Source: Heterodontus francisci
Lineage: Eukaryota
Length of the DNA stretch: 64,000 nucleotides
Direction: 5' to 3'
NCBI RefSeq assembly: GCF_036365525.1
Contig: NC_090371.1
Span: 155,342,669 to 155,406,668, forward strand
Positions 1 through 64,000 of the stretch are shown here, one piece after another; within the stretch, counting starts at the first letter, position 1, and the number at the start of each line of letters is the position of its first letter. The notes under the pieces were generated by a model that was not told the DNA's origin, ran no database searches, and saw only the letters and a list, made by a program, of their open reading frames with translations. Both the position numbers and the translations under genes were made by a program.

Positions 1-479
1 CTCCGATGAAGGTCAATTAAACTGGTTAAGGAGCTCATTAAGAGCTTGTCAGTGGGAGTTGGTGTGAATTTTGCAGGTGCGAATGGCCTGCACATACTGT
101 TTGGAGCAGACCAGTTGAAGGGAGGTGGGTACATAGTGTGGAGCCAGTCATGGCCTTCCCGGGGAATTAGCTCTGGCCCAGAAAAGGTGAATGGCACAAA
201 GGGGGGACTTGACCATTGGGAAACAGGTTCCATCACCACAGTGCAGGTGGCGAGGATAGTGGGCAGTAATCGCTCATACATCACTCTCCTGGCATCATGA
301 GGGCATAAGAGCAGAGACAAGGCTGCCAGGGACAATTGGGAGCTACCTGTGCAAAAAAAGGGCAGCAGCTAACAATGGGTGCTTGGCTGTCAGATTTTGG
401 GCATGGCGATGAGGAGCAACATCCTTGGTAGGAAAAGCGGAGCCCAGGCATCAGGAGGTCAGAGGAGAGGAACAAGGGG

Positions 480-985
480 CAGGAAGGGCATGGAGGCCAT
501 ACCCTCTGTATAGGATCTGTTGCTGAAGATGGAGTTACCCGGAGATGACTGAGAACAGTAACACAGGAGACTGCGACTCTCCAAGCAGATAGTCACAGAC
601 ATCTGTGCCCTAGTTGCTGAAGCCCTTACACCTTGCAGCACTGGTCACCATGCCCTGCCAATAGCCATCAAAGTCACTGTGGCCTTGAACTTCTTTGTTT
701 CTACCTCTTTCCAAAGATTAGCTGAGGACCTTGGTGGCATCTCGCAACCAGCCACACATCACAGCATCTTGCAGGTTACTATTGTCCTCTTTGCCAGAGC
801 TGGACAGTACATTCAGTTCAAGCCAAATGGGGCCTCGCAGGCACAGACAGCAGTGTGTTTCACGGAGATCACTGGATTACCAAAGTGGAGGGCATCATCG
901 ATTGCACCCACGTGGCCATCAAAGCACCCAGTGAACGGCCAGTAAGATTCATCAACAGGAAGGGCTTCCACTCCCTCATCATTAA
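480..985 (+). pseudogene. Harbinger (HARBI1-like) DDE transposase fragment, frameshifted and truncated
   Basis: IDCTH and NRKGFHS motifs are present. ORF 679..945 covers the helix-turn-helix part. Confidence 0.85.
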
Positions 986-1024
986 CTGGTCTGCTGAATA
1001 TGGCTCCCCATGAGCTCCTCCATG

Positions 1025-1476
1025 AGGAGGAGATGCCAGAGGCTGAGGCAGCTGAGGGCAGTTACCCTCTGAGGAGGGAGGACAGACACAGTCCTGCTCA
1101 GCTGGGCACAGCTGCAGAGCCTCAGGAGTCATTGGAAAGGAGACTCAACTTAGACCAGCAGCAGCAGATGTGCTCCCACATGTCGAAGTTCCCTGAGGCA
1201 ATGCTGCTCTCAGTGAAGGAGCTCATGCCCGTAAAGCCCTTAGTCATAGTGGAACACATGAATGAGATGGACTCCTCCATTTCCTGCCCATAACCTCGCA
1301 CTAACTCAAGGAGCTTCGGCATGTGGAAGCACACCTGCTGCTGCTGGTCTAGGTTGAGCCTCCTTTCCAATGACCCCTGAGGCTTTGCATCTGTGCCCAG
1401 CTGAGCAAGACTGTGTCTGTCCTTCCTCCTCAGAGGGTAACTGCCCCCAGCTGCCTCAGCCTCTGCCAGCTCCTCC
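1025..1476. repeat. Inverted duplication, arms ~1025-1197 and ~1305-1476
   Basis: ORFs 1000..1293(+) and 1122..1670(-) encode near-identical peptides (EAEAA.GSYPLRR.DRHS.AQLGT..SLERRLNLDQQQQ). Confidence 0.9.
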
Positions 1477-2199
1477 AGCACACTAGTGCCATGCTCCTCA
1501 CCCAGTGCCTTCCCATCTAAACATGCGTGAGCAACCACCGAAGTGATTGTATCTGCGCTGGTGAACAGTATGCTTGAAAGATGTGTCAGTTCTTCTTTGT
1601 ATCTTTGCTGGTCATCTTGACCCAGTGGTGGAGAGGGAGAAGGGTTGACATCTGCACCTTTGGGAGACACAAGAATCGATCATGAGAGCTAGCCTTGGAG
1701 AGCAGAAGCTTTTGCAGCACTGAGGCTCTGCAATGCAAGTCAGTGTTCGGCCTGCTGTTGGACTGCATAGAGTGCAAAGCTACCCCTTAATGAATAATCA
1801 GCATCGCCACCATGAGTGCTCATCTCGCCCTGGCCGACCTCCTTGTTGTCTCTGCTCCTAGTTATCTCCATTGCTCCGTCCTCCATCAGCGTGATGATGT
1901 GAAGATAAAGTACCCCTCCACCCATTTGGGCCCTTTCTTAGGCACTATGTGTCTATTTCTCCTGCAAGGGCAAAAGGCACTGCTGTCCTCTATGGTCAAT
2001 GGCAGCTGCTCCAATTCTTTGAAGGGGGTGTGTATCGGTGGTGACAGGTCCACAGCAGCACTACGACTCTGAGCCATTCTTAGGGGTCAGTAGTGGCCTG
2101 TGCATACACTCCTCCCTTGTTCAGGAACAGCATGACGTCCCTCAGCTGGTGTGTCTGCTGGAGGGTGAATATCCAGAGGCCTGTCCTGAGGGTTGGAGG

Positions 2200-2410
2200 T
2201 AGCAACTACCTTGGGTATCGGGTCATTGAACCTTTTCCTGCACTGGATCCAAGTTCTTCTGGCCATACTTCTGCTGCCGACAGTGGCAGCGATGTCTATA
2301 CACTCCTGGTCTATGTGGGTAGCCTCTTCCTACCACCCTCCTCTCCCTCACGGCTGCCAGCATCACCTCCAGGTCCACGTCTGAAAATCAAGGGGCTGCT
2401 CTGTCCCGGG
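2200..2410 (-). pseudogene. Myb/SANT-like (trihelix) DNA-binding domain of the Harbinger second gene
   Basis: Manual translation gives DIAATVGSRSMARRTWIQCRKRFND. Confidence 0.75.
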
Positions 2411-3439
2411 TCCCAGGCTTGTTGCTCTCCTGAGACTTTGTGGAAATGAACTTTTCTGTGAGTCTTCACTGTCACAGCAGTGGAATGGCAGCCACAGTTA
2501 TGGCTGCCATGCTGAGTTTAAATCAGGCCCACTCTTGAATTGGCCAGCCTCTGTTTCCACCCCTGCGGACGCTAATTGGCTGCCAAATCCATCTCCTTTG
2601 AAATTCGGGGCCTATTTCTGTTTCCCCGCTGCGGGCTGATTCGGGACCCAGGAATGGTCCTGACTTCTGCTTCCCAGACCCGCAGCGAAAATCCAGCCCT
2701 ATATTTCAATATTTACTCTGGTTTTCACTTCCTTCGAAGTATACTACATGGATGTCCTCAGGGGAGAGGTCCCTGCAGGACAGCTCTCCTCATACCCATC
2801 ATATCCAGCATCGCCTCCACTATCTTAACATTCCTGTTGTCATTTGAACTGCGGTGAAATATTACGAGTTTCTTCAGCCTTATTTATTTTGGTGAAAAAT
2901 GTAGATATTTTATGGAACACAATAAGCATTTCTAAGATGTTATTGCACTCTTAGCAGAAAAAACTGTCAATTGTATTCAAGACATATGAGTTTAGGTTTT
3001 CCAATCACAAAGCTGATGACACTCTATTTAAAAGGACTGAAGTACTGTGGTTGTTATGATTAGAAAACCTAGGCCTTTAGGTGTCCTTTAAATGAGAGCT
3101 GAATAGAATTTACCAAAAACACTGAGCATAAAGCTGTTGATTATTCAGGGTATAAGTGAGCCATGAATGTTTCAACATCAGGAACAATGAAGACATAGTC
3201 AAAAATTATGTATTAGTAAATATGCAAGATGCCTCTGGAATGGTTCTCTCCCTTGGTAATGATTGCTACATATAGTTCTGGAAATGAAATAATTTTTATA
3301 ATTCCTTGAAAAAGTGTGTCCTTTTACTTCCCTTTATATTTTTTCTCAAAATTGAAAAAAAATAATTGTCACGGTGTTGCTATATGTTGCCATTCAGTTG
3401 TTCCAACATCAGGCACATGGTATTGCTGTTTCAGAGTAC

Positions 3440-3668
3440 CTGGATATGCTGAGCCCCAATCTCACTCTGGAGTTTCGGATTGGCCTGTTGGGGTAGAGCC
3501 TCTGTCCTCCTCGAGCAATATAATTGATGCAAGAGGGGACGGAGATTGCCAATGCTGGAAGTTTCCGGGGCTTGAGAGGGCTCTTTTAATTTCTTTCCAG
3601 GGAGGTGGGTGAAGCTACCACCAGCAAATTTCTCTGAACTGCTGTCTAGCGGTGCAGATACCTGCCAG
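3440..3668 (-). CDS. Candidate host-gene exon, product unknown
   Basis: Non-repetitive-looking sequence. A pyrimidine tract plus AG precedes 3668 and CAG|GTA follows 3440. 76 open codons (WQVSAPLDSSSEKFAGG..EIGAQHIQ), with in-frame stops just outside both splice sites. Confidence 0.35.
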
Positions 3669-4599
3669 CTATATTAAATGTACAGAAGGCAGAAGAGAGA
3701 TTCATGAGTGAATACTGCCTGAGGGAAGTTACTTAAGCAGTGTTATTCAGTACATCATGCATTATTGCTAATGTATCCTGGGATCTTTCAGGCTTTAAGT
3801 GGGGTCATTTTTATAAGACAGTTTAAAGCTTATACCGCATGACACCGAATCAGCAATAAACCTACTCAAATGTTAGTCTTTGACAGACCTGATGCATTAT
3901 TTCCCATTGCAGTTCGATCTATACTTTAGCAAGATAAGAGTATCACGATAACATTAATTAATGTCCATTTACAAATTACTGTACCAGGTCTATGCTTGGT
4001 GCAGCATTTCCTGATGGTTTGCTACGCCTGTGGGATTAAAGCATGAAATGGGCAAAGGCACAATCTGCCCTATCATGGATACTACTACAGTTTTAAGCTG
4101 CTGAGAGAAAGGTCTGCATTAGTAATCATTGATTTTCAAAAGTAACAAAGCAAGACTGCAGAATATTTATCCATCCTGACCTCTCCATTATTCTGTGGCC
4201 TACTGCACTCTAGACCACAATTCCCTTTCTACTTCAGCAAGACAGGATGCATATGTTTGCTACAGTGTGGAGGGTGACTCTTACAGAAAGGAGCAAGGGA
4301 AAATGAGGAAGAAAATTAGAGATAGAATGATGACAATAAAAGAAAGTGTCTCCAATCTTCATAATGGGGCCATAGTTGTTGCCCTGCTCCTACTTCCAAT
4401 ATAGTTGCCACCATTTCCTATCCATCATGGAAATGGGCAGCCAGAGTGCCTACCTGTTTCAGATGAGAGGCCTTATTTCATATCCCAATTGAGCTAGTTG
4501 TGGGCACAATCTGCCTTTTAATACCAGGCGCTGGCCAGTCTAAAGGGTCCTTAAATCCATTGCGTTAAAATTCATTACATGGCAGGACAAATTTGCATA

Positions 4600-4732
4600 T
4601 TTTCAAAGATAATTAATTGAAGGGAATAAATTGTAGGGCTATTGGGAAAGAGCAGGGGAGTGAAACTAATTGGATAAGAGCAGGCACAGGCATGATGGGC
4701 TGAATGGCCTCTTTCTGTGCTGTATCATTCTA
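4600..4732 (+). mobile_element. CR1 LINE 3' tail
   Basis: gatgggctgaatggcctctttctgtgctgtatcattcta matches the other CR1 3' ends in the window. Confidence 0.75.
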
Positions 4733-4904
4733 ACTGATGTAGGCCACTGACAAAACAGTCATTGTTTTTAAGAGTCTGTCAGGCCAGGAACAAGATGCAT
4801 GCTAATTTTCAACATTGGCTGCTGGGCGGTAGCTTGGTGGAGCAGATTGCCTGTCCATTGTAGAACTAGGCTGATTTTCATCTCATTGATATCTGGTGAA
4901 TCTG

Positions 4905-5070
4905 AGCTGCACTCCTCTTGAGGCCAATAGATCCTTCTTGTAGTGTGGTGCCCAGAACTGTACGCAGTACTCCAGATGCGGTCTAATCAGGGCTTTGTGT
5001 AGCTGTAGCAAAACCTCCTCGCCTTTAATGCTAGCCTATCAGTTATAAAGGCTAACATTTCACTAGATGT
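4905..5070 (-). mobile_element. CR1 ORF2 fragment (probably continues at ~8045-9000)
   Basis: The minus strand encodes RPHLEYCVQFWAPHYKKD. Confidence 0.8.
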
Positions 5071-5074
5071 TTTG

Positions 5075-8042
5075 ATTTTTTCTTTATTCGGTCGTGGGAT
5101 GTGAGCATTCATGGCAAGGCAAGCCTTTATTGCCCACTAGACTTTCTGATTTTTTTATTTGTTTGTGAGATGTGAGCATCTCTGGCAAGGCCAGCATTTA
5201 TTGTCCATCCCTAATTGCCCTTGAGAAAGTGGTGGTGAGCTGCCTTCTTGAACCGCTGCAGTCCATGGAGTTGAGGTCACAATCAGAACAGCCATGATCT
5301 TATTGAATGGCGGAACAGGCTCAAGGGGCCAAATGGCCTACTCCTGCTCCTATTTCTTATGTTCTTAGATACACCCACAGTGCTGTTAGGGAGAAAGTTC
5401 CACGATTTTAACCAAGTGACAGTAAAGGAACAGCAATATAGTCCCAAGTCAGGATGTTGTATGATTTTGAAGGAGAATTTGCAGGAGTTGGTGTTCCCAT
5501 GGGTCTGCTGCCCTTGTTCTTATATGTGGTAGTGGTCGCGGGTTTGGAAGGTGCTGTCGAAGGAGCCTTGGTGAGTTGCTACAGTGCATCTTGTAGATGG
5601 TACACACTGGTGCCACTGTGTGTCAGTGGTGGAAAAAGTGAATATTTAAGATTGTGGAAGGGGTGATAATCAAGCGGGCTGCTTTGTCCTGGATGGCGTT
5701 GAGCTTCTTGCGTGTTGTTGGAGCTGCATTCATCCAGGCAAGTGGAGAGTATGCCAACACAATCCTCAATTGTGAGTTGTAGATGATAAAGCCTGACATC
5801 GGTAGTGGGGAAAATTCTAGAGTCCATTATCAAAGATTTTATAGCAGAGCACTTAGAAAACAGTGGTAGAATCAGGCAGAGTCAGCATGGATTTACGAAA
5901 GGGAAATCATGCTTGACAAATCTACTAGAATTCTTCGAGGATGTAACTAGTAGAGTTGATGAGGGGGATCCAGTGGATGTGGTTTATTTGGACTTTCAGA
6001 AGGCTTTCGACAAAGTCCCACATAAGCGATTAGCGTGTAAAATTAAAGCACATGGGATTGGGGGTAGTGTATTGTGACGGATAGAAAATTAGTTGGCAGA
6101 CAGGAAACAAAGAGTGGGGATAAATCGGTCTTTTTCCGAATGGCAGGCAGTGACTAGTGAGGTACCGCAGGGATCGGTGCTAGGACCCCAGCTATTCACA
6201 ATATATATTAATGATTTAGATGAGGGAACTAAATGTAATATCTCCAAATTTGGAGATGACACAAAACTGGGTGGGACGGTATGTTGTGAGGAGGATGCAG
6301 AGAGGTTTCAGGGTGATTTGAACAAGTTGAGTGAGTGGGCTAATGCATGACAGATGCAGTATAATGTGGATAAATGTGAGGTTATCCACTTTGGTAGCAA
6401 AAACAGGAAGGCAGATTATTATCTGAATGGCTACAAACTGAAAGAGGGGAATATGCAGCGAGACCTGGGTGTTCTCGTACATCAGTCGCTGAAGGTAAGC
6501 ATGCAGGTGCAACAGGCGGTAGAAAAGGCAACTGGTATGCTGGCCTTCATAGTGAGAGGATTCGAGTACAGGAGCATGGATGTCTTGCTGCAATTATACA
6601 GGGCCTTGGTGAGGCCAGACCTGGAATATTGTGTGCAGATTTGATCTCCTTATCTGAGGAAGGATGTTCTTGCTATAGAGGGAGTGCAGCGAAGGTTTAC
6701 CAGACTGATTCCTGGGATGGTGGGACTGACGTATGAGGAGAGATTGAGTTGGTTAGGATTATATTCGCTGGAGTTCAGAAGAGTGAGGGGGGATCTCATA
6801 GAAACCTATAAAATTCTAACAGGACTTGACAGGGTAGATGCAGGAAGGATGTTTCCGATGGTGGGGGAGTCCAGAACCAGGGGTCATAGTCGAAGGATAC
6901 AGGGTAAAACTTTCAGGACTGAGATGAGGAGAAATTTCTTCACCCAGAGAGTGGTGAGCTGGTGGATTTCGCTACCACAGAAAGCAGTTGAGGCCAAAAC
7001 ATTGTATGTTTTCACGAAGGAGTTAGATATAGCTCTTGGGTCTAAAGGGATCAAAGGGTATGGGGCGAAGCGGGAACAGGCTACTGAGTTGGATGATCAG
7101 CCATGATCATAATGAATGGCGGAGCAGGCTCGAAGGGCCTAATGGCCTACTCCTGCTCCTATTTTCTATGTTTCTATGTATGTTTCTATTAAACAGACTT
7201 TGGGGAGACAGGAGGTGAGTTATTCACTGCAGAATTCCCAGCCTCTGGCCTGCTTTCATAGCCACAGTATTTATTTGGCTGGTCCAGTTAAGTTTCTAGT
7301 GAATGATAACCCCCCAAGATGTTGCTAGTGGGGGATTCAGCAATGGTATTGCAATTGAATGTCAAGGGGAGCTAGTTAGATACTCTCTTGTTGGAGATGG
7401 TCATTGCCTGGCACTTGTGTGGCACGAATGTTACTTGCCACTTATCAGCTCAAGCCTGAATGCTGTCCAGGTCTTGCTGCATGCAGACACAGACTGCCTC
7501 AGTACCTGCAGAGTTGTGAACGGTGCTGAGCACTGTGTAATCATCAGTGAACATTCTCACTTTTGACCTTATGATGGAGGGGAGGTTATTGATGAGACAG
7601 CTGAAGATGGTTGGGTCTAGGACTCTATTCTGAGGAACCCCTGCAGCGATGTCCTGGGGCTGAGATGATTGGCCTTCAACAACCACAACCATCCTTCTTT
7701 GTGCTAGGTATGACCAGTTGAGTGTTTTCCCCATTGATTCCCATTGACTTCAATTTTGCGAGGGGTCCTTGATGCCGCACTTGGTCAAATGCTGCCTTGA
7801 TGTCAAGAGCGGTCACTCTCCCCTCCCCTCTAGAAGTCAGCTCTTTCGCCCATGTTTGGACCTTTAATGAGGTCTGGAATCAAGTGGCCCTGGCGGAACC
7901 AAAACTGAGCATCAATAAGCAGGTTTTTGCTGAGTAAGTGCCACTTGATAGCACTGTCAATGACATGTTCCATCACTTTGCTAATTGAGTGTAGACTGAT
8001 GGGACAGGAATTGCCTGGATTGGATTTATCCTGCTTTTTGTG
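5075..8042 (-). mobile_element. 5'-truncated copy of the tRNA-headed LINE family, interrupted by CR1 insertions at ~5267-5368 and ~5792-7187
   Basis: Reverse-complement match to ~47080-48450. ORF 7450..7734 reads GVPQNRVLDPTIF..MFTDDYT. Confidence 0.85.
5792..7187 (+). mobile_element. 5'-truncated CR1/HER1-type LINE (RT and 3' UTR)
   Basis: QHGFTKGKSCLTNL, YLDFQKAFDKVPH, VPQGSVLGP and KFGDDTKL are present with several stops. Ends in a tttctatg-type tail. Highly similar to ~24967-26355. Confidence 0.95.
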
Positions 8043-8044
8043 CT

Positions 8045-9000
8045 TTTTATACCTGTCTTTTTAGTGATCTATGTACAATGACCCATAAACCTCTTCAGAC
8101 GTCCCCTGCTCGTAGCTTTTCACCATTTATAAAATACTTGGATCTATCTTTCTTTGGCCCAATATAGATTGTCTCACATTCATCTGTATTGAATCCAACT
8201 GCAACTGTTTTGCCCACTCACTTAATGTATCGATGACTCTTTTTAATTTTACATTACTTACTATGCAATCAATCTTGGTGTCATCGTCAAACTTGGATTT
8301 ATGGCACTCCATTGTACTATCTCAGTCATTAATAAATATAATGAATATTGAAGCCCTAGCCTTGTGTGGCATCACTAGTCACTTCCTTTCAATTCAACTC
8401 AACTATGCGCCCATTATTCCTGCACTCTCTCTTCGACCAATCTTCTTACCAGGTCAATAATTTGCCTTCAATTCCATGAGCTTTAATCTTAGCTTAACAG
8501 TCTCTTATGTAAAACCTTAACAAATTCCTTCTGGCAGTTCATTTAAACTACATCCAGAGGCAATCCCCTGGGTCTACTGTCTTAATTACCACCTCAAAAC
8601 TTAAATTAATTTTATTAGACATAACCTACCTTTTACAAATCTATGTTGGCTCTCTCTAATCAGCTTAAAGTTCTCTAAGCACTCAGTCAATTGTACTTTA
8701 TTATGGATTCCAATAACTTCCCCAGAGCAATGCTAGACTAACAGGTCTATAATTTCCTTGTTTCTTCCTCACACCTTTCTTAAATAATGGCATTACATTT
8801 ACAATTTTCTAATCTAAAGGGACAATTCCTAAATCAAGAGAGCTTTGGAAGATTGTGGCGAAAGCACCTGCAATTTTCTCACCTACTTCATTTAAAACAT
8901 AGGGTGGAAGCCATCAGATCCTGGGGATTTGTCAGTCTTTAGTGCAATTATTTTTTTCCAATTTGTTTTCTTGCTTATGTTATCTTTAGTAAGCTCCAGT
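8045..9000 (-). mobile_element. Old, degenerate CR1 RT fragment
   Basis: ORF 8127..8312 reads SKFDDDTKI..LSEWAKQLQL. Confidence 0.75.
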
Positions 9001-10758
9001 GCTTGATTCATTCCTTGTTACCTTACAGGCTTTTGTTTGCTGACCATGCATGGTCACTCTGTAGTAGGAGGCTGCTACTTACATTTGACATGCTTGCCAT
9101 CTTTAAAAGGATTCAGCTAAGTACAAAATAGAGCTGAATGACACTTGGTTATCACTACATGTGCTGCTGGCACTTCCAACCTCTGAATTCTACTTCTCTA
9201 CTCCCAGGGAAACAGAGGGGAGCAGGCTGCTCAGAATGATGGCCCCATAACATTAAGCCTTTGAGTTTTCATGAATCATCAGTAAACAATACACTGAGGG
9301 ACAGGGGGAGGATGAAGTGAGATCCCATCCCCAAGATCAGACAAATACTATCTCTCTCATGTTCTTTTCTCTCTCCCTACAGCCTGTCAATATCATATCA
9401 AACATTTGTTAACCATTCATGTCTTTCCAGTGGGAACGCAGTCTCAATGAGAGAATAGATCGGAGGTAGGGATACATCATTGTAGTGTCAATTATCTGAC
9501 ACACACTCACAGTATGGCTTATCATTGGGAGCATGGGATCATTTAAATTTATTCTACATTCTCATGTAAGCAATTTTTGAAGTGGTTGCACATAGACAAC
9601 ATTCTAAGATATATTCCTCTTCTCTGTCTGTAGGTGTCTCACAAGAATCAGTCACAGTTTCTCGTAGCTCCCTAGAAGCCAGCACTTCTCAGCACCCTGC
9701 ATCTTTCACTCCATACATCACAGATACCACCATGTCTGCAGCCACCTCATTGGAATTAGATTAGTCAGTCTGGGATAGGTGCACAGCATGACATACAAAT
9801 TATGTGAGCAGGATTAGGTGGTGGCAGCTGTAGAGTAACAGGTACCTGTTGTCTGAAGGACCAGCTCATATTGTTACTCGGCTGTACAGCCTTGGGATTT
9901 AAACCTCATGGAGCCTTCTTTTAAAAGAATGATGCCCTTGAGCACCACTATTTTCTCTTATGGATGTGTCTCACTAAATAAGTGGAAGTAAAACTATGAA
10001 CTACTTCTACTCAAAGATCAAGTTATTTGTCAGGGCAACTAAACCTCATCTGCATTCAGGATTCATGCCAAATTAAGCACCTGTTCTAAATATTTTAATG
10101 ACTAAATGAATGAGATGTGTTCCAAAGGGAATGAGGTGACAGTGATGGCCTTGCACACTCATTCCACGAGTAGTAATTGATACTGCCAGTTGGAATATTA
10201 TATGACTCAATTCAAGCCAAGCTGCACTCTCCCAGCAAATACTGCGTGAAAACAGGGAAAAGGATTTAACATATTTCTAGTACCTAAACATTCCATGTGA
10301 AAGAAAATTAAAACATACCCTTCTGCCCATTTCTGAAGTGTTGCTTATTCCAAAGTGGTAGCAAGATTTGTCTTAAGCAAATCCAAGAATGTAAATAAAT
10401 AGCTTCAAAAAGAAAAAAAGTGCCATAAATTCATTTTACAAAGTGTAATGTTCCAGCTGCTATCATATTCTAACCCTCTAGGCAACTGGCAAACCAATAT
10501 CACACATGCCATTGCTTCTTTTCAGATCTGTAACAATAATCTATCATTAAAAATTAATAATCCTTTTCCTACACAACTTTTACAGGAGTAATTTTTCTGC
10601 CTTTATGAAAAAGTTTAATTGAGCCAAAATTATGATTGTGAATGTTGCTTTTAATAGCTCAGTAAGGCTGCTACAAAAATGGAGGGGAAAGTATTTGAAT
10701 AACTGTTGGAATATTATTGGAATCTATGAAGTGCTGATATTGGACTCGGCTACAGATT

Positions 10759-11582
10759 GAGCTGAATTTTTACTTAGCTGACCGGTTGGGAGCGAGGTCG
10801 GTGCGGTGGGGGGCATGGGGGCAGGGGTGCAAGGGATGGGGTGGGCAGTGGGTGGCAGTAAAATCCAAAAGGAATGAAGAACCTGGAAGTCAGGATTCCC
10901 CCGAAGTCTGTGAAGTTTTAACTCTGCAGTGTGTGCATGATATCACCAATCGGTTTCCTCCCGGAAGCTTGGCTTCCATTTGGGCGGGGAGCCAGTTGGC
11001 GAAGGTCGCAGGACTAGGTAAATACACACCAGGAGGGGTGGTAAATCTGGTGCATTGGGGAAGGTGGGAGTCAATCAGGGTTGAGGAGGAAAGGCGTCAA
11101 TCAGAGGTGGGGGGAGGGGCGTCAGTCGGATGCGCTGCCGATTCTGGGGTGCCAGGGTGGGCAGGGAGATGTTGGAGGCCTTGGTGGTGGCAGATCAGAA
11201 TGAAGTGGAATCAGAGGCCTCATTGGAAAGGTCAACAAAGAGGGTGTCCTATCGCAAGGGTTCCTCAGGCAGACGTTCTGGATCCAGAAGATAGGTATAA
11301 AGGCACTCACCTCCTGTATCCATCAAGTCCTTGCCCGAATGTAGCTGTCGGATTTCCCGATGCTCGGGAACCCAACTGACAACAATCAAAGTTGGACAGC
11401 TGAATGCCGATGACGTTCGCAGCCTCATTATCATATTTAAAGTACCAATCCACCTCATTTTGGCCTTAGTTAAAGCCAGAAGTCGATGGGTTGGAGGAGG
11501 GTTTAGGTTGGGAATCTGATTTGTAAGACTTCAACCCCCACGTGACTCAAACCCACCCATTTTATTAGATTAAAATTCCCCC
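10759..11582. mobile_element. Harbinger-type MITE
   Basis: Termini gagctgaatttt...aaaattccccc with a 3-bp TSD att on both sides. Confidence 0.75.
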
Positions 11583-12142
11583 ATTAATCTATATAACACA
11601 GCCACTGGTAAATGTGAGAGCCCAATATTTTTCTTTTTAAAAATCTAAAACAGGTTTTGAATTGTATTTTATCTGAATTGACTGTGTAACCTATTACTTT
11701 GGTTAAATGGCAAAAGAAACACTATGCAAAAGGAAAAACTTGGATAATGTTTCAGTTCAGTGGTGCTGTCGAGATTGAAACCAATCTTATAAGATAATCC
11801 TACTTATCCTCATTTTGTGGTAAGGGTCAATTATTTACTGATCATAAATTAAAATCCATACCATAGAGATACCTGAATTAACATTGACATTTATTTTACA
11901 CTTGACCTCTCATTGGGCTCTCTAGTATACCACAGCCTACTGTACCTAAACTGTGAGGGACCACTACCAGATAAAACTCTGTAGTTCCAACCCTTGTGAC
12001 AAACACCTTGCCATTCATCCATCTTTTGTTTCCTTTATATAGCCCCAGAGAGCTTCATACTTTGCTGCACTGTTCTCTCTACAGTTCCTCCCACTTTCCA
12101 GCTTAGTTGTTTAAATTATGACCGTTGTAACTGTTAACTCTC

Positions 12143-13520
12143 AGGACCACTTCGCTTCAGACCTCATTACAGCCTTGGTCCAAATATGGACCAAAGAGCT
12201 GAATTCTAGAGGTAGGGTGAGATTGACTGCCCTTGACATCAAGGGTGGTATCAAGCAGCCTTTGTAAAATTGAGGTCCATGAGAATCAGGGAAACTCTTC
12301 ACTGGCTGGAGTCATACCTAACACAAAGGAGGATGGTTGTGGTTGTTGGAGGCCAAACATCTCAGCCCCAGGTCATTGCTATGATAGAAACATAGAAAAA
12401 TAGGAGGAGTAGGTCATTCGGTCCTTCGAGCCTGCACCTCCATTCAATACGATCATGGCTGATCATCCAAACTCAGTAACCTATTCCCGCTTTCTTCCCA
12501 TATCCCTTGATCCCATTAGCCCGAAGAACTATATCTAACTCTTCTTGAATATATTTAATGATTTGGCCTCAACTGCTTTCCGTGGTAGAGAATTCCACAG
12601 GTTCACCACTCTCTGGGTGAAGAAATCTCTCCTCATCTCAGTCCTAAATGGCTTACTCCTTATCTTTAGACTGTGACACCTGGTCCTGGACTCCCCCGCC
12701 ATCGGGAACATCCTTCCTGCATCTAGTCTGTCCAGTCCTGTTAGAATTTTGTAGATTTCTATGAGATCCCCTCTCATTCTTCTATACTCTAACAAACACA
12801 AGCGTAATCGATCCAATCTCTCTTCATACATCAGTCCTGCCATCCCAGGAATCAGTCTGGTGAACCTTCGCTGCCCTCCCTCCATAGCAAGAACATCCTT
12901 CCTCAGATAGGGAGACCAAAACTGCACACAATACTCCAGATGTGGTCTCACCAAGGCCTTGTATAATGAAGCAGTCTGTGCCCACATACAGCATGACCTT
13001 GACAACATTAAGGCTTGGGCTGATAAGTAGAAAATAACATTTGTGCCACACAAGTGCCAGGCAATGACCATCTTCAACAAGAGGGCTCCCCTTGACATTT
13101 AATGGCATTACCATTGCTGAGTCCCCCACCATCAACATCCTAGGGGTTATCATTGACCAGAAATTTAACTGGACCAGCCATATAAATACTGTGGCTACAA
13201 AAGCAGGTCAGAGGTTGGGAATTCTACAGTATTTCACCTCTTGACTCTCCAAAGTCTATCCACCACCGACAAGGCACAAGTCAGGTGTGTGATGGAATAC
13301 TCCCCAATTGCCTGGATGAGTGCAGTTCCAACACTCAAGAAGCTTGACATGATCCAAGAAAAAGGAGCCTGCTTGTCAAAATCTGGAACTCTCCCTTGCA
13401 GCACTTTGGATGTACCTACAACACATGGACTGCAGCAGTTCAATAAGGTAGCTCACCACCACTTCACAAGGGCAATTAGTGATGGGCTGCGATGCCGCCA
13501 TTCCATGAATGAATAAAAAA
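12143..13520 (+). mobile_element. Truncated, internally deleted copy of the tRNA-headed LINE family, interrupted by CR1
   Basis: Matches ~47230-48450. Encodes KAQVRCVMEYSPIAW and ends in the tail gggcaattagtgatggg...gaatgaataaaaaa. Confidence 0.85.
12384..12967 (-). mobile_element. CR1/HER1 3' fragment
   Basis: Encodes LYKALVRPHLEYCVQFWSPYLRKD..FFTQRVVNLWNSLP, followed by the 3' UTR. Confidence 0.92.
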
Positions 13521-13830
13521 AGTGTGAATCAAATTTGGGTTCCTAAATTGGCTGTAGGACTAATCGCAGTAAAGCTAATATTAAGGATGTTAAAAGTGGG
13601 CTTCTTACCACCAAGATGACAGAGGGCACACTTTGGTGTTAATTATCTCTCCTGGTCAACTGCAACCAGTTTGCAGCATCTCGAAAAATGATTCTTGTCA
13701 TCTACGTGCATTAGCTGCACAGCTTGGTTTCAACAGTATACAGGGAAAAGGAGTGTGGCAATTTATTTCAAATTGTTCTTCAGATGTCACAAAATGTATA
13801 TTAATCATTTCAACACTAAAAATGAAACAA

Positions 13831-14316
13831 GGGCTCGATTTTAACTCCTCCCACCTGCTGGAAATCAATTGGGCGAGCATTTGAAATGGAGCGGGAGAGT
13901 TACTCGCTCCTTCCCGCTCCTATCTGGACAGCTGCAATTTTAAGTTACAGACAGAAAGCAGCCCGAAAATGGCTATATCCTCTTTGAATATGCAGATTAG
14001 GCTCTGATCTACCATTTTAACTTGAAGTCTTAGTGAGATAGTAATGGAACAAGAATTTCAAGAGTGCTCCACTGAGCCTCACAAGGAATCCCTGGGCTTT
14101 GTCTCCCTTTCCCAACCAGGATTCCTCTCCTGGAGCACTTACCTTATGGCAAGGATCTCACCCCTGGGTCCCCAGTGGCCTCCAACCATTTTGGTGGGAA
14201 ATTGGCAAGCAGTGTGCTAATGAGGTCCGTCCTTTAAAATTGGCGCAGCCTGCTTGCTGCTAGTCCTGAATGGGTACACCGCTCTCTTTGCCACGCAAGA
14301 GTTAAAAATCAAACCC
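13831..14316. mobile_element. Harbinger-type MITE
   Basis: Termini gggctcgattttaac...gttaaaaatcaaaccc. Confidence 0.7.
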
Positions 14317-14792
14317 ACAGTTTCTTCTTCCCACATATTGTCTTATTTACATTTAAATAACAATTTTCTGATAAGTGCACTTAGCATGTCTCTCTGGAAT
14401 GTAAGCAAACAAATATTCTGTTGTGGCCAATTTACTCACTCTTAACATTTTCTGGCTCATCAGGGGTATTATTTCTCTCACGTTACAATAAGTATTTTTT
14501 ACAGCTGTGTTTATCTGTACAAATCACATGTCTCAATTTAATTTATGAAACTATATTGAAAAATGCTTGTGAAACAAGACCAAAGTTCACATTCTGTTGC
14601 CAGCATTTCACATAATGAGCAGAATTTTAATAAACTTGAATGACTCGCAGTGGGGGCGGCAGAGGGTTAGGTACACGATCATTGCTAGAGTGGGCTTTGT
14701 TGTAGCTGTTTAACTGTTAGTTAACTGTTAGGCCAGTTAGTTTAACATCAGTGGTGGGTAAGGTTATAGAAACAATAATCAGGGAGAAAAAT

Positions 14793-15333
14793 TGTTACGG
14801 CCACATGGTGAAAGGTATGGGTGGTTCCCAGTTCCCACCATTCAACTCCCACCTGACCGCACCAATTTTTTTTTATTAGGGTTTAACCCCTTTTTTGTTT
14901 TATTTGCCAAATAAACAGACATTGACAGATTTTCTTGTAAGTTTCAAACAGAAGATTAATTACTTATTGAGCAATACGTCTTATCCTGGTATTGTTGCAA
15001 ATGCATCCACTCACACATTCGCTTCTGCGTATGCGCACACACACACATTCACACACAGGTACAAGAGACAGATAGTGAGGTAGGGTTTCAGGGTTCACGA
15101 TAAACCAATTGAATTCTCTCGAAAGTCAAGTTCTCATTGGTTGCAGGCCTGAGGTGTTTGTAGATTTCTCTCTTGGTTGAAAGTTCAGTTTGAAGACAGA
15201 GGATCACTTCCAATTTCACTGCTGCATAAGTTAAAAATGTCGAATTTTCAACAGGGCACCTCCCTTATGGCTTGCTGGATTTTATCCTGGCCCTTAACTG
15301 GACAAGCTGTTTGGTGATGCTAATTTCTGGGAG

Positions 15334-15372
<39 letters not shown>

Positions 15373-15716
15373 TGAGGGTTGACTTTTTAAGGTAAAAGTT
15401 TGTTACATCTTGCCTCTGCTGGGAGACAGGAATTTTCTTCCCTGTAGTGACTGCCAAAGGCACAGATGTGGCTACATCACATCTTTTTTGTTTCAGAAGA
15501 TCCTATTTAATTCAGGAATGTTTCAGGATGGGTTTAGGATGGGTGCAATTTGAAGGTATTCCTTTATTCATACCAGCCAGTAGACAATTTGAATCTACAA
15601 AGCCAGGTGACCATTTTGGAGCACATTGTTCACTTTTTAAAAGAAAGGTCCATTTTTATAACTCTTCAGGGTGAGTTATTGTAGTTTCAATTGCTGCACT
15701 TTATATGAGTGTCATA
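14793..15716 (-). mobile_element. Solo LTR inserted in a CR1 fragment
   Basis: Starts TGTTA. Its first ~70 bp are a reverse-complement match to the end of the 38974-40067 LTR. The CR1 sequence resumes at 15721, and the flanks aaat/aagt suggest a degenerate 4-bp TSD. Confidence 0.65.
15334..15371. repeat. (TC)n microsatellite
   Basis: Direct reading. Confidence 0.9.
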
Positions 15717-15720
15717 AAGT

Positions 15721-16190
15721 CAACAGGCACTTGGGAGGTTTGAATTAATTAAGGATAGCCAGCATAGATTTGCAAAAGGCAGATCATGCTTGACTAATGT
15801 AATTGAATTTTTTGATGAAGTAACGGAGAAGTTTGATGAAGGAGATGCAGTGGATATTGTCTATTTGGATTTTAAGAAAGTGTGTGATAAAGTACCACAT
15901 AAAAGGCTGGTTAACAAAATTGAGGCTCATGGAATAAGAGAGTCAGTATCTAATTGGATAAAAGAAAGATAAAGGACAAAAAGCAGTGAGTTGTGGTAAA
16001 TGATTGTTTTTCAGACTGGAGGATGGTGGACCGTGGGGCTCCCCAGGGGTGCTACGATAAATGTTTTTTTTTGCTATATATAAATGACTTGGATCTTGGA
16101 ATGCAGAGTAGCATTTCAAAATTTGCCGATGATACCAAACTTGGAGAAGTGGCAAACAGTGAGGATGATGCGAACCACCTGCAACAGATG
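15721..16190 (+). mobile_element. CR1 RT fragment (left part at ~14720-14792)
   Basis: Encodes YLDFKKVCDKVPH and SKFADDTKL. Confidence 0.88.
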
Positions 16191-16289
16191 ACTTTGCTGA
16201 CAGTTTGTCTTTTAAAAAAAGTACAAATTCAGATCTTCAGCCAGTGGACCGAAGAAAATTATCATTCAACAAAACACATTGGTGGAACA

Positions 16290-16425
16290 ATGGACACTTG
16301 AAGGAAATAAACCTGCAGGGCGACAGGGAACGAGCTGGGAAGTGGGACTGACTGGATTGCTCTGCAGAGAGCCAGCATGGACCTGATGGGCCGAATGGCC
16401 TCCATCTGTGCCATTATGACTCTAA
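16290..16425 (+). mobile_element. CR1 3' tail
   Basis: gatgggccgaatggcctccatctgtgccattatgactcta. Confidence 0.75.
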
Positions 16426-18955
16426 GAGGGCAAGATAGGTGAGTGGCATCACACTTTCAAACCCCACGCACTGGCAACCCCACACTCTGACTTTCCCAGC
16501 ATTCTTCTGCGCAGCACTCCTCAGAACAACACACTTTGCACCACCACTCATTCCTCTCTCTCCAGGCATCTTTTCACATCCCCATCTGAACAGCCAACAC
16601 TGAAACTCAGCTTCATCTTATTGCCATCTTATGGCCATCCCTTCACAATGTCGTCATTTCATCATCACAACCTATTCCATTTCTCACACACATAACTCTC
16701 TGCTTTCACTTCATGCAGGAGAAGAGTGCGGACATCTCCAGTGAGAGGTAGATAACTCTGCAGTGAAAGACACCCTGACGGCTGCAGAGGAGGGGAGGAG
16801 GCCTTGGAGATTGACAGGTGAAAGAGTGCATGACCATTGGCAATGGAGAGATAGGGTCTCCCAGATATTTGGTGACAGAATTACATATCATACTGCCGCA
16901 TGGCACATAACAATCATTAATGTCACTTTGCTGATACCACCAACTGAAATATGATTAGCTACATAATAATGACAGTGAACCCTTTCCCCAGATCAGTTGC
17001 CTTTCATCTCCCACAGGTTCTTCAAGCATGACACAGGAGCTGGAGTAGCAGGAAGGATTCCTCAAAGGAGTTTGAGAACTCTGAGGAAGCACTGTCACAC
17101 GACTTATGTGCACCCTCCACCAGCACAGATACATACACCTTGTGGATTTTCATATGGTGAGGCATACATCGCATTAGCTAGAGCAGGTGTTAAAGACAGC
17201 GACATCAATGGAGAGTCCCCGTCGGAGGGTGCAGGACACTCCAACTCTGCTCAACTGAACGCATATGCTGAGCATCTATGAAGAGGACAATTCTGGAGCT
17301 TTGGAAAGTGATTGGAGGAATCTGTCTCAAACATGAGTGCCATAATGTCTCCGGTCTTTGTGCTGATGTCCACTTCCACGGAAAGAGTGGCCACCTGTAT
17401 GGATCATCACATGTGTCAAGCAACTGAGTGCATGCTTTCCCAGACCAATGGCCTGCACACTCAATCTGCCACTTTAAGATGGAGGAAAGCCTTGCCTTGG
17501 CCATTCAGCACCTCACTGAAGTATAGCACAGTGCTCTCCAGCTCCTGGCTAACAGGGAGATGTGGGTGGACCATAAGAGTGAAGATGGAGAAAGGGCACA
17601 TAGAAGTAAGGACTCTGCTCAAGGCACTCCCATGTCTCATCCCTTGCAAATCCGTCACTCCTCCATCAGTCAGAGCCCCATATGCTGCCTCCTGTCCCGA
17701 TGACCAAGTCTGCCCATAAACATGTGCAGATGGGGCAGTCTTTGTGGAGGCCCCCACAGGCCCCAAAACCCAGAGCATAGACACCACAGGCGTCTCAGCA
17801 ATGGAACGAGCAGCCTGCCTTTACTGAAACTATGGGGTAGCACCACATTGAAGTAATAGGAAAGTGAAAAGAAAGACATTTTAGTTGCATGAGGAGATTC
17901 ACTTGGGTGATTATAACAATGTCACTGTTTTAATATATTGCAAAATATAAATGACCAGTGGGAATCCAGCCAGAGCAGAAAATGCAAGAGCCCTCTGGTT
18001 CTAATTGGCCTCATGAGTAGCAGAGTGGACATAAGTAGCAGCTCTGGCAAACATGGGAGATGCACTTGTAAGCAGAAGAAATTCTGCAGATGTCACCGGC
18101 AGATCCCTGGAAGAAGCAAGAGGCAAAGAAATTCAGGGCAGTGGTGACCTTGATGGCCACTGGCAAACTGTGCCCACCTGATCCATTGGGAAGGAGGTCC
18201 TGTTCCAGCAGGCTGCAGCTGTCATCCATGAGAGCCTGAGACTTCTGAGGCAATGGTGCTCAGTCATGTCGAGAAAGCTGAGCCTCTGTAGGTAAACCCT
18301 ATGCTGGTGGTTTCGCCTTCTTCAAGCTGGATCTCTGTGTCCAGAAGGACCTTTGTCCTATGGAGCGGCAAGTGGCCAAGTAGAGGGCAGCTGCTGCAGC
18401 TGCTGTTGTTGCTCACAGAGCTGTTGATGTTGCTGCTGCTCCTATTCCTCAACAAAGGGCCAAAGAAGCTGCAAAAATTGTTTCCATGCTGCAGTGAAAG
18501 CTAACAGCAGGGAAGTGCAGATCAAAGTAAGTAATGTCCAAGGTCGTGGTATTGACTTCCAAAATGAAAATCACCTGTGAAGTACACACTCTCAGAAGAA
18601 GTTCTGTGAGCAAAAGCCTTTCACCTAGGCAAGGAAACAGTTGTGCAGTTTCAGTCTTTAAAGGCTTTCCAGCTTGTCAATTTTATAGCCATCAATCCCC
18701 ACTCTACTCTTGCCTTGTTGTCCTTGGTAAGTTTCAGCTCGAGAAACCCATGCACTGGCTATTAATGCTAGAAAGCTGGATTAAATTTAGAATTAATGGC
18801 CTCTTTACATACTTAAATGACAGACCTGACATCTCCACAGGGATTTCCTGCACAGCTCCAAACAAAGGCAGAAGTGAGCACTTATGAAGGATTTAACACC
18901 CCAACCACTCCAGAACCACCACCAACCACCCCACCAGCCAGTTAAAATTCTGCCC
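16426..18955. mobile_element. Decayed Harbinger transposon (transposase 5' part on -, second-gene remnants on +)
   Basis: ORF 18011..18253(-) reads GGHSLPVAIKVTTALNFFASCFFQGSAGDICRIS, homologous to 650-760. The right TIR is gttaaaattctgccc. The left boundary is approximate. Confidence 0.75.
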
Positions 18956-19667
18956 ACTATTTCTGTCAGGCTTGGCTATTCCTGCTGCAGTAATATTTCT
19001 CAAGGTTGTGTCTGACTGCAGCTGTCAAAAGGTGAATTTATCTTCACTTTGTTGCTCGACACTGAATTGGTAATGAAAGCAATTTGCAGTCAGTACCTTA
19101 TACAGTAAACTGCAGTACTGTACATGTCAATTGATTTGTGTGTAGTCAGGGAAAAATTAAGAATTGACAACGATGTTAAAAGTTAAAACCACATTGAAGA
19201 AGCACTTTGAAGTTTTATTTGATCAATTCCCTTCCTCAATGATATGCATTCCTTCTCTTTTTGCAATTTGTACTTCCATGCTTTTTCTGTTTTCACTTTG
19301 CCGATGTAGAATGCAGAATAAATTTATTTGTAATATATAATTTACTGTGTAGTTTTCTTCCCTTTGCTGCTATTTTCTTCTCTAATAAACCCTGTTCTTT
19401 TTTAACATTTCTTTTTTTACTGCTCTTTCTTTGTTTTTTCCGTCCTGTAGTTCTGATTCTCCCACTTGCCCCATCCAAATTTGAATTCCAACAATCAGAC
19501 CCTGGATGTTTTCTCTGAAAATTTTGAAGAATCTTTTAAGCTATTTTTGCAATATGATTGTACACCAGAAATCCCAGGAGTTAGACAATCTCATGAATTT
19601 TTTGGCAGTATCTGTCTTTGATATGGGAATCCTTACCAACATGGAGTGAAAGCAACATTATGACATT

Positions 19668-22438
19668 TAGAGTCATAGAGCCGAACAACATAGAAACAGG
19701 CCCTTCGGCCCACCGCGTCCATGCCGACCATAATGCCTATCTATACTAATCCCACCTGCCTGCATTAATTCCATATCCCTCTATGCCTTGCTCATTCAAG
19801 TACCTGTCCAGGTGCCTCTTAAATGTCGCTACTGTTCCTGCCTCCACCACCTCCTCAGGCAGCTCATTCCAGATACCCACTATTCTTTGTGTGAAAAATT
19901 TACCCCTTTGATCTCCTTTAAACCTCCTCCGTCTCACCTTAAATCTATGCCCTGCTATTCACTGTATATATCCTGCCCTGGTTTAACTTCCCAAAATGCA
20001 TCACTTCACACTTGTGTGCATTAAATTCCATTTGCCAATCCCTTGCCCACTTTCCCAGCTGATCTATATCCTGTTGTAACCTTAGACAATCTTCTTCACT
20101 GTCCACTATACCACCAATTTTGGTGTCATCTGTAAACTTAATAATCACGCCCCTTACATTCACATCCAAGTCATTAATATATATGACAAACAACAGAGGG
20201 CCCAGCACCGATCCCTGCGGCACACCACTGATCACCAGCCTCCAATATGAAAAACAACCCTTCACAACCACCCAGCCAATTTTGTATCCAATTTGCTTGC
20301 TCACCCTGGATCCCATGTGTTTGAACCTTCTGGGCCAGCCTACCATGCGGGACCTTGTCAAAGACCTTGCTAAAGTCCATGTAGACAACGTCCATCGCCC
20401 TGCCCTCATCAATCCTCTTGGTCACCTCCTCGAAAAACTCAATCAAATTCGTGAGATATGATTTCCCACGCACAAAGTCATGCTGACTATCCCTAATCAG
20501 ACCATGCCTTTCCAGATGCATATCAATCCTGTTTCTCAGAATCCCTTCTAATAACTTTCCCGCCACTGATGTAAGGCTCACTGGCCTGTAGTTCCCTGGC
20601 TTATCCCTACTGCCCTTCTTAAATAAAGGCACAACATTAGCTATCCTCCAGTCTTCCGGTACCTCACCCGTGGCTAACGATGATACAAAAATCTCTGCCA
20701 GGCCCCCAGCAATCTCCTCCCTTGCTTCCTATAGCATCCTAGGATAAACCTGGTCAGGCCCTGGGGATTTATCCACCTTAATGCGCTTCAAAACCTCCAA
20801 CACCTCCTCCTTTGTAATGTTGATATGCTCCAGGATATCGGTGTTCCCTCCCTTGAACTCACTAGCTTCCATGACCTTCTCCACGGTAAATACAGACGAG
20901 AATTATTCATTTCAGACCTCGCCCATTCCCTGTGGCTCCACACATAGATTGCCACACTGATCCTTAAGGGGACCTACTCTCTCCCTAGCTACCCTTTTAC
21001 TCTTAATATACTTATAGAATCTTTTAGGATTCTCCTTTTTCTTATCTGCCAGGGAAATCTCACGGCCTCTTTTTGCCCTCCTAATTTCCTTCTTAAGTGT
21101 AGTCCTACATCCCCTATACTCCTCGAGGGACTCGCTCGATCCCAGCTGCCAAAACCTGACATATGCCTCCTTCTTTGTTCTGACCAGACCCTCAATATCC
21201 CTCGTCAACCAAGGTTCCCTAAACCTGCCAGCCTTGCCCTTGCATCTAACAGGAACATGCCGGCCCTGAACTCTTCCTATCTCACTTTTAAAAGCCTTCC
21301 ACTTGCCAGACGTCCCTTTACCTGTAAACAGCCTCTCCCATTCAACTTTTGAGAGTTCCTGTCTGATGCCAACGAAATTAGCCTTCCCCCAATTTAGGAC
21401 TTCAACCTGAGGACCAGTCCTATCCTTTTCCATAACTATCTTGAAGCTAATAGAGTTATGGTCACTGGTCCCAAAGTGCTCTCCCACTGACACATCAACC
21501 ACCTGCCCATCCTCATTTCCTAGCAGGAGGTCGAGTGTAGCCCCTTCTCTAGTAGGGCCATCCACATACTGCTTCAGAAAACTATCCTGGACACACTTAA
21601 CAAATTCTTCCCCATCTGATCCCTTAGCACTAAGGCAGTCCCAGTCAATATTAGGGAAGTTAAAATCACCTATGAATACAACCCTATAATTCCTACACCT
21701 ATCTGTGATTTCCCTACATATATGCTCCTCCACTTCCCTCTGACTATTGGGGGGCCTATAGTATAATCCCATCAAAGTGATCACCCCTTTCTTATTTCTA
21801 AGTTCTACCCATATGGCCTCGCTGGACATTCCCCCCGGGATATCCTCTCTAAGTACTGCCGTGATGTCCTCCCTAATCAATAGTGCAACTCCCCCTCCTC
21901 TCTTACCTCCACCTCTGTCACACCAGAAAGATCGGTACCCCGGAACATTGAGCTGCCAGTCCTGCCCATCCCTCAAACACGTTTCCATAATAGCTATAAT
22001 ATCACAATCCCATGTACCGATCCATGCTCTGAGTTCATCTGCCTTACCTGTAAAGCTTCTTGCATTAAAGTAAATGCAGTTTAGCCTACCAGACCTTCCA
22101 CGCTTCCTGTCCTGCCCCTGCCCAGCCTGCCTACTGGACTTGCTTGCTTTAACCTCTACATTTGTCTCAATTATCTCATCTGAGAGACTACTACTTTGGG
22201 TTCCACCCCACTGCAAGACAAGTTTAAACCCTCCTAAGTAGTGCTAGCAAACCTCCCCGCAAGGATATTGGTCTCCCTTCAGTTTAGATGCAACCCGTCC
22301 TTCTTGTACAGGTCACCTCTGCACCCGAAGAGATCCCAATGATCCAAGTAGCTGAAGCCCTCCCGCCTACACCAGCTCCTCAGCCATGCATTCATTTGCC
22401 TAATCCTCCTATTCCTACCCTCACTAGCACGTGGCACC
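19668..22438 (-). mobile_element. CR1 LINE: ORF1 esterase C-terminus, APE endonuclease and RT, with an internal 3' deletion
   Basis: LYKKDGLHLN (ORF1), 434-aa ORF 20912..22216 (YFNARS, GDFNFPNIDW, SDHNSI), RT motifs YMDFSKVFDKVPH and KFTDDTK, then the 3' UTR. Confidence 0.95.
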
Positions 22439-23280
22439 TTTATATCAAGGGGCTGAAAATCTGTGGGATGCAATCCCAATAGTTGTGCTAGGATTGTGGT
22501 CGCTAAAGCCCTAACTCCATCAGAATAGGTGGGATTTGTGGGAGGACACATCATTAGATTGGGTCTAGCAGGTACCCATTCCATTGCTGATATATCTCAG
22601 ATGCCTGTCCCCCGTTGCTTACTGCCATATGCTTCAATCTCTACCAGTTCCAGCTAAACGGGGGCAGAGTTGCCCATTCACTGTCCTACTTTGCCCTTGT
22701 GTAAGGGGACTGATGCTGATTATTTTCTTGAAAACTTTCTACCTCTCAGGAATCCAGGCAGTTTCCCCAGCTTGGATCCACTGTTGCGGCCACTTCCTTT
22801 GTTCTGGAGGCCAACACACCTTATCTGGCTCAGCATACTGGCTTCTAATCCTACTGGAGCTCACTTATTGGCCTGGCAAATGGTGTCTCCCAGCGTAAGA
22901 AGTCCCTGACCCTGTGTTAGGTTTTCTTTCTGATAAACCTTAATAGCCAATGACCCAAACTGGTGGTCGTGAATAAACTTAATTCAGCAGAAATAAGACT
23001 TGATACATTAGAGTATCTGACCAGCAGGTTACAAGGTATAGTTGAGTTATATTTCTCCATTTATGTCATGAGCAAAAGTTGCAGTAACAAGTGCCTGCAC
23101 CGTTGGCCCGAACCCCTGGCTCGTCCTCCACGGGTATCCTCAAGGCTTTTACACCTTCTGCCTGATCAGACCCCCTTTGTATACCCCTTTCTATATTTCA
23201 AAACCACTAAAGTTTGCTCGACCAACCATTGACTTACAGCGACCATGTTATTGTCCAATTATAGGAATAGTGTGTACATA

Positions 23281-26200
23281 AACTAAAGTGGCATGGGGAT
23301 GGGAACCTTTGCAAGGAGTCAGAGGAGGGGGGATCAAAGACAAGAACAAAAGACAGTAAGGGGAATAAGAAAAGTGATAGGCAGAGAAATCAAGGGCCAG
23401 AATCAAACAGGGCCACAGTGAAAAATAGTGGGAAGGGGACAAGTAATGTCAATAAGACTAGCCTTGAGGCTTTGTGCCTTAATGTGCGGAGCATTCGCAA
23501 TAAAATGGATGAATTAATTGCGCTAATAGATGTAAATGGGTATGATATAGTCGGGATTACGGAGACATGGCTGCAAGGTGACCAGGGATGGGAAATGAAC
23601 ATCCAGGGGTATTCAGTATTTAGGAAGGACAGACAAAAAGCAAAAGGCGGTGGAGTTGCATTGCTGGTTAAATAGGAAATTTACACAATAGTGAGGAAAG
23701 ATATTAGCTCTGACAATGTGGAATCTGAATGGGTCGAGCTGAGAAACACTAAGGAGCAAAAAACGCCAGTGGGAGTTGTATATAGACCTCCAAACTGTGG
23801 CGGTGATGTTGGGAATGGCATTAAACAGGAAATTAGAGATGCATGTGATAAAGGAACATCTGTAATTATGGGTGATTTTAATCTGCATATAGATTGGGAA
23901 AATCAAATTAGTTACAATACCATAGAAGAGGAATTCTTGGAGTGTATATGGGATGGTTTTCTGGACCAATACGTTGAGGAACCAACTAGAGAACAGTCCA
24001 TTCTAGATTGTGTATTGTGTAATGAGAGAGGAATAATTGACAATCAAGTGCTGCGAGATCCCTTGGGGATGAGCGACCATAATATGATAGAATTCTTCAT
24101 CAAGATGGAGAGTGATGTAGTTGATTCTGAGACTAGGGTCCTGAATCTTAGTAAAGGAAACTACAAAGGTATGAGGCGCAAGTTGGCTAAGACGGATTGG
24201 GAAATGTTACTTAAAGGGATGACGGTGGATAGGCAATGGCAAACATTTAAAGAGTGCATGGATGAACTGCAACAATTGTTTATTCCTGTCTGGCGCAAAA
24301 GTAAAATGGGAAAGGTGGCCAAACCATGGCTTACAAGGGAAATTAGAGATAGCATTAGATCCAAGGAAGAGGCATATAAATTTGCCAGAAAATACAACAG
24401 ACCTGAGGATTGGGAGCAATTTAGAATTCAGCAAAGGAAGACCAAGGGATTGATTAAGAAGGGGAAAATAGAGTACGAGAGCAAGCTTGCAGGGAACATA
24501 AAAACTGGCTAAAAGTTTCTATAAGTATGTGAAGAGAAAAAGATTGGTGAAGAAAAATGTAGGTCCCTTACAGAAACAAACAGGGGAATTTATTATGGGG
24601 AACAAAGAAATGGTTGACCAACGAAACGCATACTTTGGTTCTGTTTTCACAAAGGAGCACACAAAAATCATACCAGAAATGTTGGGGAACACATGGCTTA
24701 GTGAAAGAGAGAAACTGAAGGAAATCAGTATTAGTAGAGAAATGGTGTTGGGGAAATTGATGGGATTGAAGGCCGATAAATTTTGGGGCCTGATGGTATG
24801 CATCTTAGAGTACTTAAGGAAGTGGCCCGAGAAATAGTGGATGCATTGGTGGTCATCTTCCAAGATTTTGTAGACTCTGGAACAGTTCCTACAGATTGGA
24901 GGGTAGCTAATGTTACCTCACTATTTAAAAGGGAGGTAGAGAGAAAGCAGGGAATTATAGACCAGTCAGCCTGACGTCGGTAGTGGGGAAAATTCGAGAG
25001 TCCATTATTAATGATTTTATAGCAGAGCACTTAGAGAACAGTGGTAGAATCGGGCAGAGTCAGCATGGATTTACGAAAGGGAAATCATGCTTGACAAATC
25101 TACTAGAATTCTTCGAGGATGCAACAAGTAGAGTTAATGAGGGGGAGCCAGTGGATGTGGTTTATTTGGACTTTCAGAAGTCTTTCGACAAAGTCCCACA
25201 TAAGAGATTAGCGTGTAAAATTAAAGCGCAATGGGATTGGGGGTAGTGTATTGCGATGGATAGAAAATTGGTTGGCAGACAGGAAACAAAGAGTAGGGAT
25301 AAACAGGTCTTTTTCCGAATGGAAGGCAGTGACTAGTGGGGTACTGCAGGGATCAGTGCTAGGACCCCAGCTATTCACAATATATATTCATGATTTAGAT
25401 GAGGGAACTAAATGTAATATCTCCAAATTTGCAGATGACACAAAACTGGGTGGGAGGATGAGTTGTGAGGAGGATGCAGAGAGGCTTCAGGGTGATTTGG
25501 ACAAGTTGAGTGAGTGGGCAACTGCATGGCAGATGCAGTATAATGTGGATAAATGTAAGGTTATCCACTTTGGTAGCAAAAACAGGAAGGCAGATTATTA
25601 TCTAAATGGCTATAAACTGAAAGAGAGGAATATGCAGCGAGACCTGGGTGTTCTCGTACATCAATCACTGAAGGTAAGCATGCAGGTGCAACAGGCGGTA
25701 AAAAAGGCAAATGGTATGTTGGCCTTCATAGCAAGAGGATTCGAGTACAGGAGCAGGAATGTCTTGCTGCAATTATACAGGGCCTTGGTGAGACCACACC
25801 TGAAACATAGTGTGCAGTTTTGGTCTCCTTATCTGATGAAGGATGTTTTTGCTATAGAGGGAGTGCAGTGACGGTTTACCAGACTGATTCCTGGGATGGC
25901 GGGTCTGACGTATGAGGGAAGATTGAGTCGGTTAGGATTATATTCGCTGGAGTTCAGAAGAGTGAGGGGGGATCGCATAGAAACCTACAAAGTTCTAACA
26001 GGACTTGACAGGGTAGATGCAGGAAGGATGTTCCCGATGGTGGGGGAGTCCTGAACAAGGGTCATAGTTTAAGGATACGGGGTAAACCTTTCAGGACTGA
26101 GATGAGGAGAAATTTCTTCACCCAGAGAGTGGTGAGCCTGTGGAATTCGCCACCACAGAAAGCAGTTGAGGCCAAAACATTGTATGTTTTCAAAAAGGAG

Positions 26201-26355
26201 TTATATATAGTTCTTGGGTCTAAAGGGATCAAAGGGTATGAGGCGAAGGTGGGAACAGGTTACTGAGTTGGATGATCAGCCATGATCATAATGAATGGCA
26301 GAGCAGGCTCGAAGGGCCGAATGGCCTACTCCTACTCCTATTTTCTATGTTTCTA
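23281..26355 (+). mobile_element. CR1/HER1 LINE with complete but disrupted ORF2, ORF1 missing
   Basis: LNVRSIRNK, GITETWL, GDFNLHIDW, SDHNMI and FADDTKL are present with multiple stops and frameshifts, plus the 3' UTR. Confidence 0.95.
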
Positions 26356-26404
26356 CAAGGATCTGGCTTCACTCAGCCTTTGGTCTAATAACCCCTGACA
26401 TCAC

Positions 26405-27211
26405 GGCCGGGATTTTACATCAGGTCGGAGGCCCCGCCCACCAGCTTAAACGTTGGGGGCGAGCCTGCCTCTGCCGGGCTGTGGAGCCAAGCAGAGATTT
26501 TACGTGGCCCAGGCCCTTACTTGGGCTTGGGCGGGACTTACGCCCCTCTGAAGCAGGAAATCCCCCTCCAGGAGCTGCCAGCCAATCATGGTACCGGCAG
26601 CTCCTCAGTCCTAGCAGCGCCACCGGGAGCGGTGGTTACTGCTGGGACTGCACTCAGCTTCAGGAGGATCGTGGACGCCAGCAGTGAAGAAAGTAAGTGG
26701 GGTTTTGGGTCTTGTCGGGAACAATTGGCCAGGCCCTGGCAAGGCAAACGGGGTCGGGGGAGGGGGGGGGTGGTGGGGGCGGGGTGGGAGATATAATGTA
26801 ATACAGTGGGGGCAAGTTGTGCTGTGGGGGGGGTCCTCCGTGGGGAATAGAGTGCCTGATCAGGAGGGACCCGCCCCGCACCCCCCCCCCTCCAACCTGC
26901 AAGATGGCCACCAGGTTTTACTGGGCAGCCCTCCTGAGGGTCCTGAGTTGCCCCCCTGCCGCTGGTAATATACCAGTGGTGGTAGGAGGAGTCCCTTAAT
27001 TGGCAGTTAATTGGCCACTTAAGTGCCTTAATTGGCCAGGGGCAGGTGGGCTGTTTCTCGACGCCGCTTGTAAAATTGCAGTGGGGGCGGGGAAGGTGAT
27101 GGAAACAGCACCCCCTGCCTCCCACTCAATGTTACTCCCACCACCCCCAGCCTCCAACCCGGACCTGCAAGCGGGGGGGGGGGGGGGGCGCGGGGGCGTA
27201 AAATTTCGGCC
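26405..27211. mobile_element. Harbinger-type MITE (~0.8-kb family, GC-rich)
   Basis: Termini ggccgggattttac...gtaaaatttcggcc, flanks cac/tac. Homologous to 42863-43659 and, inverted, to 58437-59184. Confidence 0.88.
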
Positions 27212-28186
27212 TACTTGTTTTCCTACTACTCAAGCTATTATCCATGCAGCTGAGGCAATACAAAGGGGCATCTTTTACACTGGTCTTGATGATCTAATGG
27301 TTCAAGCCAGAGGCATCCTCCCTCTGCTCCTTATCACACTCTAAGTAAGGTATCTCGTCTTGGTTCCCATGGGAACATAGCTGCCTCTGCTTGCAGTTCT
27401 GTTCTTTTATTTCTGCTGTTCTTTGAATTTAACTTAATTAGTTATATAACCTATTATCTCTCTTTAATTGCTCTGCTTATCCTTCTACCCCTTCTCTCAT
27501 GTTATTCGCTCCTGCAAGGCATAACAGTCTCTTAGGTTAATGCAAAGGTAAAACATAACATATAGTTACACAGATATTCTTCGGATTACTTGGAAGCAGT
27601 ATTCTAACAGGTGCATTTCTAATTAAGCGCGTATCTTAATAAGAAACTAATGAATATATTGGAGGACCTCCAGACACTCTAACACCTGGCCTCACACCCT
27701 CTAACATGGCTGGCCTGACCAGGGATAGGAAGAAGCTTTGCCCCTTACAAAACCAAGTGGGAATTTCCAACTTAGTTTAACATAAGGACTACTTGGGTGC
27801 TGGGCTTTTTCCAAGCCATTCCACTGGAATGGAATTGTGGCAAATTGGACCAAGCTAATTTGTTCCATAGTCATTTTTATATTAAAAATGTTGCACCATT
27901 CAGAATAGTGTAATCATGTTCATGCAATGAAAATGTTGCAATACCAGTTTATCCATTGGGTGGAGTACTATTCAACCTTCTGTAAAAGTTCAAGTCATTT
28001 CTCAGGCTAGATTACTGTCATCTATGTAATAGGAATAATTAACATTCTTGTATCAAGCTTTCCTCTCTATTACTTAACAGAGGTGGTCAATGTTTTAAAA
28101 CTTGCTATTTATCATGTGCCAAACATTGTGAAATGGCAGCAAAGTGAAAAGATGGTCAGCTAAATTGTCAATCTAGTTGACTTCAA

Positions 28187-28800
28187 GGCTCTGAGATTAA
28201 CAGGGAGATGGGGAGGGTACGGGGGGGCCGAAATCAGTTGAAAAATCCAGCAAGGCAAGTGAAGTCATCTTAACTGATCTAAACGGCAGAGCCTTATTAA
28301 CATATTGTAGGATTGCCTCTAGCCCAGCAGCCAGCCAAGCGAACAGTCTGGCTGCAGTCAGGGACTCTTGGGAATGATCTCCAGCACTGGCCAGTGAACA
28401 GGAGGGCGTACGAGGCTAGGCTAGGATCAAGGTAAAGAGAGGTCGAAGGCTTCCTTGCGGGGCCTGGGGGAGAACTCTTGCTCCACCTGGCCCACAAGGA
28501 GTGGTAAAAGAGCCATTTACCTTGGGGAGTTGGCAGCTGCTGCCTCAGATCAGGTGCTGGAAATCAGCCACCTCAAACCTCCCCCTCACTTACCATTAAA
28601 TTTAAGTCGGAGTGCTAATGATGTCATCAGGCAACAACTTTGCTATAGTAATTAGGCCTTATCTATCTTTTGGGGGAACCTTTTCCATGGCCTGAATCCT
28701 GCACTTTAAAATTTAAATGGCTAAGAATGGAGTCGGTTTGGGTCAGGATGCCTGATGTTGATTTTTTAACCTCCTCCTCAAAATCCTTTCCATGCCTGTC
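28187..28800. mobile_element. Degenerate MITE-like GC-rich element
   Basis: Composition and internal motifs resemble the other MITEs, but the termini are unclear. Confidence 0.35.
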
Positions 28801-28803
28801 GGG

Positions 28804-29669
28804 CAGGTTTGCCACCTATGGTTTGATGTATTCCTGAAGATTTGATCATATGAAATTTGCTCACATGGCATTTAATCATGTGATATTTACCCACTGTTGG
28901 CAAATGTTACTGCATTTACCTTAGTTGAGTGCCCCAATATCACCAAGTCTCGAATAACATATTTGACTTCTTGTTTTATATGGAGACAATAACATAATTT
29001 ATGAATCAAAGAAAGAACATAAAAGAATATAATGATTTATGTATAAGTAATGCTTAAATAAAATCTACTTCTGTGATGCTTTCATCATATCAGCTGCAGT
29101 GAGAAACTCCAATTCCACTGATTCAACAAAAATATCATCGATATAAGTAATTTTCAACTAATGTGTTCATACAATTATATGAATTTTTACAATACGCAGC
29201 AGTGAGTTATGAAAATAATAAATAAAACCAAAACCAAAACTAATTGAATTCACTGACTCCCACACACTACTGCAGAAACCCAGCTTCAGAGAGGTGAGGC
29301 TTAGCCCTCAGGGAGATGCAACAAAGCTGCCTGACTCCAGTAATAAAACATCTTATACAACAGCATACATCACAGGCCAACATGAGCACGCCACTTCAGT
29401 TTGTATTTCTCTCTCTCTCTCACCCCCTCAGTTTGTGTTGTTCCCTCTCTCCCTCTCTCAGTTTATGTTTTTCTCTCTTTCTCCCTCCCTTAGTTTATGT
29501 TCGTTCTCCTTCCTTCTGTGCTGTTCCCTCTCTCCCTCCACAGTTTTGTATTTCTTTATCCCTCCTCACTTGTGTTACTTTCTCGGGTCTTGTGGTGTTT
29601 CCAGGCAATTTTTGTTGGCCCCGATGTTGTCATCCTCCCAACTGGCATTCCAAATAGTGGTGACACCAG
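28804..29669. mobile_element. Possible non-autonomous hAT/Tip100-like element
   Basis: Imperfect termini caggtttgccacc...ggtgacaccag with subterminal tattcctgaa / ttccaggcaa. No TSD verified. Confidence 0.35.
29396..29585. repeat. Degenerate ~30-bp pyrimidine-rich minisatellite
   Basis: About six units starting cagtttrt followed by (ct)-rich runs. Confidence 0.75.
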
Positions 29670-29728
29670 CAAGACACAGGCAAAGCATTTTGATTGTAAG
29701 CCATGACAGCCAAGGAAGAGAGCTCAGA

Positions 29729-31302
29729 GGGTGGAATCTTACCGGTCTCATGGACGCGGTTTTGAAGGTGGGTCCAGGAACAAACTTGGAGATTACGGTG
29801 TCAGGTTGGAGGTTGACACGTTCCTGCCTCCAGGCAATCTTGGCGGAGGCAGCTGAACAACGGCAACATCTGCCCCCCGCCACCACCACCCCTCCAAGTA
29901 CCAGCGGTAGCCAATAATGATCAACTAAGGACCTAATGAAGGAGACGAGGAGAATTCCGCCGGGATCTTCCTGACATCAAAGTGGACGCCCACTGAGTGC
30001 TGAGCCCAGCAGCTGCATGGAAGTGACCACCTGGCAGCAGGCCAAGTGGTCATCAGAGCGTGAGGTTTCATGCCTCAATGAGGGGGCTGCAGCTGTCCCT
30101 ACCAACTTCGTGCCTCTTCATTTTTGAAATTTTATGCATGTTTCCAAGGGCACCTTCATTTTGATTAGAATCTTCTGGTGATTGTTTATTTTCAGGAGTC
30201 GAGACCATTTCAGGGTTCTGAAAATAAACAATCACCAGAAGATTCCAATCAAAGTGGAGGCCATTTCCAACCCCATACAGATCTGCATTGTGGATCTGGA
30301 GTGATCTTCTGGGAGGTGGCCTCCTAATTGGCCGTCTCTGCATCTGCTATCCAATTAGGGATGAGTTCCTGAGGCTGCAGGCCCAATCAGAGGGCTGGTA
30401 GCTATGGAAGGCCGGCAGTCCCACCAGGAAAGGTGGGCACTGATATGATTGTATGTGTGGGCTTGAGTATTAGAGAATATATGGTACTTGGAAGTGAAAC
30501 TGAATGGAACTCAGTGTTTTGGGGTTGACCTGGGGTTGTTGTAAGGTCAGATAAGCATATGCTCCTGTCATGAGCAGCAGTAAGCAAGAACTCTACAGAA
30601 GTCTTTTTATTAAAGCTTGTTAAATCTTTATTAAATTTAAATCTGTGACTTCAAGTGTGATTCTTCAGCCCGAGATGTGACAGGCACTGCTCAGGCAGAA
30701 AGGAGAGAGCGAGGGCACCTCAAAATAGACGTGACCTTGGAAGCATGCATATAATTTCAAAAATGGAGAGGGCCAAAGCCGTCAGGACCATCAGTGCAGC
30801 GGGAAAACCCCTACAGAGGATTTGTTTGGATTGCAGGTGCAACCTTTCCTACCCGCAGCCCCATCCTTGGGGCATGAAGCCTCCAGCTCTGACTGACCTG
30901 CTGCCAGGAAGCTTCCATGGAACTGCCAGGATCCGTACTCAGCGGAGATCCTAGTGGAGTCCTCCCTGTCCCCTTCATTAGGCCCTAAATTGATCATTAT
31001 TGGCTATTTGCTGCTGCCAGGTGGGTATCTGCGGCCATTGTTCACATGTTTCCAGCAAGATCGCCTGGAGGCAGGAACACGTCAGCCAGCTGAGCTGACG
31101 GCCTAATCTCCAAGTTTGCTCCTGATTCCACATTCAAACCCACCTCCGTGGGACAGGGAAGATACCATCCAGAAGGATTGTTTCTCCTGAGCTGGCAGCA
31201 GTAGCGCACAAGAGACCGATCGTCCATTCCAGTAGACTCCCACGCAAAGTGGGAGGATTGGTAACCCTATTGTCAGGGTGGGTGGGGTTAAAATCAAGGC
31301 CC
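29729..31302. mobile_element. Long Harbinger-type non-autonomous element with internal inverted arms
   Basis: Termini gggtggaatcttac...ttaaaatcaaggccc. Inverted matches ~29810-29846 vs ~31050-31086 and ~30110-30164 vs ~30715-30772. Confidence 0.75.
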
Positions 31303-31319
31303 AAGTCTCGAAAGATTAG

Positions 31320-32600
31320 GTTGAAGCTGTTCAGTGCCTTGTTCAGGTCACGCAGAGAGTTCTCTGCATGGTATAAAAGAGATATCTAGGCCTTAGAAGC
31401 AGTGCAGAGGAGAGAAATCAAGCTGTTCCCTGGTGTCAGAGAAAAGAATGACGAAGAATAAAGCAATTATCTCGGTCTCTTCAGAATAAAAGATATGTCA
31501 CCGGAGAGACCTTATAAAAGTATATAATGTATTTAACGGGATAGAAAAAGGAAATAGTTTCAGATATGCCAGGGATAAGGCTAGAGATTCAGAATTATGA
31601 AGGGCAAATTTGGAATAGATAGCAACAAATATTTTTTTACATTGAGGATGATCAATAGTTGGAACAGGTTTCAAGGAAAGGAGGGGTGGGGAAAAGTGAG
31701 GGTGTGAAGTCATAATTTTGTATTCATTTAAGAAACAGCTAATTTAGATTAGAGATACAGCACTGAAACAGGCCCTTCGGCCCACTGAGTCTGTGCCGAC
31801 CATCAACCACCCATTTATACTAATCCTACACTAATCCCATATTCCTACCAAACATCCCCACCTGTCCCTATATTTCCCTACCACCTACCTATACTAGTGA
31901 CAATTTATAATGGCCAATTTACCTATCAACCTGCAAGTCTTTGGCTTGTGGGAGGAAACCGGAGCACCCGGAGAAAACCCACGCAGACACAGGGAGAACT
32001 TGCAAACTCCACACAGGCAGTACCCAGAATCGAACCCGGGTCCCTGGAGCTGTGAGGCTGCAGTGCTAACCACTGTGCCACTCTGTTCCTATAATGTTAT
32101 AGGAAGTATGTTTGGTATTCTGAAAGGATGAGATAGAATGGACTGAAAACCCTTCTTCAGTGAGGAATCTTACTTGGCTTGTTACAAAAATTAAGGCATA
32201 TGATCTAACAGAAAATGTAGCAGCATGGAGAGAAAGTTGATTGACAGACAGGAAACTAAGAGTTAGGATAAAAGAGTGTTACTCAGATTAGAGAAGGTGT
32301 GGAAGTTGGAGAGCCCCAGGGGTTAGTTATAGGTATGTTTTTGTTCTCAGTATGTATAGATGATTTTAATTTAAGCAAAGTGAGCACAGTTTCAAAATTT
32401 ACTGATGACATAAACAGCAAGCAGGACTGTAACAGAAATCAGGCAAACGTAGACAGGTTAGAGAAATGAGCGGAAAGGGATAAGTCTGAGCTAATAAATT
32501 TTGAGATGAAAAACAAGAAATAGGAGCATACACTCAATGGAAAGATGCTGAAGGGAGTGGATGAACAGAGACACCCAAGGGTTCAAATGCATAATTCCCT
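31320..32600 (+). mobile_element. Degenerate CR1 fragments flanking a SINE
   Basis: gccttgttcaggtcacg..gcagtgcagagg, gagaccttataaaagtatataa and tcaaaatttactgatgaca match CR1 ORF2. Confidence 0.65.
31742..32081 (-). mobile_element. Full-length HE1-type SINE (tRNA head, V domain, CR1/HER1-like tail)
   Basis: Minus-strand A box tggcacagtgg and B box ggttcgattc, central ccgggtgctccggtttcctcccac, tail gggccgaagggcctgtttcagtgctgtatctcta. The family name is from recall. Confidence 0.9.
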
Positions 32601-32608
32601 GGCAGCAT

Positions 32609-35500
32609 GGGCAGACCTTGATCCGGCCAACAGGAGAGGGTTTGGAGGTGTGGTGGGGAGGAAAAATCGAGACAGAACGCACTCGACCAGAAACCCAACG
32701 TCAGTTCTGATTTTGTCAGTGGCAGGAAAGGTCTAAGGCGGCGTTGCCACTACGACGCAGCTGGACTGTAATTACAATTGTTGAACAGGTATTTAGCCTG
32801 TATTTGCATTGGCCTGACTCTGATTTTATGGAGGGTTTCCAACTTAATGAATGGCTCTGCAGTTCCCCAGCCGTTTAAAGGTGGCAGGAAGCCAGCCATG
32901 ATGACCATTATATAGGGGAAGAGGGGGGAGTGATGGCCATTGTCTTCCTGCGGTGGTGGGCTCTCTGCAAGGGTGGGACCTGTCTTGGGTGGTGGGCTCT
33001 CTGAAAGGGTGGGTGCAGAGAGGCATTAGTTCATGTTCAGAAGGGAGTAGCAAGGGGATGTTCTCAAGGTAAGATCCTCTCTCCAAGGACAGTGCACAGG
33101 AGGGGAAGAAATCAACTGACATGAGTCTCATTCCCACAGTCTTTGTGGAGCCCTGTGCTGCACAGCAGTGTTTAGAGGATGGGAGGTCCGGGATCCAGCT
33201 GGGCATGCCAGTGAAGCTTAAATAGGTGTGTGACAGCAGCCGGAACTGCCAAGAAGGGCCTATACGCTGCAGAGAGTGTACCAGACTTACCTCAACAAAC
33301 TGTAAATGTCCGAACAGCAGTGCCAGTCAAGACTATGGCTCTATGCACAATGCTGCAGGATGAGCTGCAACCCAAGGACTTCAGGTGACACCCAATGCCC
33401 ATGACCCTGAAGATCACCGTGGAACTCAACTTTTACACATTTGGGTCTTTCCAGGGATTCACTGGTGACATGTGTGGGGTTCCCCAGGCAGCAGCCCACT
33501 GCTGAATTAAGGAGGTGACCAATGCCTTGTTCAAGAGGGTTGGCAATTATGTGCATTACTGGACCGACCCGAACAGTCTCGGGGAGAGGGCCATCAGCTT
33601 AGGAGTCATCATTGGATTCTCCCAGGTGCAAGGTGTCATCGACTGCACGCATGTGACCAGCAAGGCTCTCACAGAATAGCCAGGGGCCTTCATCAACAGG
33701 AAGGGCTTCTATTATATCAATATCTGTGACCATCAAAAGCGCATCCTGCAGAAGTGTGCCCACTTCCTGGGAAGCAGCTACGACACAGAATCACAGAAAC
33801 ATAGAATTGTTACAGCACGGAAGGAGGCCATTTCACCCACCGTGTCTGCACTGGTTGTCCAAAGGAACAATTTACCTAGTACCTTTCCCCTGCCTTCTCC
33901 CTGTAGCCCTGCATGTTCTTCCTTTTCAGATAGCAATCCAATTCCTTCTACATACTTCGACAGTCCCAGGTGCCAAAACTTTTCAGGCGCCACCCGTTCA
34001 CCTTCAGGGATGGATTCTCAGGGACAAGGGCTACACATTGAAGACATGGCTACGCATGCCAGTGAGAAACACTTGCACTGCAGCAGAGTAGAGATACAGC
34101 ACCTGCCATGGGTCCACCCAAGTGACCATCAAGCAGGCCTTTGGGGTTCTGAAGATGAGATTCCAGTGCTTCGATCGCTCCAATAGAGTTCTGCAGTATG
34201 TGCCAGCGAGTGTCTTGTGTATCGTGGTGGTCTGCTGTGCTCTGCACTATCTAGCACTGAAAAGGGAGGAGGCTTTGCATCAAGAGGACATGATTGATCA
34301 CCAGCCCTCATCCGACAAGGAGGATGTGGAGGAGGCTGATGAGCAGGCAGCACTGGATGATGAACTCCTTGCATTGGAAGTAAAGGGCATTGAGAGACAT
34401 GCATGGGAGGCTCAAGACAATCTCATACATGCCCTGTTGCTGCCACCATCATGCCCTCTCGAAATCAATACAATAATGCAAAATCACTTCAATGTAGGCT
34501 GCCTTTTGCCTCCTTTCTATTGCATTACAACACCTAGGTTCACCATGCACACTCATACAGCTGAAATGCTGACCAAATGTGGCCTGCTCCTATGCTGGCA
34601 GCCCATTTTTGGAACAAGGGTAAATGTGACATCAGACAAGACTGCAATCAAAGCATGAGCAATTGACAACAATGACTTCAACATCGATTTAATTTCACTA
34701 TTCGAGCAACCATAACAAGGCCAAATTATTAACACCCATGAAACCTCAAATGCACCTTGGTGCTCTTCTTTATGCACTTTTATGTGTTCCTATGCAGTGT
34801 GACCCCTGCACTGGCAACTGAGGTGTAGGCAGGCTGCTGAACATGCTGTTTCCTGGCCTGGGATGACTTTGGCAGGTATCCTTTAGCTGCCTGAGGACTG
34901 GAGGGCCCCAGCTGCTTGAGGGGTTCCAGCTACAGGAGCTGGGGGTCACCAGCAGAGGGGCTGAAGAGCCACTGTCCACACTCGGAGTACCCTGATAGGA
35001 GCTCCCTAATGTGGAGGGCAGCCTCACCTCCTCCCTGTCAAGGCTCACTTGACCCTGCTAACCAGAGAAGGATGAGGACCAGGTGAAAACTCTAGGCGCC
35101 TCATCCACTTCTCATCTTTCCACTGCTGCATTAAGCTCATGGACAAGGAGATGATATACAGTTCTGTACACATCTGCAGGATCTCTCTCGCTATAAAGAT
35201 TACCAGCCACTCGATGGAGGAAGACATGCTCACATAGCTGAGACATCACAGCACTCATGGTATGGTTGCACAACTCCATTATCTACTCATGACTGTACAG
35301 TGCCTCTGGCAGCTCCGGCAGATGTTCCCTTACCTCTTGCTGTAACTCCAGCATGTCTATGCTGCCGACACCAGAGGCTCATCATCAGCCTGGGGCTCAG
35401 CATGGGTTTGGCCTCCCACAGTCCACCGACTGTCAATGTTCTCACCTGTCACAGCCTCCGTCAGCTGCTCGGGCGCCTGTGTGATGTTGTCACCAACTTG
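32609..35500. mobile_element. Decayed Harbinger transposon (transposase on +, second-gene remnants on -)
   Basis: Encodes GVIDCTHV, FINRKGFYYINI, GWILRDKGY and TIKQAFGVLKMRFQCFD. Boundaries approximate. Confidence 0.85.
33270..34430 (+). pseudogene. Harbinger DDE transposase, near-full span, disrupted by stops, frameshifts and a CR1 tail (~33787-33945, -)
   Basis: All three DDE motif regions are visible. The third reads IKQAFG instead of IEQAFG. Confidence 0.88.
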
Positions 35501-35504
35501 TGAC

Positions 35505-35690
35505 CCTGAATTAAAAAGGGCTGAGTTAGATAGATTCTTGATTGACAAGGCAGTCAAAGGTTATAGCAGTTGACAGCAAAGTAAAGTTGAGGCCACAATC
35601 AGACCAGCCATGATCTTATCAAATGGCGGAGCAGGCTCGAGGGCCAGAATGTCCTATTCCTGCTCCTAATTCGTATGGATGTATGTACGT
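35505..35690 (+). mobile_element. CR1 3' tail
   Basis: gctgagttagatagattcttg...cagccatgatcttatcaaatggcggagcaggctcgagggcc. Confidence 0.8.
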
Positions 35691-35747
35691 AATGTAAGCC
35701 CGAGTGCATACACACTGATGTGAAAGTTTCTGCACTGGTGGACGCAA

Positions 35748-38700
35748 GAACACAAAAGTTAGCTGCAGGAGTAGACCATATGGCCCATCGAGCCTGCTCC
35801 TCCATTCAAAATTATCATGGCTGATCTTCGGATTCAACTCCACTTTCCCGCCCGTTTGTCATACCCCTTGATTCCCAGTGAGACCAAAACTCTGTCTATC
35901 CCAGCTTTAAATGTGTTCAACGATGGAGCATCCACAACCCTCTGGGGTAGAGAATTCCAAAGATTCACAACCCTTTGAGTGAAATAATTTCTCATCATCT
36001 TAGTCCTGAATGTTCGGCCCCTTATCCTGAGACTATACCCCCATCCAACCAGCGGAGATAATCTCTCAGTGTCTACCCTATCCAGCCCCTTTAGAATCTT
36101 ATGTTTCAATGAGATCACCTCTGATTCTTCTAAACTCAGAGAATATAGGCCTAATTTACTTAGTCTCTCATCATCGGACAACCCCCTCATCCCAGGGACC
36201 AATCTAGTGAACCTTTGCTGCATTGCCTCCAATTCAAGTATATCCTTTCTTAAATATGGAGACTAAAATTGCACACAGTAGTCCAGATGTGGTCTCACCA
36301 AAACCCTGTACAATTGTAGCAAGACATCCTTATTCTTGTACTCAAATCCCCTTGCAATAAAGGCCAAAATGCCATTTACCTTCCTAATTGCTTGTTGTAC
36401 CGGTATATTAACTTTCTGTGTTCGTTGTACAAGCATCGCCAAGTCTCTTTGAATATTGACCCTTACAAATTGCACACCTTTTAAAAAATGTTCTGCTTTT
36501 CTATTCTTATGACCAAAGTGAATGACTTCACACTTCCTTACATTGTACTCCATCTGCTATCTTGTTGCCCACTCACTTAACCTGTCCATATCTCTTTGCA
36601 GCCTCTCTGTGTCCTCCTCACAGCTTACCTTTCCACCTACCTTTGTATCATCAGCATCTTAGATACATTAATCTCTCTCTCTCCATCTAAGTTATTAATA
36701 TAGATTGTAAATAGATGAGGCTCCAGCACTGATCCTTGCGGCACTCCACTATTTACTGCCTGCCAACTTGAAAATGCCCTGTTATGCCCACTTATGCTTC
36801 CTGTCTGTTAACCAATCATCTATCCATGCTGTTATATTACTCCCAACTCTATTAGCCCTTATCTTGCCAATTAGCCTTTTGTGTGGCATTATATTGCATG
36901 CCTTTTGGAAATCCAGGTATACTACATCTACTGGTTCCCCTTTATCTACCCTACTAGTTACATCCTCAAAAAAAATCTAATAAATTTGTCAAACAGGATT
37001 TCCCTTTAGTAAAACCATGTTGACCTGTTCTAATCATACTGTGCTTTTCTAAGTGCATTGTTAAGAATTCCTTAATAATAGAAACCAGCATTTTCCCAAC
37101 AACTGTTGTTACGCTAACTGGCCTGTAGTTCCCTGTTATCTCACTCCCTCCTTTCCTGAAAAGCAGTGTAACATTTGCTAGCTTCCAATCTGATGGGATC
37201 ATTCCTGAATTTAAGGAATTTTGGAAAATCATAGCTAGTACATCCACTATATCTGCAGCTGTCTGTTTTAGAACCCTATGATGTAGGACATCGGGTCCTG
37301 GATATTTGTCACACTTTAGTCCCTTAAGTTTCTCCAATACTAATATGAATTTCCTCACTCTTTTTAGAACCATAGAAAAATTACAGCACAGAAAGAGGCC
37401 ATTCAGCCCATCATGTCTGTGCTGGCTGAAAAAACTAGCTGCCCAATTTAATCCCACCTTCCAGCACCTGGTCCGTAGCCTTGGAGGTTACAGCATTTCA
37501 GGTGCAAGTCCAGGTACCTTTTAGCCCCTAGGTTACTGCCTATTTCTGGTATGGTACTTATGCCTTCTACTGTGAAGACAGACACAAAATATTTGTTCAA
37601 TGCCTCTGTCATTTCCTCATTCCCCATGATAATTTCTCCTGTCTCTGCTTCCAAGGATCCAATGTTTACTTTAGCTATTCTCTTCCTTTTGGTATACCTA
37701 TAAAAGCTCTTACAGTCTGTTTTTATGTTACTGGCTAGTTTACTCTCATATTCTTTTTTTTAATCAACTTTTTGCTGGCCCTTTGCTGGTTGCTAAAACA
37801 TTCCCAATCCTCAAACTTGTTACCATTTTTTGCAACATTGTAAGCCTTTTCTTTTAATCTAATGCTATCCTTAACTTCCTGAGTGAGCCACAGATGGGTC
37901 TTTCTGAATAAGCTTTTGATTTTCAAATGTATGTATTTCTGTTGAACATTTTGAATTGTTTCTTTAAAGATTCCCCACTGTTCATTTACTGCCATATGTT
38001 TTAGTCTATTTACCCAATTTACCTTAGCCTGTTCTCCCCTCATGCCTACATAATTTGCTTTGTTTAAGTTTAAGATTCTTGTTTGTGATTGGACCATGTC
38101 ACTTTCAAACTTATCATGTAATTCAATGGTATTTTGATCACTGTTTCTCAGTAGATCTTTGACTATGACATTGCTAATTAACCCTGCGTCATTACACAAT
38201 ACTAGATCTAAGATAGCTTTACCCCTAGTTGGCTCCACAATGTATTGCTCCAAGAATCTGTCCCAAAAACATTCTACAAACTCATCTACTAGACCACTCC
38301 TGCCAATTTCATTGTCCCAGTCTATATGAAGATTAAAGACCCCCACAATTATTGCATTGCCTTTGTTACAAGCTCCAATAATTTCTTGTTTAATGCTCTG
38401 TCCAACGGTGTAACTACTGTTAGGGGGCCTATAAACTACTCCCACCAGTGTTTTCTGATTCTTGCTATTCCTAATTTCCACCCATACTGATTCTACTTCA
38501 TGATCTTCTGAGGCTGGATCCTTTCTCACTAATGCCCTTATCATCCTTTATCATCAGTGCTACCCCTCCTCCTTTGCTATTCTATCTGTCTTTCCAAAAT
38601 ATTGTATACCCTGGAATATTTATTTCCCAACTGTGATCACCATGTAACCATGTCTCTGTGATGGCAATTAGATCTAAATCATTGTACCTCTATTTGTGCC

Positions 38701-38760
38701 ATTAGTTCATCAATCTTATTGCAGAGGCTTCGCACATTCAGATATAGAAACTTTAATTTC
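35748..38760 (-). mobile_element. CR1/HER1 LINE ORF2 and 3' UTR, disrupted; a short CR1 tail is nested at ~37365-37500
   Basis: ORFs 37735..38544 (APE), 36966..37457, 36263..36553 and 35834..36232. Confidence 0.93.
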
Positions 38761-38762
38761 AT

Positions 38763-40158
38763 TGGTGACCATGAAACTACTAAAAACCCACTTGGTTCAC
38801 TGATGTCCTTGAGGCAAGGAAATGAGCCATCCTTACCAGGTCTGGCCTACATGTGACTCCAGACCCATAGCAACGTGGTTGATTCTGAACTGCCCTCTGA
38901 AATGGCCGAGCAAACCACTCTGTTATATCAAACTGTTGCAGAAAAGTTGAATAAGAACTCCCTTCCTAACAGCTGTTATGCACGGAAGGAGCTGTGATGA
39001 AATAAACAATGAAATGGAAAAATTATGAATGAAAATGTCAACTGTTAAACAAAACCACAAGAACATGGACAATTGTACCACAGTCAAAATTGATTGGCGG
39101 TCACATGAACCCTCCTTTACTTGAAATCAACAAACCTGTCTGAAAAGATGGAACTCATTAACCTCATCTGAAATAGTTCTGGGGAGAACCTCTTTGAAAT
39201 TGAAAAGAGCACAATTGTGTATTAATTATACTTATCAACATGAATGAACTAACAAAAGATTTTGGAGACAGACAAAATCACAACCCAAACAAAAATTGAA
39301 TAGGTGTGAAATAATACCGTGTTAACAGAATGGTCCCCTTTCTGACATCAATTGATTGTCACGGTCTCCACATCCTTGTCCATTGTGTGGTCACACATGG
39401 GAAGGGACGTGGGTCTCCTAACAGGAACTCTAATGTGATAGATTTTTACCTTAAAAAGATAGCCCTCAGGAGAGAGAGAGGAGATCAAGCCAAAACCTCA
39501 GAAAGCCAGTCCAGCCAGAGGCTGTACAAGAGATCTAGCCAAGCAAAAATAACCTGCTGAACAACAACTGGAACAGCCACTACAGCAGAGACATCACAAA
39601 GTGATTTTGATACTCACCATCTGTGAAGGTAATAAAATCCACACCACCAGCTTTGTGTTATGTTATAACCACTAGAGCTCTATAACACCTCAACAAGTTC
39701 AAGACTACAAACACCCAGGCCTGCACCTTTAAAAAATACTTTCTTTCTGAAAGGATTCAACAGGTTTACTGTAAACCATGAACACTTACCTCATATTGGA
39801 CTTCAAGCTACATTCTATCCTTTTCTCTCTATTTATTCTTGTTTATGTGTGTGTGAGGATGAATGTGAGCGTGGGTGAGGTTGCAACCATTTCGGAAATT
39901 GTATAAAAATAGTTTTTTTTTTTAACCGACGAGAAAACCTATCATTTGTCTGTGTATTTGATCTGAAAGACACTTAGGGGCTAACGCATCATTTTAACAA
40001 AACACAATTGCGGTCACTGGGAGGTCAACAGTGAGAACCACCCACACCTCTTTCCACCTGTCTAACACAGCAGCGTGGGTATACCTATACCACATGGGCT
40101 CCACTACCTTAGTGATGGGCAGCAAATACTGGCCTTGCCAGCAATGCTCACATCCTGC
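38763..40158 (+). mobile_element. Bipartite SINE-like derivative of the tRNA-headed LINE (tRNA head missing), split by a solo LTR
   Basis: 38763-38955 matches ~45352-45552, then jumps to the LINE's terminal segment (gaactcccttcctaacagc, ~48294). The tail resumes at 40072. Confidence 0.8.
38974..40067 (+). mobile_element. Solo LTR, 1094 bp
   Basis: TGTTA...TAACA termini and an exact 4-bp TSD CAGC (38970-38973, 40068-40071). Removing it restores the host SINE sequence. Strand is tentative. Confidence 0.88.
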
Positions 40159-40229
40159 CATAGGACGAGCCCTGCACCTCAGTTATGGTAATTGCTTCTC
40201 GTGCTGCCGCTGAGACCAGTGCCAGGCTG

Positions 40230-40880
40230 ACAAAATTCAGTCCTATGAGTGCAGGTAGATAAGACTACACAAAAAGGCCAACATCATTTTAAAAATAGGG
40301 GGGTAGATTGAAAGACTAAAGAAGTCATGAAAAATTTGTGCAAAGCATTGGCTTTGGCCATGGTTCGAGTACTGTCTGCAGTTTTAGGCATACCATTATA
40401 GAAGGACATGAATAGAGAATGTACAGGGTGAATTCATCAGGATGATGCCATGCATGGAAACTATGAGAAGAGAGTCCAGATACTGGGATATTTTCCACTG
40501 GGCAGAGAAGACTAAGAGGAGGTTTCATAGGATTTTTTTCCGAATTATCAAGGTTTTTGACAGGTTGAATAGGGAAAGATTATTTCCTATAGTTGAAAGA
40601 GTTAGTAATGATCGATCAACAATTCAAAGAGTAAGGAAGAAAGTTCGATAGCATTTCTTAAAATAGAGAATTTTTGAAGCATGAAGTATATTGCCACAGA
40701 AAGTAGCTGAGGCAGAGACAATTGCATCTTTTAATAGAACATTGAAAAAATATTTGAAGCAGAGGAAGATACAAGACTATTAATGAGAATGGTGTAATGG
40801 GACTAGGTTTGGATTGCTCCAGCAAAGAGCCAGCACAAGCATGAAGGGTTGAATGGCCTCCTTTATTATCTTTTTCTATG
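40230..40880 (+). mobile_element. Degenerate CR1 3' fragment
   Basis: gagtactgtctgcagttttaggcataccattatagaaggac, FRIIKVFDRLNRERLFP and a CR1 tail. Confidence 0.8.
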
Positions 40881-41094
40881 GTTCATCTGAACCTATCCTG
40901 TCGAAAAGTCCAAATGAGTCAAAAATCACTGTTAAAGGTTAGATAAGAATGCTTGAAGGTTATTTACAGATTATTGATGAAAATGAATTCCTTGTTGAAA
41001 AGAAGCACACTTTACATGCAGTGGCTGGATACTCAAGGCTGATAGATTTATTACAGCTTGCTGAATGACATGAAGCAGATACTATAATTTGCAA

Positions 41095-42327
41095 TAAAAA
41101 CAAGAAATGCTGGAAATACTCAGCAGGTCTGGCAGCATCTGTGGAGAGAGAAGCAGAGTTAACGTTTCAGGTCAGTGACCCTTCTTCAGAACTAGCAGGT
41201 ATGAGAAATATGAAAGGTTTTAAGCAAGTAAAGCAGGGGTGGGGCAAGAGATAACAAAGGAGGTGTAGATAGGACAAGGTCACAGAGAATAACCGAACGT
41301 GATGGAGCAAAGGCAAACAATATCTTAATGGTGTGTTGAAAGATAAAACATTAGTACAGATAGGGTGTTTACAGACTGAAAACTGAACAGCCACAAGTAC
41401 AAACATGAAAAAAAAGTGGGTAGGTAAACTGAACAAACTAGGATAAAATAAAATAAACACAAAAAAAAAGAAAAAGGAAACAATAACAAAAAATAAAAGT
41501 AAAACGGGGGGCCCGTCATGCTCTGAAATTATTGAACTCAATGTTCAGTCCAGCAGGCTGTAGTGTGCCCAATCAGTAAATGAGATGCTGTTCCTCGAGC
41601 TTGCTGATATTCACTGGAACACTGTAGCAATCCCAGGACAGAGATGTGAGCATGAGAGCAGGGGGGAGTGTTGAAATGGCAAGCAACCGGAAGCTTGGGG
41701 TTATGCTTTTGGTTTGAGCGGAGGTGATCCGTGAAGCGGTCACTCAGTCTGCGTTTGGTCTCACCAATGTAGAGGAGACCACATTGTGAGCAGCGAATAC
41801 AGTATACTACATTGAAAGAAGTACAAGTAACTCGCTGCTTCACCTGAAAGGAGTGTTTGGGGCCTTGGATAGTGAAGAGAGAGAAGGTATTACACCTCCT
41901 GTGGTTGCAGGGGAAGGTGCCGTGGGAAGGGGACGAGGTGGTGGGGGTAATGGAGGAGTGGACCAGGGTGTTGTGGAGGGAACGACCCCTTCGAAATGCT
42001 GACATGGGAAGGGAGGGGAAGATGCGTTTGGTAGTGGCATCGTGCTGGAGGTGGCGGAAAGGACGGATATGGAGGCTGATGGGGTGGAAAGTGAGGACAA
42101 TGGGAACCCTGGTTCTGGGAGGGAGGGGAAGGAGTGAGGGTAGAGGTGCGGGAAATGGGCCGGACATGGTTGAGGGCCCTGTCTACCACAGTGGGAGGGA
42201 ATCCTCGGTTGAGATAAAAGGAAGACATATCAGAAGCGGTATCATGGAAGGTGGCATCATCAGAGCAAATGAGTCAGAGACGGAGAAACTGGGAGAATGG
42301 AATGGAGTCCTTACAGGAGGCAGGGTG
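41095..42327 (-). mobile_element. Penelope-like element, 5'-truncated (RT C-terminus, GIY-YIG endonuclease, pLTR)
   Basis: Encodes SIPFSQFLRL, FYLNRGFP and NVVYCIRCSQCGLLYIGETKRRLSDRFTDH..PVACHFN. Confidence 0.93.
41157..41193 (-). ncRNA. Minimal type I hammerhead ribozyme in the Penelope pLTR
   Basis: Minus strand reads AGUU-CUGAAGA-A-GGGUC(ACU)GACCU-GAA-ACGU-U-AACU: both core boxes, a stem II hairpin, palindromic stem III and a 4-bp stem I. Confidence 0.75.
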
Positions 42328-42360
42328 CACTCTTCTTTGATGGAAAGATCAATTTCATAG

Positions 42361-42520
42361 CACAATAACAATTTATATATTCCCCTTAACACAGTAAAGT
42401 TTCATCAGATGTTTTACAAGGGAAAAATAAAAAGGAGTGGATGCCAGGTATTGGTGCAAAAGTTACTAAAAGAACTATGTAGACCCAGTCATAAAATGAG
42501 AATTGAAGGCCATAAGAAGG
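42361..42520 (-). mobile_element. Degenerate L2-type 3' end
   Basis: Resembles 61651-61800 (acaacttgcatttatata-type terminus). Confidence 0.45.
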
Positions 42521-42862
42521 TAACTTGAATAGAGGCCAGTTACAGACATCGACTAGTGCAGTACAGAAAGAGGCCATTCTGCCCAGTGAATCTGCTCTTG
42601 CTCTTTCAAAGATCAATCCAGTTAGTCCCACTTCCCTGCTCTTTCCCTAAATCCTTGCAAATTTTTTCTCCTTCAACTATTAATCCAATTCCCTTTTCCA
42701 CGCTACTATTGAAAATGTAACCACCACCATATCAGGTACTGCATTCCAAATCCTAACCATTTGTTGTGTAAACGTTATTCCTCATGTCACCACAGGGTTT
42801 TTTTGCCAATCACCTTTAATCTGTGCCCTCTCATTATGGACCCTTCAGCCATTGGAAACAGT

Positions 42863-43659
42863 GGATGGAATTTTACATTGTTGCTGAGGCCCCACCCACC
42901 AGCTGAAAAGTCAGGGGAGAGCCCGCCTCTGCCGGACCTGGAAGTAAAGCAGCGATTTTGCATGGACCAGGCCCTTAATTGGCCTTGGTTGGGACAGCTG
43001 GCCTGCTGAGGCAGGATGTTCCACCTTCAAGAGCTGCTGACCAAATCAGCAGGCCGGCAGCTCTTTAGTCTTAACAGCGCCACTGGGAGCGGTGGCCACT
43101 CCTGGGACTGCACCCAGCCCAGCATCATGGACGCCACCCTTGGAACAGGTAAGTAGGATTTGGGCCTCACCCAAGACAATCAGCTGGGCCCTGGCAAGGA
43201 AGTGGGGGTGAGGGGGGAGGTGGACAGGGGACAAGTGTTCCAGAGGGGGCAGCTTGTGCTGCTGGGGCCCTCCATGAGATGCTGTTCCTCGAGCTTGCGT
43301 TGATGGGCACAGGGTGCACTATCAGGATGGCCCCCTCTCCCCCATGAGCCCACAAGGAGGCCACCAGGTATTACCGGGCGGCCTCCGCAGCTGGCAAAGT
43401 GCCTGTCTGCAACTGGTAATATATCAATGGCTGCAGGAGGAGGCCCATAAGTAGCAAATAATTGGCCACAAGGGCCTCAATTGGCCTGGGGCGGGTGGGC
43501 TGTTTTCCACCTACCCTGCCACTGGTAAAATGGGGGGCCAGTAGGCGATGTGAACAGCACCCCTGTCCCCTGCTTCCCACTCGATTTAACGCCCTCCCCC
43601 CCACCTCAACCCACTCCTGGGGGGGCGGCGGCAGGGGAGGGTAGCATAAAATTCTGGCC
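42863..43659. mobile_element. Harbinger-type MITE (~0.8-kb family)
   Basis: Termini ggatggaattttac...aaaattctggcc with an exact TSD agt. The host CR1 rejoins on removal. Confidence 0.9.
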
Positions 43660-43880
43660 AGTTTCTCTTTATTTATTCTATCTAAACCCTTATGATTTTA
43701 AACACCTCCATGAAATCTCCCCTTAGCCTTCTTTGCACTAAGGAGAAAAAAAACAAGCTTTTCCAGTATATCCACACAACTATAATCCCTCATCCATGAA
43801 ACTATTCTCATAAATTTCTTCTGTGCCCTCTCCAAAGCCTTCATGTCCTTCCTAAAGTGTAGTGTGCAGAATTGCACACA

Positions 43881-44127
43881 CCGGGTGCTCTGGTTTCCTC
43901 CCACATGCCAAAGACTTGCAGGTTGACAGGTTAATTGGCCATTATAAATTGCCCCTAGTATAGGTAGGTGGTAGGGAAATATAGGGACAGGTGGGGATGT
44001 GGTAGGAATATGGAATTAGTGTAGGGTTAGTATAAATGGGTGGTTGATGGTCGGCACAGACTCGATGGGCCGAAGAGCCTGTTTCAGTGCTGTATCCCTA
44101 AACTAAACTAAACTAAACTAAACTAAA
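43881..44127 (+). mobile_element. 5'-truncated HE1-type SINE with (CTAAA)n tail
   Basis: Reverse-complement match to 31742-31972. Confidence 0.92.
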
Positions 44128-45205
44128 TAGTCCATGCTGGGGCCGAACTAAATGCTTTATGTAGGTTTAGCTTAACTTCCTGGCTTTTGTACTATTTGCC
44201 TCTACTTATAAAACCCAGGATCCCTTATGCTCTACTAACTGATTTGTTAACCTGTTCTGCTACCTGCAAATATTTGTGTGCAAATGCCCCCAGGCCTCTC
44301 TGTTCTTGCACCCCCTTTAAAACTGTACCATTTAGCATGTATTGTCTCTCTTCATTCTTCCTACCCAAATTGTATCACCTTTCTGCATTGAATTTCATCT
44401 GCCCTGTGCACACCCATCTCACCAGCTTTTCTATATCCTCTTGAAATCTGTTACAATATTATGCTATGTTAACTAGCTTCCAAGTTTTGTTTCATCTGCA
44501 AATTTTGTAACAGTATCCTGTATCCCCAAGTCCAAGTTATTAGTACAGAACCAAGAACAGCTGTGGTCCGATTACTAAACCTTGGGGAGCTGCAGTATAC
44601 ATTTACCTTCATCTGATAAACAGCCATTCATCACAACTCTTGTTTTCTAGCCCTTAGCCAATTTTGTATCCATGCTGCTACTGCCCCTTTTATTCCATGG
44701 GCTTCAATTTTGGTAACAAGCCTAAGATGTAGTACTGTATTAAATGCCTTTTGAAAGACCACATGCACAATATCAACTGCCCTGCCCTCATCCATCCTTT
44801 CTGTTACTTTTTCAAAATAATACATCAAATATGATGTGCCCTTACCAATTCCATGCTGTCTCTCCTTTATTAATCCATGCTTGTCCAGGTGGCTGTTAAT
44901 TTTCTCCCAGATTATTGTTTCTTAAAGCTTCCCCACCACTGACCTTAAACTGAGTTGCCTATAATTACCAGATTTATCCTTCTCCCCTTTTCTGAACAAG
45001 GGTGTAACATTTGCAGTCCTCCAGTTCTTTGGCACCAGCCCAATATCTAAATAGGATTGGAAGATTGTGGCCAGCAGCGCCATTACTTTTCTACCCTACC
45101 TCTCTGAGCAACCTAGGATGCACCCATCTGGGCCAGGTGACTTACCTACTATAAGTACTACTCCTCGTTGGGCAGGAAACATACTGGTCCAGGAAATTCT
45201 CCTCA

Positions 45206-48200
45206 GGCAGTGGTGCAGTGGTAATGTCACTGGACTAGCAATCCAGCAGCCCAGGCTAATGCTCTGGGAACACGGGTTCAAATCCTACCACGGCAGCTGG
45301 TGGAATTTAAATTTGATTAATAAATCTGGAATTAAAAGCTACTCTTAGTAATGGTGACCAGGAAACCATTGTCGATTGTCATAAAAACCCATCTGGTTCA
45401 CTCATGTCATTTAGAGAAGGAAATCTGCCGTCCTTACCTGGTCAGGTGACTCCCGACCCACAGCAATGTGATTGACTCATAAATTCCCTCTGAAATGGCC
45501 CAGCAAGCCACTCAGTTGTTCCAAACCACTCGAGAAAAGTCTAAAAAGGAATACAACCGGATGGACCACCCGACATCAACCTAGGCACCGGAAATGACAA
45601 CAGCACACCCAGCCCTGTTGACCCTGTAAAGTCCTCCTTACTAACATCTGGGGGCTTGCACCAAAATTGGGAAAGCTATCCCATAGACGAGTCAAGCAAC
45701 AGCCTGACATAGTCATGCTCATGGAATCATACCTTACTGACAATATCCCAGACGCCACCATCACCATTCCTGGGTAGGTCTAGTCCCACCAACAGGACAG
45801 ACCCAGCAGAAATGGTGGCACAATGGTATACAGTCAGGAGGGAGTTGCCTTGGGAGTCCTCAACATTGACTCTGGACCCATGAAGTCTCAAGGCATCAGG
45901 TCAAACATGGGCAAGGAAACCTCCTGCTGATTACCACCTACCACCCCGCCTCGTCTGATGAATCAGTGCTTCTTCCAATTGGTGTTCAGTATGGAGAAGC
46001 ACTGAGGGTGACAAGGACACAGAATGTACTCTGGTTGCGGGATTTCAATGTCCATCACCAAGACTGACTTGGTAGCACCACTACTGACCAAGCTGTCCGA
46101 GTCCTAAAGGACATAGCTGTTAGCCTAGGTCTGCGGCAGGTGGTGAGGGAACCAATAAGAGGAAAAATTCTACTTGACCTCGTCCTCATCAATCTAGTGT
46201 CACAGACGCATCTGTCCATGACTGTATTGGTAGGAGTGACCACTGCACAGTCCTTGTGGAGACCAAATCCCATCTTCACACTGAGAGTACCCTCCATCGT
46301 GTTGTGTGGCACTACCACCGTGCTAAATGGGATAGATTTTGAACAGATCTAGCAACTCAAAACTGGGCATCCATGAGGCGCTGTGCGCCATCAACAGCAA
46401 CTGAATTGTATTCGACCACAATCTGTAACCTCGTGGCCTGGCATATCCCCCACTCTACCATTACCATCAAGCTGACAGGTCAACCCCATTACAATGAAGA
46501 GTGCAGAAGGGCATGCCAGGCATATCTAAAAATGAGATGTCAACCTGGTGAAGCTACAACACAGGACTACATACATGCCAAACAACAGAAGCAGCATGCG
46601 ATAGACAGCGCTAAGCAATTCCACAGCCAACGGATCAGATCTAAGCTCTGCAGTCCTGTCGCATCCAGTGGTGAATGGTAGTGGACAATTAAACAACTAA
46701 CAGGAGGAGGAGGCTCCACAAACATCCCCATTCTCAATGATGGGAAAGCCTAACACACCTGTGCAAAAGACAAGGCTGAAGCATTTGCCACCATCTTCAA
46801 CCAGAAGTGCCAAGTGGATAATTCATCTCGGCCTCCTCCTGAGGTCCCCAGCATCACAGATGCCAGTCTTCAGCTAACTTAATTCCCTCCACGTGATATC
46901 AAGAAATGGCTGAAGGCATTGGATACTGTGAAGGCTGTGGGCCTTGACAACATACCGGCAATAGTACTGAAGATTTGTGTTCCAGAACAAGCCGCGCCCT
47001 GAGCCAACTAGTTCCAGTACAACTACAATGCTGGCATCTACCCAACAATGTGGAAAATTGCCCAGTTTTGTCTTGTACACAAAAAGCAGGACAAATTCAA
47101 TCCAGCCAATTACCACCCCATCAGTCTTCTCTGGATCATCAGCAAAGTGAGGGAAGGTGTCGTTGACAGTGCTGTCAAGCAGCACTTACTCAGCACAACT
47201 TGCTCACTGATGCTCAGTTTGGATTTCGCCAGGGCCACCCGGCTCCTGATCTCATTACAGCCTTTGTCCAGTCTTGGACAAAAGAGCTGAATGCAAGAGG
47301 TGAGGTGAGAGTAACTGCTCTTGACATCAAGGCAGCATTTGATTAAGTGTGGCATCAAGGAGCCTAGCAAAATTGGAGTCGATGAGAATCAAGAGGAAAC
47401 CCTCCACTGGTTGGAGTCATACCTAGCACAAAGGAAGATGGTTGTGGTCATTGTAAGTCAATCATCTCAGTCCCGGGATATCACTTCAGGAGTTCCTCAG
47501 GGTAATGTCCTAAGCCCAACCATCTTCAGATGCTTCATCAATGACCTTCCCTCCATCATAAGGTCAGAAGTGGGGATGTTCGCTGATGATTACACAATGT
47601 TTAGCACCATTCTTGATTACTCAGATATTGAAGCAGTCTGTGTCCATATGCAGCAAGACCTGGAGAACATGCAGGCTTGGGCTGATAAGTGGCAAGTTAC
47701 ATTTGCATCACACAAGTGCCAGGCAATGACCATCTACAACAAGAGAGTATCCAACCATCTCCCCTTGACATTCAATGACATTACCATTGCTGAATCCCCC
47801 ACAATCAACATTCTGGGGGTTACCATTGACTAGAAACTGAACTGGACCAGCCATATAAGTACTGTGGCTACAAGAGCAGGTCAGAGGCTGGGAATTCAGT
47901 GGCAAATAACTCATAAGCCTGTCCACCATCTACAAGGTTCAAGTCAGGAGTGTGATGGAATACTCTCAACTTGCCTGGATGGGTGCAGCTCCAACAACAA
48001 TCAAGAAGCTCGACACCATCTAGAACAAAGCAACCTGCATAATTGGCATCCCATCCACCACCTTCAACATTCATGCCCTCCACCACACAGTGGCAGCAGT
48101 GTGTACCATCTACAAGATGCACTGCAGGAACTCACCAATGGTCCATCAGCAGCACCTTCCAAACCCACAAACTCTACCACCTAGAAGGACAAGAGCAACA

Positions 48201-48452
48201 GATGTATGGGAACACTACCACCTGCAAGTTCCCCTCCAAGCCTGACGTGGAACTATGTCACCATTCTTTCACTGTCACTGGGCCAAAATCCTGGAACTCC
48301 CTTCCTAACAGCACTGTGGGTATACCTACACCACATGAACTACAGCGGTTCAAGAAGGCGGATCATCTCCACTTTCTCAAGGGCAATTAGGGATGTATAA
48401 TAAGTGCTGGCCTAGCCAGTGATGCTCACATCCCGTGAAAGAATAATAAAAA
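45206..48452 (+). mobile_element. Full-length decayed single-ORF LINE (APE+RT) with a tRNA-like 5' head
   Basis: A box 45211-45221 and B box 45275-45285. From ~45630 it encodes LLTNIWGL, PDIVMLMESYL, RDFNVHH, LLDLVL, GVPQGNVLSPTIF, MFADDYT and WNSLPNS, with a stop at 48390 and an A-rich tail. Confidence 0.88.
45211..45285 (+). promoter_or_regulatory. Internal Pol III (type 2) promoter, tRNA-like
   Basis: tggtgcagtgg (A box), ggttcaaatcc (B box), an anticodon-like stem ctgga/tccag with a 7-nt loop and a long variable-arm hairpin cccag..ctggg. Confidence 0.8.
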
Positions 48453-49706
48453 ACACTTCAGAAATTCATCCCTTCTCTGTCCTTAATATAATCATTGCCC
48501 CATTCAATATTGGGACAGTTAAAATCTCCCAGTATCAATACTCTATAGTTTTTGCATCTCTCAGTAATTTCTTTGCAGACTTGCTCCTCTATCTCCATCC
48601 CACTATTTGGTGGCCTACAAAATATACCCAGCAGCATAATGCCTCCAACCAAATACAGTTGATTCTGTCTTTGCCCCTTCCAGAACATTCTCTCTTTCTA
48701 GCAGTGCATATTTTTCTTAATCAAAGCTGCTATCCCTCCTCCTGTTTTCCTTCCTATCTTTCTTGAATACCTTGAATCCTGGAATATTAATTATCCTTTC
48801 CCAATACATCATATTCCAACATGGTTATTTTTGCCTGCAGCTCACCAACCTTATTAACCACAGTTGCACGCCACACCTAACGTAGACCTCTTTGTATTTC
48901 CTATGATCCCACCTAATTCTGTATTATTTCTAACTCTGACAGTTTCTTCCAGCCCTCTGTGTACCTTGTTTCTACTTTTTAATACTACATCATGGTGCCT
49001 AACCCCCTGGTGAGTTAGTTTAAACCCTCCCCCACAACATTAGTTAACATGCCCACAAGGATATTGGTCCAAGCTCTGTTCAGGTGCAACCTGTCCATCT
49101 TGAATATGTCCCTGTTGCCATAAAACTAGTCCCAGTGTCCCAGGAATATGAAGTCCTCCCTCTTGTACCGTGTCTCTAGCCACGCATTAACCGACCATAT
49201 CCTCCTCTTTCTAATCTCTGGCAAATTGTATATTGTGTCCTGCTTTCAGTGCTAAATATCAGTTAGTGGGAAACCAGGATATTTTATGAGTTAGACTTTT
49301 ATCTTTCTGTTCAGTTAATGAAGTGATTGTGCTGGAACTTACTGCATTAAGCATTTCGCGAATGTTCATCCAGTGAAGGAAAACTGCAAGGCCATTCCAC
49401 TATTTTCGTATCGTCAAAGGCTTTCACTTGTATTATGGGTAGCTACAGATGCTGTTTTATCTACTGTGTCTGAGGATGTTTATTTGTGATACCTTCAGTG
49501 TTCTGTTTTGACTGTGCCCTAGGTCAAATGCATTACATTTATAGAAGCTGTTACATTTGATAGGTTGTTGTTTCCCTCCTGTGATGTACAACAACATTTG
49601 TCTTTTACGTTGTGATCTCGAGTTCACATATTCTTGGGCTAAATACTTGTCTGTTTTTCAAGTACAAATTTCTGAAAAGCAGGTCTGAGTTATCTGCTGA
49701 TACCGT

Positions 49707-50296
49707 GGGCAGGATTTTCAGAGCCAATGTGGGCAGGAACTGAGTTGGGTGGGCGCACAATTTCATGCTGCTGGTTGGCGTGCTGGTGTGCCCCCGAAAC
49801 ATTTTCAAGGTGGCTGGAATTTTCCAGGCGGCAGGTGAGTCCCATAAAGCGGCCAAAACACGGCCAGTTAAACAAAGCGGCTTCCAGGCGGGATGGGCAG
49901 AGCTGCGTTTTCATCCCACTAGGGACCCCCTTTTTGGGCCACAGCTGTGGCTGCTGGCTGACCAGTGGAGGGGTTGCTCCTCCACGATTACGGCAAGGCA
50001 GCTGTGGCTTTTTTTAAATTAAATTTTTTCACCTGGTCTTCAGAAGGCGCCTCCATTATGAGCTGCCCTCTCTCTGCGAGCCTCGGCTGCTCCCACCTTG
50101 GACGGTGGGGTTGCCGATGTGTCATCACTGGAGAGCCTCCTATTGGCCCTCCAGCGTGGCGAGCCTGCCCACTGTCCTTAGATGATGAGTGTTCCCTCTG
50201 GTCACTAATTGGCAAATCCAGCAAAAATAAATGTCGGTTTTGACCTACATTTGACCCTGACATCGGGGTCCCAATCCAAAATGGAAAATCCTGCTG
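49707..50296. mobile_element. Harbinger-type MITE
   Basis: Termini gggcaggattttc...gaaaatcctgctg, flanks cgt/cat. Confidence 0.78.
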
Positions 50297-50591
50297 CATG
50301 TTTAGGTCTACTGATCAGGACAGGAAAACCAGTATAACTGTGTTAACAGGTTCCACTATAAAGTTAAAACATACATGGATAAGGCAACAGAAATTCGGGC
50401 ATCTGCCTTTGTTGGTCAAACGTACAGTTTCCAAGCATGTGAAGATTCTGGAAAACCATGCATTATTGGCAGAAACATTCAAATGGGTCCTACAATAGTG
50501 AAGTAGGCAAACTACAGATGGTATTAATGGCATTGAAATTCCAAAGCCCTGTCTAGCTGCAGACTTCTGCCCAACTATTTTCCCTTACCTT

Positions 50592-50781
50592 GACACAAAA
50601 GTAAAATACTGCGGATGCTGGAAGCGTGAAACAGAAAAAGAAAATGTTGGAAATACTTAGCGGGTCAGGCAGCATCTGTGTGAGTTCTAATGATAGATCA
50701 CAGACCTGAAATGTTAACTGTGCTTTTCTCTCCACAGATGCTGCCTGATCTGCTGAATGTTTCCAGCATTTTCTGTTTTTG
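50592..50781. mobile_element. 190-bp Penelope pLTR-derived hairpin element with a degenerate hammerhead
   Basis: Inverted arms ~50629-50680 and ~50733-50781 are homologous to 41095-41143. Exact 12-bp flanking duplication ttcccttacctt (50580-50591, 50782-50793). Confidence 0.85.
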
Positions 50782-50925
50782 TTCCCTTACCTTAACCCTG
50801 TCCAAAATGCTAGGATTTGGTGATTTGAATAATGAGGGTGGTTGCTTATGTCAGTAAAGATGCTGTTGTGGTGTCCAGCCTGTGGAGCTGCTGGGATTTT
50901 TAAAGTGGCATTAGAGGAATGGAGG

Positions 50926-52088
50926 CTGAGTGATGGCAAGTCAAATATCTTCAGTTATCTTTCAGTCCTATGGTGCTTTGCAGCTATGGACCAGCCATTA
51001 ATATCTTTGAGATCAGTCAGTATTTGCATATAGCATCTAGAAACCTCCTACAGCTCTTGTATAACATGTACACCTGCTTCATACAGACATATTTACCACC
51101 AGTCAATAATTGCATCATGCTACTGTTGTGATATTGCTTTAATTGCTTTAATACTGATTAACATACTACTGAATATGTAAATAGTTTAGTATACATCATC
51201 ACAGGAAGCTATACAAGTTAACATGTGATACAGTAGTTGGAGCGGTGTTAATCAGCAGGTAGCATGTGTACTGAAGAGCTCTCCTGTAATTCTGTAATAA
51301 AGAACCCTTTGTTTAGTTTACCAATCATTGTTAGAGTATTTGGTACATTGGTGTTAAGAGCCAATAACATAATATGGTGGCAGCGATGCAGATATGCACA
51401 ATGTGTTAGCAGTCGACATAGTGACAAGCAATTACAAGTGCGAAATTATGGACATTGGAAGAAGCCATAAAAGCCTGGGACAACACTGTAAATGGCTGGA
51501 AGAAGCAGCAGCGACGGGATTGAGGACAGGATTTGAAAAGCACTCTTGAAAAACGGTACTCCAAGAGAGTGAGTAATTGAAAGGGTAATTCTATTGGAAC
51601 TGTAACCGACCAGAAAGGCGGTGTTCTAGCGGAATCAGATTTTGAAAAAAGTCAATCCGAATTAGAACTGCGAGACTGCACCACCATTAGGCGTCATGTG
51701 TTTTCCACCGAAAAGAGCTCCATAAGTGAAGACATTTAAGGAAAGGGGAATGTTGTGATGCTGTTTTAGTCTTGATTTACATACTACTGACATACTGACA
51801 TACATTATCACAGGAAGTGATGCAAGTTAACATGATACAGTAGTTGGAGCAGTGTTAGTCAGCAGGTAGCACGTATATTGAAGAGCTGTCCTAGAATCCT
51901 GTTATTCTTCAATAAAGAACCCTTTGTTTAGTTTACTAATCATTGTTATAGTGATTGGTACCTTTGTGTTAAGAGCCAATAACACAACAGCTACTGTATC
52001 CACAGACCCTTCATAATAATTTTCTAACTTAGTTCTGTCAGCTGAGAGCTTTGATCACTGAAGCGTGCATATTGGAAATTGAAACCTT
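50926..52088. repeat. Copy 1 of a ~290-bp direct repeat (split by the TRIM); copy 2 at 61813-62102
   Basis: Colinear similarity. The best block is taataattttctaacttagttctgtcagctga.agctttgatcactgaag. Confidence 0.88.
51124..51989 (+). mobile_element. Miniature non-autonomous LTR retrotransposon (TRIM-like), 866 bp
   Basis: LTRs 51124-51374 and 51751-51989 (TGTTGTG...CACAACA), PBS-like tggtggcagcg at 51375, PPT aaggaaaggggaa at 51738-51750 and an exact 5-bp TSD GCTAC. Confidence 0.93.
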
Positions 52089-52530
52089 GGCCAGGATTTT
52101 ACTGATCTCCCAACATCGGGCTCCGTGGTGGTGGGGTGGAGGGGTGCAGGAAGATCGTTCCAGTAGTGGTCCGCCATGGAGCCCGGCGCCAGGAGTGCTG
52201 GGCCCAATCTTCCCAGCGGTGGCGAGACTCCTTGGTGGCCCTCCCGCCACTGGGCAACAGGACCCAGATTAACATATTTAAATTAATGAAATGAATACAT
52301 TTAAATAAAATCAACAGCGATCTTACCTTTGAGTCGTGATCTTCCGAGCGGCAGCCAGCACTCACACTTTCACTTTCCTATCTGAGGAAAGCAGGCGCCA
52401 CCATGATGGGGAAGGGGGGAGCTTATGATTTTTAGTGCAGTGGTGAGGGGGGAATGGGCTCTAATGCAAATTATTAGTGTAGAGGAAGGTGGGAAGGGGA
52501 GACCTCTGCACTTTGATCGGTTTGGGAGTA
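52089..52530. mobile_element. Truncated Harbinger-type MITE (left end only)
   Basis: Starts ggccaggattttac. No right TIR found. Confidence 0.6.
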
Positions 52531-52676
52531 ATTATGACTATGTGTTAGTGTTAACAGGTGATACAAATCAACAGCTTGTTTGCCATTTCTCTCAACATCC
52601 TGAGAAATGTAAAATGGGCTGCTAATTTGCTATTTCCTTTTTTACACTATCGCTCAACGTCAATATGGTTCCCCTG

Positions 52677-52991
52677 GGATGCTGCATTTTTGGAGATGCT
52701 GTTTTTCACATGAGACATTAAACCAAGGCCCTGTCTGCTCTCTCTGGGTGAATGTAAAAGATTGCATGGTATTATTTAAAGAAGAACATGGGAGTCTTGG
52801 TCAATATTTATCCCTGAATCAACACTGCTGAATCATTTACCTCACGATGTTTGTGCGACCTTGCTATAGGCAATTTGAATACTGTGTTTCCCTACATCAC
52901 AACGGTGACTATATTTCAAAAGTCCTTCCTTAGATGTAAAGCACATTGGGACACTCTGTGGTCATGAAAGGCACTATATAAATGCAAGTTC
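52677..52991 (+). mobile_element. DeuSINE-type SINE (SacSINE1/AmnSINE1-like), head missing
   Basis: atgagacattaaaccaaggccctgtctgctctctc..gtaaaagat core and tail gaaaggcactatataaatgcaagt. Family assignment is from recall of the consensus. Confidence 0.75.
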
Positions 52992-53905
52992 AAACTATTC
53001 TAAGAGGTAGCTGGAAAAGCACCAACACCTAGAACTTAGTAAGAAACAGCTGAAATGTATTCAGAAAAGAAATATACAGCCTGATAGATGTCCTTGACTT
53101 GTTTAGGCTATTAGAGTTTAAAAAAAATTGTGGTTTTCCAGTGCAGTCTTACTGTAAGTCCAGTAGATAGTGCACTGGATGGTTCACAGAAACATTACAT
53201 GCTTGTCGCTGGAAAACAACTAATTTTGGGCTCACTTGAAGATCCTGCAAAAACCATGGTGGCTCACCTCTCCTGTGTATGGGTTTGGTTCCAGTTTGTG
53301 TTACCTGTCACAGGGTAGAGTGTCTCTACCAACTGCTACAGCGGGGGCGGGTGGGTTAGATGTGGGACATTGATAGTTGGAAAGTGCACGCATGTCAATT
53401 TATTGACTGCTTTTTATCCTTTTTTCCTTCTTAATTTATAGTTCAATGAGATTTCTTCCTACGGAAGAACACTCTGGAAATATAAGTTTTATATTCTTTG
53501 CATCAATGCTTTTGAATTAATAATGTTCCATTATTTATATCTTCTTCAATAATGTTATGATGTTTAAAGAAGCCAACAGATAATTATTTCCATTATTATC
53601 TCACTCAGCTATGGCACTTGTACACCTTCTGTGTTCAATTCAGCTGAGCGGTCAATTTCAGACCAGGGGACTGCTGTGGAAGGGAAAACTATTTATTTGG
53701 GCAGTGGCAGTACCCGAGACACTACACGTGTAGTGTCTCCCACCCACCCTCCTCCTCTAACCAAAAAAAAAGGACTCGACTGTGGTGATAAGGTAAGCTT
53801 TTTATTTAAAAAGTTCAGTCCGTCGGATTGCTAAGCGAACAAGTTTTGACTTTTTTTTTTCGTTTGGTTTTTCAGTAGATTTATTGGGAATCTAGAATAG
53901 TGGGA

Positions 53906-54841
53906 ATGGAGGTAAAGGCAGTTGTATGTTCCTCCTGCAGAATGTGGGAGGTAGGGGTCGCCAAGAGTGTCCCTGCTGACTGTATCTGCGGGAAGTGCAC
54001 CCAACTGCAGCTCCTCGCAGACCGCGTTAGGGAACTGGAGCTGGAGCTGGATGAACTTCGGATCATTCGGGAGGCGGAGGGGATTATTGACAGGAGTTAT
54101 AGGGAGGCAGTCACACCTCAGGTAAAAGAAGTAGGTAGATGGGTTACCGTCAGGGGAAGGAAAGGGAACCAGCAGGCAGTGCAGGGATCCCCTGTGGCCG
54201 TTTCCCTCAACAACAGGTATACCGTTTTGGATACTGTTGGGGGGGACGACTTACCAGGGGTAAGCAATGGGGTGCAGGTCTCTGGCACAGAGTCTGTCCC
54301 TGTTGCTCAGAAGGGAAAAGGGAAGAGGAGCAGAGCATTAGTCATTGGGGACTCCATAGTTAGGGGAACAGATAGGAGGTTCTGTGGGAACGAGAGAGAC
54401 TCACGGTTGGTGTGTTGCCTCCCAGGTGCCAGGGTACGTGATGTCTCCGATCGTGTTTTTGGGATCCTTAAGGGGGAGGGGGAGCACCCCCAAGTCGTGG
54501 TCCACATAGGCACCAACGACATAGGTAGGAAGAGAGATGGGGATTTAAGGCAGAAATTCAGGGAGCTAGGGTGGAAGCTTAGAGCGAGAACAACCAGAGT
54601 TGTTATCTCTGGGTTGTTGCCTGTGCCACGTGCTAGCGAAGAGAGGAATAGGGAGAGAGAGGAGTTGAACACGTGGCTGCAGGGATGGTGTAGGAGGGAG
54701 GGTTTTGGTTTCCTGGATAATTGGGGCTCTTTCTGGGGTAGGTGGGACCTCTACAAACAGGATGGTCTTCACCTGAACCAGAGGGGTACCAATATCCTGG
54801 GGGGGAGATTTGTTAGTGCTCTTCGGGGGGGTTTAAACTAA
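53906..54841 (+). CDS. CR1 ORF1p: zinc-finger/leucine-zipper plus SGNH esterase domain
   Basis: CSSC..CGKC, a heptad VRELELELDEL, GDSIVRG, HIGTND and DGLHLN. ATG at 53906. Confidence 0.93.
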   Translation: MEVKAVVCSSCRMWEVGVAKSVPADCICGKCTQLQLLADRVRELELELDELRIIREAEGIIDRSYREAVTPQVKEVGRWVTVRGRKGNQQAVQGSPVAVSLNNRYTVLDTVGGDDLPGVSNGVQVSGTESVPVAQKGKGKRSRALVIGDSIVRGTDRRFCGNERDSRLVCCLPGARVRDVSDRVFGILKGEGEHPQVVVHIGTNDIGRKRDGDLRQKFRELGWKLRARTTRVVISGLLPVPRASEERNREREELNTWLQGWCRREGFGFLDNWGSFWGRWDLYKQDGLHLNQRGTNILGGRFVSALRGGLN

Positions 54842-57722
54842 ATCAGCAGGGGAATGGGAACCTAAATTGTAGTTCCAGTGTACAGGCTGTTGAGAGTAGT
54901 GAGGTAGGGGATAAGGTTACAGGGACGCAAGAGGGCACTGGCAAGCAAGAACTTGGTTTAAAGTGTGTCTACTTCAACACCAGGAGCATCCGGAATAAGG
55001 TGGGTGAGCTTGCAGCATGGGTTGGTACCTGGGATCCTGATGTTGTGGCCATTTCGGAGACATGGGTAGAGCAGGGGCAGGAATGGATGTTGCAGGTTCC
55101 GGGATTTAGATGTTTCAGAAAGAACAGAGAAGAGGGTAAAAGAGGGGGGGGTGTGGCATTGTTAATCAAGGAAAGTATTACAGCGGCAGAAAGGACGTTT
55201 GAGGACTCGTCTACTGAGGTAGTATGGGCCGAGGTTAGAAACAGGAGAGGAGAGGTCACCCTGTTGGGAGTTTTCTATAGACCTCCGAATAGTTCCAGAG
55301 ATGTAGAGGAAAGGATAGCGAAGATGATTCTCGACAGGAGCGAGAGTAACAGGGTAGTGGTTATGGGGGACTTTAACTTTCCAAATATTGACTGGAAATA
55401 CTATCGTTCGAGTACTTTAGATGGGTCTGTTTTTGTCCAGTGTGTGCGGAGGGTTTTCTGACACAGTATGTGGACAGGCCAACCAGGGGCGATGCCACAT
55501 TGGATTTGGTACTGGGTAATGAACCCGGCCAGGTGTTCGATTTAGATGTAGGTGAGCACTTTGGCGATAGTGATCACAATTCGGTTAGGTTTACCTTAGC
55601 GATGGGCAGGGACAGGTATATACCGCAGGGCAAGAATTATAGCTGGGGGAAAGGAAATTATGACGCGATTAGGCAAGATTTAGGATGTGTAGGATGGGGA
55701 AGGAAACTGCAGGGGATGGGCACAAACGAAATGTGGAGCTTATTCAAGGAGCAGCTAATGCGTGTCCTTGATAAGTATGTACCTGTCAGGCAGGGAGGAA
55801 GTTGTCGAGCGAGGGAGCCGTGGTTTACTCAAGAAGTTGAAGCGCTTGTCAAGAGGAAGAGGGCGGCTTATGTTAGGATGAGACGTGAAGGCTCAGTTAG
55901 GGCGCTTGAGAGTTACAAGCTAGCCAGGAAGGATCTAAAGGGAGGGCTAAGAAGAGCAAGGAGAGGACACGAGAAGTCATTGGCGGATAGGATCAAAGAA
56001 AACCCTAAGGCTTTCTATAGGTATATCAGGAATAAAAGAATGATAAGAGTTAGAACAGGGCCAATCAAGGATAGTAGTGGGAAGTTGTGTGTGGAATCAG
56101 AGGAGATAGGGGAAGCGTTAAATGAATATTTTTCGTCAGTATTTACAGTAGAGAAAGAAAATGTTGCCGAGGAGATTACTGAGATACAGCCTACTAGGCT
56201 AGATGGGATTGAGATTCACAAGGAGGAGGTGTTAGCAATTTTGGAAAGAGTGAAAATAGATAAGTCCCCTGGGCCAGATGGGATTTATCCTAGGATTCTC
56301 TGGGAAGCCAGGGAGGAGATTGCAGAGCCGTTGTTGTTGATCTTTAAGTCGTCATTGTCGACAGGAGTAGTGCCGGAGGACTGGAGGATAGCAAATGTTG
56401 TCCCCTTGTTCAAGAAGGGGAGTAGAGACAGCCCTGGTAATTATAGACCTGTGAGCCTTACTTCGGTTGTGGGTAAAATGTTGGAAAGGGTTATAAGAGA
56501 TAGGATTTATAATCATCTTGAAAAGAATAAGTTCATTTGCGATAGTCAGCACGGTTTTGTGAAAGGTAGGTCGTGCCTCACAAACCTTATTGAGTTTTTT
56601 GAGAAGGTGACCAAACAGGTGGATGAGGGTAAAGCCGTGGATGTGGTGTATATGGATTTCAGTAAGGCGTTTGATAAGGTTCCCCACGGTAGGCTATTGC
56701 AGAAAATACGGAAGTATGGGGTTGAAGGTGATTTAGAGCTTTGGATCAGAAATTGGCTAGCTGAAAGAAGACAGAGGGTGGTGGTTGATGGCAAATGTTC
56801 ATCCTGGAGTTTAGTTACTAGTGGTGTACCGCAAGGTTCTGTTTTGGGGCCACTGCTGTTTGTCATTTTTATAAACGACCTGGATGAGGGTGTAGAAGGG
56901 TGGGTTAGTAAATTTGCGGATGACACGAAGGTCGGTGGAGTTGTGGATAGTGTCGAAGGGTGTTGTAGGGTACAGAGGGACATAGATAGGCTGCAGAGCT
57001 GGGCTGAGAGATGGCAAATGGAGTTTAATGCGGAGAAGTGTGAGGTGATTCACTTTGGAAGGAGTAACAGCAATGCAGAGTACTGGGCTAATGGGAAGAT
57101 TCTTGGTAGTGTAGATGAGCAGAGAGATCTTGGTATCCAGGTACATAAATCCCTGAAAGTTGCTACCCAGGTTAATAGGGCTGTTAAGAAGGCATATGGT
57201 GTGTTAGCCTTTATTAGTAGGGGGATCGAGTTTCAGAGCCACGGGGTCATGATGCAGCTGTACAAAACTCTGGTGAGGCCGCACCTGGAGTATTGCGTGC
57301 AGTTCTGGTCACCGCATTATAGGAAGGATGTCGAAGCTTTGGAAAGGGTGCAGAGGAGATTTACTAGGATGTTGCCTGGTATGGAAGGAAGGTCTTACGA
57401 GGAAAGGCTGAGGGACTTGGGGTTGTTTTCGTTAGAGAAAAGGAGGAGGAGAGGTGACTTAATAGAGACATACAAGATAATCAGAGGGTTAGATAGGGTG
57501 GATAGTGAGAGTCTTTTTCCTCGGATGAGGATGGCAAACACGAGGGGACATAGCTTTAAGTTGAGGGGTGAAAGATATAGGACAGATGTCAGAGGTAGTT
57601 TCTTTACGCAGAGAGTAGTAGGGGCGTGGAACGCCCTGCCTGCAACAGTAGTAGACTCGCCAACTTTAAGGGCATTTAAGTGGTCATTGGATAGACATAT
57701 GGATGTAAATGGAATAGTGTAG
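54842..57722 (+). pseudogene. CR1 ORF2p (APE endonuclease + RT) with a single 1-bp frameshift near 55447
   Basis: ORF 55000..55461 (ISETW, GDFNFPNIDW) joins 55440..57722 (SDHNS, QHGF, FADDTK). No other stop seen. Confidence 0.93.
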
Positions 57723-57812
57723 GTCAGATGATCGGCGCAACATCGAGGGCCGAAGGGCCTGTACTGCGCTGTAATATTCTAATTCTAATTCTAATTCTAT
57801 ATTCCTCGGGGA

Positions 57813-57915
57813 TTCTCCCGATCGGCTGCTATAACTTCAGTGGAAATTTATGGAAACTGTGTTTATGAATTTATCCAACATGTTCCACTGAAGTTAGGGT
57901 GACCAATCGGGAGAA
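57813..57915. repeat. Short inverted repeat (hairpin, MITE-like)
   Basis: ttctcccgatcggctgctataacttcagtggaa (57813-57845) vs ttccactgaagttagggtgaccaatcgggagaa (57883-57915). Confidence 0.8.
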
Positions 57916-58040
57916 CACTGGACTAAATTTTCAGCAACTCAGTATTGGAACGCATAACAACTATCTTTATTTTAATATTTAAACTAGAGATTGAAAATGA
58001 TTCCATAACATTTTTTTGGCTTCAAATGTTGAATTACAAC

Positions 58041-58140
58041 ACATTACAATAGTAACTACACTTTAAATATACTTCATTGGCTGTGAAAAACTGTGGTACA
58101 TAATGAGGTGCTGAAAGGAACTATATAAATAAAGTTCTTT
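58041..58140 (+). mobile_element. DeuSINE-type 3' tail
   Basis: Matches 52894-52991. Confidence 0.7.
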
Positions 58141-58284
58141 CCTTTATTCTTTCTTTTCCAAAGATTTCCCCTTCAGCAATTTAGCGATTGATTTTAACTA
58201 TTCCCTTTGGATGGGAAATGAGTAGCTTGTTTTACACTCACCATTTTCCCTTCCTTTCTATTGATTCCATTGTTAAAGATATGA

Positions 58285-59500
58285 TGATGTAGTGGTTATG
58301 TTACTGGATTAGTAATCTAGAGGCCTGAACTAGTGATCCAGGGAATATAGCCTTCAATCCACCATGCCAGCTTGAGAACTTGAATCCAATTTTTAAAAAA
58401 TTGAAACTAAAAACTGGTATCACTAAAAATGACCATGGCCGGAATTTTACGGCACCCCCATCGAGCCAGATGGTGGCGGGGGTGGGGGGTGGCGTAAGAT
58501 GGAGCGGGAGGCTCCAGGAGGCTTTCCCGACCCACTTCCGCCTCCGCCCCCCCCCCCCCCATTACACAGGGAGGGGGAACAATAAACGGGCCGCCCGCCC
58601 CTGACCAATCTAGGCCCTTAAGTTGCCACTTAACAGCCACTTAAGGGCCTTCACCCGCCTCCACACAGATTTTACGCTTGGCAAGCGGGCGTCCTGGAGC
58701 TGGGAAAAGCCACTAGAAAAACCAGGCGGCTTCTCAGCGCGCCGGGGGCCCTGATATTCAGGCACAGGGTGCCCAATGGAGGGCCGTCCGTGCTTCCCCA
58801 ACCACCCCCAGGACCTAACATGCCCCCTTCCCCCCAAACGACCACCCTTGCCTCACCGGGGCCCGACCGATTACCCCCGGCAAGACAACCAAAACTCACC
58901 TTAAATCCCGGCTCCATGTCTGCGGGCAACTGGGCTGCAGTCCCAGTAGTGGCCACCGCTCCCGGTGGCGTTGCTGGGACTAAGAGCTGCCGGGCCGCTG
59001 ATTGGCCAGCAGCTCAATGAGGCAGGACTCCCTCACTCAAGCGGGTGGATGTCCCGCCTTGGAACAATTAAAGCCTGGGGCCCCATAAAATGTGGGACAG
59101 ATTCCCAGGCAAGGCGGAAGTGGGTTTGCCACCGACTTTTATGTCAATGGCCAGCTTCCGTCCGCCCAATGTAAAATCCAGCCCCAGGAAGCTGTTGGAT
59201 TGCTATAAAAACCTAACTGGCTCACCAGTATACTTGAGGGAAGGAAACCTGCTGTCCTTACCCAGTGACTCCAGCCCCACACCAACATAATTGACTCTTA
59301 ACTGCCCTGTGAAGTGACCTAACAAGTCACTCAATTGTAAATATCAAAGAATAACAAGAACTCTCTGCTTAAAAGCATTGTATGAGCAACTTCACCTCAC
59401 GGGCTGCAGTGGTTTAAGAAGAAGATCCACTACCGTCGTCTTAAGGAGAACTCAGGATGGACAACAAATGTCAGGATTGCCAGTGATGCCTATATGGTAT
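58285..59500 (+). mobile_element. Bipartite SINE (tRNA head + 5' region + tail of the tRNA-headed LINE), split by a MITE
   Basis: Head tgatgtagtggttatgttactggattagtaatctag matches 45211-45246, the body matches to ~45550, then it jumps to the LINE terminus at ~59359. Confidence 0.8.
58437..59184. mobile_element. Harbinger-type MITE (~0.8-kb family, opposite orientation)
   Basis: Termini ggccggaattttac...gtaaaatccagccc, flanks cat/cag. Confidence 0.88.
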
Positions 59501-60209
59501 GTGATGCCTCCCATAATAGCCTTCCAACACTCTTCAAGGTTTATGCATGAATAATAGCAACTTGGATGAAATAGTACAGGGTTCTTGGTACCCAAGGCAC
59601 CATATTCCAGCAATAGCTAATATTTTCAAGACCAAAGGATATGCGAGAAAGATAATGGAGAAAAAAAATGTTGAGCAAGATGTAGAGGAGAGGAAATCAT
59701 TGTCGCTATCCTTGGCAGGGTAGATAAATATAATTTTTAAAATGAGTAGTGCGCCAAACTGTGATTAAACTGCATGGCAATTTTGCTTCCAAGCCGTTTA
59801 TACCAGTTAGCAGTCTTAGCATTATGTTTATCAACTTTGAATTTAGAGTGGAAAATACCTGTACATCAGTTTAGCCAAGTGTATGCCATAACAAAACTGA
59901 AAGACCTGAAGGGGTTTAATTAAAATCTATTTTCTTCTCACCTTAGGCGTAGAGCACAGCAAAGAATGAAATTATCAAATCTTCCTTAGCACAATGATTG
60001 TAGATGTTTCTTAAGGATTAAAGTTTTTGGCCCAGAGAATCACTGTCTCTGTGAACAGATTGAGAAATCTTTCTGCTTTCAAAGTTAGAAGTCAACAGAA
60101 GTTCAGAAGTTAGTGAGAGTGAATGTTGTTCCCTAATTTCCAGATTTTTGTAACAGATTATTTTGCTTTTTTTGGCACCTTTTACCCTTTTTACTGCAGA
60201 TTTTTTTTT

Positions 60210-60660
60210 GAATGAAAGGGCTATCATATGAGGACAGATTGAGTAGAATGGTTCTATATTCCCTTGAGTTTAGAAGAATGCAAGTTGATCTAATTGAAAC
60301 GTATAAAATTCTTAGGGAGTTGACAGTGTAGATGCTGAGAGGCTGTTTCCCCTGACTGGAGAGTCATGGGGTCATGGTCTCAGGATGAGGATCATTTAGC
60401 ACTGAAGTGAGGAGAAATTTCTTCACTCACAGAGTAAATCTTTGGAATTATCTTCCCTTGAGGGGTGTGGCTGTTCAGTCAATAAGTCTTTTCAAGAATA
60501 AGTTTGCTAGATTTTTGGGCTGTGCCGAATCAAGGGATATGGGGATGGGGTGGGCAAGTGAAATTGATGTAACAGTTCAACCATGATCTTATTGAATGGT
60601 GGAGCAGACCCGAGTGGCTATATGGTCCACTCCTGCTCCTATTTTTTTATATTCTTATTA
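60210..60660 (+). mobile_element. CR1/HER1 3' fragment
   Basis: gagtttagaagaatg..gaggagaaatttcttcactcacagagt followed by the 3' UTR. Confidence 0.85.
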
Positions 60661-60788
60661 CAGATCAGGAATATATTAGAAAAAAGTAGTAAGGAAAGCT
60701 TTCAATAGGCAAAATCTCACTGACTTGAGGAGTTTATATAGGTCTAGACGATAAGGCATTATTTTGTGCAAAATATAGCAATTCTTAC

Positions 60789-60906
60789 CTATGCAGGGAC
60801 GTAAATAATTTCTATCACTGCAAGCAGTATTAGAAGCAGAATTAAGTTTGAAGATCTCTCCTTCTGAAAGGGCATAGACGCCATGCACATGAGGCTTCTT
60901 GAGATG
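60789..60906 (-). CDS. Candidate host-gene exon, product unknown
   Basis: AG acceptor, strong AG|GTAAG donor, and one open frame (HLKKPHVHGVYALSEGEIFKLNSASNTACSDRNYLRPCI). Confidence 0.25.
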
Positions 60907-61650
60907 CTAGGTTGCAACTTATAAAAATTACAGTCCTACACTGACTGTAACTGATGAATATTCAAAATAGGTCAACTCCCAAAGGCAGCTTGGCCTGACA
61001 TAGATGCATGGGAGGTAGGCATGGTTATATTTTTGGTTCCTTTTACCTTTTTTACTGAGATAGTTCTTGGGCTGAATTTTCAACTTCAGTAAGGCTGTGA
61101 AGTGGGCAGCATTGGATTGGCCACCCATTTTAAGCGCAAAATAATTTATTAAAACAGGAAATGAGCTTGTGAATATCAGAAACAGAACTATAATTTAGTA
61201 TAGTGGTGACTTCACCTTTAAGAAACCGTACCTTTAAGATACCAGGCCGCTGATGCAACTGATGACATCTGATACAATAGCTGTTAAGCTTTACTAGCTT
61301 CAGTATAATGGAAAAATATGGTTTGCAATTCCAGTGCTAAAATATAATTACTTCCGTACATGGCAGTCTCTGGTTTATTTCATTCTCTTCAGAGATTCCA
61401 GTAAAATTAATTGATTTGAAACGCACATGGGGTAATAAATACCCCTGAAAACAATTACTGAAGCCAACCAGCTGACAGATACATAGATCAACAAATTGTG
61501 CACAGTGGGGTTGATTTTGGCTTTTGGGATACTGATAGGTGGAGCAGATTGGTCAGCTGTCCATTCTGGTGGTGAGGATGTTCATGGGGTTTGTCCTGAT
61601 CTCCTGCTGTAAAGTTACAGGAGTTCAGTCGAATTTTGAGAAATGGTGTA

Positions 61651-61805
61651 AACAACAACTTGCATTTATATACCACCTTTTAAGTAGTAAAGTGTCTCAA
61701 GGTGCTTCACAGGAGTGTTATCATACAGAGATTTGACATTGAGCCATATAAAGAGATATGAGGAGAGATGACCACAGGGCATGGTGAAAGAGTTAGGTTT
61801 GAGGG
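61651..61805 (-). mobile_element. L2-type LINE 3' end
   Basis: The terminus is the reverse complement of the tatataaatgcaagtt tail shared with the DeuSINE at 52975-52990. Confidence 0.65.
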
Positions 61806-61812
61806 ATGCAGA

Positions 61813-62102
61813 CTGAGTGATGACAAGATAAAAATCTTCAATGATCTTTCAGTCCTTTGATGGTCTGCAGCTATGCAACTAGTAGTTAATATCTAAGATC
61901 AGTCAATGTTTGCATACAACATCTGGAAACCTCCTCCAGCTCGAGTGGCATGTACACCTGTTTAATGCAGATGTATTTACCACCGATCATACAATTGCAT
62001 CATGTTACTGCATCCACAAATGCTTCGTAATAATTTTCTAACTTAGTTCTGTCAGCTGAAAGCTTTGATCACTGAAGAGTACATATTAGAAATTGAAACC
62101 TT
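61813..62102. repeat. Copy 2 of the ~290-bp direct repeat (no TRIM)
   Basis: A single gttac at 62004-62008 sits where copy 1 has the duplicated GCTAC. Confidence 0.88.
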
Positions 62103-62137
62103 TTTTTAAAATATTAATTTAAATTTAATTTTTTCTA

Positions 62138-62875
62138 AAAGGACATTGACAAGTTGGTGGAATGGGCAGACAGGTGGCAGATGAAGTTCAATGCAGAAAA
62201 ATTTAAAGTGATTCATTTTGGTAGGAAGAACATGGAGAGACAATATAATATAAAGGGTACAATTCTAAAGGGAGTGCAGGAGCACGGGGACCTGGGTGTA
62301 TATGTGCATAGGTCATTGAAGGTGGCAGGACAGGTTGAGAGAGCAGTTAATAAAGCATATAGTATCCTGGGCTTTATTAATAAGGGCATAGAGTACAAGA
62401 AAATATTCACGAGAATGGTTCCAAGGATGAAGAACTTCAGTTATGGAGATAGATTCAAGAAGTTAGGACTGTTTTCCTTGGAGAAGAGAAGGCTGAGAGG
62501 TGATTTGATAGAGGTATTCAAAATCATGAGGTGTCTGGACAGAGTAGATAGAAACTATTCCCACTCATGAAAGGATTCAGAACAAGAGGGCACAGATTTA
62601 AAGATTTGGTAAGAGAAGTAAAAGTGACATGAGGAAAATCTTTTTCATGCAGCGAGTGGTTAAGGTCTGGAATGCAGTGCCTGAGAGTGTGGTGGAGGCA
62701 GGTTCAATTGAAGCATTCAAAAGGGAATTCGACTTTTATATGAAAAGGAAGAATGTGCAGGGTTATGGGGAGGGAGGGGGGGAACGGAACTGAGTCAATT
62801 GCTCTTTCAGAGAGCTGGTGCTGACACGATGGGCCAAATGGCCTCCTTCTGCGCTGTAACAATTCTGTGATTCCA
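62138..62875 (+). mobile_element. CR1 3' fragment with internal deletion
   Basis: ORF 62154..62570 reads WADRWQMKFNAEK..LRGDLIEVFKI, followed by the 3' UTR. Confidence 0.92.
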
Positions 62876-63363
62876 TGAAAATAATTTCCAATATTTACTC
62901 ACAGTGGGTGAGGTTCCCTGCAAATGTGAGTTGGGAAATTACTCCTCAAACACTGTTCTTATTTAGTTTCATGAGGGGATTATTACAGTTATTTTCAATA
63001 CTAGACTAATTGACACAGAAATATAATAAAAATTAGAAGCTCTGACGTGGGCTGCAGAAAAGTGGCATATGTAGTAACATATGTTGTCTCATTCAGAATG
63101 TGGATGTGATGGGAAACCAGGGCAGAGGAACAGTAATGGATAATACCTTACCTTACCTTATACCTTATACCAACTGAAGGATCAGCTGTCAAGGGTTTTG
63201 TATCGGTGACAGAGACTTTTAAAGTCATCTGTTGATGTTTAGGAAGAATTTCCTCTCCCTTACTGGACAGAGTAGATAGAAGCAAACTATTTCCACTAGT
63301 TGAATATTTGATAATGAAGGGACATAGATTAAACACAAGAGATTTAGAACAGAGAAGCAACAA

Positions 63364-64000
63364 GCAGAATTTTTGAGGGGAGGCTGAAGCCCTGCTGCTG
63401 GGGGCGAAAGTGGGAACTGACTCCACTCTGACAGCGACTGGACCCAGGGGCAACATTTTGCCTCAATTGGATGGCAGCTTGTTCCCAAGATCTACCAACC
63501 CAATGGAAGGGCTAGCAGCCTGAGCAGCGCCATCACTAGCTCCAGGGCACTTCCGTGTCTTTGGGGAAGCTGGGGGCAGGCAGACCCCGGTGATGGCAAT
63601 GTGGTGGAGTGGGGGTTGTTACGGCAGTGGCGCCTTGAACACGGGGGTGGCCATTGCCACCTGTGGATCCCCTCCATGGGCCATGGATTTCCCATTAAAG
63701 AGGGACTTGGCCCCCCCTCCACCCTGGGAACCTGCTGGGAGGCTGCCAGGGTTTACTTGGCAGTCTACCCATGTGGCAATGGGCTCTCCTGGCATGGATG
63801 CCCGTGGGGGCAGGAAGTGGCCCTCAATCGGGCCATTCAATGGCTCAATTAGCCATCTGGTGGGCGGCCGCGCTGCTTTGGTTCCCGCTACTGGCAATAT
63901 GCCATGGCGGCGGGAAGACGTTGGTCTCCCCACCCAACACCTTACCCCACCACATTACCAGCCCTTCTGCCTCCCAGCCCATCTCCAATGGGCCGAGAAA
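63364..64000. mobile_element. Harbinger-type MITE, right end outside the window
   Basis: Starts gcagaatttt and shares internal motifs with the 0.8-kb family (cagcgcca..cagtggcgcc, ggccctcaat..ggcc). Confidence 0.6.

Follow-up and report, generated by a model that had tools for sequence, protein, structure and literature searches.

Retroelements without LTRs are classically divided into LINEs, which code for proteins and are transcribed by Pol II, and SINEs, which are transcribed by Pol III and are non-coding. In five elasmobranchs, LINEs of the Zenon clade (CR1 group) were described that lack ORF1 and end in poly-A tails (Stuart et al. 2026, PMC13343379). The tRNA-derived SINEs (SINE2, including T+ SINEs; PMC8466645) share with the elements considered here a head with A and B boxes, a conserved body, a LINE-type tail and the AATAAA signal before the A tail. 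However, the shark LINE is 3.3 kb long and encodes its own APE and RT under purifying selection. RTE-1_DAn and the elements related to it (PMC5786205) are likewise LINEs said to contain a tRNA-like sequence, but they belong to the RTE clade, and the position and function of this sequence are absent from that mention. Cassandra, Helenus and Ajax (TRIMp3; PMC10886601) are also retroelements other than SINEs that have Pol III promoters derived from small RNAs; unlike the shark element, they are non-autonomous LTR elements of 0.3-1.3 kb encoding no protein. No description of an autonomous LINE with a tRNA head was found in the literature; Repbase, Dfam and SINEBase were outside that search.

The window, a stretch of 64,000 nucleotides from Heterodontus francisci, contains at positions 45206..48452 an element of 3.25 kb. 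Old and decayed, it belongs to an abundant family built on a constant plan: a fixed tRNA-like head at the 5' end, one endonuclease and reverse transcriptase frame, an A tail and no ORF1. The first-pass annotation left the clade unassigned; judged from sequence matches, it is Zenon. Motifs from the window element match the CarCar and RhiTyp consensus rows in the supplement of PMC13343379. APE and RT lie in one frame, ORF1 is absent, the tail is poly-A, and the first 400 nt match those of the published elasmobranch Zenon elements. The best database relatives are 47% identical. All seven elasmobranch Zenon consensus rows, compared by eye over the first 400 nt, open with the same head and body, and the species with a head-first published consensus are CarCar, RhiTyp, ScyCan, SquAca and HypSab (PMC13343379). 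In the published 5' ends of all five, both the A box and the B box can be made out, the B box of the ray being the most degenerate.

The published elements and those analysed here are alike in the lack of ORF1, APE and RT, poly-A tail, length of ~3.3 kb, head, body and start of the frame, and constitute the same family. However, the head, the avoidance of T-runs, the missing AUG and the link to a SINE are undescribed in the main text of that paper (PMC13343379), in which the words "tRNA" and "promoter" each occur zero times. In a whale shark preprint CR1-Zenon is named a single time, and the word tRNA does not appear. The family and its sequence were already in print, and no description of the head was found.

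In the two hagfish rows and the coelacanth Zenon consensus (PMC13343379) the first 400 nt contain no such head or body, the coelacanth 5' end being poorly resolved. Among 80 contigs of invertebrate and metagenome relatives, ARAGORN with default settings made no call in the 43 longer ones; the relatives in question are remote (28-61%), and the contigs may lack their 5' ends. A relaxed tRNA scan of the relatives' contigs produced only noise, and a profile of the body had no match below E 1.5 in all 80. Since no such head was seen in the hagfish and coelacanth Zenons and in the metagenome relatives, it was probably gained in the elasmobranch stem.

The features of the window copy and its surroundings are as follows.

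45205..45295, plus strand: tRNA-like head (ARAGORN 45207-45295; the same start in 34 of 48 head-blind copies)
45211..45221, plus strand: A-box-like motif TGGTGCAGTGG (sequence; position 11 in the majority of copies)
45230..45246, plus strand: anticodon-like stem with a 7-nt loop (sequence, fold)
45250..45268, plus strand: long variable-arm hairpin (folds)
45275..45285, plus strand: B-box-like motif GGTTCAAATCC (sequence; position 75 in the majority)
45296..45517, plus strand: conserved non-coding body, common to the ~410-bp SINE (commonest SINE junction directly after 45517)
45490..45515, plus strand: hairpin whose 7-nt loop is anticodon-like (fold of a younger copy, alignments)
45528..45530, plus strand: triplet complementary to the hairpin loop, in frame, candidate codon mimic (alignments; published 5' ends by eye)
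45531..45630, plus strand: basic N-terminal extension, in frame (overlaps the family's out-of-frame, AUG-led frame of 46 codons)
45631..48390, plus strand: decayed APE endonuclease and reverse transcriptase frame (stops and frameshifts in the window copy)
48378..48452, plus strand: 3' tail common to the SINE, with a short A tail at its end
44140..45204, minus strand: host CR1 LINE downstream of the insertion point (remaining endonuclease, RT; outer limit approximate)
48453..49030, minus strand: host CR1 LINE upstream of the insertion point (endonuclease start; PF14529 match; outer limit approximate)

The A box, B box, anticodon-like stem and variable arm that the first-pass annotation placed at the exact 5' end are all present, but the family 5' end lies ~4-5 nt upstream of the surviving one, and these nucleotides are lost in the window copy. 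The A-box-like motif begins 10 nt from the family 5' end. The call at 45207-45295 is the only tRNA reported by ARAGORN in the whole window, and Rfam gave no match at E<=1 in the region 44800-48800. The stretch of ~350 bp after the head, previously considered non-coding, is composite: ~230 bp are shared with the SINE, and ~100 bp are in frame with the endonuclease and encode the basic N-terminal extension. In the window copy one loop base of the hairpin at 45490..45515 and, relative to the family, the first base of the triplet at 45528..45530 are altered; the loop contains the stop closing the upstream frame. The reverse transcriptase of the decayed frame is recognised by PF00078 (E 3.6e-17), with the endonuclease pieces below Pfam scoring. 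Both domains predicted earlier, APE and RT, are found in a natural, less decayed copy, whose open frame of 937 codons matches PF14529, PF03372 and PF00078.

As had been noticed from the window alone, the element interrupts the endonuclease of a CR1 LINE on the minus strand. The frames on both sides continue one another, and in three uninterrupted CR1 copies the two flanks are joined with just 2 extra bases. Thus there is no target duplication at the window copy, and a single insertion brought in the head and the body together.

The repeat to the left of the host CR1 ends in a short (AAACT)n tract at 44098-44128. Further parts of the same LINE family, 3' pieces and two body fragments, are found in the window at 5083-8042 (minus strand), 12142-13487 (plus strand), 38781-38933 and 59198-59339. 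The endonuclease coding region contains a 44-nt inverted repeat at 45963-46006, which occurs in many copies.

A search of the 6.0-Gb genome with the head and endonuclease yielded 24,782 first-look candidates, a number biased to head-bearing copies that is not a copy number; 40 of the candidates were scored. Among 40 loci taken at full length, 28 align end to end. Two further queries were blind to the head. When the query was coding DNA alone, the family 5' end lay no more than 35 nt from the start of 19 of 29 non-self loci; of the others, 8 begin inside the head or body, and 2 lower. With the endonuclease of a distant relative as the protein query, 48 of 150 matches were examined (the top 30 and 18 picked for long open frames), all of them from the Zenon family of the window element. 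Of these, 34 start within 20 nt of the 5' end, nine inside the head or body, and five lower. The 5'-truncated copies have scattered start points, and no common alternative end was seen in the 12 nt upstream. Short target duplications are enriched: duplications of at least 5 nt surround 8 of 28 anchored copies, compared to 1.6 in shuffled pairs (maximum 6 in 1000), where 28 is the number of copies with anchored ends among 41, the window copy being one of the 13 left out. In contigs of sequencing runs from four organisms all 30 bins of the element are covered.

The copies form two subfamilies, which are ~8% apart and, being 92% identical, are not independent. Copies of the young subfamily differ by 3-7% from their own majority sequence, and those of the older one by 6-15%; the window copy (9.2%) belongs to the latter. 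In 21 of 28 full-length copies an A precedes the 5' G run, which may mean that the true start is one base further up, or may reflect target choice. At loci L003, L012, L042, L060 and L129 the 3' part of the family adjoins the head-bearing part in opposite or displaced order, which suggests 5' inversions or nested insertions. Loci L015 and L016, ~357 kb apart on the same contig, have identical match coordinates and are likely a segmental duplication or an assembly duplicate.

The majority sequence of 29 copies contains one stop-to-stop frame of 975 codons, whose first in-frame methionine is residue 285. Between the subfamilies pN is 0.019 and pS is 0.109 (pN/pS ~0.17), and the frame was under purifying selection. 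Together with the fixed head, this bears out the initial idea of an autonomous element with a SINE-like promoter, whose use by Pol III we infer. No plus-strand frame of at least 80 codons is present upstream of the main frame in the majority, and thus the reported absence of ORF1 holds; the only frame there is the overlapping one of 46 codons. No in-frame AUG precedes the endonuclease. It is preceded by ~30 codons of basic sequence, and basic N-terminal extensions also occur in the relatives. The leader before the frame contains 9-10 AUGs, which would be expected to hinder scanning. In the young-subfamily majority, TTA is used in none of 92 leucine codons.

The sense strand of the majority of 29 copies, the consensus in which TTTT terminators were to be sought according to the first-pass annotation, has no run of four or more T, compared to 15 runs of A, 13 of C and 8 of G. 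Base shuffling gives 4.5 expected T4 runs (P 0.009); within the frame alone 2.1 are expected, and the deficit is not significant (P 0.09). The frame contains 4 T3 runs, whereas 12.8 are expected from shuffling of synonymous codons, and none of 5000 shuffles gave so low a number; TT is depleted as well. At synonymous C/T positions, T stands at 4 of the 39 sites where its use would create a run of at least three and at 201 of 476 sites elsewhere (odds ratio 0.17, p 5e-5), whereas the odds ratios for runs of other bases are 0.78 (C), 0.61 (A) and 1.08 (G). The older subfamily likewise has no T4 runs, and 4 T3 runs with 11.8 expected. In 74 related frames (at least 400 codons, from 80 contigs) the T-run odds ratio has a median of 0.90 and a minimum of 0.36. 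In a CR1 majority built from this genome, 6 T4 runs occur in 1585 nt, although this is a weak control with broken frames and older copies. Oligo-T is the terminator of Pol III (PMC8466645). However, the depletion extends to T3 and TT, below the canonical terminator length, which leaves room for another cause, and pressure against U-runs other than Pol III termination is possible. T-runs before the A tail were considered as a relic of a terminator and rejected: runs of at least four T occur in 14 of 85 element ends and at 101 of 912 other T/A boundaries, and the two are indistinguishable.

The head also occurs in a short element. A head-only query gave 29 matches, of which 17 are short, 9 extend into the coding region and 3 are fragments. 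The short form, ~410 bp, consists of the first ~321 nt and the last ~70 nt of the LINE, in which AATAAA lies ~40 nt before the A tail. One junction is common to most of 29 joined forms; in the rest the break lies at 335-361, 398 or 807 nt. Both subfamily types are represented. As read from these junctions, the LINE gives rise to the SINE by internal deletion, and, since the junctions vary and both types occur, this happened more than once. The dominant junction retains the hairpin and removes the candidate triplet. The tRNA-derived head with A and B boxes, characteristic of SINE2, is common to the 3.3-kb LINE and its derivative, whereas only the ~410-bp derivative is short and non-coding. A similar pair is formed by the lepidopteran Zenon and its derivative Persaeus (PMC6740152), where a single-ORF Zenon likewise yielded a short element made of its two ends. 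However, Persaeus has neither tRNA homology nor a Pol III promoter, whereas the elasmobranch short element has such a head, and thus a predicted Pol III promoter, because the parent LINE has it. Identity of the SINE with the Deu-domain element SacSINE1 was a first guess; it is unsupported, and the label is not claimed. The body profile had no convincing match outside the family among the 45 weakest of 301 matches in 1.23 Mb of genome. SacSINE1 was reported with an L2-type tail, which a Zenon-derived SINE does not need.

At the end of the body, pairing over 3-4 bp is possible between the 7-nt loop of the hairpin and a triplet that is in frame and lies 16 nt beyond the stem. The hairpin and the complementary triplet in frame are found in both subfamilies and in four of the five published species. 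The triplet and the conserved frame are separated by 21, 21, 21 and 18 nt of variable sequence in four species (by eye). In Squalus Zenon-1 the spacing is 20 nt, which breaks the frame from the candidate triplet. The linker before the triplet is 1 nt shorter in whale shark and contains an in-frame stop in Squalus (by eye); both features speak against a start upstream of the triplet. In stability the hairpin does not exceed shuffled sequences (z -0.27, fold of the younger copy), and no compensatory changes or covariation between the loop and the triplet were seen in the subfamilies and the published species' ends. Indels around the candidate start in contigs of other species are scattered, low-depth events of 1-4 nt and are uninformative.

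This arrangement resembles the type 6 or intergenic region (IGR) IRES of dicistroviruses, where pseudoknot I mimics the anticodon-codon interaction (PMC12221177), in that a candidate loop may pair with an in-frame triplet before a non-AUG frame. However, Zenon has 3-4 possible pairs, no covariation and no identified PKII or PKIII: a simple stem search revealed no convincing equivalents of these domains, and Rfam had no match on the window copy. The word "retrotransposon" occurs zero times in the text of PMC12221177. An anticodon-mimic start at the hairpin can be proposed tentatively.

In the older subfamily the anticodon loop of the head (45235-45241) and the loop of the downstream hairpin (45500-45506) are the same 7 nt; in the young subfamily the head loop has changed and the downstream loop has not. 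An out-of-frame AUG, decayed in the window copy (window ~45553-45690), is conserved in the five published species. In both subfamilies it opens a frame of 46 codons overlapping the endonuclease start.

On balance, the window element is a dead copy of an elasmobranch Zenon, and its tRNA-headed family was likely transcribed by Pol III and likely translated from a non-AUG start. Pol III transcription of the LINE, considered separately, is suggested by its sequence features to be rather probable. The A and B boxes would be bound by TFIIIC, Pol III would start ~10 nt upstream of the A box, and the absence of T4 would allow it to read through 3.3 kb. Such an RNA would be without a normal cap, and hence would require internal ribosome entry. 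The most likely place of entry would be the hairpin ending the body, with its loop paired to the in-frame triplet 16 nt downstream; this is the weakest step. The encoded protein would then reverse-transcribe its own RNA from the A tail in target-primed fashion, and an internal deletion would convert the LINE in one step to a Pol III-ready SINE. The short length of SINEs has been tied to weak processivity of Pol III (PMC10886601), which counts against a Pol III reading of the LINE. The conserved out-of-frame AUG, for which the proposed scheme gives no account, weighs against it too.

Chance adjacency of a SINE and a LINE, or a single chimera of the two, would account for the presence of the head in the short SINE (17 of 29 head-only matches). 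However, the junction is identical at dozens of unlinked loci, in head-blind searches, in two subfamilies and in the published consensus sequences of five elasmobranchs, and target duplications occur around whole elements. The contiguity of the head and the ORF at many independent loci, on which the first-pass annotation had staked its reading, is thus upheld, and the extremely improbable chance origin is refuted by the copies examined. Another possibility, unlikely but deserving attention, is that the head is a captured 5' part of a SINE and serves as a promoter for Pol II, as a UTR or as a signal for processing, and the LINE RNA is made by Pol II. For example, tRNA-processing enzymes could cut host read-through transcripts, and U-runs could be avoided for reasons of splicing or RNA decay. 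Indeed, LINEs are regarded as Pol II transcripts (PMC5786205, PMC10886601), there are single-ORF LINEs whose 5' ends process themselves (ribozymes; PMC5786205), and the depletion of T3 and TT reaches below the canonical terminator. On the other hand, no such depletion is seen in the 74 related frames or in CR1 of the same genome. A Pol III start and an RNase P cut differ in their geometry relative to the tRNA fold, and the family 5' end, upstream of the tRNA-like fold and 10 nt before the A box, corresponds to the former rather than to the latter. Moreover, both boxes remain recognisable in the five published 5' ends.

If Pol III transcription is accepted as proposed, translation could start at the out-of-frame AUG with a -1 shift, or involve read-through or a near-cognate codon, instead of anticodon mimicry. 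Wherever the published ends show them, Squalus included, both the AUG and the spacing between it and the endonuclease are conserved, and the 200 nt from this AUG contain just 2 differences between the subfamilies. However, no conserved slippery heptamer was seen by eye. Changes within the overlap leave the peptide of the endonuclease frame as it is but alter that of the AUG frame. The former peptide is arginine-rich, like the N-termini of the relatives, whereas the latter is not. If translation read through the loop stop from the AUG just ahead of it, or began at the UUG after the hairpin, it would not be in frame in whale shark, and in Squalus it would meet a stop. A start of any of these kinds is improbable.

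The complete scheme based on Pol III transcription and the hairpin start combines an autonomous retrotransposon of sharks and rays, a 3.3-kb mRNA made by Pol III, a start at an anticodon-mimic hairpin that needs neither a cap nor an AUG, and the birth of SINEs by internal deletion. As a whole it is doubtful, although its parts differ in strength. Anticodon-mimicking start hairpins have so far been described in RNA viruses (PMC12221177). If the scheme is true, a vertebrate LINE with a tRNA head kept across sharks and rays and no AUG, with T-runs purged from 2.9 kb of coding sequence, would break the division between LINEs and SINEs and would be a natural case of a Pol III mRNA. Cap-independent initiation on an RNA of a cellular genome would then be testable with a 450-nt leader. 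The family also displays a one-step route to the birth of a SINE. The body of this SINE would have an identifiable job in the parent LINE, and this bears on the question of why SINE bodies are conserved.
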